This document shows, piece after piece, positions 1 to 64,000 of a stretch of 64,000 bases of DNA (its first letter is position 1; the number at the start of each line of letters is the position of its first letter). The DNA is from Octopus vulgaris. Taxonomy: Eukaryota. The notes beneath the pieces are model-generated. The model did not search any database, had not been told where the DNA came from, and saw only the letters and a list, made by a program, of their open reading frames with translations. The position numbers and the translations under genes were made by a program. The stretch is taken from contig OX597825.1 in NCBI GenBank assembly GCA_951406725.2, positions 38,440,001 to 38,504,000 on the forward strand. Reading direction: 5' to 3'.

Positions 1-2861
1 AAATCTTGTCCTTAGATTTCATATAAGTGATATCTAAATGTAGTTATTCAAAGTACTTTTATAATCTGGATGCCATATTACCCAATGACAAAACCCAAAA
101 AATAAATGTTTCCCATATCTGTTATTTCAAACTAATTTCATGTAAAAAAAAATAAACATAAGATTAGGATTTAGAAATAACAATATAGAAATATGTATTT
201 CCTAAATATTATTTTATGAAACCTTTCTTTCTAATTCGTATATAATATTTAATTCATATCTAATGTCCGAGAAAAGTTTCAAGTAGGACTTTGAAATCGC
301 ATTTGTCTACATATCTATACAATGAACTCATATTAAGTAGACACTTTATTCATAACTCTACTGACGTAAGTCGATTGAATGAATTCGTATTAAACATTGA
401 TCACAATGTTTAAAACGAATGTTATATCGTGTCCCAAAACAAATAGTAAATCTCTCCAAAATGCAAAGTAGATATGACACTTGCTGCTGAAATAATTGAT
501 CAGTGGATATTTGAAAGTAAATGGGATTTTGCTCATCGGAGTTTACACAGTTTGAATAGAACTAATCCCCGTATAGGCAGTAAAATACGACAAAATACGG
601 GGCGGGGGCTCAATTCCAGAAGAGTCTTTTTCATATGTTCGGCAACTTTCTCAATGAATGGCCTGAAAAGGTTACAAAACTTATATCATCAAGAAAATAG
701 ACTATATTAGAATTTAGAAAATAACAGGTGGGACAACATGTCTTTAAAGAGACGTAACTGAATATGTACTTACATAGTATGGTAGTAAACAAAGAATCAG
801 TTTGTGTAGGTGATGCAATTCCTTATACGCTTTAAACTATTTCATTGGCTGACCTATGCACAAATAGATTGTATGTCTATAGTATACAATGACCTAAAAG
901 TCGCTGAATTTTGATGTCGCTGAATTTAAAAAGCATTGCTGAAAACTCTCTTATAATGTCTTTAATCATCCATATTGTTAACATTGCAGTATCAAATTTA
1001 CATATGCAGGCATTGATTCTCTTAGAGATACACATTCATAACGTTGACGTATTTTTTTTCATTTAAACTGTAACTTAAATAAACATGGAGAATTGAATGA
1101 TATTTATCGGCATTCATATATTTTCTAATAACATTAAGAAAATAAAAAGGTGACCTGATTTCTAATGTACAATCATATTTCATGGTCGAATTTTGACATA
1201 AAATGTCTGCATCTTCATTGCTTAGTTCATGGAAGTATTACAATGCTGGTTTCGTCTATTTGTACCAGTGATATGCCATTGTATTTCTATTATTATGAAT
1301 TTTATAGATGAGTGCATTGAAGTGTATTTACTCGTTAATCGAAAATGTATAAATTAGTTGTCTCCTAAGGAAACCTTCCTGTAACACTCCCTCACTAGAC
1401 AACGTATTTAGCAAGAACAGGATTGTAAAATAAAAAATAAAAGTAAAAAAATAATGACAAACAACAGTAGATACTAGTCATATAAGTGATGAAAAGAGCA
1501 AAACGAGTTTTCTGGAAGGGAATCCTACAAGATTAGATAAAAATTCTTTAATATGTCCGGGCTTGTGAAGAACTCATCGAAGAAAAGCACTAATTAAGTT
1601 GATTTAAATTGAGGGCAATATATTTATTTCGTTATACACATTTAATTTCTATATAAAGTAGTTTTAAATTTTAATGGAATTAATGATAAACGTGTTCCTC
1701 AATTTCCCTAAAAGTGTCATCTATCTCAGTTTTAGTAGATTAACTACCTCTCAATGCTACTGCATTTAGAATTACAGGTACTTAACAGAGGAAGCATATA
1801 TATAGCCATCGCTTTTTTCACGAAACACTTCAGACAATCGTGCAGTTCATTATAATTTACTGTGGCAAATTGAATAAACTGAATATCAACGAGCATTTCA
1901 TGAAATATATACACGTATATGACTGAGTGTGCGTTTGTGTGACTATGTTTTTGTGCGTGTATGTAAGTGAAGGAAAATGAAGATATACTATATAATGCAA
2001 TATAAATTTAGATTAATTAAAACTATATGATTACAAATGGTTTAAATGTAAAGCAAACAAAAATGGTTCTTCAGAAATTTATAAGAATGACAAACACAAA
2101 TATTCTTCCAATATTAGTTCCTGTATAATGCCATGTCTAGTTTCAGTAAAATTTAAAAGAATTCAATACAATATGTATGCAGGTGGAATTGGTACTTCTG
2201 ATATAAACCACTTTAACTGTCAAACCCACTTAAATTCAATTGAGGTTAAATAATTCCTATCGATTAAAAATCTATTAAATTCAAGAATTTCCGTCACCAC
2301 TCACCTAAACTTTTTATTTGTTTGAAATAACAAAACGTAATTTTATGCATTACTATTAACTTCAGTGAGTATGTTTGCACATTCTCAGACTAAACACCGA
2401 GACGAATCACCCTATTGCATTTAATTTTTTCGAGTCGATATTCACACTTGGTAGATAAGACAAATCACATGCACATACTAGAATCGATATTCTCGTTTAC
2501 AAAGCAGATTAGTAGGCTTTTGTCAATATAGTATGCTATTATATGAGAGATTCTGTCTTTCTGCGTTGCCAGTAAATTTCATGAATTATCAACAACTTAT
2601 CCGAAGTTGATCTCTGATATAAACAATCATTTCCTATGACAATTTCACAACCTTACAATTCCTATAATTTACTGCAGCCCTACGATTACGAAAATTACTT
2701 GATTTGCTCGTTTTACACAATCTATTACATCACCTAATACCACGAATCTACAAATGACTTGCTATATCTTAATATAACTTTATGAGTAAAAATATATTTA
2801 TTTAGAATAATATATGTTTTCTATCGAAAAGCTGAAATTGTTTGCACTATGTCTGCTTTTC

Positions 2862-2940
2862 GGGGTGCAGGAGTGGCTGAATGGCAAGAGGTTTGGTTCC
2901 CAAACACATGGTTCCGGGTTCAGGCCCACTGCGTGGAATT
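2862..2940 (+). mobile_element. tRNA-derived SINE 5' head (Octopus OR1-like), truncated
   Basis: GCAGGAGTGGCTG...CACATGGTTCCGGGTTCAGGCCCACTGCGTGG with A/B-box-like motifs; same family as the reverse-strand copy at 25295-25598. Confidence 0.7.
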
Positions 2941-2964
2941 ATGCTGAGCCCGTTACATACATAC

Positions 2965-3015
<51 letters not shown>

Positions 3016-3723
3016 GTGTGTGTGTGTATGTATGTATGTATAGCTGAAGGAAGGATTAAAATTAATCAAATGACATACTAAATATGTCTACCTACTGGAA
3101 ATCTCACTCAAAACTCTTATTTATATCATCAAAATTCACTGATGATAACTACTGCAATCAACCGTCTGAAGGTAAATGGGCTAAGACAATCTCCCAAAGT
3201 GCAATCAAGTATCTGGTCTCACGTGAACCGGTTTCTGCACTGGCAAAAATAAACTCATCTTTCTCAGCACGCGTTACCATGATAGAGACTCGTGTTGAAG
3301 TCTACACTGCAACTGATTCGTTTTGCACTGAAACAATGGCAGCCACCAGTATGAAAATAATTTCAATACTGAATAAATAATTCACGAACAAATAATTTGC
3401 ATATATAATTAAATAATTTCATATATAATTATGCAAGTATGTAGACAAATATATAAACAGAAATATACACTCATGTAAATATGTATATGTGAGTGTGCGT
3501 GTATGCATGTAAGTGTAGAAACTTACATAGTAGACAGGAACTGTCAAATATACATATATTTAACACACAATGAACAGCCTTCATCGCTTTTCGACACTTA
3601 CTAGAACAACATGCGATGTGGGCTGCACCGTATGAACAAATCAAGAGGCGCGAATGACCAATATTTTATATTCACGTAAAATATACACGTAAAAAAACTG
3701 GAACTACTAATTTGAATAATATA

Positions 3724-4600
3724 CAGTGTGTTCCGGATAAATTTGACTGTTAGCATAAAAAGCAAACAATATCCCACCTCAAAATAAAGTTATTTAAAAA
3801 AATATTAAATGATATCAACTGGATTCTGCTTGGAAGCTACGAGTTTGCATAAATTAAATATCCCCGCCTTCCAACTCAGTTTCAACACATCTGTTGAACA
3901 TGATGTTCCTCACTGTGTCCCTGTGAAAATGTTCCTCACCGTGTCCCTGTGAAAATCTTCGGATATCCACTAGATCTAGACCACCGGCATTGCTGTTGTA
4001 GGTAGAGTGGTTGGTGCTGTACTCAATTACGCTCCACATATATTAATTCATAGACATAAAATTGGACGTCACAAATTTAGAAATTATTTCTCAGACAACC
4101 ACTTCTCCACTCATTCCGGTGGTATGAAAAGGAGCCGATATCTGCTGCCACACACATGTCCTTCAAGCAACAACACTCTCAGCTAGGATTTGACACCAGT
4201 CCCCAGCAGCTTTACGTACTTGTTAGAATTGGTCCAAATGAGCCGTTCATCAGTAGTTCATGAACACCAGCGTTCAGACATAGACATTTCACTTGCCGTG
4301 ATATTTCGTGGTGGGAACGCTTTCGTAGCCTCCGTTACAACTGACCATGTCTTACAAACCATACAGTGTACACAGAATATTGAGTAGAAGTCCTGATATC
4401 GTCATTTGGATAATCGGCCTAAACTATTCAACTATGCCAGGTAATTCTTTTTTCAACTAGAAATCAAATTCTATGTTCACTAATGCTGGTCACTCTTCAC
4501 CAATACGTCAAGTAATTTCTGATAAAATAAGACATTAGAAATTGTCAAATTTAGCACGAAAATATAGAGTATGCTCAATTTTTTGTCTTAGACACACACG
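3724..4600 (-). mobile_element. Degenerate Tc1/mariner-superfamily transposon, maT/DD37D-like
   Basis: TA-flanked imperfect TIRs (TA-CAGTGTGTTCCGGATAAATTTGAC vs reverse complement of ...GACACACACG-TA). Minus-strand remnants WQQISAPFHT (cf. QQDSAPxH), YVKLLGTGVK, WSVIEYSTN and RCVETELEGGDI*. Confidence 0.7.
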
Positions 4601-4602
4601 TA

Positions 4603-6491
4603 CAACAATAGGACAAGTCAACAATAGGACCTCTCCAGAGACAAAATGGGGATGTAGTGAATAACCCTATTGAAATGGCAGAAATGTTGGGTCAACAGTA
4701 TGAAAGTGTCTTCAGTGAACCATCTAAAACCATGAAGATCCATGGCCCAGGAAAATTCTTCAAGGATATCGCCCATACTAAACCTACCCTATCCGACATT
4801 GATTTCAACCCAGAAGACATAGAAAGAGCCATAGACAAGCTCTCCATGCACTCGGCTGCAGGGCCTGGCGGTTTCAATGCCATGATACTTAAAAACTGCA
4901 AGGTACAATTGTTGAAACCCCTTTACATGATATGGAGGGAATCTATGGAAAATGGCAAAATACCAAATACATATAAAGAAGCACACATAACTCCAATACA
5001 TAAAGGGGACAGCAAATCAAAACCAAAGAACTACCGACCAATCTCACTGACATCACACATTATCAAGGTCTTCGAAAGAATATTTCGTGGAAAACTGGTT
5101 GAGTTCCTGGAATCCAACAATCTGATGAATTGCAACCAACATGGATTCAGGTTAGGTAGATCATGTCTTTCCCAACTACCGGCACACCATGACCAAATCC
5201 TAGAAAATCTAGAGAATGGATACAACACAGATGTTATTTACCTCGATTTTGCCAAGGCATTTGACAAGGTAGATCATGGCATCCTGGGTCACAAACTTCG
5301 AAAGCTAGGAGTAAGAGGAAAAGTTGGTACATGGATACATGAGTTCCTTACAAATAGAACTCAAACAGTCACTGTGAATGGAACCCATTCAACACCATCA
5401 CCTATGACCAGCAGTGTTCCTCAGGGTACAGTACTCGGCCCGATCCTGTTTCTCATCCTCATCTCTGACATAGATGAAGATACAACCAGCAACGTCTCAT
5501 CCTTTGCTGATGACACCAGGGTCATGAGACAAATCAAAGACGAGGTGGATACAGAGGCCTTACAAAAGGACCTGACCACCATATATAAATGGCAGAAAAC
5601 AAACAACATGTTGTTCAATGATAAGAAGTTTGAACTAATTCGCTACGGAACAGATCAAGATCTGAAAAATACAACAAACTACAGAAACCCATCAGGACAA
5701 CAAATAATGGAAAAACAGTATGTGAAAGATTTAGGCATCCACATGGGAACCAACCTAAAATTCAGAGAACACCTTGACTCAGTCTGTCTTACTGCAAGAA
5801 AGTACAGCGGGTGGATCTTGCGCACCTTCAAATCAAGAGATACCTCAACAATGAAAACCCTCTGGAACAGTATGATACTTCCGAGGATTGACTACTGTTC
5901 TCAGTTGTGGTCACCAACAACAAAGGGCCAACTATCTAAGATGGAATCGCTCCAAAGAAATTTTACCTCATACTTCTCAGAAACGAGGGACCTGGAATAT
6001 TGGCAAAGACTCAAAACCTTGAGGATGTACTCAATAGAAAGAAGATTTGAGTGATACCGAATTATATACATTTGGAAAATGATAGAGCAAAAGGTGCCAA
6101 ACTTTGGTATCAAAACCTACAACTCACTGCGCCACGGAAGACGCTGCCAGCTACCACCAATCAACAAAAAGGCTGGCCAGGCAGCAAAAACCCTGCGAGA
6201 ATCAAGTCTGTTGGTTCGAGGAGCACAACTATTCAACTCCATTCCGGTACATGTCAGAAACCTATCAGGATGCAGTGTGGAATCATTCAAATTGCAGCTG
6301 GATAGATACTTAAGCACCATTAGAGATGAACCCCATCTCCCAGGATATACACAACGAGCACAAACTGACTCAAACTCGCTCCTACACATGTCAAAATTAA
6401 ACAGAGAATACAACCTGGCAACCACACCAGACTCTGAGGGTGGAGTCTTCGACTTGGCCTGAGCATGGACTCAAACTCAAATGAAATGAAA
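4603..6491 (+). mobile_element. 5'-truncated CR1/L2-group non-LTR retrotransposon (LINE)
   Basis: Continuous RT-ORF2 frame from KSTIGPL (4615) to the stop at 6462; short 3' UTR ending in (CTCAAA)2(TGAAA)2; no endonuclease domain present. Confidence 0.93.
4615..6462 (+). pseudogene. Reverse transcriptase ORF2 (RT plus C-terminal domain) with one in-frame stop
   Basis: Motifs NYRPISLTS, QHGFR, YLDFAKAFDKVDH, VPQGTVLGP, FADD, KDLGI. ORFs 4657-6054 and 6079-6462 share one frame, split by TGA at 6052-6054 (RRFE*YRIIYIWK). Confidence 0.92.
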
Positions 6492-6501
6492 ACACACACA
6501 G

Positions 6502-6545
<44 letters not shown>

Positions 6546-6566
6546 GTATGTATATATATATCTATG

Positions 6567-6644
<78 letters not shown>

Positions 6645-7120
6645 TAAATACATGTATCGAATTAAGAGATTGTAAATAGTGTTTGTAGTATTCAGTCACC
6701 ATTACATGTGCTTCATTTGATAATATGAGTTACAATTGTACATGAACGGTAAATATATAAGATATCTCTTAACAAAAATTCTTCAAACAGAGAAAATAAT
6801 AATACACATACATGCTTGTTATCATCCAGTTAGTATTTCTAGATTATTAGCCAATAGAGAAAAAGTCGGTTTCTAACAAAAATGAAAACATATTTCATGT
6901 GAATTTAAACAATATCAACAAGATTTTTGTGCAAATTTCCTGTGTATGTGTACAATACTTGCTGTCATTGTACATGCAGCGATGCATGATAAGTTTTATA
7001 TCTGAATATAGGTATCTCTGTAAGTATGTGTCCAGAAGGTATGGAGAGTTGACGACATCGCTAACAGCATAAATTGCGCGAAACCAAGGATAGTTCCCTG
7101 TCGGGCAATAACTATTGATT

Positions 7121-7213
<93 letters not shown>

Positions 7214-7779
7214 AAATATATATATAGCAAATTAATATTATTCAGTATTAGCAATTTCAACCAGTGATCAGCATATTTCAAAAAGTGTCAGGACCGTGAA
7301 TTCTATTTAAATATAAGCAATAGGAGAGACCACCATGTGGATACTTTGTATACTAAACCTAGACGTGAAATCGTCTTATCATGAAATTTGTGTTCTCAAA
7401 TTAGCAAGTTGCTAGACAACTGAAAAGAAGTAACCATAACACTGACGAGAAGTAAACATAGCACTGAATTCCATATCTTAAGGTTTTGACATGATTATTC
7501 AATAATTTCGTGGCAAGACGGTTTGGTGTCTATCTTTAGCATACAAGGCAGCCACATAGTGATCACTCCTATTGTTTATATATATATATATAATATTTTC
7601 TTTATATAGAATTGCAGCGAATTCAATATGATCAGGAGAAAAAATACATATTTTTTTCTTTATATAGAACAAAGGATAAAATCGTATTAATAATTTTATC
7701 AAATGGCCGGCGTGAAATAAAACCTCGTAGGTAACGTTTTATGCTAGACTTATAATTATATAGATAATTATATCAAAGA

Positions 7780-7976
7780 GTGCGGATTAACCACAACAGC
7801 ATGCACGCTAGAAATAGTTGCCAATTGACTCTAAAACCACCTCAATACTCCATTTGTACAGGTTTTTGTACAATACTCCATTTGAACATCGGGCAGTTGA
7901 AAAATATATAAGACCTGAGGTGTTTTTAGAGTCATTTAGCATCTATTTCTAGCAAGTTGTTGTGGTCAATCTGCAC
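7780..7976. repeat. MITE-like foldback with ~60 bp imperfect inverted arms
   Basis: GCTAGAAATAGTTGCCAATTGACTCTAAAACCACCTCA (7807-7844) pairs with TGAGGTGTTTTTAGAGTCATTTAGCATCTATTTCTAGC (7916-7953). Confidence 0.75.
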
Positions 7977-8054
7977 CTTTTATTATAATTTCACGGAAGC
8001 ACGCTGCCCCTTCGTTTAAGCCATCGCAAAAATCGATGTACAAGGAAAAGACAC

Positions 8055-8520
8055 TGTAAAACAAAGATGCGGCACGTGAATGTACGCATGAATCGGAAGA
8101 TGCCCGTCGGCAGACTGACGCCTGACGGGCGTAACAATAGCGGCGAAAACTTGAACTATAAAGGGTTTCTCCCACAGAGAACGTTTCCGGTTTCTTTATG
8201 GAGTCAAAGAGACAGAGAGAAATGTGAGAGGATAGAATGGTGAAAGGAAAGAAGGTTTGAATGACAGATTCTGGAGTGAGAGGAGAGACAAAAAGAAGCA
8301 TAACTTTGTTTCAACAACTTTGTTAAACAAAATGTATCAACTGAAAAATACGACGTACTTCCTCTGCGAGAATAACGCCTGTCTCTGCAGGATTGAATTG
8401 ATTACGGAAGACAAAAGGATAAATAAAAATAGACGTTTGTCGGCCAGCATTGAGAATATTTATAAACTAACAATTGACTCGTGGTTTCCGTCATCTATGA
8501 AAGAACAGGTGGCGACAGTT
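8055..8520 (+). mobile_element. Possible LTR relic with a PBS-like sequence
   Basis: Begins TGT; contains a TATA-like motif (~8157) and AATAAA (~8422); ends ...AACA followed by GGTGGCGACAG; 5' portion repeated at 8733-8860. Confidence 0.35.
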
Positions 8521-8698
8521 TTCCTAATTTTTGTTCTCTGCTTAATTCAGTTAATCTGCAATTCGCCTCATCGCACAGAAAGTCAACTAATGCCTTTATA
8601 GTCCAAAGCTAGTACACAGAAGCAACATCCTTGATCGATATAGGATTTAAAATTTACGAAGCCCCTTTACATAATTATTATTGGTTCACTTTAGGAGG

Positions 8699-8731
<33 letters not shown>

Positions 8732-10540
8732 CACAAAGTCGCGGCACAGGGCAGTGCGAATGCATCAGATGCCCGTTGGCAGACTGATACCTCATGGGCG
8801 TAATAAGTGGCTTCTAGCGGGGGAATCCTGACACATATAGGGCTTGTCTCACAGAGAATACTAGAGTTTAGAAAATCACGGTGATGTGATTTGTTTCCTT
8901 GCAAGAATACAAATTCTATCTCAGTGTTATTGCCGGACAGCAAATAACTTACTTGTTTTTTTTTTCTTTATTTTATTTTATACATGCTCCAAAATCATAT
9001 ACTGAAACTAGAACCGACCAAAATTTGGCATCAGACTTTGATGCAGTGCTTCCACAGTGATCGATTATTAACATTAAACTATAGTAACATTATCAGAATA
9101 GACATAAAACAAAGGCATAATATTCCATGTATTAAATTTGACTTTGATATAGTAGAGTAGAGAAAATATAGAGCAGAAATCCATTAAGCAATTGCTCACG
9201 GGAACATAACAACACTTAGATATTAGCTCGCTAAAACGTTATGGTAAAGTTATATAGAAATATAATGATACGAAGTTCGTATACGATATGATATTACGTT
9301 TACTTGCAATGTAAACGGTTTGAATTTTAACAGATGATCTCGAATATTATAGAGTTTGTTATTTCTAAATTATACATTCTAGCTACGCACGCAGCCGAAA
9401 CCATAATACCTTAATGTAACTAAATAATTGTTTCTCACATTTTGGTGGGGGCATAGGACAGTAGTTTGTGGAATGGTCGATCATGTAATTCATTTTTTTT
9501 CTCATCTCAAAGAAAGAATTTAACCACTGCGAGTTTAAACTAACAACGTAAAGATAAAGAAAAAATAGAGTTTATAAGTCAGACTTTCTAAATGTATGGC
9601 ATTTCATAACCGAATAATACCAAGAACTTTTTTTGTTAAGCTGTGCTTCCTTGAATGCAACAGCTCTCAGAAATAAAGAGATTCTCTGGAGGAATTTGAG
9701 ACAAAGGAAGTTGTGTTTTTATCATTTACGAGCCAAAATGGACGCTTTTTTCATCTGTTGCTCGCCTTCACATATGTATCTAATCTCTCTATCTCAAAAC
9801 AGCTAAATTAAAATTGATACGATGTATAATGTAATCTAGGATAGAATACGTGAATACAACAGTGGGAGTCATAGTTGGTATGTCCTGTCACGAACCTCAG
9901 AAATTGGTGCAGATTTAGTAGCAAACAACAACCAAAGGGATTGTCTTTTTAGCAGCATTATGAGTAATTAGTTCAAACGCATAAACTAGGAAACTTCGAC
10001 AGAACCGGATGTAGACAGATATCTCTGTAAGCAATATTAGTATATATGATTTTGATCTGGGCAATCATGCCTCTACAAAACTTTATTGTAGACTATGACT
10101 CCGTTTGAAAAGGTACCGTCATGATCTTAATGATATTTCATAACAGAATAGAGACGAACAGATTGCAGGAACAAAATAATTGGTTTATTAGTAACTCGAT
10201 GTAAACGTTAAAATCCATCTCTGTATATTTCTGTTTTGTACGAGTGTACATTGTAAATTTTATGTCGGGGTATATCACCAATAAAGACATTAAAATACCA
10301 TACCGCCACCACCACACTGCAAATGTCACCACCACCACCACCACCACCACCACCACCAAAAACAACAATAACACATAAACCGTGACGACCACTATTCCCC
10401 TATAATCATCGTCGTCGTCGTCGTTGTCGTCATCATCATCATCATATTACTATTATTATCATAGATTTATAAACATGATTTTTTCTTAATTTGAATGGTG
10501 AACTCTATAAATTGAATAGCAATATTAGTTATGTGAAGGG

Positions 10541-10870
10541 GGCAGTGAGCTGGCAGAATCGTTAGCACGTCTTTACGTTCTGCGTTCAATGCCGCGAGGC
10601 CGACTTTACTTTTCATTCCTTCAGGGTCGATAAAATGAGTATATGTTGAGCACTGGTGACAAAATTACTGGCCTTGTGCCAAAATTTGAAATTAATATTA
10701 GTAATGTGAAGCTGTCGATTTTCACTTTGCCTTTCACCCTTTTCGTTTTGATAAATTATATAGCAACAGAGAACTGGGTGGGGGCGATGTAATTGACTGA
10801 AAATCATCACAACCCCCGAAATTGCTGGCCTTGAGCCAAAATCTAAAACGAATAATGTGAATATTATCAT
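10541..10870 (+). mobile_element. tRNA-derived SINE with a Nin-DC-like central domain (two adjacent fragments)
   Basis: GGCAGTGAGCTGGCAGAATCGTTAGCAC head; TTTCATTCCTTCAGGGTCGATAAAATGAGTA domain; second domain and tail copy at ~10715-10870. Confidence 0.75.
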
Positions 10871-11844
10871 TGCTTTACTGTTCCGATGTGAATTATATGA
10901 ATATGCCAGCAAATAGAGACAGAAGACCACTTATATTAATACATGTTGCAATATTCTGTAATAACAAAGAAACGCGTAATTGGAATGATGATTATGTGTC
11001 AGATTGTTGAATGGAAACAGAGCTATAAAATGCCTCCATAGTTTCATATTGTCAATTCCTAAACAGAGTTTGAGGCAGAATATAAATGAATGGAAAAAAA
11101 ATCATTTAAAATGAAACAGAATATACGAGCTATTATGATTTCAATAACTACGTAAGTGCATGACTACCCGCTTCAGAAGTTCACTTCTTAAGCACGTATT
11201 TTCAAATTCGCTTCCACTTCGCATATTTCATATTTCATTATGTTTTAAAATATCACGCTGAGATTGATATTTAGTAGACGGTAACGATTGTACAGAAACA
11301 AGCATAAATACATACATGCGTGCAGTCATATACAAACATTGTTCCAGTGAAAGACCAATTTCAAATCGTCCGTTATCTCGCTAGAGATAACCATATTTCT
11401 TTCAAAGTTTGGTGTGCAATATGTAAAAAGGTGAGTATGCTTGATAATGTACTGCCCAATGCATCAATCAGTAAAGATTGTTAATAACATGACTCGCACT
11501 GGAAATATTTGCACGAGTTATGACTTCAACTTAAGCAAAGAACAGTAGCCATGAAAACTACATCAATGTTCATAGCAATTGTACCGTCGATAAATTCCAT
11601 TCGATTATCATGATGAAATATGTACTAGTATCATATACTAGCAGATAGGATCGATTACATTAAAATGAAAAGCTAGATTAGCTTAAAACAATTGAATATA
11701 GTGTAAAAAAAGCGTTGTCATGCACTAATTTAAAAACGACAGATATTTAAGAGATTTGAAAGGCACAGAGCAATAATTCTTAACTGAAGAGGTGAATTTA
11801 GAAACAATGAAAAACTCTAGGCATGTATATATGTAAATGCGCAC

Positions 11845-11879
<35 letters not shown>

Positions 11880-11932
11880 AATGTATATACTTCCACACTT
11901 ATATACATATATATTTATATATACACACACAC

Positions 11933-12036
<104 letters not shown>

Positions 12037-12049
12037 TGATGTTTCAGCT

Positions 12050-12895
12050 CTATCATCGGACTGAAAGGCGGATTCTAAATTAAGGAGGAGAACAGAAAGA
12101 CTTGAAGATGACCCATGGCCTGTACGTCCGGCAACTAAAAATCTCGATGAAAAGATCGTGTTACATACGTGGAGATGGATGTCAGGTGATTGACTATAAA
12201 TCAAATTTTCAATGCTATTAGCATATCCCGTGAGGAAGATGTGAATATTCTGCTGAATGAACTTGGTATGACAAAGCTTTATGCTCGGTGGGTGCTACAC
12301 CTAACACCTGTTCAAAAGTGTACCAGAATAATTACATAACGGAAAAATCAGACAATGTTTGAGCAGATCCAGCTAGTTTCATTGACCGTTTCCCAAGCAA
12401 GGATAAGTGCACAAATTCATGGTCCAAGTGGCTGCTCCCAAAGAAGGCCTAGTCCGTTTCATGTGCAGGGACACAAAAAGCATTTTCTTTATTGAAATGT
12501 GCTACACCATCAAATGAGCTTAAAATGCAATCATGATGACGCTGTTACGAAAGGCTATCAATCCCGAGAGCCCAGAGAAACACCGTTGATATTTGTCTTG
12601 TTTCGTCAGAAAAATGCGCCAGTGCACAAATTCATGGTCCAAGTGGCTGCTGCGTGTAGTTGTGACATTCAACTGGTTGATCAGCGTTCTATCCTTTTGA
12701 TTTGAACCCATGTCATTATCCTATATAAATAAACACTTGGCTGGGATGCTGTTAAGGAAAAGTTTCACCAACAGGACAGAAGGTTCTGCACTACAACACC
12801 GGTGGATGACGTGCTTGGACCGCACAGAGGACTATGTCGAAGAATAGGTCTCATTCCATGAGAGCATCTAGGCCAGTCTGTGTATCTTTCGCTAT
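12050..12895 (+). mobile_element. Degenerate mariner transposon
   Basis: Frameshifted remnants LEDDP..RPAT, ELGMTKLYARWV (WVPxxL motif), a decayed YSPDL region and EDYVEE*; 3' end similar to the 50035-51240 copy. Confidence 0.8.
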
Positions 12896-12994
12896 ATACA
12901 ACCGGCATAATTTTGTTAACATGCCCCCTTTTTTAAAATTTAGATGGTTTAACGTTAATGCCAACTAAAGACATATTAATCATCGCAATATCAA

Positions 12995-13172
12995 TTGTAG
13001 TTTCAAATTCTGCAACAAGACACCATATTCAGATGGGCAGATAAGTCGATTGTATCGACCGCCATTGTTCAACTGGTACTTATTTGAACGACTCCGAAAG
13101 TATGAATGAAAATTCGGAAGAATGCCACTGCGCATTTTCTCAGCATCGTAAGAATCCTGCCAGCTCACCACC
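12995..13172 (-). mobile_element. Nin-DC-like SINE
   Basis: Reverse complement reads GGTGGTGAGCTGGCAGG...TTTCGGAGTCGTTCAAATAAGTACCAGTTG...GGTCGATACAATCGACTTA. Confidence 0.75.
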
Positions 13173-14209
13173 TTTACCGCAATTAATATTTGTTGAATAT
13201 ATTTGTCATTTGAAAGAAGTCATTTGAAATTTCTTGGCAAGTCTAATGCTAACGTAGATCTTATATTGCGAATTAGAATATCCAATAAATTCCTTTATTC
13301 AACACACACACACGCACACACACACACACACACCCGCACACACACACACACGCACATGCACACAAGCACACATACACACACGTATATATATATGTACACT
13401 TGTATGTATACATATATGCACCCTTCATCCATCCACCTACGCACCATATTTGCCAGTCACCACCACAGGTGCGTATCTCAAGTAATTGACCTAATACTTT
13501 CTGGTTGGATTTCCAAGTGTAACCAATTCAGATGATGGATACTAACCAATCATTTATGTTTTTAATTTCTAAGCCTGAAATATAACGGATGTATGATCCA
13601 TACCATAAAAGCAATTATAAATAACGATAATAAAAAAAGGCAAAATAACCCCTTGAAACATTTCCCAAGGAAAACTTTGAAAAACATGTAAATCACGTAA
13701 GTCAATATACTAAAACGAAAATTAAAGAGGTAATCTGCATGTCATCTTATAACTCGAGACCAATAATCTTATTCTGTCTACGATAAACGTTTCCTTTGCC
13801 GGTTATGGAATATAATGAAAAACCACTTTGGTTAATCATGCGGCCATTACGCCATACAAAATAGGAACATATCTTTGCCAAGTTTAAAAAAAAAAAAATG
13901 AAAATAATTTTAAACATGAAACATACAGGTTTTCCCTATTTGATTTTCTAATTGAAAAATTAAAATTGTGTTAATTTCGTGGTTTTATATTATGTTCTTG
14001 CTTTCTATGTTTAACCGACCACTTACATGTGCGGTGTTTTCAGTTTATATATTGTATTTCGTTGATATTATTTACATAATTTACATAATTTCTGAGCTAT
14101 GTTTAGTAGTACTGTTTTATGTGGAATGTACATTGGAGATTCGGTATTTCTGTGCATATATTTAATCTTACTCAAATACTAATTATTATGCGCATTTAAT
14201 TTGTTGCAG

Positions 14210-15200
14210 CAAAAGGTGAGGAAGTGGAGAGAGTTGCAAGTTGTACACCCCTGTCCACAGCCGTGTCTCGCGTACATAACCATGAAGCGGGTGACGTGGA
14301 GAATGGATAGCCACTCAACTTGGCAAAGCTTATTTCTCAGATAGTTCGCGGTTATCATTTTCTAGGAGAAATGAGCAATGTAGAGTCCGAGAATACCAGA
14401 AATGTCGACCAAGATTCGGACAGCGAATGGCCAGTCAGGCTTTCTTATATTTATTCTATTTCCCGTCTTCTGATTCATGGGCGCCGACAGTCGGGCTTGC
14501 AGCCGATGCAGCAAGGTGGGACAGAAGGAACATATTGCAGTAAGTGGCACTCAGCTTAGGGATTTGTCTCACTCGTATGGGAAGATTGTTGTTTCGTCGC
14601 GGTGCTTATCATCTTCTGGACAAGCCCTACCGGCTATTGTTGTGACAGAAAATGGGCCAAATCGCGGACACATTTTATAATGTCGTTCAGAAAGGCATGC
14701 TGGGGAAATCGACTCGCACTATGGGCGCAAATAACGGATACAAGCAGAGGTGATCGACTGCAGATCCACAAGACCACTTCTGCGTCTCACAGATGCGGAC
14801 AACGAGGCGCCGGGCTGTTCCAATACGAGTGCACTCATTAGGCAGGGTACCGGTTGATATGCGGGCAAGGAATTGAGGTACAAACTGCAGTGTGGATGTG
14901 AAGCAGAACGGCGGAAGGTAAGGCATTCCTGTTCTAAGGATTTTAGTGTATGGTACAGCTTTCAACCTTCCTGCCAACAAGAGATCACTAGTTTCTGGGC
15001 CGCTTGGGGTTCAACCATTTCACGGAGTAACTTGCTGGAGGCGGTTGAGTGAATATAGAGCGGCAGCGCATGAGGCGAAGGGGAAGAGAGGCGAAGGCCA
15101 CCGGAATTCACAGGTAGTTTTGCCTCTTGCTCTCCGGATCAGTCGAAACATATCGATCCGACGCAAGATGGTGGTTTCAATTGTCAGAACGAAACGACTC

Positions 15201-15205
<5 letters not shown>
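14210..15205 (+). mobile_element. GC-rich degenerate retroelement fragment, possibly Tx1/L1-like
   Basis: Sharp GC rise over flanks; broken remnants LQVVHPCP, RLLIHG/SRACSRC (C-terminal Zn-finger-like), SGQAL and HRCGQRG; no intact ORF. Confidence 0.35.
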
Positions 15206-15236
<31 letters not shown>

Positions 15237-16824
15237 GAGCAATGTGGTGAGTCAGAAATCCAATGATTCCATCCAATTGCTTTATCTGTTAATATATGCT
15301 GTTTAGTCATATATCACTGCGTTGTAAGTAACTAAGTATGGTAAATTGAGTACAGAAAAGTTTAAGCCTTAATTCATTATGTTGTGCTATGTGCATAATT
15401 CACGAAGGGAAAATCACGTAAGGTTTTATCTGACATATATATTACAACTATTATAACTATTTCCAAAAGAATTTTCCAAAATAAATTTTTAAAAAATATA
15501 TATATTTCTCTAAATATTATAACCCTATCAAGTAAATTAACCATAACACGTGCTTCATAACTTTCGGAACTGAAATGCGTATTGAACTCACTCTCTCATA
15601 CAATATCACCTTTCGTAACTCTCTACCATAAAAATGTTGGAAACTTAGTAGTTTTTTCAGATATTTATAAAATTTGTCGGACCTATTTTCATGCCGTCAG
15701 CCGGAAACTTAGATTCGACTAATTTTTTTATTATGACCTTAAATATACTAATAAAAACTAAATTTCAATCGTCTTTATGGTGAAATACGTTTAGAACAAC
15801 TCCAAGCCATAACAATTACACTTTAAAATAGTGTTTAGCGACAGTAGTGTAATTTTCCTTCAAACTACGAGCAGGAGTTTAGATACGTACCAGCTACTAA
15901 AAATGATTGTTTGTACGAAAAGTAATGCACTACGTACATCAAATCATTTTGAAAATAAGGTGGCGCCAGAAGAATTATCGTTGAACTTCCAAAAGGTAAG
16001 TTTATTGTTGCCTATGTCCAGCTATATGCTGGTTGTTCAAGAGTAGGTAATGGCACCAAGTTATTTGTACTGGCACCGAATGGAAAGTCAAGAAATGTTG
16101 TTTATCATGCAGCTTTGCAATAAGTTCCAAGTCGACAAAGTATATCATTGTTTGAAAAATATAGCTCAAGTTTAACAAAATTTAACATGTATTCATTGCA
16201 TGAAGTGTCATAGTTGGGCCCAACTCCCATTGAAGTGCCATCCACAGGAACTGGCTTTGAAGCTAGTATACAATATATACTACACATACATGCACGCACA
16301 TATACACATATACACGTACATACACACATATACACATACATACACACAGTACATACATACATATATACACATATGCATAAATGCATAAATACATACATGC
16401 ACGAATATCTTTTAAGTAGGCACAGGTGTAAGTTTTGTCAGCTAAAGTACAAAAATGTAAGAAGCGTTGCATAGAATACACACTAACAAACATGCACACA
16501 CATACATGCACACACACACACGCACACGCACACGCACACACACGCACATATTAGTTTTGCAAGATTCCTCACATCTTAGAAGAATAGAATGGAATACGTG
16601 GAGCAAGAACACAAACGGAAACGAAAATGTCGCTGAAGAAGCCACAGATGTAGGACGAAAGATTTACGGACAATGCACAGGTGTTAAAATAATAAAATAA
16701 CAGTATTAAACGAGTGAAGAACAAAAAACAATATGCAGTGCCTGTATTTATTTGACTAAAAAAGAGAATAATAATAATATATAAAATGACTATCCCACAA
16801 TACGATAATACATACATACATACA

Positions 16825-17158
<334 letters not shown>

Positions 17159-17484
17159 GCAGAAATCGCATTCAAAGGAACATTAAAATTCGTTGCCAAA
17201 ATCAATAAATGAAATTAAAGTAAAGAGATGAAGAAAAAACACAATGCCAACATAAAATATATGAAGAAAAGGAAAAGAAAGCCTTTTCCATTCGTTAATT
17301 TCCTTTTAGATAAGTGAGCGTTGTTTTCTCACTATTCAAAGTTCTAACCACCCAATAATGTTCGCATACGAATGATAGACACACTAACAAAATGTGTGTA
17401 TGTGTGTGCTATTGTCCTTCAGACATCTTTGTATGCATGTATATATCTATATATCTGTATTTCTATATAGATAAATGTATGATA

Positions 17485-17702
17485 TAGGAGGGGATGTTGA
17501 AAATCCATGGCTCTCGTTAAAAGAACATAAAGGAGGATCAGTTAATTATGAATTTATGCAACGTATCCCTCTCTCAGTTTCAAAGACTTACTCCAGAGGC
17601 CCTTCAGATTTTTAAGTCCTTTAAAAGAACTCGCAATTCAGGACCTCCAACAAGGCTTTTCCTGATAACCCTGAAGCCAGTAACTTTTCAACGCCCCTCG
17701 TA
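17485..17702. mobile_element. Mariner-derived MITE (~215 bp)
   Basis: TA-GGAGGGGATGTTGAAAATCCATGGCT at left; right end reverse-complements to TA-CGAGGGGCGTTGAAAAGTTACTGGCT. Confidence 0.75.
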
Positions 17703-17714
17703 TATATGCTCACA

Positions 17715-17767
<53 letters not shown>

Positions 17768-19484
17768 ACATATATATGCCTGTATATGTGCGTAGATGTC
17801 TACGTATATATATTTTGAATGAACAAACAAAACTAATACTTGATATTTCATGTTTCATTAGGAACATTTCATTAATGGATCATCATTCATTAAATCATAT
17901 TGAATTCAATGTCAACACTAAATCTGCAGCTGATGTATTAAGATATTCTCTAAAAACTAATTCTTTATGTATGCATGTAGGTATGTATACGTACATACAT
18001 ACAACTATACATACTTGCATACAAACATACAACCATACATACATTCATACGTATAGTCTTGCTTCGTCCAGTGATAAAAAGAAAGAAATAAAAAGAAGAG
18101 AGAAAATAATAATTAAGAAGTAAATACATCAAAACAAACATAGCGCAGTTTAGGTTAGATGGTGCGAAATCAAGATGACACATATGAAAATAAGTGATTG
18201 TTATAAAGCGTAATGAGACATAACACATTTTAAGGGAATAAAATGAAATAATATGAAACGATCGTAGTATATAAAATGTCGCAAGCAAGATAATTATGTT
18301 ATATAAAACGATATAATACGTATATGTGAAAAAATATATATATATATATCAGAATTGTTAAAGAGAAAATGAATACATAATACTACACTGCTCCCCGCAT
18401 ACCCTGTGTAGAGATAATATATGAATAAAAATTGAAATGAGGTTTTATGGGTCTCAAATAAGTAAATGCTTGAGTTATTAGTGTATTTTCACAATGTGTC
18501 GGTTACCGTTTCACGTAAAAAAAAAAAAATTCACTGCTTTCTAATATGTATCAATATTTCCCTCTGAATAAATAATACTTTCAGCCAATACTGGTCTTCT
18601 TGTCTTCGTTTAATTATATAATTCATAGTATTTTCTCTTCTCCATTAAACAGTATTCAGTTTGTTAGTTGTGGAAAATTTCCCTTCAATTATCAAACCAA
18701 TGAGCGCAAGTGTTATTTACAGAACTTTTCAAAAAAGCAGTATCTCATGAAACCGGCTGCAACACGGTCAGTTCTACAAAAGTTTATATATCCGTAAGCG
18801 GTTACTGTGAGAATTATATCGGCATATTGCTTCATGTTTCGAATAGACGCTTACTTTGTAATTTTCTCCAGCATTTAGCTTTTCATAATTTTCAAAATTT
18901 CAAGGTGAGATTTTTCACTTTGTTAATGCAACAATTAGGCAAAGTTTTATGCGTTACGACCATACTTTTGACGCTATCACACAGAACCCGACCAAACTAT
19001 GTATATGCATATATATTTCCATATATCTGTCAATCTATCTAGCTATATACACATTTACGCATTTTTATGTATGTGTATGTATCTGTGTTTATGTGTGCGT
19101 GTGTGCGAGCGTGTTTGTGTTTGTGTGTGGTTTTTGGTATACGTATTTATGTGTGGGTGTACATCACACATTTTGTATTCGTAGATGTGTTGAAAGCTAT
19201 TCGCGAACTTGTCAAATGAAAATATTACAGCTTTATCTTCACAAGTTAGATTAATAAATGAAGGTAGATGTGTTTCGATGACATGCACAATATATTTATG
19301 TGCTGTGAATTATTGATATATATGTTTAAAATGATTATTTATAATATAAGAGAAAGTCATATAAAAGTGCAATATTGTTTCCATGTTACATTTCTTTCAT
19401 TATGGTATAAAATTCTAAATGTCATTGTTAAAATTTTTTGATAATAAATATTTCATATACATGTGTATGAGTGACAGTGTATCT

Positions 19485-19551
<67 letters not shown>

Positions 19552-19585
19552 ATCATCTTTTGTTTTCCGAAAAATTTGAAGTATA

Positions 19586-20365
19586 CATTGGGTCATCCCA
19601 TAAATAATGCGTTTGTTTGTTCTAGCACTGATTAAACAGCTCCAGCTGCTGGTAGTAGATCTTCTTTGTTATCCTTTTGTTTGAGTTTACAAGTACAAAG
19701 TGGACTAAACCTTCCATATCCCACCAAAACAGCTAGCAACACTGTATGTGGGTGAAGACCTTCTTTAGCCTAGGGGTGTTTCTCCTCTCCCTACCCACTG
19801 TCTTCGGCGCTTGACAATTTTATAGAGAACCAATTTCTCATCACCGGTCAATATTCGGTCCACAACATGTTCATTCGTGAAACGTGAGAGCAAAGAAGAG
19901 CATACATTCGCTCTCTGCGCCCGATCAGACTCGGACATTTCGTGTAGAACCCATTGACCCAACTTTCTGAAGTTTCCAATGGCACGCATTTCAGTGACCA
20001 GATCCAAGGACGAGGCTCTTCTTCTAGGCTATAGTTTCCGGCTCGGAGCTTCTGGAACCACTGTTGATACTGGCTTACGCTTATTGTCCGAACAACATAT
20101 ACTGCATTGGTATTCCTCACACTTTCCGTTGCATTGTTGCCTTTGTTGAACTGCCAAATTAACTCCTGTGTCACTTCCATAATAACTTTGTAAAAATAAT
20201 TGTTAAAATCGCACTGCCCTCTTCAAAATTTGTACTAAGAATAGGTGCTAGTTAGAATTACTAACTGCATTTATAGCATGTTGATGCTGGCGGTTTATCC
20301 TGTCAGCCTCCGACTTTTAGTTCATGCAATTGAAAAGACCGCATTATTTATGGATTGACCCAATA
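19586..20365 (-). mobile_element. Internally deleted mariner with both TIRs
   Basis: TIRs ATTGGGTCATCCCATAAATAATGCG / ATTGGGTCAATCCATAAATAATGCG. Transposase N-terminus from ATG 20180 (QQWFQKLRAGNYSLEEEPRP), KLGQWVLHEMS (WVPHEL), RILTGDEK; C-terminal half missing. Confidence 0.9.
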
Positions 20366-20624
20366 TGCATACCTACATACATGCATATATATCCTCATCC
20401 ATACAACGCAGAGTAGAGAAAAGTATACCTTTAAACGGTCAAATCGAATGATATCTAAGTAAAGACCATGGAGAAACTGCACCTGCTTTCTAGTAGAGTC
20501 GCAATTGAAACGGTTACTAATCGGTGCAGTTGAAACGTGTGTTGGTCTATATAATGGTGTATATAAACTAATGAATGAAAGTTAATGCTATGCAACTTCT
20601 TAGTAATCTTTATTATTATTATTG

Positions 20625-20677
<53 letters not shown>

Positions 20678-21964
20678 CTAATGTAGGATAACATTTTTTC
20701 GGGAAAAAAATTTCATCAATGGCCAGCATATCAAAAAATACCTTTAAAGGTTAAATTTATAAATAATTTACAATATAAGGGCCTTATATTGTAAATTATA
20801 TAGTATATATATATATATATATGTATGTATACATAAATATATACATACATATATATATATATACATGTACATATAACTATATTTACATTAATACACACAT
20901 ATGTATGCATAGATATTTGTTGTTACATTTTCAACACTATTAGCCCTACTGTATATGCGTGAGCGGGCAGTATGTGTATAATGGTAGCCACTAAACTTGC
21001 ATCTAACGTAAGAGCTTCATGCAGAAACATGTTCGTATCTTTTTTTTTTTAATGTAGAGCAACACAAATAACTTATAACAATATTACACCTATTCTCCAG
21101 CTCTCTATATTCTTATACATGAGCGCTATTTTTGATAATCGTTATGAAATTTAAAAGTGGCTATCGAGTGCCCTGTTTAATATATCATTTCATTAAGCGC
21201 CTACATTTTATTTTCTCAGACAGTAGAAAATATAATCATGACTGGTAAACATCGATTTCAGTCATTAATATCAAACTGATTCGATAATAGGTGTCTAAAC
21301 ATTTACGTGGTATCGCTGCTGTAGATGACACTATAGGATATTATGAAATTCCATACTGTTTTTGAAAATTGACGAAATTTAGCATCGTTGTGTTATCAAG
21401 TACTTGTATAGAGGCATTTGATTCGTTATCACTTTCCGAGTTCAAAATTCGCGGAGAAATGCTGCTGCTGCTGCTGATGATGGTGATAATGATTATTGTC
21501 ACTATTATATAAAATATAAATGTGAATTATTCATTGAGCATGTGATGGTGAGATTTATTGTGCTCAAGCTCTCTGCTTGAAATCCTTGCAATATTTAGGA
21601 TAGTCATTTTCTACAATTCGAGAATACTTGCCTAAGTTCCATTACACTTCCACCCCTGAGGGTATACAGATGTTGCTCTCGTGAACCGATTAGAGCATGA
21701 GCAATTTTCATGTTTGTATGTTCTTCAGTAAATCTTTTTACGCTTGGACCTCGTATTTCTCAATGTTTTCGGGTAATAGATAATACGGAATTACGAAGAC
21801 TGTGATTTAAACTGTTGAATACATTTGCAAAGCAAAACGAAAACAATAAATGATTTATGAGACGCAATATATAAGAGTCACAGCAGTCAGATAGTGATGT
21901 GAAATAACAGAATATGATATTATAGTAGACAAGCAATATTAGGAAATAAATGAAAGAAACAAAT

Positions 21965-22170
21965 TAGTGTGACAGAATCTTAAGAGCGCCGGAAAATGCA
22001 TTGCGGTATTTGCGGAATCTCATTACGTACTAAGTTCAAGGCCTGCCAAAATTAAATTGACTTTCATCACTTTGGGATCGGTAAAATGAAATTCTAGTCT
22101 AATAGGAGGGTCAGTGGTAATTGTTGACCTTGCCCCACGAACTGCTCGTCTCGTGCAAAACATTTCAAGT
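21965..22170 (+). mobile_element. Degenerate Nin-DC-like SINE
   Basis: CAGAATC...AAATGCATTGCGGTATTT...ACTTTCATCACTTTGGGATCGGTAAAATGAA resembles the 10541 copy. Confidence 0.55.
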
Positions 22171-22506
22171 CATTTATATCATTGCTATTATTATACTCAT
22201 AATCATCATCACCCTGTGCGTTTCATGAAAAGTAAACACCAAAATCCTCAGGCAGTGAATTTCAGTGACATTTTATTAATATCATTATATATATATGCAT
22301 GCACATACATATTTATATTTTTGTACAACATCCTAAATGTTATATATGTAAATTTACTCTCATGTATGGAAAAAAAAATGCTACGCAATATATAAGCTTT
22401 CAAAACGTCGCCGAACAATGTCTCGAGGAATGTAATAGTTACTTCTGTATTATATATTATATAAAATAAACAATCATTAACGCGTAGAAGCAGTTATATA
22501 TATATA

Positions 22507-22588
<82 letters not shown>

Positions 22589-23659
22589 GATAAGCACATA
22601 TTGCAGATGTTTACTTTGTTGCACATTTTATGCAAAAATAGACACAAATCTTATAATACACACGCGGACAATTTCTTATTAATCCATATATAATTACAGT
22701 TATCTTCATAGATGTACTCTCATCCGCATGCATGTGTGTGATTGTTTCATTGTGTATCTGTGTGTGTATTTAGCTGTTTTTGAGTGTCTCTGTGTGCGTA
22801 TATCACCAAGTTTTAGCCTCTTGCATTTTGTAGTATAAATAAGAGAAACTGTAAATTGAGCGTTGTGTATCTGTACAGTATAGAGTCGTACGTTAAATCT
22901 CCATTCGCTCTTGTTAGGCTATAAGTAACTATACTTTGCCTAGAATAACTCTCGAATTGCTTCAAGAAAGCCAGGAATATTCAGAAACAGAGATGCAAGT
23001 ACCGATATACGTATAATTCAAGCACCAGAAGCATTCTAGAAGCTACAAGACGCACACTTACACACGCACCATTACTAAGTCATATACGTAACTTTTATCA
23101 AGATTTGTTTGTTGTTTTGATAAAGTATTACTTACATGGAGAGCACGTGCCATCGTTAATCGATACAATACTAGTTATCACATCTTGCTTGATATCTATA
23201 AACATTGAATGTAATCCAATAATGTTGATATTAAATATTTTCTTGTTACCGTTTTAGTGCGTATTTTCCGTTTTGTTTCGTTTGTTGTTGTTTTGCTATA
23301 TAGTTTCTTGTCTTATATTTGTTTGTTTATACAGACATGTAGACCCCTTCAGCTGTTAACAGGTCTATGTGTATACATAATACCATCTCATTATAAGGCA
23401 TCCTAATATCTTCGAAAGATAAAGACAAAAACAAAAGCAAACAAAAAAAAAACAGAAAACGAAAACAACTTATGCAAACTATGTCAAGATTGAGTCGATA
23501 AACGTTTATTTTATATAATTTGCTTACACAAATACGCAAATATAACCAAATCTCACACACAGATACATATGCATAAATAACCGTACTGTTACACAATATA
23601 CAGACGCGCACGCACACACTCGTATATATGTATGTATATATATATATGCATATATATAT

Positions 23660-23734
<75 letters not shown>

Positions 23735-24479
23735 CTACACATATGTATATCCATCCAAAGATATACGTACACACAGTCACACACACATGTGTGTTGCAGG
23801 ATGAGTGTTTCTGGGATATCTTTAAAAATGCAAGCGTAAAACACTCATAAATACAAATGCACGTTCCAATATATATCTATTTACTAATAACGTGTTTGCG
23901 TTCAGCTATGAGGCATTAACGAGTCTTTGTAATAATATTACCATTAAACAAACAGATGGGTATATTGTCTGAGAAACGCTTATGCAGCATTTGTTGGCTC
24001 CTCTTACATTTGTTGTGTTCCTCTATATATTTATCTATATATGTGTGTATATATAAAAATAAGTACTTTTAAATGCAGAAATGCACACACACACATACAC
24101 GCATACACCGACACACACACATACACGTACACACGTAAACACACCCACTCACACGTACATCCGTATATATGTAAAGATGAATCGGTGTTAAGTAGTCACC
24201 TTCATTAGCTTAACAATGGTTCATGTTTCGTAAGAAGTAGTCCAGTCAGGCATGTGTGCTTGTTCGTGCAACATCTTTTAGGTTGCTTGTAGGCATGAAT
24301 ATGGATTTTCAGAAAGCACACACACATATATACATGTACATGCATACATACACACATATACTCATCACACACTCATATACACACGTAAATATGGCACCAT
24401 GAGAATGACTGTCCTATATACGCAATATGTATATACCTATTCACATATCTATCTATCTATCTATCTATATATATATATA

Positions 24480-24863
24480 CTAGCAGTATCGCCCGGTGTT
24501 GCTCGGGTTTGTAAGGGAAATAACTATAAAGCATTTTTAGAGAGTTATAGCCAAAAAATAGCAAAAAAATGGAAAAAAAAAGATGGTAAATTTTTTTTGA
24601 GAGTTAAAAAGGTCGAATGCGTCCCCTAGACAGTCTGTGGTTTGTGTTTCTGATTCTCGACCCCATGTCGAATTTATCGATTTTTTTCAGAACTGGGGGA
24701 ACTTTTCAAAATTTTCGCTGCATTAGTTTTGAATTATGACATTGGGCTATGTGTGTGTTCAAGTTTCATCAGAATCGGTTGAAAGCCGTGATCAGGGTGA
24801 GGGTACAACCTAACAGACACACAGAAACACACACAGACAAACTGCCGTTTATATATAGAGAGA
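24480..24863 (-). mobile_element. Non-autonomous Helitron (~385 bp, both termini)
   Basis: Minus strand begins 5'-TC(TCTCTATATATAAACGGCAG) and ends in the hairpin CCCGAGCAACACCGGG followed 8 nt later by CTAG-3'; inserted between host A and T without a TSD. Confidence 0.85.
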
Positions 24864-25294
24864 TATACATATATATTCATTAATGCATATGAATTACAAA
24901 AGTTTCGAAATATATCTGCACAGGATTAATTTTACATTTAAGAATCTGTATTTTAGCACTTAGCATATTTTATACCTCAGTATTCGTATGGAGCATTTTG
25001 GCAATGATATAAGCCACTTAGAAGTATTCCTAAAGACCGGAATTTGCAGTTTTTTCGAATTTTGGATTTCGTATTATTTTTATATTCGCCTATAAAGTAG
25101 GTTAGCCTGGAAAGCGTAGTCTTGTCTATAGGCAATATATTAACTTGCATTTCTTAATATAATATGTTATTGATTCTGTACAGTTTTATACATGCCACCG
25201 TCAGAAAACCAACACATCGCTCTCCACCTTCAGTTATATATTTTAGCTTTTATTTTTCATCTTTTACTATTTTCAATAATTTGACACCGTGTGA

Positions 25295-25598
25295 AGTGGG
25301 ACACGGTATTGAAATGTTTTAGCCGAACAAGTTCATCCCATGACTTATTCTATTGGTCCCTTTTGCCGAAACACTACGTTGCGTATACTAAGCCACATCA
25401 ACAAGCAATAGTGGGGCCAAACATAAACATTAACACACACACACATATATGCTATGAGCTTCTTCCAGTTTCCTTCTACCAAATCAACTCACAAGGCTTT
25501 TGATGCACTCGAGGCTATAGTAGAAGGCATGCAGTGGGTCTGAACACGGAACCGTGAACCTGGGAAGCAAGTTTTTTATCACATAGCTACACTCGCGT
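25295..25598 (-). mobile_element. Octopus OR1-like tRNA-derived SINE, near full length
   Basis: Reverse complement: GAGTGTAGCTATGTG...GGTTCCGTGTTCAGACCCACTGC...CTTCTACTATAGCCTCG...TTTGGTAGAAGGAAACTG...TTCGGCAAAAGGGACC. Confidence 0.7.
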
Positions 25599-26249
25599 AT
25601 TTTTTTATTAAATTTTAGTGTACACGTACGTCATTCGTTTTTTAATATGGGGATGCTCGGTTGCTTTTCTATGTATATGTTCAGATTTATCTAATTTCAA
25701 AACAAAAAGACCTCAACAGACAAAATTATATATGTGTAAAATCAAAGATTGGAAAGGCGTTTCTAGATGTATAAAATGGACAAACATAAAACATAGAATA
25801 ATAAACACATTCCCAGCTTTATTAAGAGACACAAAAATCGGCATCGTGTTCATTAAAATACATTTGAAGCTACATAGAATTATCACTGCGCTACTATTGA
25901 ATTTTAGTTAATAGCACCGTCACGTGTTGTACTTAAATTCTATTCGAAAATATTTATGTCGCCTCATTGAATTGCAATACATAACAGTTTTCGTCAACGT
26001 ATTCAGACCGGAAAACTATTTCACGAACTATTGTTTAATTTGTCTGCAGCAGAGATAATGAAATCCAACCATGTGTGAAAACCGGTATTTCTAGTTAAAT
26101 ATCGCAGTGATTAATCGATACATGACGATGTCCACACTCACGAACACTCACAGACACACGCGGACACCTAGACGAAAGACTGATATTTAGAGACTAACGT
26201 ATAAATGTATAGTACATATACACATACTCGTACATGCATATAAGTGTAT

Positions 26250-26349
<100 letters not shown>

Positions 26350-26834
26350 AATAAAATAAATATATATATATTCATAGACATATATAGATACGTATATATA
26401 TACACACACATACATGCAGGCATACACAAAGACGAGAGATATTCAATAGGGGTTAACATATACGTACTTATAATAACAATAATGTTTAATGTAATAATAC
26501 ACTATGGGAGTGTCCTGCATAATAAATTTAAACAATTTAGTGCTGCAAATTTACTATATAATGAGGTGATAATGATCACTTAATTGAGACTATGCGTGCA
26601 AAATGTTCCCTTCATTGTCTATGTAATATTTTTAAAAAGAAGAAGCGATGGAGACAAATCTAATAAAATCAATCAACTGAAATTTGGAAAATATAGACAA
26701 TGCAGTTAGATGTAGAGTTCAAAGCAAAATGTTGTAAACAAGGATTAGATTGCCTTCTTCGCAAAAAAGACTTTTCTCTACTTCTTATATACATTGTCAT
26801 AGGAATTTGTGTTTGTGCTTGGATATACTCTCAA

Positions 26835-26973
26835 ATGGTACTTATTTTATCGCCTCGAGAGCAAGAAAAACAAAGTCAAACTCGAGGCAGAATACTGATA
26901 CAAATCGTAAAGACGGACGAAACGCTGCTAACAATTTTGCCCGGTGTGCTAACGTTCCTCTCACCTCGCTGCC
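26835..26973 (-). mobile_element. Nin-DC-like SINE 5' half
   Basis: Reverse complement GGCAGCGAGGTGAGAGGAACGTTAGCACACCGGGCAAAAT...CGATAAAATAAGTACCA. Confidence 0.7.
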
Positions 26974-27709
26974 TTAAATGTGTGCATGAATATTGGTTTC
27001 AAAATCTTGGTACAATGTCAGCAATGTCGGAGGAGTAGGTAAGTTGATTGCATCGACCACTGTACTCTGATATGTTTTCAGATTAACTGCGCGTTGTCTT
27101 CCACTATGCAGTTAAATCAAATTTAAATTACAGTGACAATTAAAGGTACTAGTGTCGAGTTTTTGCTAACGAATTAGATTTTGTTGCCGTTTTGCCTTTC
27201 GCTTTTCGTTTAGAGTGTTGTTTTCGTTGTAGTGATTGTTGTGGATCTTATTCATAGCGATAAAGACGCTAGATTTGCAAATTGTACGGTTGTAGCCATA
27301 TTTTTTATGTTGGTTCACCTTGAAGGAAATCTTGCTTTTGCTGACGCAGCAACAGTAGCAGCAGCAGCAGTAGTAGTAGTGGCGGTGGCGATGGCGGTGG
27401 TGGTGGTGGTGGTGGTGTTAGTAGTAGTAGTAGTAGTTGTAGTTATGCTGTGAGCAATGTTTATTTATAACTAAACCTTTTATTTTTAGAAAATGTTCAT
27501 GTTATTTTGTAGAGCGTTCATATGTTTTGTTGTTATTTCCGACAATAAGTATTAAAAATAAATATCTGGAGTTCAAGTTTGAATCTAAGTTTATTTAGAT
27601 AAAACTATTCGACTTTTCTTGAAAGGCAAACAATACCAAAGATATAATATCGATTTTCAGTCAGATATAAGGAAAAAAAACTCAAATAACAGTGGCGTGT
27701 ATTTAATCG

Positions 27710-27950
27710 ACACGCTTACATAACCAGTACTTACTTAATCGATCGTGGCAATACAAATTCAATTTTTGGATCCCGTACAAGAGATTTCCTCTGCAAAATC
27801 GAAATAACAGCAGCTCGTCCGTGAGATGAGCCACACGAGCTCGAGTGGCTGCTGCACCGAATGTCTCTGGCAGTTCACCACGGCAATGCAATGGCACTCA
27901 TTAGCGAAGGATGTCGCCGAGCACACATTTTGTTCCGGAGTATGTGACTC
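27710..27950 (+). mobile_element. 3' fragment of a CRE-clade-like (restriction-like endonuclease) retrotransposon
   Basis: One frame reads SIFGSRTRDFLCKI...*DEPHELEWLLHRMSLAVHHGNAMALI, resembling the CRE C-terminus (G.FG...FL...DPRE..FL.QRLSIAIQRGNA). Confidence 0.55.
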
Positions 27951-28254
27951 ATCGTCTCCTCCGCCTCCATCTTCTACTTCCCCACTTCCTCTTTCATGTT
28001 TTTCTTATTTCCTTTTCTTCTGTATCTTTCTATTTAAATGTTATGTTGTAAAATGAGATCTGTTGTAGAATTGACTGTAGAAACAATGCATTTTGTCATT
28101 AAAAAAATATTGATACGCATAAACAAATGCGCAATATAATTAAGAAAATGTATTCGATGGTTAAATGCTTTCGCACACGCAGTGAAGTCAATAAAATGTG
28201 ACACTAGAACATCTGATATGAGAACTCATTTTAAGTTTTTATCTTGTAGTTTTT

Positions 28255-28818
28255 GTGGGTGTAACCAGCTCACTTATGCGTACCTTTCTTTCATTGGACA
28301 CTAAACTCTGCTTACGTAGACCTGTTGAGGCAAGGGAAATCAAAATCGAAATCAAATTCTATTACTGGCATCTGTGCTAGTAGAGCAATAAGAGTACCTT
28401 ACGAGCGTGATCATTGCCAGAGCAACAAACTGGCCTCTGTGCCACTGGCACGTAAAAAGCACCATTCGAACGTGATCATTACCTGCATCGCCTTACTGGC
28501 ACTTGTGCTGGTGGCACGTCAAAAAACATTCGAGCGAGGTCGTTGCCAGTGCCGCTGGACTGGCTCCTGTGCAAGTGGCACTATTTGAGCGAGGCCGTTG
28601 CCAGTACCGCCTGACTGCCCCTCGAGCCTGTGGCACGTAAAAGCACCCACTACACTCTCTGAGTAGTTAGCGTTAGGAAGAGCACCCAGCTGTAGAAACT
28701 CTGCTAGATCAGATTGGAGTCTGGTGCAGCCATCTGGTTCGCCAGACTTCAGTCAAATCGTACAACTCATGTAGCATGGAAAGCGGACGTTAAACGACCA
28801 CGATGATGATGATGATGA
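28255..28818 (+). mobile_element. Cephalopod SINE body with internal ~60 bp tandem units and an RTE-type 3' tail
   Basis: Repeated TGGCACGTAAAAAGCACC..CGAGCG units; ends AGCATGGAAAGCGGACGTTAAACGA..(GAT)n. Confidence 0.75.
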
Positions 28819-29734
28819 TAACAATTAACTACCAATCCCATGTCACATTTACGTAAGCTTTAGCTTGCATGCATGGCATGACATTGTATGGACTTTTTCT
28901 ACTCATAGATAATACTAATGAAACCTTGTAGACCAGATCTAAGCCTACCGCTTACGATAATAATTCTTTTCCTATGTCTTTTACGCTCAATTTTATAAAA
29001 TATAGCATTTCTCTAGACAGAAATTAAAGGTGATATAGCAACAATTTCTAGCAAGGCCATATATCTATAGTAAGTTTATCTCCTTAGCATAAGTGAATAA
29101 TATTAATATATAACAGTCATAAACTCAAGGAAAGGAATGTGACGATAGTTATGCTCTCTGATTTACTAGATATGTTTCGTTTGATACTTCGATTAAACTA
29201 TTGAAACTAATTACTTAACGTTAATAATCTCAAATTGCATACAAGTTAATAACAGTAGTAAATGATCACTACGTTACATTCAGTAATTTTAATGTCACCC
29301 GTGATGGTCCACGATTGTATAAATCGTTGGTTAGGTAAAGAAAATATTCGGATAGAGTGCATTTATATCTGAGTTTGATGAGTAAAGGAAAATGCACAGT
29401 CTAAGACAAATAAAATTAGAACCTGTTGTAAATAGTAAAAGTCACACGTACATACATCTCTCTGTTGCTTCATCTAGCTCTCTAATTCAAACTAATCACA
29501 CTCCTCACTAAGCGAATCCTTGTGTATGTGTGTTCGTGTGTGTGCGTATGTATGTATGTGTAAGAATATGTCTATATACCTCATTGTGTTTCTCACCCTC
29601 TCACGATATACAAATACACATGCACACACAACCAGTAACACACAGCCACACACACAGCCACACACACAGCCACACACACAGCTACACATACACACAAACA
29701 CACATACACACATACATACACAGGCACACATGCA

Positions 29735-29765
29735 CTAGCGTAGTATCCCGTTGCTGCGGGACACA
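29735..29765 (-). mobile_element. Helitron 3' terminus (second family); element extends to higher coordinates, 5' end not located
   Basis: Reverse complement TCCCGCAGCAACGGGA hairpin, then TACTACG-CTAG-T. Confidence 0.6.
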
Positions 29766-31624
29766 TATAAAGTCGGATTTTCTCTGTTTTAACGAGAAGT
29801 TTTCAAAATTTGCTTCATCACATCCTTTCAAATAATATGGGCAAGAAGGATTTTATGAATTTTTAGAAAATTCCTCCATTCCTTATGAACCGATTCCTCG
29901 ATTTTTATTTTGAACTTAAAACAATGGTAAACGCATTTTAGTTAAAAAGAAAAAAAATCAGAATCTGTATGATTTCTTTCAGCCCAACTCCCACTTTCAG
30001 TACCGATTTTAGCTCACTTGTAACAAAAAAAAAAAAAAAAGAGAAGAAAAGAAAAATGAAACGTTTTGGAAATCCCCACCTCCTTTATTTTTAAACAGAA
30101 TGGTTTTTGATTAATTGCAGCTCCCATGAATCCAAAGATTCCGGCTTCTTTCGAATTCTTTTTTAGTTATATTTTTGAAATACGGACAGTCCGTATCTAC
30201 TATTTGTTTCCATTTATAATTTGAGAATAATATTCAGACAAAAAGGTATCTAATTTAAGGGTGATCAAACTGTTGTTTCTAGCAAATCTCACGACCACTT
30301 AGTGCCTTCCTCGTCTATTTGTCACTCTTGTTTAGATCAAGTGTGGTCATGGATGACGGGTGGTTACGAGATTTAAGCAAGAACACCAAAAAGATTTCTA
30401 ATTTAAACTTTTAACTCACCCCCTCACTCACCGAATACGTGTGTATGTGTGTACGCGTCCGAACGTGTGTGTAAGAATAAACATACATATAAATACTCTA
30501 ACGTATTCATAAATCTCTCTGCCACATTAATGAAATTCCTTAAACACATGCATACACAGAAAAAGCATAAATATAAATCTTATTTTGTTTCTATCACACA
30601 TTTTGAAAATATAACATTAAATGAAAATATTGAAATTAGGTATACTGATGTAATTTTTCACGTTGAATCCAATTTTGCGAATCATTTATTACAGAAAAAG
30701 TAATATACTATAAAGGTTTAAAATTTGATAAATAGTGCGTGATAGTTGTGTGACATAAACTAAAATTAAGCGATACAAGAAATCTTGAACAAAGTGAAAT
30801 CAATTATATGTTGTATGTAGACACAGAGAAGGAGGCATGCATGTAAGATAATATATATACATACAACGAGAGAGCGAGAAGGAGTGTGGTAGGTATATAA
30901 AGAGGGAGGGAAGCAGCAGAAGAGAGACTTCATGGCAGAATGTGGAGATAAAGGGATTATTTCTTGTTGCAGATTATATTTTGTTGTTATTATTATTTAC
31001 GAACTACCTTTTTGGCACGCAAATTTCGAATCTCAGATTCCTCATTTTTCATCAGGACACACCATTTCAGAGAATTTGGGGACGAAACACGCAAATATAA
31101 CCACATACACTCTCATATTTCTACTACAGATATACAGATTTTCTTTGTGTCTTGCAACCCAGTCACTAGTCGTTCTAATAAGCAGTGAGTGTGTTAAATA
31201 TATATATACGTGTGTGTGTTTGTGTGTGTTTGTTTACATATATATATTTTTAATTGTTTCTATCTATATACGCATTATGTAAGTATGTAGGTATGTATGC
31301 ATGACTGTATGTATATGTATATATATATATCAATAGAATCCAAGGAGTGGATGATGCAGGATCAATATAAATGTTTCAATGGAATTCATTGCCTTGTTAC
31401 ATAGCCTATGCTTCTACCATGAAACCAATAATATGGTGGGCATTGATATGCCGAAATCGTAAGTCTACCTCCTTAATGAATACTCACCGGCATGTATATG
31501 TGTGTATATGTTTATGTATATATATATATATGCGTGTGTGTGTGTGTATAGTGAGAGAGAGAGAGAGAGAGATGGAGAGAGAGTGTGTATGTGTCACCAT
31601 GATTGACCACTAAATCTACAATTA

Positions 31625-31775
31625 CTCCGTATTCTCTCTATTTCTTCGTGTTCTTTTCTGTTGAGGAGCACAGGCCCGAAACGTAAAATACTTTCTCACT
31701 TTCCCGAGCGTCAAACTAATACACTTGCTCATGTTTATACACCTGTCTCCGTCTTTTGCTTTTCTGTAAACTTCA
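31625..31775 (+). mobile_element. Short Penelope-pLTR-like repeat with hammerhead-like motif (copy 2)
   Basis: CTGTTGAG-GAGC-ACAG-GCCC-GAAAC-GT-A; 3' end abuts (AT)n. Confidence 0.65.
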
Positions 31776-31781
31776 AACATA

Positions 31782-31814
<33 letters not shown>

Positions 31815-31849
31815 ATATATATATATGTATGTATATATATATATGTATA

Positions 31850-31946
<97 letters not shown>

Positions 31947-31973
31947 ATATATATGTATGTATGTATGTATAGA

Positions 31974-32155
31974 TGGAATTTACAAAAAACAAAAGACGAA
32001 GACAGATGTATAAACAACAAACTGGTGTATTAGTTTAACGCTCGGGAATGTGAGAAAGTATTTTACGTTTTGATACTACGCTCTTCAACAGAAAGGAACA
32101 CGAGAAAATATGCAGAGAAAAGAAAACAAAGCTGTAGGGGCTAGCGATCAACCAT
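31974..32155 (-). mobile_element. Short Penelope-pLTR-like repeat with hammerhead-like motif (copy 3)
   Basis: Reverse complement CTGTTGAA-GAGC-GTAG-TATC-AAAAC-GT-A; inverted relative to copy 2. Confidence 0.65.
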
Positions 32156-32710
32156 ATATCACAACATGGATAGTGGTCAATACATATAACAACATGGTAT
32201 TACTTTCAAATTATTAGTGCATTACATACAGGGAGACTGTTCCATTTACTTTTGATTCGTGCATGTAACAAGAAAAGGAAAGAGAATATTTAGCCTGTGG
32301 AAAAATTATGTTTATTTCTTTTTAAGCAATTCTAGCTTTTTGCAATGTAAAATCAGAACATACAAAGCTAACTAACAGGAAAATTAACAAAAATCAAGAG
32401 GACTATTGCGCATATAAGTATTCTCTGTTGGAAATTTTACAGAATAAAAGACACAGCATACAATATTTGAAGAAATAACTAGTCGTGTTTTATAAAATAT
32501 AAACCGAAATAAAAAAATCCTTATTAACGTGATAACCACAATAACATTCAAAAGAAAAGCCTACAAACTGGTGTAGATTTCAGGAAACTTAGTATTACAA
32601 ATGTGTTACAAATCACCTGTAAAGTATAAGTATATATGATTTAATGGCATTATTATCGGTTGATGAAAACATCCTATCATATGTGTGTATGCCTGCATGT
32701 ATATTTGCAT

Positions 32711-32757
<47 letters not shown>

Positions 32758-32774
32758 TCTGTGAGTGTATGTAC

Positions 32775-32813
<39 letters not shown>

Positions 32814-32912
32814 GTATGTATATATATATATGTATATATAAGTGTACATACAATTTTTTAAATATATATACACGTGTATGTGAATGTATGCATATATATA
32901 TACATATGTATA

Positions 32913-32950
<38 letters not shown>

Positions 32951-33713
32951 CATATAGATATGCATGTCTACACACACATATAACCATTGCTACATACACA
33001 TATATATATGTATATATATTCGATGCGCTTAGCGCTCAACAACTTTTCTATTCTGTTTTTTCCTCCGTTGCGTATTCACACTTGTTCACGCAGAGTCTGA
33101 TGTAAGCGATAACGTAATGCAAGAACACATCAATAATGAAGAAAACTTACATTTGTTTGAACTTGGTACTCCTGTCTTTCATCTCTTACATTATCTCTTA
33201 TATTATTATTGACAGTATATTATAGCTCACTATAGAATCAATTCGTACGTACACTTCATAGAGTTAGCATGCATATGTAGACACATCGTTAGACTGAGAA
33301 GCGTAATTGCCGAATACTGAAACTTATTTAAGAGACTGAAATAAATAAGAGCCGAATTCTCTCTCACCGCTGTCTCTCTCACTATTTCTCTCTCTTTACA
33401 TATGTATGTATATATCTATATAGATATTTTGGTATATATAGATACGCAAACATTCTACACGCGCGCACATTCATAAGCACACACACTATTATAGAAACAT
33501 GACTAGCTAGTTAGATTGATATTGCCAACCGGGGTCTCTGTCTCATGCTTTCCATTTCTCTCTTTCCCTCTCTACCAGTACATGCACTTACCAAAACATA
33601 TAAAGCTATGCATATATACATACAAACACAGGCATATATATGTACATACATACATATATACATATATACATATGTATGTGTATGTATATATGTACATATA
33701 CATATGTATGTGT

Positions 33714-33784
33714 ATGGACCGTGAAGTCTGGCGCAACATGGTAAATTCCATTGTCTCGACCACGGTCGAACAATGATGATGATG
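33714..33784 (+). mobile_element. RTE-type LINE extreme 3' end
   Basis: MDREVWRNMVNSIVSTTVEQ* (DRxxWR C-terminal motif) followed by a (TGA)n tail. Confidence 0.6.
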
Positions 33785-33794
33785 TATGTATATG

Positions 33795-34002
33795 TTTGTT
33801 TGTCTGCATTTGTCCCCCCAACATCGCTTGACAATCGATGTTTACGTCCCCGTAAATTAGTGGTTCGGCAAAAGTTACCGATAAAAAAGTACTAAGCTTC
33901 CAAAGAATAAGTCCTGGGGTCGATTTGCTCGACTAAATGCGGTGCTCCAGCATGGCCGCAGTCAAATGACTGAAACATATAAAAGAGTAAATGAGTAAAA
34001 GA
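33795..34002 (+). mobile_element. OR1-like SINE 3' half
   Basis: GGTTCGGCAAAAG..ACCGATA...GGGGTCGATTTGCTCGACTAAA.GCGGTGCTCCAGCATGGCCGCAGTCAAATGACTGAAAC and an A-rich tail. Confidence 0.75.
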
Positions 34003-34007
34003 CTATA

Positions 34008-34043
<36 letters not shown>

Positions 34044-34589
34044 TGTATGTAGGTATGTATGTATGTGTATATATGAGTGTCTGTGTGTACTTTCATATCT
34101 ACAGACATACCGAGTGAGGATGAGAGACTGTTAGATTGCATATCTATAGTAATATATGTAGAAAACTGATAAAGTAGATCGTACGAAATCAGTGAGACTC
34201 AAAGCTATACCCCAAAAATCATTAAACTTTTCAATAAAATAAAAATATATATATATATATATACTTTCTTTCCTGAATTTAATATCGGAGAATTTTGTTT
34301 CGAGATAATCGTAAAAAATATATCGTCGACGGGAATGAAAATTTTATTTGCAAATGTGACGCTTTATCAATATTGTCTGAGAATAAATGCTGACTACACT
34401 TCAAAATCACCATAATATACACGACAATTCCACATTCCCCTGTATCTAGCAGATAATCGTGACTTATCTTAGTTACTTTGCAGGAAAGAATTTCCATATA
34501 CACACAAAAATTATTCACAATTTCACTGCCATTAAATGCATATGAGCATCTCTTACCTAAACATACATACTTACACAAACACACACACA

Positions 34590-34626
<37 letters not shown>

Positions 34627-34689
34627 CTTTTTAAAATTATATATATATACATTTATAGTGACTTGGGCAATATGTTGACTTATTGTGTA

Positions 34690-35340
34690 ATAGAAACGCC
34701 ACTCATTCTATGACTAATAATGGGCGAATTATCTGCGAATTCTTTTCTCCATTGCATCTAACTGGCGATAATATACCGTTGCATGAAGCGTTTTGTTTTT
34801 GTTTATAATCTTATGACATACGACTCACGTCACATTCCACCAACCACTGATCATAAGCATTTTCTTTTGTACAGCTATGGCTTGCGGGTGAATTTTCGTC
34901 TTCATTGGATGAGATACAATATTTACAATCATATCTTAGGATATGATTGTAAATAACCCACGTATCATCACTTGTTATTCAAGCCTGGATATATTCCATA
35001 GAAGTTTATTTCTATTTCGAGCAAAATCAACACATTAATTAAGTTGAAACACAGAAAGATTACGACAGATAAGATCCTTTCTTTGTTTATAAAGTTGGTT
35101 GATGTTCGAAGTGTAACTTGATTTAAACTATATTGCTAATTTTCGTGAAATGTGTATTCTATTTTCTTCAATCATAGAATTTAGGATATTTAGATTAACT
35201 GACCTTTTTCATCCGAGCCGAGAATAATATTCGACAGAATTATTTCCCGGGTAAAACTGGACAAAGCATTGTTGTCCTCTCCGCACGCTTCAAGCATAGT
35301 ATCCATAGAAAGAAAATGTTTCGTAGATTATGTTGAATTT
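34690..35340 (-). mobile_element. Highly degenerate mariner transposase relic
   Basis: Minus strand ITSDDTWVIYNH (cf. VTGDEKWVLYDN) and KKMLMISGWWNV (cf. KKVMLSVWWD). Confidence 0.6.
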
Positions 35341-35615
35341 ACACAGTATTAAATTTTATACAGGTCTAATTCAAATCAATTTCAAAAGAGTAAAGTCGAT
35401 AGGAATTTATCCATTAATGTATAAGTTAATCTAAAGACATAAATGTTTACTTTATCCTAAATATTAAAAATGTACTCTCAAATTCATCGTGCCAAAAATT
35501 AGACCAGACTTCCTTTGCAAACTAATACACATGTGTGTGTGAGTGTATGTGTGTGTGAGTGTATGTGTGTGTATGTGTGAGTATGTGTGTGAGTATATAT
35601 GAATGTATGTATGTT

Positions 35616-35647
<32 letters not shown>

Positions 35648-35744
35648 TGTATTTATGTATGTATATATATATATGTATATAAAGAGAGGAGGGATGGATA
35701 AATACATACATAGATATACATTTATATATGTATACATATGTATA

Positions 35745-36302
35745 GAAATTATTCGCACCCCGCCATAACATACCTTTATTATTGTCACTTTGTCTTCTAC
35801 GTATGCGTGCTTATAGTGGGTACTGTGGAGGTTACGTGATCGAAGCTTGAGCCTGATCGCGCCATTTTCCGTTCTGGCGTTACAGTGAAAGTATGGCCTC
35901 TCCACTAGCATTGAGCACCAAAGAAAAAAGAACAGTGCTCCGTGAGATGGTAATGGTGAACCGGTTCACCATTACCATCTCTCGAGGTTGCTGAACCTTC
36001 TCGTCAATGGAGGAGGTTGACAGGCGTCCTGCTCCTTCTTCGTGCGTCACGCTTGACCCGCTAATTTTAGATATCTCGATCCACTCATACAAACTTCTAC
36101 GCGGTAATGCACTGTACTCGTAGTGCTAAAAGCCTCCGATGATTTATGTAAAGCAGGAAAGAAAAAAGGGTGCGATGATGCTGAAACTTTGATCACGTGA
36201 ATACAATAGTAGCAACTTTAAACAAGCATGTGGACTGGCTGTTTGACAGCAATAGAGATACGTTATAGCGTAAGTGCGGATAATTTTTGACTTCACCTCG
36301 TA
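35745..36302. mobile_element. Mariner-derived foldback element with two 5' ends
   Basis: Right TIR TA-CGAGGTGAAGTCAAAAATTATCCGCAC on minus; left partial TIR AAATTATTCGCAC. Plus arm encodes MASPLALSTKEKRTVLR; minus arm encodes YEWIE...SVTHEEGAGRLSTS. Confidence 0.8.
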
Positions 36303-36304
36303 TA

Positions 36305-36347
<43 letters not shown>

Positions 36348-37554
36348 TAATAAATCATATGGTACACACTTGATGGCTTTCCGGTTCACTTTCGCAGACT
36401 TCACAGATTATGTATTTGATGAATGAAAGACACAGAAGATGAAGATCACGAGAATGTTTATTAATCACTACAATTCTAGCATTGGTGCCTTACGAGTGGT
36501 GTACTTAACAACTGCTTAGAAGTATGCGACAGTTTAGATATGACTACAGCTGATTGCAAGATGTATCTCATTAAAATAATGATTGTTCCGTAGGATATCT
36601 TCTCGGTTTGTGTAGAGAAAAGCAGCAAAGGAAATGATACTGCTTCATTTTTATATAAGATCGATCAAAAACATAAATAAATAAATAAATAAAATAACAG
36701 CTGCAAAAAGTAACGAAAACACAACACAGAGTAAGAAGTACTAAATATAACCGTTAACAGATACGGATGTATAACGCCCTCGTTTAGAATGTATGGCGCA
36801 CGTACACTTGCTCGTGAAAACATCCACGAAATGACGAGCTTACTCACAGGCGTGCCTTCGCGCACAGTAAATTAAATATCAAGTTAGTGTTTGTAAGAAT
36901 GGAGAGGCTAGAGTCAAATTTAATTCATTCATACCTGAAAGCAAATTATGATTACTTATTTGGTTAACGGTTACTCAAGTTCATTCCCACTGCATTGGGT
37001 GAAATGGCATTTGTTAGTATATAAGCAGTCGTTGAGTATCCTTCCCGTGAGAGATCGATGCCAGATGGATAAAAGCAACTGTAGTAATTAGTAAACATTC
37101 TGCGTCACCGCCATCTTCTGCGTCACTCATTAATCATATGCATACATACAAATATATGTATACGCGTATATATATAGTCAATTCAAATACGTGAATAAAA
37201 AGGGACAGCATGAGGATGTGCGGACGTGCATTAGAAATGTATGTGCTTGAAGTTCGGTGAAAGGAGAAAATTCGACTTTTCGAGCACATTCAACATTTCG
37301 TAGGAAAATGAAAACTCCACAGGAAAAGTAATCGCCGTTGGGATACTTGTAAATACATGCAAAAAAAAACACACACACAAACAGATACACATACACGTTC
37401 ACACACATAAACACATATACACAAACTCATGCACACACATATATGTTAGAAACGAAATAAAAGCAGGCTAAGTATATCGTCCCACTTTACAGCATCTACT
37501 TTTTTATTCCAACATAATTGTAGTGATGTAAGTGTGAATATGCAAAACCTATTT

Positions 37555-37825
37555 TACAGCAGATTCTGAAATAGCTGTGCATATGGTGCTCATTTCGTTG
37601 AACAATGATTTCCATATATTCCGTCTTCAGGGAGAAAGAATTAAGGAAGGAACATCCGTAATAATTGATACTCCTTAATTCCTTGACAATGGAATTAGTA
37701 ACAACTAATAACTTTTGTTAAAGATTTTCCTTCTTTCTTCCTGAGGCGGAATAGTTACTTTTTATTTGGAAATATTTGCTTAATGAGATATGCAACTTAT
37801 GCACAGCTATTTTAGGAACATATGT
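37555..37825. repeat. Foldback/MITE-like inverted repeat
   Basis: AAATAGCTGTGCATA (37569-37583) pairs perfectly with TATGCACAGCTATTT (37798-37812); inner ATTCCGTCTTCAGGGAGAAAGAA pairs with TTCTTTCTTCCTGAGGCGGAAT. Confidence 0.75.
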
Positions 37826-38049
37826 AAAGTACGTAAAATACATTTACTCTAACAACTCTCCAAGTGAGTTTGAATTATAAATTACAGCTGTAAAGTGAAA
37901 CCACATGCGTACGCTTTTCATACTCCCTTTCTAATATATATCTACCCACGTAATGATGAGCTAATATTGCTATTCACTGAGTCAGCTCTCGACACAATTT
38001 TTGTTTTCGTTGTAGTTTTATCTGTACTCTCTTGTAGCTCTCATTTATG

Positions 38050-38091
<42 letters not shown>

Positions 38092-39309
38092 ACACTCCCA
38101 TACATATATGTATATGACGATTAAATCAACCAAAACATTCAGCGATAGTGGATCGGCAGCAAAAGTAAGTTATGTTGCAAATGACAGTTGTACAAAATTC
38201 CTATATGATTCTAAAATATCAAAAAGTTACAGGTGACATTATAATATGGTGAAATTATATTACCATATTAACATGTCAATTTATATCCGGACAATTACTT
38301 CAGATATCTAGAAAATAGGTACTTTTTTTCATTTGACAAATACACATATTCAAATAGCGTATATTTTGCTAACATACTTTATGGTTACATCTTTGAAAAC
38401 ATATCACCTATTAATAAATATTCTACAAGTGCCATCTTGTAAAGAAATGTTGGAACAGACAGCTGTACTGCAAAATTAGGATAATGAATGGTTGCTTGCT
38501 AGCTGCGAATTTTCGAAATGATAGAGCTTTAAATTCTTTTTTATAGATACTATACATGAAGTGATATACCAGCAGACATACTGAGGTATAATCAACTAGA
38601 AATAAAAATAATCTGAAGTAAAGTACATATGCCAGATGTTCAACTGAGCGTAATGTACCTAGAGACAGAACACGTCCTACATAGTTCGTAACCAAAATAA
38701 TATATGTCTAAATAACAATTACAATTTTGATAAAATAGTAAAACTGAAATATGAAATTCAAATAAAACTATATTAGAATTGTATTTTTACAAGGGAGCGC
38801 AAAAACGTTTTAAACATTAATGTAAGCCAGGACTATGATATGTTGCTTTAGTAATTATGACAAAATATACCAGAATTGATTCTTAACGTCGAACAGTTTT
38901 TAGAATAGTTAGAAGCCTCCCTAGGGATTATTTGTGTCGGTAGACTGATTCATGTGTACAAATACAATGTCAGCTTTGACTTCTATCATTCGGAGGTTGA
39001 TAAATAGAACACTCATTCAGACATAGATATTTAAAGCACCGTTTGTGATATCTTGAGGTACAGATCTGTGCTACTTTCAACTAGCAACAGTCTCACACTT
39101 AAAGGCGAAAACTTTCAAAAGGAATAGTAATGGCGCATCAAATTCAGCACACCTACATGGTAAGAAGTAACCAACGCACCTTGCTCATAACACGCTAAAT
39201 TATATGGCTGAAATATATATGTGGGTGTGCGGGTATAGGTGTTATACATACGCATATACATACACACATTTACATATATGCATACAGATATAAATATGTA
39301 TATATTCGT

Positions 39310-39605
39310 GTTACTTATTCGTGTTATTATTGTTTTTACATATTTTTGTATTCTTATTCGTGTAACATCGTCCGTTTTCCCGTCCTTGTTTTGTATACAT
39401 TCGAGGCTTTCTTCCAAGGAATCTAATGCTCTTGGCTTAGATTTTCCTTTGGGGCTGGCCAGGTCGGAGCAATCTCAAGATTAATCAGCCGAATTTGCGA
39501 GGATGATCCGGTTCTTGACTGAAGATTGAAGGCTTCGAATGTCCCGTCCGTGTTTTTTGTATCGTCTTCTAAATGTTTTGCGTTCTTGTCCCAGTTTCTA
39601 TTTTT
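39310..39605 (+). repeat. Interspersed repeat (copy A); homolog at 45060-45345
   Basis: Shared AATCTAATGCT...GGGGCTGGCC...GGAGCAA...CAGCCGAA...TGACTGAAGATTGAAGGCTTCGAATG. Confidence 0.75.
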
Positions 39606-39623
39606 TTACACATATATACACAC

Positions 39624-39683
<60 letters not shown>

Positions 39684-39746
39684 TATTCATATTTATATGC
39701 GTGTATGTCTGTGTTTATATGCACACACACACAAACATACTTATAC

Positions 39747-40589
39747 TACGTCTGATCAATAATTATCCGGACTGCTCCCATACAAACAAAGCTAAAACAC
39801 GCGGAGTGAAGCCGCTTGGGAAAGATTGATCTTGCTCTCTACTGTGCATGTGAATTAAGTTTCGACATTTTAACTAGGTTCAACTGTTTACAGCAGTGCT
39901 TAGATGGAAGGGTTGTAGCATGTGATTGGCGCATTGGCCATGACACTGGAAGTTGTCATGGCGATACCTGCTCAAAGGCCTACGATAAGTTGCAGAAAGT
40001 GTATGGAGATGAGTATATGACCCACACGAGTGGTTCAGACGTTTCCAAGATGGTAGAATAATGTCGATATTGACAAACGTTCAGGGAGATCTGCAACCAG
40101 CAGAACTGAAAAAATATCTCAGACATGCGTGAAGCTGTGAGGGGAATTCGTCGAATCGTCATCCTTGAGTTATCAGAGAATGAGCAGATTAGTTACAGTT
40201 CCGCTCAGTCCACTATCTCTGAAGATTTGGGTAAGAGATGCGATTCTGTCAAGTTTGTGCCAAAACTGCTTTCAGTTGTCCAAAATGACACAAGATCTTG
40301 ATTGTGTCGAGAACGATAAAAAAGTGTAGAAAACTTTGTCTAGGCCTCTGAATAGGTATTGCCAAGCTTTTCGCAGAATTTGATGTAGATTCTCTGCTCA
40401 ACTTTCCCTGTTATGGTCACTGCGACGATCACACCCTACACTCCTTCCTTCAAAGCACTGCTGCAAACAGCGGAACTGAGTTAAACTAAGTGCACAACAG
40501 CGTCCAAGGTCAATCTGTACCAAGCAGCTAAACTGTTCTTTAAATTCGTTATTATGGCAACAGTCAGAATACTTATTAATCAGACTATA
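39747..40589. mobile_element. Mariner-derived foldback element with two 5' ends (second family)
   Basis: TIRs GTCTGATCAATAATTATCCGGACTG / GTCTGATTAATAAGTATTCTGACTG; ~240 bp inverted arms. Plus arm EWFRRFQDGR, KRSGRSAT, KFVPKLL; minus arm GKVEQRIYIKFCEKLG. Confidence 0.85.
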
Positions 40590-40627
40590 TATATATATAT
40601 ATATTATAGTATTTTATAATGCATCCT

Positions 40628-40697
40628 GGCCGGTTAACTCAGTTGGTTAGATCGTCGTGCTAATAACGCGAATGTCGTGGATTCGAGTCCCATACTG

Positions 40698-40701
<4 letters not shown>
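40628..40701 (+). tRNA. tRNA-Ile(AAT), probable pseudogene
   Basis: GGCCGGT/ACTGGCC-A acceptor stem, TCGTG-CTAATAA-CGCGA anticodon arm, TTCGA T-loop; two D-stem and one T-stem mismatches; no oligo-dT terminator. Confidence 0.85.
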
Positions 40702-40775
<74 letters not shown>

Positions 40776-41736
40776 TTTGAGAACAACTTCATATATTTGT
40801 TTGTTGCAATGTAGTAGACCTCATTCAAACAGTATATGTGTGCGTGAGTGTGTGTGGGCGTGTGTGCGCTCATGTGTATGCATGTGTTTGCATTATTCTT
40901 GAATTGCTTAACAGATGCATATCTAAACAGTTAAATAAATATAAATCTTACAAAAAACACGACTTATTCACTTTCTATTATTCCCTCTTAACGCAAACGG
41001 GGATTTTACATACATTTGGTGTTCTGTAAGAGGTTTTCCACTCTTAAAAAATAAACCTTATTCTTCCAGGTTTATACAGAGTGATGCGATTCCTGGTGCT
41101 GCTTATTCAAATTTATTGTAAACAGAACTCATTCTGTACATTTGTGTCACGGAATATAACGTAATACTTGAAGATACAATTTTTTAAAAGTATATATTCA
41201 AATTTTCTTCAAACAATAATTATTTCTACGCTTACAGTACAACAGCAGATATTGGAAACTAATCACAAATAAAGGATTATGTAGCATCGGTAGCTCTTAA
41301 TATCAGCTAAGCATCATCGTTCGAAAAACATCCCACCGACTTATATTAAAACGAATATACTGGGTAGCGGAGTTTCTACAGTACATTGAGAAGGCGATAT
41401 TTCGATAATACTTCGATTATTTGTGCTCTAGATTAGGCCTAACCTTGAACAAATACAATAAAAACTCAAGTGAGTGCAGTGCATACTAGACGTATGCATC
41501 GTTGTCTCAGTTTAGCTCAAAAGTGAAGCACTGGATGCGTAATGAAAGGGATGTGATTTCTAGACTCATGGCTGGCCGCCGACAGATTTTTCTGCAAAAT
41601 ATGGGTAGTTTATCCTGTTCGTGCTATATTATTAGCATTATCTTGCATTTGAGAATAAAATTATTTCCTTAACTTTCAATACATCTCAACGCTTATAAAG
41701 CCAAACTTTGTTTACCTTCATCGTAATATGAATTTA

Positions 41737-41798
<62 letters not shown>

Positions 41799-41882
41799 AC
41801 ACACACATATATATATATATATTCATCCATAAATATGTACGTACACAGGCACGCACATACCCACACTCCACACACATACACG

Positions 41883-41943
<61 letters not shown>

Positions 41944-41952
41944 AAAAATATC

Positions 41953-42019
<67 letters not shown>

Positions 42020-42138
42020 TTCGGAATGGTCATATTGCCAGTTTAGCCAATAAAAACACACGCACTATATATTTGGTGTTATTTTGCTTCAGTGATATTT
42101 ATTTTTTACATTAATCTTAATCTTATTTCGGCCAAACG

Positions 42139-42169
<31 letters not shown>

Positions 42170-42520
42170 ATATATATAAATATATATATATATATACATA
42201 TATAACTTTAAGTTTTGTTGACTATACGATTCATTATTCATTTAATTAAACAAAATATGGATTTATATATATCACTTATGGGAGGATTATATGGAAGTTG
42301 ATATTTGCATATTAATTATGGCAACATTCGTTGAAAGTAAAAGTGATTTCATTCTTACAAATATACTGTTCTGAGCTTTCATTTTCCCAATATAACTTCG
42401 TCTTAACTCATTTCCATTACGGAGGATAATGCAATGATGTTAAAACATCAGCTCTATAATCTATCGGTTATATTATACATTTTTAGCGCTTATTCATTTT
42501 AACACTTATATATATATATA

Positions 42521-42561
<41 letters not shown>

Positions 42562-43639
42562 AGCAAGGGAGAAAGATAGAGACAGAGAGAGAAGGATTGT
42601 AGATAGCGAGATATAACTGATGTCAAAAGAATATTTTAATCTTTCGAGGAACGTGAAATAAATCTGTTTTGGAATAATGGATTAGATAGAAATAACAGCA
42701 TGTAAATTTTACGTTCAGAAACCGTTCAGAAACCATACGGATAAAAAAAGATGTTTGAAACTGCCAGTGGGAATGGAAACTGCATATGTAGGCATTAGAG
42801 AGTTCGAGTCCGACTGGTAGCCTCCAAAACTTTCCATACAAAATGGGTTTTTCAACCTGATATTTACATTCTCCTTTTTGTAACTTCGTAATTCATTTAT
42901 TCTAAAAAAGAATTCTCTAAATATAGATAGATAAATACATACATATACACATGCACACACACGCACACGCAGATATATGTGTGCATTTACATGAAGTTAT
43001 ATATGTATATGTAAGTAAGAATATGTGTGTGGTGTATGTTAAAATTAATTAATATGCTGATGATTACCGAACAAAATTCTGTTTATTGATAAAAAGTGAG
43101 GATGTGAGAGAGATATGGGTTGCTGCATTCACATATAAAGAATTACATAGTATTGCACAACTTAGAGAGACAAGTGGTTTGATAGACAGATAATTAGAAA
43201 TCTAGGCATAAAAGAAATTGAAACGCACATACGTTACCAATTTTCTTGATTGATAGGTAGTAAGACACATATATGTGTAACAATCAACCATCTCTCACAT
43301 TGAGAGATTCATAGAAGATGTGAGTGGCAAACAGTAAAGTTAATATATTGATTGCCAACGAACTAATTCACAATTCGAGGCGTCTACGTAGACAGCATCA
43401 TAGATGAACACAAAATTGAAGAGACTCGAATATTCAATACTATACAAGTTAATGTCTTTGTATTTTTGAAACAGAACGTCTAAATATCAGTAGTTCTATA
43501 ATACTGATAGGGGATATAGGTTTTTGTATTACAAGCAAGCAGAGTTAAATAAACGCTGAAGAATCTCGAGCCAGGTATATACAATATTACAGAAGGATGA
43601 CCTGAGATATATAGATATACGAAGTGTTTGATTCCAGTT

Positions 43640-43790
43640 TGGACACATGGTCAGCATTTTCGAGGAGGAGCTAAGTCGATTACATTGACACCAGACCTCA
43701 AAAGGTAATTTTGTAACAGGCACCGAAGGCTGAGAAACTAAGCTGTACGTGAAGTTGTTTGCATGACCACATAACGAAACTCATACGGAG
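43640..43790 (-). mobile_element. Degenerate Nin-DC-like SINE fragment
   Basis: TAAGTCGATTACATTGACACCAG resembles the reverse-strand tail seen at 13040-13080. Confidence 0.45.
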
Positions 43791-44237
43791 CTCAAAACAA
43801 TTAACAAAGCATACATAGACTCTCCCAACCATACACGCAAGAGAACATTCCAATTGAAAAATCTTATTTTTAGATGCCCGATGCATCAACAACCAGAAAG
43901 AAAAAAATGCATCAAATTCTTCTGTTTGGAAAATGTCATGCTAATACAAAGAATGCAAGAAGAATGGGTGATGGGTTCAAAAGGATAGTAAATACTCAAA
44001 TAATTGATTATTTAATTATTTTATCAATTAACTGAAAAAGAAAAGACATATGGATACAATGTGATTTGGGTGTGATGAAATTGTTTTTGAACGCGCTATT
44101 TTGCAGCAACAATGTCATAACAGTTACAAAAATTATATATATCTGTGCGCGCGCGCGGTTGTATCTATCAGTATCAATTTATCTATCTATCTATCTCTCT
44201 GTATGTATGTCTGTCTCTCTCCCTCTCTTCTTTCTAT

Positions 44238-44288
<51 letters not shown>

Positions 44289-44321
44289 TGAGAAAGTTGA
44301 TGTGTAAAAGAACGTGGTTGA

Positions 44322-44645
44322 ATATATAGAAAATAGTAAAAAGTGAAAATACTACTGAAGGCTTGTTTTAAAAGGTTAAAAAATATATATTTGAGTCATT
44401 ATGTCAGAAGAATGTTATAAATTTTTTCATACAGTGACATAGTTTTTGAAGAAATTACCGGTTTCGTGTTTAACTTTTCAAATTTCTCAAAACATTGTTA
44501 TGATTTCGTTAAGACGTGTAAAGAGGAGTTCCAGGTAAGGGGAGGTATTAAGTGATTTCTTCCGGTGTAATGACTCAAATATATATTTTTTAACCTTTTA
44601 AAACAAGCCTTCTGTAGTTTTTTACTACTTTCTATATATATATAT
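44322..44645. repeat. Foldback element with perfect 45 bp inverted arms
   Basis: 44357-44401 is the exact reverse complement of 44568-44612; pairing extends imperfectly outward. Confidence 0.9.
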
Positions 44646-44659
44646 TCATTCTTATATTA

Positions 44660-45345
44660 TTGAGGCGTTACGTGCACCCCCCCGTTTGTTTGTCCAATTT
44701 TAAAACCCTGCACGACTTCTATACACACTGTCTTTTACTACCCGCCATTGCTTCTTCACCAAACTTTTTGGCGCCCTCCGATTCTTCCTCCCATCCTCCT
44801 CCCCTCTTCCTCCCATCCTCCTTAATCCCTTCTTTCTCCTTCTCTCTTGGTCACTGATTCTGTCCCCTGCCTTCCACCCTCTTTGATTCCCTCTCTCTCT
44901 GTCTCTCTTTCTCTCTCTCCTGCGACCTGCTGCTTCTTAAACCATTCTGTTGGCCTTCGTATCTCGACCAACATGTGTCCCCGCTACCGAAACGGTAATT
45001 ATTTCTACGCCAGCTATGTTGTTGTTGTGTTTTTGTCTCATTTGGTCTAAAGTCGTATGACAACCACCGTTCTATATATTTTGTTTATTCATTACTGTTT
45101 TCAATTTCGTTTTCGTCTCTTGTATTCACATCCGTCTTGTGCGTTCACATTCCTGTCTTCTACCAAGAAATCTAATGCTTATAGCTTAGTTTTTTTTCTT
45201 GGGGCTGGCCGAGTTGGAGCAAATATCAGAATTGAACAGCCGAAATTTGCTATGATGATTCGGTGTCTGACTGAAGATTGAAGGCTTCGAATGATTTGTC
45301 TGTGTTCCGTGTTCGTCCCTTCCTGTATTTCACGTTCATTATATA
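44660..45345 (+). repeat. Interspersed repeat with pyrimidine-rich tract; 45060-45345 homologous to 39310-39605
   Basis: Direct similarity to copy A, including an identical 26-mer; possibly a Penelope-like 3' region (inference). Confidence 0.55.
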
Positions 45346-45359
45346 TAAAAACATTCATT

Positions 45360-45414
<55 letters not shown>

Positions 45415-48400
45415 ACATACGTATGTATTTACCAATGTGTGTGTGTATACATAGTCACATGAAATATACACCCCCACCCAAAAAAGAATAACAAGAAAAG
45501 TCAATTGGATGAACATAGAGAAAGTAGAAATTTGACATCCAGTGAAAGTTTAAAATGGTAAACTAAGTAACGAATTGACGTTTTTGGCATAGCTCTTTGT
45601 CGGAGAGATGAAAAATACCAAAAGAAAAGGAAAAGGAGGAAGGAGCTGATAGTACGGAACGAAACACCTGTGTCATTAAACGGCCAGTAAATAACTGACT
45701 GGAAGTTGGAGACAGTAGAGTATGTAGGTTCTGCAGTCAGTAAAGGGCAACAATATTCCGTGTGTGTGTGTGTGTAGGTGTGTTTGTGTTGGAGTGGGTT
45801 AGGCGTTTCTATTTTGAGTGCTATGTTACGTTAACGTGTATGTGGAATACAGAAAAGTTGAGAGTAAAAAAAAACAATAAAGTTACAGGAAGTGAGTATA
45901 TACAAACGTACATGCATATATATATATATATATATGTATCACTACAAGCACAAGCGCATACACACGCACACACACGCACGCATACACGTGCTAAAAATCC
46001 CACGTATACCTACCCACACAAGTCCTCGTTCACACACACATACAGACACACATACACACGCACACACACATGCACACAAACATACTTCAAACTACCATTT
46101 AAACACCTTTCTACTGACCATTCTCCTATGCACATGTGCAGGGAAACACACAACAGACTCCTACCAAAGTTCTTACTATAAATTCTTCCTACGATCTTAA
46201 GTGACCCTAGTCCAACCACACACATACATAAACAGCCTCAACCACACACACACACACGCACATACACGTGCTATCATTACACGCACACATATACACGGAC
46301 CTGCCCGCACGCACATTCCCACTCATACACACTCATACCTCCTCTTGCACTCTCCTCTCATAGAAATAACTTTTTCTTCAACCATTCCCTTCCGGTCATT
46401 TCAATATGTGACTGCGCGTGTATCGTTGGCGATTTTCTTTCACCGTCTTCCCTTTGCTGAGCGTCCAATAATACAGTACTTATTCCACGTCCTCGTGTGG
46501 CTTTTCCTTGCTTGTTGTTTGGATTGACTATATATATATCCATAGATAAATATATACATACATACATACACACCTACATATATATATATATATAAACACA
46601 AACGAATGATTATTTCAAAATCCGGGCAGATAATTTGTACGCACTCCATATCGTCCAGTTGGTAACATTAGAAAGCGCGTAGATCATACTTTTGCAGCTA
46701 TAGATCCGTTCCGATAGTGAATCCTGAGTTCACTTCGATGAACTGCTCATAAAATCTCAGAGTGTATTAGAAGTACGTATTACTTTACTATTTGTACCCC
46801 TACATTAAATTTACATTACTATATTTTTATTTTTTTACATCTTGGCTGATTTTGAAACATGTATCACTCTAGACTAGTAATGAATCCGTTTGTCACATAA
46901 CTGAGTGACCGAATACTCACAGGTATCAACTAAATATGTGTACTCCATGTTTACTATTAGTTCATTCATTGAGCATTTGTGATGTTTGAATGTCTTGTTT
47001 TTTTCTTTTCTGATTTTTTTTTTATTTGTTGTCAACACTTAGGAGGTAGTTACAAGTAAACAATCGAAAGGCCATTGTTAATATTCAAGAAATAGTAACG
47101 CTAAAGGCTTGAATGACGAAATACCGAAAAGACTTTTGTATATATATATAAGAATGTAGATAAATATCTAAATGTGGAAGCGTATTCAAATTATATAGAA
47201 TATGTAGAATTAAAACGCTCTGTATCTTCTGCGCAGTGAAAATGTACTTCTGTTAGATTAAAGCAGTCCTTTTGGTTGACAGCTGACCTAATTTCTGACT
47301 GATTTTTCGCCCCCCCCTCCTATTGCTATAGCGCTCAGTACCTTAAACAACCTAGTTATATTCTAAGAAATATATTATGCTTTAGTTTTATCTATATCTT
47401 ATCAAATTTCAAAATTGCCTTCGAATTATTTTCGTTCCATATCTTTGACAATTTAATGCTCATATTTTCCATCAATATTACTTGTTTACATATTATGTAG
47501 GTGATCAAATATCTCTCTATTTATCGTTGTACAGTAAATTTGTTCCCAAACCATTCTCGCACTTACATTGAGCCAATATATCTACCTTAATGTAAATGTA
47601 ATACCAACCAATTTCCTTTTCATTTTTCTGACTATTCTAACGACATACATATTAGTTTTGCCTAATAATTTATAATATTTCATAAAGTTACTGCCAATAC
47701 ACTGCATCAACTACAAGTTGCTCTTCAGTCTCAGGACATCGTTTATTGAGCAAACCTATGGTCAAAGTTATTCAAGGCAGGGCCTTCTAAGCTTTCTTTT
47801 TACAATATGGCACTACGAAACACACAGTATCAAAATGTATTTTTAATAAAACAGTACATTTTGATTTGAGGTAATTTACTTGTTACGTCTAGCAGATGGA
47901 GATGGGAGCCAGGATCATTCTTTAGAATTTTTTTTTCATATAAAGACAGGTTGCGAGAACATATCTTCATATGGCGAATGAGTGATGTTTCTCTTCACAT
48001 AAGGTTATTTGCTAAAGTGTCCTCCTTTTATGCATTACAGATCTGAATGAAAATTGCCAGGTGAAGAATTATTTTGCTGTTGGTTCTATATTTGGTGATG
48101 TGATTAAACCAATTTATTTTTCTTTATTCTTTTTTTTTTCGGAAATGCTCGTATATTAAATTTGCTCTTCGATTTACTGTAGATATTTATGCTTAGTGAT
48201 AGAAGATACGAACCATATATTTTTTTTTAAATATCATCTAATTATGCACGTGTCCAAATATTGCAGCTGATCAGTTAAGCACGTTCCTTATCGATAAATA
48301 TATGCTACAGATTTATTCAGGTAGCCTAGTGCACTTGACTTGTTTGGAATTTCTTTCAAATAATTCGATCGTTTTATTAAATTGACAAACACCCACACAC

Positions 48401-48949
48401 AAACGTACACACATGCAGTAAGGACTTAAAATATATATAATTGACAACATTTCGAATTCGCGATGATGAAGATGTATGAAGCATATAAGTTCTTTTTAAC
48501 TTAATAGTTTTATACAGAGAGTACAAAGTTATAAAAAATTCAAATTAATATCTAAAATTGAGCCATACTTCTTTATAATCTCTAATCACTTGACACGTAG
48601 TACCCATATATAAATCTATATATGTATGTATATATATGTATATATGTGTGTGTGTGTGTGTGTTTATATATCTACACACACATATATAAATTTACATATA
48701 TACATATATATGTATACATAAATACACATATGTATGTATATATATATATATAGATAGATATGTATTTATATATATATATATATATATGTATGTGTGAATA
48801 CATAAATACACACATATACATGTATGGGTATATATAAATATAAATATATATATAGACATGCATACATCCGCTCACAAACACATATATAGCCATAAGTATT
48901 ATGTTAATATATTGGATTATTTCTTCTGCCTTATCTTTTCAGATTCTAA

Positions 48950-49860
48950 ACTAAATTCCACTGAGAATTGCTCTTCACCAACCATAATCGATTTATTACC
49001 AATCTAACACACATTGCCAACTCAGGTACCTAGAAAGCTTTATTGCCAATTAAAAGGCGAGTGACGAGCATTAGGCATGTCATATTATGCTATTTGGTAA
49101 TATTCAATTGTCCTCATAATATTGTTTTGTAGAGAGAAGAGTTTTATTGTTCAGTATAGAATGTTGTAGTGAGAAATTCCAAAGCCTTATGGTCTATAAT
49201 GTTTCCATTACCCACATTCTAGATAATACACAAAACCATATTTTACAGTTCTTCTAGCATGTTTAAATGGTATTTGTCATATTTTCGTTTTCCAAAGGCT
49301 ATTATTATTCCTTCAGAATATGCATTTCTCTACAAGCTATGTTTTTAAGTGCTATGTTTGTTTCAGTTGTCATTCAATGCGAAAGAATATGACCCGTGTA
49401 TATTTTTCAGTTCCAGAGTTTCAATTTATGTCCGATGCGTTAGTGTCGTCAATATCTGTACATTGTGTTGAGATTTACATCTCGAAGGGGTTGTCCTGCA
49501 TATGGATTTCAAATGTGACTCCATGATTAACTATATTGCTGTTATAAAATCTTGATGTACTCTTATTTATAAAATATCTTAGATTAAATTTCTGAAGAAA
49601 TGTGACATACAGCAGACAGAAAGATGAGTTTTTATTCATATAAAGGCTGCGAGAATGAATCTTCAAGTAGTGAATGTGTAACCTTTCCCTTCAACATATG
49701 AATATTTGCGAAAGTGTCCTCTTTTTCATACACATTTGCACGCGAATTTTTATTTTCTCTTTGTTCTATATATTGCTGATGTGATTAAACCAAATCCTTT
49801 TACTTTATTACTTTTTTAATGCCCGTGGGTTTACTTCGTTCTTCGATTTACTGAAGATAT
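48950..49860 (-). mobile_element. Very degenerate CR1/L2-like RT relic; 49705-49860 duplicated at 48008-48186
   Basis: Minus strand VNHGV..FEIHMQDNP...IDDT, reminiscent of GVPQG..F.IY..D..YADD; both sites share AAAGTGTCCTC...TGATGTGATTAAACCAA...TCTTCGATTTACTG. Confidence 0.35.
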
Positions 49861-50034
49861 CATTAACTAGCATCAGCTACGATGCTTTTCTTAAATGTTA
49901 AAGTATTGTATATACTTAGTGAATATTATGCTTGACAATGAACTTTTATATATAGTGAAAGGGTAGTAATGAGAAAAGATGCATATAATTTTTTATACGG
50001 CTTCCGCATAACAGAAATAAAGGCTTCTATAATT

Positions 50035-51240
50035 TACGAGGATCGGTTGAAGCGTCCATAGGCTAAAGAGATGCTCACATGCAATGTGACCAAATAATAT
50101 TTAGTTTTCAACATATTCGTATTCTATTGCTGCTGTAATGCCTGGATCCCATTGGTTAAAGAGTTGCCATCCTGATGGTCAAAATAATCACTAACAGCCG
50201 ATATGTCATCATCAGTGCAATACTTGTACTCAGCCAAATGTGTTTCCATGTTGGAGAAGAGGTGACAGTCAGGAGAATAGGCAGAGTGATCAAGAAGTTC
50301 AAAGGCAGTCACGCACAACAGCTGTATGCTGGAGCATTTTCTTGATGCCACAAGAACCGTTTTGTCAGTTTTGCCAGGACGTTTGTTCTTATTAGATTTT
50401 CGTATTCGCCTTATGAATTTGGTGTAGCGCTCTCCATCTGTACATCCCAAACATCTGACGCAATCACCTTCCCTGCAGATGAAATGTCCTCAGCCTTCTT
50501 TGGGGAGGTTTGGAGGAATGTTTTCACCGCATGGATTATACCTTTGTCTCTGGTCGAAAGGGATATATCTATCACTCATCCTTGGTTATGCAATGTGCTA
50601 GGAAGCATGCTGGACTGCCTCAAACAATGTCAGATTTTGGCGTGATGTAATCAACCGGATGCGCTTCCGATCAGTTGTAAGAAGACGTGGCACCCACCGA
50701 GCAATGATGAAGGTTTCCCTTGTGCAGAATATTATCAACTCACTTACGGAATATGTTAATAGCCTTTTCTCTTTGTCAATCGCCTCCCACCTATCACATT
50801 GTAGTGAATTCGATCAATGTTTTCGTCAGTAATGGAAGTTTCAGGAGATCACATCCTTGGATCATCTTTAACATTCTTCGCTACCCTTCTACATTCAGCT
50901 GCTACCATCTCACATTTGCAGTGTTGATAAAGCTGGAGCGTCATAGCCTAATGTAGGAACCATGATGCCATGTATATCTTTGGGAGGTGGACCTTTTTCT
51001 GACGGTACTTGATAACTCCATGCTACCAAGTGCTACCAAGTGCTATTAATAAGAGCGGAAAGTAATGCATGCAAGATTTCATAGTTCAAGCATCACTTCT
51101 TCAGAGATAGCCAGTGCACTTTTCAGCACGCCTTCGCATAGGTTTTTGAGGTTGGTTAGAGACAAAAACATAGGAAATACGACTTCTATTGTAGGTAGCA
51201 ACAATATAGGCTCATCAACCAAGAACTTTTGCAAGCCTTC
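50035..51240 (-). mobile_element. Degenerate near-full-length mariner
   Basis: Terminal TA-CGAGGATCGGTTGAAG; minus-strand FELLDHSAYSPD..HLFSNM..HLA, RWVPRLL and DDPRM; TIR-like AAAAGTTCTTGG at the far end. Confidence 0.8.
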
Positions 51241-52234
51241 TTTCAGGCTTATACGGATGCTATGTCAATAGAATTTTACTCATATATCCAAAGTCATCTG
51301 CCGAAGGTTTTCTTTCAATGGAAATGAAACGGAAAAGTCAGAATCTTGATGTCAGTGATAAAAGGTCAGATCCAATTAAATCATATTTTATCTGTAGGAA
51401 ATTGTGACATTAAAATTTCTCAGAAACTCATTTATTTAGTCTTTTGCACTATGTTGATTTTAAAATGTATTCATTTAACATGTTTCTTTGCATTAATCTT
51501 GATATATACTTTATTAATGACTCAACACGACTCTACTGTATCATTAACTTCCTATTTACTCAAAAATATCAATGGTAACACAGCTAGTATTCCCTGGGCT
51601 TATTGAAATATGATGTTACAAATGACTATGTTCATGATTTGCGAATAAATCAATTATAAATATTTTATGGTATTTCTACACCGGCTATTCTCATCGGTAC
51701 CGCTGCTACTGCTACTACTACTACTCCCTCCACCACCATCATAATTATTATTTCCCCTATTATGATTCTTCCATTCTTAATCAAGTTTTTCAATATAGTT
51801 GTCAACTTTGATTCTTGTTAGGATTGATTTCTACATGGCTAAATATTTCATTCGGGGCACCGGGAAGCTGGGTTTATATGGCTCAAATCTCATTGAATAT
51901 GTACGTCATACCTACAATGCATTAATTGTATGTAAGTGTTGTTTTTCGTTCTTTTATCGACTGCTAACTTGTTGTCGCATAGAGAAAATATGAGTCATTT
52001 ACTTCGTGCAATTAATTCCCCAACTTATAGTTATTGAACGTAGTCGCTGGAAGTGGTTGCTGTATCGCACTTCATGTGACATCATCAAAAGTCGCACGAC
52101 TACAATTTTCTGCATACTTTGTGTTAATTACTTTGTGTATCAGTAGGAAAGTTCAGAAGCACACTGAAACACCGAGAAATGGAAGCGAGCTCCCCACTAA
52201 AATTGTATTCGACACTCCTAAAATAAGATAAAAC

Positions 52235-53330
52235 ACACCGAGTTCTGTGGTCTAAGATAAAATGTTTGAAATTTTGGTGGTTACAAATGGGATGTAATTG
52301 GTTATATGTCTACACTATTAAGACCTTTTAGGCGCTAAACGCCTGGTCCAATGTGCGAAATATTTCTATTTATGTATCTTCTAGTCAGAATACTACTAAA
52401 CATTTTCACCAGCTTCTATATTGTATAAAAGCTATATGGCCATAAATTAGCTTAATATGGAGGTTGATTCGAGTACAGAATGTCGTGAAAGACGGATGGG
52501 TAAATAAGATATGTTAATTGGTTTGCCAATAATTGTAAAAGAGCCTTGCATATTTGTAGAGCATATTAACAAGTTTTTAGGTTTTTACTCGAATCTTATA
52601 TATTTTATGAATAGAATTGAACCAGTCTGCAACCTGGAATGAATTAGACCATAAATTGAGTTAAAGTTATTTCGGTAATGAAGGAATGTTTGCTAAGTAT
52701 ACCGATATCAGATATGGAAGGACAGATTTGACGGAGAGTTGGGTTATTGAAGAAGTAAGATTTGTGGCCTTTTAAAAGAAAACGGGGTTGCTATGGATTT
52801 AAAGGTGCAGTCTTCATTTGTAACATACTTTTCTATAATTTTCTTAGCTGACAGGTTTTTTACCAATGGTCTTGTATAATTTTGTATTTCCTTCCTGAGT
52901 AATTTTAGGTAATAATCGTGTTTAAGCGATACTGGTTACCAGTTTTATCCGATTGAACATGTACACCTTCCAAATTGTTTATTTCCTTGATAATATTATA
53001 TAGATATCTCAGATGTTTATTCCTTAAGAGGTAACGATGGAATTTAACATTCTTAACAATAATCCAGAGGTCCTCTTCAAATTGTTTAATCTCGGGTTAG
53101 GAGGAGTATTATTTTTAGATTTGATCAATTTACTAAATTCAGAATATTGGGCATTTGAGGGCGGTTTAATAGCGTTATTATCGAAAAAGAAAGCTTGCCA
53201 TTGATACGATTAGTGAAAGAATTGGTCTTTGTGTTGAGATGCTTAAGGAATAATTTTCTTGGGAAAATAGGTATATCTTTAAGTGAGGCTTGAATATTAA
53301 AGCGTTACGTTTGGATTAACTATTCAAGTC
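52235..53330 (-). mobile_element. Penelope-like element (Neptune-type) ORF relic, internally deleted
   Basis: Minus-strand frameshifted motifs SLKDIPI, KSKNNTPP, EIKQFEEDLWIIVKNVKF, QSDKTGN, LKGHKSYFFNNPTLRQICPSISDIGILSK (cf. LKDHK.NF.NNP.CRLINP.KS.IG.ISK), NLWSNSFQVADWF. Confidence 0.8.
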
Positions 53331-53334
53331 GCAG

Positions 53335-53398
<64 letters not shown>

Positions 53399-53467
53399 CA
53401 TAAGCATACATACATGAAAATGATACGTTTCCAGAATATAAATACAAAGTAGTTATATAATATTACA

Positions 53468-53533
<66 letters not shown>

Positions 53534-54288
53534 TCACAGCTGTTACCTTGTTCTGTGAATATCATAATCTTATGTAAACTACGCACTTTACAGCAAATAC
53601 TTCGAGATAATATTTCACAAAGAATGAGACATAGCATGGACCATAACACATAATTCTCATGCATCCACATACAACACATATTTATGAATGGGATGCAGAC
53701 CATAGAGATGTTTGGATGTGTGTTTTGATGTTATACCTCCTTAATGTGTGTTTTGATGATATACCCCACTAATGCCTTTTCTGTAATATTGTCATATATT
53801 TTTTTACTCTAATTGCGTAATTAATACCAGCTATTCACAGGATTAAACAAAACATTCAATTCGTATTGTAATATCATGTAACATATTTGTTCGTATGTTG
53901 TCTTTAATTATGATTGACAGTCCAGGCCCCTTCATTTATATTCGATCGCACTTTTCTTACAACGCAACTTACCCGCTTCTGGAGCACCTGATCTGATTAT
54001 GAATTTGGATTTTCTGCACTGCCTATGTATTAACTTGGTGCTTATCTAATCCTGCGCAAACCTATTTTTATCTTTAACACTTCACCACACAAACTTTACA
54101 AAGAGAGAGAGAGAGAGAGAGAGAAACACACACATGTAGACAGAGAGAGAGAAAGAGAGAGAGAGAGAGAGGGAGGAACTGAGAGAGAGAGAAACACACA
54201 CATAATCAAATGTAAATATGTATTAAATGCAAATATATATGTATATGCATATATATTAAGTGTGTGTTTTTGTAAGTATATATATAGT

Positions 54289-54292
<4 letters not shown>

Positions 54293-54363
<71 letters not shown>

Positions 54364-54371
54364 CATTATTA
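54293..54371 (+). repeat. (TAT)n microsatellite
   Basis: Direct reading. Confidence 0.95.
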
Positions 54372-54872
54372 CTCCTACAGCGTATTCGACGTGGAAGTGT
54401 TGCATCTAATTTTTCAACGCACTATGCTACATTGTTTTATTTTCTTTCATAAAAGTACGAGATTCGTTATTTTTCATTTTATATTTCCCAATCTTCTGTT
54501 ATACTTGTTTTATTGTTTATCTTTTAACAGAAAAATACAACCAAACTAAACAAATAAATTATTCGTATTTTAACAAATCTACGTGGAAGCTATAAGAACA
54601 CTCTCTAGGAACAGTAAAAATGTCAGACTGAATTAGAATTGTAATATCAGTTATGGTTTAGACTTTTTTCTCCTTGTTTTTTTTTTATTGCTGTGATGTT
54701 TTTATTGCGTCTTCTGTCTCCAGCCAGACTTTGTAGGTCTCCAGCTCTATAAATCTCCTAGTCTTTATCGTTTATATCATGAACGTCATCATTTTAATCA
54801 TCATTATCATAACCCACCTTTTCAATTTGTTTCAGTTCTTTTTTAACCATTTTGATCGAGCGTCACTTGTAA

Positions 54873-54936
<64 letters not shown>

Positions 54937-56702
54937 GTGTGTGTGAGTGGGTGTATACATTGTCTTTTTCTTACTCTTACTGAGGCTTCGTTAATTTTGT
55001 CGACGTCATTATCATCACTATCGTTGTCTTTGCCGCTGTTACTGTCTTAGTCATCATTATCGTCTTCTTAGCCATCATTACTATTGGGCAGTAGCTGTTT
55101 CTTCACCATTCTCTGTGTCATAAAACGAACAGCCTCATCATTATCATTATTAAAATCATCATCAAAACCATGCGTATAATTTTAATTACTACTTCATTTT
55201 CATTTGAATCATGAACCAATCATAATCATTTTCTTTTGGTCTTATATAAAACTCAGTTTTCCAAAATCATTTTCTTGTTCATTCTGTTTCTAATAACGAT
55301 TGTCGTTATAATGTTTTTACCATTTTACTTTATTACTTTTCTTTCATAGCGTAATCTCATTATTCTTCTCAAGTTATTTCATTTTCCCTCTTTCGCACTG
55401 CCGTTTATGATGGATAGTTTATTTATGTTATTGCCCATTTTGTGTGTAACGTTTTGAACTAACTTTTTATTCATAAATGCAGATCATAGGCAGCATGTTC
55501 GAAACGTGCAAATATTTAATAAACCATCATTCATGACACGCCAAACAGCGCTGGTTCGAATAAAATGCCCCGATGAAAGCAGTTAAATATTATCAAATAA
55601 TATTTTGCAGTTGTAGTTTATATAAAAATAAAGGAAATTATTATTTTTTTAATTCACTAATTATAAAATTACGATTCATGAAAAATGACAATGGTATAAA
55701 ATACTTTCAAAACCTGTTTTAACAGATGACCCAAATTAGAAGCATCAATACAAAAGGCTTGACTTTATTTAGAGTAGAAACTTTTCAACTTAATTTAACG
55801 CAAATAATGGGAGAAATATCATGTCTTCATTGATGTAGGGTTACCTCTGAATTGCCCCACTTTACATAGAAAAAACAATAACAACAAAAATGTAATCATT
55901 TTCCAAACTGGAAGGGAAAGAAAACTTGAATCAATGCGACATTTGCTAAGAAAAAATATATCAGAGTAATTATAGGAAAATAATACGCCACATTATAAAT
56001 GAAGGAATATATATGCGAAAATTTCTTCACTCTATGTGGCTATAAACAGCATATGTGGGTGGAATGGATAACTCTGCAGAATTAGTGGTAACTTAATTCT
56101 GCTGCGTAATAAATATTCAGCTTTACAAAGTGGAACCACAAAATTGGAATGAACAACCACATGAACGTATGTAATTGTTTTATTCTAAGAATATATGTAT
56201 TTGTTTCTCATAACGTCTGCCTTTTCTATTCAACATCATAGCTGCTGCTGCGAAAGTTTTCCTTTATCTAGACCACTTCAACTTCTTTCGCAACGAAACC
56301 TTTTGTTCTCCTTTCCCACTCCATCCTGCGAGTCGTTTACTTTCGGGGGTTTTCTTTTTTTCATTTAGCGTTAATTAATCCACAAACAATAAACACAAAT
56401 TTTTACCCTCGGAATTTTCATAAAAATTATAATAACAGATAATAATATGGCAGGCGTTATCATTTGTTCTTCATATGCAATCTTAATATTGCTGCAGAGT
56501 CGTCATGACTTTGATTAGATGAATAGTAGATAATTAAAAATAATAAACAAAAAATCTACTATATTAAATAATATTAGCAGTGAAAGGAAGAATAGATAAG
56601 TGCAGGAGTCAAGCAAATACAACGAAAGTTACACGCACGCACATAAACCCATTATTTGCCTTCTCCTGTGTAAGTGTAAGTGTGGTGCATGCAGCATCTC
56701 TG

Positions 56703-56736
<34 letters not shown>

Positions 56737-57756
56737 GCACGAATAATTGAGTTCATTTCAGTTGGGTATTTAATTGATTTCCGAAAGCCGACATTTAGTT
56801 CAATTGCATCGGAGTTACATTTGGATATTTGTTTAATGTATGTCAGGTTCTATTTCATTGACAGACTCCTCTTTTCGCGGACCAATAACGCATCACTTTC
56901 ACACGGTCTCTACAAATATAATCAATGACATAATTCACCGTTTGCGATACAAGCTACTTGAGTCAACATGTGAGAGAATAATATGGAGTTATTTATCAAA
57001 GGCTACGTAGCCAAAGAATTATTATAGGATAGAATAATTCCCCAAGAATTAATATCGGATACAATTAATTAAGACTGCCTTTATGTTTTCCTTATTTTTA
57101 TTAACTAATTGATTGTATATTTTGCCGGGGAATGTGTGACATCTGACTTTATTTACTACAAGATGGGTATATGATTTAATACATAATATTATCTATTAAC
57201 AAAGATTGTTACTTCGCTCAGACTGGGCGTATAAGCATTACGCTGAAATTTAAATCATATTCCTTATCCACTTGAATTTTGTAATGCGAGTACTCACACA
57301 CATTCACAACACACTCGCATGCATACATATGTGTGCGCGTGGCGTTTTTTGTTTGTGTATGTGTTTGTGTATGTATGTATATATATTATGTACACACAAA
57401 CGCACAGAAACACACTCCGACACACAGACACGCACAGGTATATGCCAAACCCCCCAAAACCACCGACGGAGTATTATTGTAGCATAATATAATTATCTAT
57501 GAAGTCAATTAAATACTATCAATACACGCAATAATCCTAAACCTTAAACAACGAAAACCAACTTATTATTCAATCTTATTGTTATGAAAGACAACTCAAA
57601 CTCACGGGCCCTTAAAATCATACAAGCATATCAAACATACATTCCATCTTCTGCTGCCCAACGGACATCGCTATTAATTCAACATTTGGCTTGTACCATT
57701 GAAACCGGTGGTGTCAACCGTTTAAAACAAGTGGAAGCAGCCTTAGAATCAATCGC

Positions 57757-57853
<97 letters not shown>

Positions 57854-57875
57854 CATTATTATTATTATTATTATA
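57757..57875 (+). repeat. Compound (TGT)n(TAT)n microsatellite
   Basis: Direct reading. Confidence 0.95.
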
Positions 57876-58129
57876 ATTACAGAGTACCGAACGCGAGGGA
57901 ATGCAACTCTAAAAGAGAGCTTCTTAGAAACAATTTCAGCCGCATATCATATAATTTCATAATTAAAGCACGAAATTCATTTCGTGCACATTTATGTGAA
58001 TTAATGCCCTTCTTATAAATAAATTCATTTAAAGGGAATAATTATATTTTTCCATTATGAGTTTTTTCACGCTGACTACTTGATAAATTCTTATAAGGAT
58101 TTTATGCTATTATAAATTATGGACGCCAT

Positions 58130-58323
58130 GATAGATCGTTAGCTCCTACACGCATTGTTTTCTCTCCTTGTTTCTCTCCTTGTTTTTTCCTGTGTATCTT
58201 TCTGTCGAAGAGCGTAGGCTCGAAACGTAAAAGACTGTTTCTATTCCCGAGCGCTATACTAATACATTTGTTTGTTTGTGTTCCACCTGCCTGCGTCTTT
58301 TGTTTATTTTCGTAAACTTTCCC
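58130..58323 (+). mobile_element. Short Penelope-pLTR-like repeat with hammerhead-like motif (copy 4, best preserved)
   Basis: Homologous to copies 1-3; ends at TATATATAT. Confidence 0.7.
58197..58234 (+). ncRNA. Candidate minimal type I hammerhead ribozyme, variant core
   Basis: TCTTT | CTGTCGAA | GAGC-GTAG-GCTC | GAAA | C-GT | A | AAAGA: stems I and II pair perfectly; palindromic loopless stem III (ACGT). Confidence 0.5.
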
Positions 58324-58765
58324 TTTATATATATATGTAGGTTGATTGAAATTCGGTGGCGCTCTTGAGTTTCAAGCATGATTGTAAGAGTTAGCCATTT
58401 TGAATAAGATGTTGCTATATGGGTAACATTTAGTTGAAAAATATAGTATGGCGAGCAGGGAAATTGACCACGACACCGCTTGACCTTTCTCGGTTAATCA
58501 CAGTCAACCTTACGGTAATAACAATCAATTTCTCTCATTCATATTGAAAAGAGTCTGACATCTAGCATCCCGCTTGAAACTGAAGACGACCAAAGAATTT
58601 GAATCAAACTGTTTTGATCAATATATGTAACTGCCAATAAATTTGGTGAGTGCCCTTATTTTATTTCTCCTCTCACTCGTATATATGTATTATGTATTGC
58701 ATATAAGTATGTAAGTATTATGCATCCATGGATGCATGTATGTATGTCTGTTTTATGTATGTCTG

Positions 58766-58797
<32 letters not shown>

Positions 58798-59269
58798 TAT
58801 ATATTAGAAGGTTTAGAGATGATGTACAGGTATTTTATATTAGAAGAAATGAGGTACTCAGAATTTCGGATGGTTTTATATTTACATATATTTATTTGTA
58901 TATTACATGTTTTCATACATCATATATCATATAATAGCGCTTTCGTCCATTCTAGTGTAGTTTTCAAATTAAAATGAGTTTTCAAATGTAGATATGTATG
59001 TATGTTGGCATGTATGTATGTGGACGCTTGTTAATTTATACTAGAAACAGTTTTCTTTCATAACAGCAAAAATGATAATTGTAGACATTTGCACACACAC
59101 ACAAACATACACACACACTCATATATATATGTGTGTATATAAAGGCTTGTTATGTACACTTATATAATATATAGACATATATGTGTATGTCTGGCTGAAT
59201 AGTGAGAGGCATAAAAAATATTTACCTACACATATCTCTATGTATTATTAATTTGATATATATACATAT

Positions 59270-59338
<69 letters not shown>

Positions 59339-59772
59339 CGTATATATATATGTGAGTGCGTGCGTAAAAAACAGTTAAAGAGCGAAATATTGACCCGGAC
59401 CCGATCAATATTTATTTATTTGCCTATCTTTAGTAATCAGTAGTTTGTAACCATTGTATTGATTCTACATCTGTACAATCGATACACATTATCTCTGGAT
59501 CAGCAGAATCCACCAAACGGAGGGAGAAAATAACTTATAGTATTAATATATCTTTACGTTTTGTGAAACAAGTCTATTTCAACTTTGCCTTTCATCCTTA
59601 GACGGTTGATGATACATAGTCACCTGTTAGCCCTCCCCATATAGTGGTATTTTACTATTCTACGCAAAATAATAAATATTTATTCCTGTATTCTCTTCCT
59701 TTCTCTTCAAATCCCCACTATCATTGTCGTCGTCGTCATCATCATCATCGTCATCTTTTTATTATTATTATT

Positions 59773-60250
59773 TCTTCTTCTTCTTCTTCTTCTTCTTCTT
59801 CTTCTTCTTCTTCTTCTTCTTCTTCTTCTTCTTCTTCTTCTAAGTCTCCTTCAGAATTGCTGACCTTGTACCTTTAATAGATAGGAATCTGATTGGGGAA
59901 TGGAAATGATGCATTCCATCAAATTTGTCGAAAAGCGGGTGACAGTTTCAGGTATAGTCCGAGTGCCGTATATATTCTGAATAAGCATAATTGGACATGG
60001 AATTGGAGTACTTGGATAGGTTGTTGGGGATAAGTGTGATCGAACTTTTGCCGACTTTTTTACTTCTTAGTTTGACCTCTGGTATCCCATTCATATGGGA
60101 AACTTTCCCCTTTACATATTTATTCTTCCAATGTTATATGTGTTTACGAATTATTTACATACAAAAGCAATATACTATGTTTCGCGGTATATGTAACTGC
60201 TTCTTTAAAATGTCTCCGTTCTAATGCGAGTCTATTTTTGTTGGTGACAT
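59773..60250 (-). mobile_element. Probable LINE 3' end with a (GAA)n tail
   Basis: (TTC)n at 59773-59840 directly adjoins a more GC-rich segment with a weak PETV zinc-finger-like remnant on the minus strand. Confidence 0.4.
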
Positions 60251-60452
60251 TGTTCTAGTTATTTAAAATGTTTTTGATTTTACGTGGTGTTAGGAACTGA
60301 GCGAAAATGCAAGGAAATGTATGGTGATTTAGTAATGATATTTAGCCTGATCGTAGAAAATAGATTCTTTATTAGATCAAAGATCTCTAGAAACGCCTAC
60401 ACGTCAACAAACACACACACACGGAAACAGAAACGTACACACATACATACGT

Positions 60453-60483
<31 letters not shown>

Positions 60484-60540
60484 GTGAATATATGTGTATG
60501 TGTGTGTTTGCGTGTCTGTAAAATAACATATAATAAACAT

Positions 60541-60797
60541 TTATTCCCCGATTTGAAGCGACAATTTATAAATGCAAACAAATGACTAAAAAATAAGCTA
60601 CACCAGCCAGATTCGAAGGCGCGAATCAACGCTAACACGGCTCCTTATGCACTCTATTGGCCAAACGCTCACTCATCAATTTCAGCCAAATTTGGTTAAT
60701 ATATACTTAAACTATCCAATACTACCTATGATATTTGCAATCAAACGTGAAAAGATTTGTTTGTATTCATAAGTTGTCGCTTCAAATCGGAGAATAA
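60541..60797. repeat. Foldback/MITE-like element with 43 bp inverted arms
   Basis: 60541-60583 vs reverse complement of 60755-60797: 39 of 43 identical. Confidence 0.85.
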
Positions 60798-60900
60798 GTT
60801 ATTATGATATGCTCTTTTACAGGCATTAATATACTATGAACCTTCCATAGAAGATTTCTCCCCAAAACATACAAAACCTTCCGCATTTGATTACATATGT

Positions 60901-60934
<34 letters not shown>

Positions 60935-60939
60935 TTGAG

Positions 60940-61004
<65 letters not shown>

Positions 61005-61013
61005 TATATATAT

Positions 61014-61086
<73 letters not shown>

Positions 61087-61103
61087 GGGATAGATAGATA
61101 GAT
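60940..61103 (+). repeat. (GATA)n microsatellite
   Basis: Direct reading. Confidence 0.95.
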
Positions 61104-62619
61104 ATGCAACATAAATACTATTATATAAATATTTAAAGGATAATTAGTGCTGTTCTACCATACATCTGTTATTGATTTTTATATATACATTGTTCAACCA
61201 ACTAGAGCATTTAGAAGCAGAATACACTCTTTGTATTTAATTGTCAGTGTGATTGTCAATCTGTTTTGAAGAAACACTATACTATAATCTTTCTTCAAAA
61301 AATGTTATCAATTTTTATAATGACTATGCACATTATATAATTATAAATTATACTGTGTTTCTATTTTATAACAAGATAAATCAGCTGTAGCATCTATCAA
61401 AGTATTGATTTTGAAAGTTTGTGATCATAGTTGTTTTTGCTGTCATTTTGTGGTAAGTAGCTTGGTATAGCAGGTGTATGACAAAAGTTGTTCTACCAAA
61501 TGTCATTCTGTCTCTCATGTGTGAAATTAACATGTTTGAGTTTACCCGTAAAACAATTCTTCTGCCAAACGAACCAGGCACAAGTGGCAAGGCTGAAATT
61601 TTTAATTAGTGGTGCATTTGTCAAATAGCGGGAAAGAGAATGAGAGAGAGAGAGAGGGGGAGAGAGAAGGGGTAGGTTAGTAAAGAAACACTGACGCAAA
61701 ACCTGGACTTATTATCGAAAACGATCTTGACCTTCTAGTATACTGGAAAAATATATAATTTGCAGAGTCTCTTGATTTCAGAATTGTGCTAATTTCAAAT
61801 ATAATTCATTTCGTGTTATATGATCAAAATTACCATTTCTTTCTGAAGATGGTAGACTATTATGTTTTCTTCCTAGTCGGCGGAAACCACGACAATCTGC
61901 ATTTGGTTTGTTTCAGTATATATTTGATTTCTTTTTCCAAATCCCTACGATAAAATAAGTGACATAAGATTGACGATCTTCAAGGCGTTAAAGAATAATT
62001 GTCTCTTCAGGCTATCTTAAAATGCTAGGGTTTCGATTTCGGGAGATTTAGTACGTAGTACATAGGGTGATGCTAATACGTACATCGACATATACATGAA
62101 TACATAAATACATACATACATATATACATGCATACTTACTTACATACATACATACGTACATATATACATGCATACTTACTTACATACATGCATACATACA
62201 TACATATATACATGCATATTTACTTACATACATGCATACATACATACATAATACATACATATATACATACTGCATAGATACATACCGCATAGATACATGC
62301 ATGATGGCTGCAGACTTGAGTTCGAGTATTGCCATCGCCAGACCGTAAATCCCACACATGTGAAATTCTACGACCAGCCATTTTTGTGATCTTTTTCAAG
62401 TGATGCCTGTGCATGATAATTTTTCATAGTCAGGAAGGATTTGCGCTAATCCAGTTCCACTCTCTGAACCTGCACAACATAAACTCAAAAGGAAGAACTA
62501 GTCTACATCATCGAATATTCTCAGTATCGCAAGTTTTCTATTAGAGTTTCCCTCTCCTAGAGAGATATTGCGACAGCAGAGAGTCCTCTCACTCCCAGTG
62601 GGCCAAGGTACATACAAAA

Positions 62620-62650
<31 letters not shown>

Positions 62651-63393
62651 CAGCGAGGAAGCTAGAGACAGAGAAAAAAGAGAGAGATAGTATGAGGCAC
62701 AGAGAGAACTATTATATGTAATGAATATTTCTTTTGTTGTATTTCTCATGGATTAGATTTCTTCTAAGAATGCAATTTTGTTAGCGTGCTGGATTAAACA
62801 CTTTATAATATCCAGTTTCATCTGACTTCACATGGAGTTCGCTCTGACGTCTGAATAAATATGATTTAGAAATAATTATCGTTACTATACAGTTGGCAAT
62901 TTACCCAGCTATACTTTGGCATGGAAACTCAATTGGCAAGTTGCCTTGAAAAATTTCAAGTGTCACATCTATATGAAAATGTCCGTGAACCAAGCGCGGT
63001 AGCCGTTTTAAATTTCTTAGGTGAAGTTTTGATTATTCATTAACACCATTAAGATATCTGAGAAAACCATGACAGTCTTAGAATGTGGAGTTTTGGATAT
63101 CAGTAGAAATTATGCTCATCATTTAGTTTATAATCGAGTCTATTGTTACTTGCAAATTTGTATATCTTAGGCAACTTGATTATTAAAAGTATTTATTGTA
63201 CTAAACCAGGATTAGACTCTTTACAAACTACACAGTAGTTCACGCTACAAGTAGGCTTTGATAATATAAATTGCTATCGAATTATTTCATTCAACCTATA
63301 GCATCTTCTATAATTAGAATTATCTATGTAGAATTATACCTAAAACTTTATTCATCGTCAAACACACACACACACATACATACACACATACTT

Positions 63394-63490
<97 letters not shown>

Positions 63491-64000
63491 CATGTATTGC
63501 ATTTCATGATGTTTGTAACACGGATATATCAACCAATTATCCGTTTTCACTTTATTTACAGCATTTACTCCAATATTTGTTGACATTTTCACAATTTTCA
63601 CATTTACGAACAAAAACAGTCACTCTGCATTATTTAACTATGCTTTTACACATTTTTTAGTGTTAAGTATCTCATAATATTTTAAAAGCCATGAAACACT
63701 TTAAAATTGTGTTTTTATTATGCCTACAAATGTTCTACATCATGGTTTACGAAAGCAACACTTTTCAAAAATTTGAACACCTAATAATTCCCAGTGGAGC
63801 AACTTTTAATGTAAATGAATTTGTTCGCTGATTCTAGCAAGTAGCGTGATGGCTTTGAGATTGCCTCATTTGTGGTACTAATGAGTGACTACCAATATAC
63901 TGTACAAATACAGCGCATTACTTATTGTGCTAGGATATTATTTTACTTCTCATAATGCAATACATTTACTCATGGTATCTATAAGTTCTTAACGTGTCTG

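Follow-up and report, generated by a model that had tools for sequence, protein, structure and literature searches.

Background

Minimal type I hammerheads of Penelope-like retroelements were described by Cervera and de la Pena (2014; PMC4209133), who list U3-A8 as a core variant, and the hammerhead consensus leaves exactly positions 7 and 17 free (PMC7151607). The function of the hammerhead in Penelope-like elements is treated as an open question (PMC8557442), and it is dispensable in vitro (PMC11167929). In the anole element, cleavage is assisted by protein, insertion in vitro proceeds without the hammerhead, and no RNA ends were found at its cut (PMC11167929). Naiads spread without canonical hammerheads (PMC8557442), and retrozymes are reported to derive from pseudo-LTRs (pLTRs) (bioRxiv 10.64898/2026.07.22.740005). 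As for core position 6, a natural A6C hammerhead is slow but active (PMC3088659; PMC7151607) and cuts well in Mn2+ (PMC7151607), and a mutational scan reported low activity for all changes of the CUGA turn except the 3-8 swap (PMC9901934). PMC13282606 reports on the Penelope families of an octopus, with no mention of ribozymes in the available text, and the available portions of PMC11014351 and PMC6765202 contain nothing on hammerhead position 6. A hammerhead with A6U throughout a family was not found described in the literature searched, the scope of which stops short of Lunse et al. 2017, Arkhipova et al. 2017, and the supplements of PMC8557442 and PMC9901934. Both this class of element and its minimal ribozyme are already known. 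Lunse et al. 2017 is reportedly concerned with Penelope hammerhead variants.

Repeat Copies in the Window

The window, that is, the whole 64-kb stretch analysed here, belongs to a host genome of 2.8 Gb that is rich in TA microsatellites. Self-comparison found four homologous repeat copies in it (E 4e-46 to 6e-18; next match E 0.03), as the original prediction had proposed (Table 1). With the copy at 58130-58323 (+) as reference ("first copy"), identity was 86% for 16927-17080 (-), 76% for 31984-32149 (-), and 75% for 31632-31773 (+). Every 3' end adjoins a TA-rich repeat, in agreement with the AT microsatellite predicted at the end of each copy; the starts originally assigned were too late, since the 58k copy runs from about 58121 and the 31.6k copy from about 31595. 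The element's own 3' end reads TTATATAT, and hence the last ~9 bases of the 58k copy merge with the TA target. The third and fourth copies lie tail to tail over one TA array (31782-31971). Decay has changed G12 to A in the 32.0k copy, introduced a stem II mismatch in the 31.6k copy, and caused CpG changes in the 17k copy. Neither arrays of the repeat unit nor a Penelope RT/GIY-YIG frame were found in the window. A genome search with the window repeat returned 1,079 candidate matches, 40 of which were scored, with 88-100% identity.

The window also holds a 480-codon open frame resembling a LINE reverse transcriptase (4612-6054, +) and a tRNA-Ile(AAT) at 40627-40702 (+), directly followed by a TA array, which could be a gene, a pseudogene, or the head of a SINE. 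Two further two-copy repeats were noticed, each with copies 72-74% alike: one at 39409-39676 and 45158-45405, ending in TA arrays, and another at 47929-48186 and 49629-49860. The imperfect inverted-repeat stretches at 37439-37941 and 7766-7990 resemble small DNA transposons.

Hammerhead Motif and Predicted Fold

The hammerhead layout proposed for 58197-58234 was confirmed in the sequence, and the signature CUGU-N-GA-R does recur in all four window copies (4/4). Its assignment to the Penelope-type minimal type I hammerheads also holds, given that the consensus layout of PMC4209133 (Fig. S3) is matched except at position 6. The extra base between 9 and 10.1, the G10.1-C11.1 pair, GAAA, the palindromic 15.2-16.2, and H17 are all present; the core is not CUGANGA, with U6 in 16,703/17,348 exact 28-mers. 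The extra purine after A9, initially taken as part of the variant core, is instead conserved in published Penelope minimal hammerheads (PMC4209133).

A relaxed hammerhead descriptor gave 100 matches in 585 kb of genomic DNA, largely chosen for the U6 family, and 0 in its reversal, which, together with the genomic 28-mer counts, places the motif beyond chance. Rfam yielded no hammerhead match at E<=10 for either the whole window or 58150-58300; the Rfam matches in the window, consisting only of microsatellite-driven miRNA models plus a tRNA, were set aside. Stem I has only 3-5 A-U-rich pairs, the folding energy (MFE) of the monomer is no better than that of shuffles (z 0.35), and the predicted dimeric hammerhead fold reaches -14.7 kcal/mol vs. 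-22.4 for the best predicted cofold. Two further features were considered and rejected. A loop 2 pseudoknot with the upstream CUAC showed no covariation, as a number of old copies do not keep CUAC and no matching change occurs in the sister family (by eye), and a 3' splice site at the hammerhead core would find its YAG in the A7 subfamily only.

Table 1. Position of the repeat copies and of the predicted hammerhead parts within the window.
Feature	Position	Strand	Remarks
Solo pLTR copy of Penelope-like element (assignment almost certain)	58121..58332	+	From 5'-end hotspot to fixed 3' end
5'-end hotspot of short copies	58121..58130	+	Around GACGCCATG
Pyrimidine-rich spacer	58148..58196	+	Variable length
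Minimal type I hammerhead motif	58197..58234	+	Made up of the core, stems I and II, GAAA, half of the palindromic stem III, and site 17
Stem I	58197-58201/58230-58234	+	
Core, C3 to A9	58202 (C3) to 58208 (A9)	+	U6 at 58205; extra A at 58209
U at core position 6	58205	+	Hammerhead consensus: A; from genomic 28-mer counts
N7	58206	+	All four bases common among subfamilies
Stem II	58210-13/58218-21	+	
GAAA; palindrome ACGT; A17	58222-25; 58225-28; 58229	+	
Predicted cut, between A17 and 58230	58229..58230	+	A or U at position 17, depending on the subfamily
Second solo copy, A7 subfamily	16927..17092	-	Flanked by two TA arrays
Third solo copy, older subfamily	31595..31779	+	Decayed
Fourth solo copy, older-type sequence	31974..32155	-	G12 lost

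Parent Penelope-Like Element

Thirty loci with the repeat share a common fixed right end followed by TA, their left ends differ, and two of them extend, by way of a long stretch rich in pyrimidines and CA, as far as a GIY-YIG-like frame. The nuclease piece had 12,045 candidates in the genome, of which 150 were scored and 20 loci taken, nearly all picked for long open frames. The pLTR repeat lies downstream of the long RT/GIY-YIG frame on the same strand in 20/20 of these loci; position 6 is T in all 20, and G8 was lost in one. The frames reach 853 codons and encode, in this order, an RT, a zinc-finger-like linker, and a GIY-YIG nuclease. Pfam recognized RVT_1 (E 1e-7) and, weakly and below its cut-off, GIY-YIG (E 0.08); the motifs DKG and YIDD, the LYIGQTG of the nuclease, and a C-x4-C-x2-C linker before it (CSRPRCRTC) could be read directly. 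This linker agrees with the CX2-5CxxC trait of the Neptune clade, a trait shared with Nematis. The general traits of EN+ Penelope-like elements were also observed, namely a single ORF with RT and C-terminal GIY-YIG, direct pLTRs, an optional 3' tail, and an inverted 5'-truncated partner. The arrangement pLTR-ORF-pLTR was found at locus L075, the one of the 20 long-frame loci that shows both direct pLTRs.

From these sequences, the repeat can almost certainly be assigned to an autonomous Penelope-like retroelement, as its pseudo-LTR end. The window repeat is a solo pLTR end, because the pLTR is tied to the ORF elsewhere and no such frame occurs in the window. The original prediction had offered an abundant non-autonomous retroelement or a solo pLTR; the latter part stands, and a separate non-autonomous retrozyme is not needed, because the parent's RT and GIY-YIG frame sits upstream in longer copies.

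Position 6, Subfamilies, and Constraint

Exact genomic 28-mers numbered 16,703 with U6, 197 with A6, and 448 with C or G at this position, so the U6 first seen in the window copies extends to the whole family; as controls, the reversed 28-mer had 0 matches genome-wide and the U4A 28-mer 113. Free variation at N7 was likewise found as expected, with all four bases common among the 100 U6 28-mer matches listed (T 43, A 25, C 19, G 13; hand count). U6 is carried by old and young subfamilies, including the youngest one (end branches 0-0.02), and by 46/46 pattern-fitting copies from the ORF-selected loci; among 100 matches listed for the oldest subfamily, position 6 was U in 80, C in 11, A in 8, and G in 1. 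An A6 master lineage was rejected, since A6 copies are scattered over the tree and are 1.7x as frequent as those with a T-to-A change at position 4, used as a control (197 vs. 113). A relic A6 lineage may exist; the A6 matches in the oldest subfamily and a weakly supported group of four A6 copies (93/71) neither show it nor argue against it.

Constraint was assessed on contigs from runs of four coded organisms (number aligned: A 20,001, C 10,267, D 6,892, B 152). At 58205, no letter but U reaches >=2% among the table rows listed. If CpG transitions are set aside, variation within 58202-58229 in the same rows is limited to N7 (four bases) and position 17 (T 8-25%); the U6 family rarely has C or G at the latter (246 matches). 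The outer stem I pairs change without compensation in these contigs (58197 T>C, 58233 G>T). Non-CpG changes affect 0/26 places of the core and stem II vs. 15/48 flanking places (hand count; Fisher p 0.0007), a contrast that leaves out window-private letters, is drawn against low-complexity flanks, and treats places that are not independent; other pLTR words besides the hammerhead are also conserved. As judged from these alignments, the hammerhead fold is under constraint, because, CpG decay aside, subfamilies differ only at the hammerhead-free positions 7 and 17. Of the two signs of a functional fold that had been asked for, conservation of the core above the flanks was thus found, and compensatory change within the family was not, with none in stems I or II; the sole double change in stem I separates the U6 family from its sister family.

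Copy Ends and Traces of Cutting

If the RNA were cut at the upstream hammerhead, copies derived from this RNA would be expected to begin at +1, with positions counted from the predicted cut on the L075 copy. Among 30 of 41 scored loci, picked by the sequence behind the pLTR, 10 copies start in that sequence, one at +12, and 19 cross the cut; 20 of the 30 reach into the pLTR, with 11 starts at -89 to -123, and none of these 20 starts at +1. Similarly, 20/40 copies not chosen by their 5' end start at -91 to -110, a set picked by core or downstream words, with 30 loci by the A6 pattern, in which diverged old copies align shorter; the 58k window copy starts at -109. This 5' hotspot may correspond to a likely transcription start, or to RT stalling at an upstream hairpin that ends there. 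At the other end there are two fixed positions, the main one at about +109 and a second at +273, 164 bases further, which is used by 12 of the 30 behind-pLTR loci (hand count). An inverted head-to-head partner accompanies 13/30 of these loci (hand count), and the only tandem copies among them are two-unit partial tandems.

Where copies are joined to a TA array, the three A's that follow the cut hold about 23 junctions, those of GAAA 14, and a TA inside loop 2 15 (hand count in 100 of 128 matches listed), so no spike of junctions occurs at the cut among them (23 vs. 14, p 0.19). An early hint of a 5'-end spike at the cut (5 true truncations/30 of 54 loci; 7/27) disappeared in the larger list, in which TA micro-homology dominates. 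The copy ends indicate that templates are mostly uncut at the hammerhead, because copies run through the cut, none start at +1, and the junctions show no spike there.

One contig carries the same short direct tandem twice (L212 1279-1902 and L216 1291-1887), with +328 joined to -72. This tandem places two hammerhead motifs about 400 bases apart and is possibly a deletion derivative or a duplication.

Sister Family and Other Hammerhead-Bearing Repeats

A sister repeat family of about 215 bases with sharp ends has at least 12,245 copies (exact 27-mers). Its core is mostly CCGACGA (C4 73, U4 25, and U6 0 in 100 matches listed), and relative to the U6 family it keeps stem II, has a changed loop 2, and swaps one stem I pair from C-G to G-C. 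An older sister lineage carries G17 (173 matches; about 11/12 of those sampled share diagnostic letters), which breaks the H17 rule. A common starting point was observed in 13/20 sister-family copies, and no Penelope frame was found beside the family at 20 loci. Members often lie tail to tail with the U6 family over one TA array (L024, L025).

Other repeats with hammerhead-like motifs were noticed. A second hammerhead family, with a GGCTG/CAGCC stem II and the cores CTGAAGA, CCGATGA, and CTGTTGA, lies beside TAA repeats (L010 791 and 1213, L132, L144, L149). Another repeat family (L128, L136, L137, L140-L143, L151, L152) has consecutive core-like words, including a CTGTTGA that precedes a stem and GAAAC, and lacks a standard stem I. 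A U3-A8-variant hammerhead with a 6-pair stem I was seen directly upstream of a U6-family copy (L018, about 1400-1440, -), and a repeat with a CCGA-core hammerhead-like motif occurs downstream of a U6 copy in L011 and at about 3050-3150 in L033, where it forms an inverted pair.

Proposed Mechanism and Alternative Readings

On balance, we consider it probable that the repeat is the pLTR of an autonomous Penelope-like element with a likely weakened U6 hammerhead, which would depend on dimer formation or on the element's protein even for slow cutting and which insertion likely does not need. The proposed course of insertion follows that of the anole element PAc (PMC11167929), with uncut RNA as the main template: the nuclease would nick TA-rich DNA on either strand, and the RT would have two possible internal starts on the RNA, both shortly behind the upstream pLTR. 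The RT would then run back through the uncut hammerhead to the start of the RNA, giving solo copies of ~210 bases, often as inverted pairs, and the downstream pLTR would give rise to longer copies. Running back from an internal start to the RNA 5' end would thus produce many ~210-base solo copies without a separate SINE.

Whether the motif retains residual cleavage or is a dead fold appears about evenly balanced. Weak residual activity is favoured because the catalytic guanines and H17 stay and A6C shows slow activity elsewhere, and a dead retained fold is nearly as likely because of the mutational scan and the C4 and G17 lineages. Taken as a full explanation, the same Penelope pLTR with a catalytically dead motif, the shape of which would either serve as a signal by which the element's protein binds or is positioned, or be a remnant still to decay, is a possible but less probable account. 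It agrees with the lack of a genomic footprint of cutting in the copy ends, with the spread of three lineages that each have a core change of their own (U6, C4, and G17), with insertion in vitro needing no cleavage (PMC11167929), and with the spread of Naiads without canonical hammerheads (PMC8557442); however, G5, G8, G12, A13, and A14 are fixed, with change confined to 7 and 17, G17 does not rise above background in the U6 family, and every lineage examined has a single core change rather than several. The opposite case, a U6 ribozyme that is fully active in the cell through compensation by protein, Mn2+, or a tertiary contact and that processes tandem transcripts, would draw on the Mn2+ response of A6C (PMC7151607), the anole hammerhead switched on by its protein (PMC11167929), and the persistence of U6 into the youngest subfamily; it is nevertheless decidedly unlikely, as 0/20 copies from the upstream pLTR start at the cut and the loop 2 pseudoknot lacks support.

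The short copies could also form a non-autonomous SINE- or retrozyme-like element, amplified from solo or short tandem copies by the Penelope enzyme. Both of their ends are fairly fixed, there are short direct tandems, of which those at L212 and L216 share one junction, no Penelope frame accompanies the 20 sister-family loci, and retrozymes derive from pLTRs (bioRxiv 10.64898/2026.07.22.740005). However, copies with behind-pLTR sequence, which need a tandem ORF-type template, share the same start hotspot, short copies grade into ORF-bearing ones, and the window has no unit arrays, which leaves this origin unlikely. Returning to the weakened hammerhead in an autonomous element, it is conceivable, if rather unlikely, that U6 is a selected brake, keeping the hammerhead uncut during RT copying until it is later switched on by protein or Mn2+. 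Sister lineages would then have reached the same state by the single changes U6, C4, and G17 with the other core kept, Penelope hammerheads would be conditional switches, and standard CUGANGA searches would miss whole high-copy families. Independently of the brake, the family amounts to a natural experiment, in which a lineage has spread in several waves and in >16,000 copies across related organisms with the CUGA turn changed and the other core kept, and descriptor searches demanding A6 miss such large families.

Comparison with Known Systems

The motif resembles the Penelope minimal hammerheads of PMC4209133 in its place in a pLTR, U-rich 5' flank, short stem I, and mostly solitary copies, as well as in the extra base between 9 and 10.1, G10.1-C11.1, the GAAAC-GU palindrome, and H17. 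It differs from them in position 6, which is U here and A in 56/56 of their Fig. S3 rows, where the descriptor required A6. The natural A6C hammerhead of phage Bcep176 (PMC3088659; PMC7151607) is also changed at this position; however, that is C6 in one phage sequence with a full stem III, and here an animal retroelement has U6 in >16,000 copies. The non-LTR retrozymes of animals (bioRxiv 10.64898/2026.07.22.740005; PMC7229834) are likewise non-coding, pLTR-related, and equipped with a type I hammerhead, but they form tandem arrays of non-coding hammerhead units with no ORF in the family, whereas the present copies are dispersed ends of a coding element.

As for the element, an RT followed by a C-terminal GIY-YIG, DKG, and the CX2-5CxxC linker are shared with the Neptune/Nematis-type EN+ elements (PMC8557442; Craig et al. 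2021), together with microsatellite targets, partial tandems, inverted 5'-truncated partners, and an optional tail. The tail is about 164 bases here vs. 30-40 in those elements, and a further difference is that a long stretch rich in pyrimidines and CA separates the ORF from the hammerhead, the likeness being one of features. The anole Poseidon element PAc (PMC11167929; Frangieh et al. 2024) has in common with the octopus family its AT-rich targets, two fixed 3' ends, and templates uncut at the hammerhead. In PAc, a consensus core overlaps the start codon and protein-assisted cleavage has been shown, whereas here the core has U6 and lies in non-coding sequence, and any cleavage is putative.
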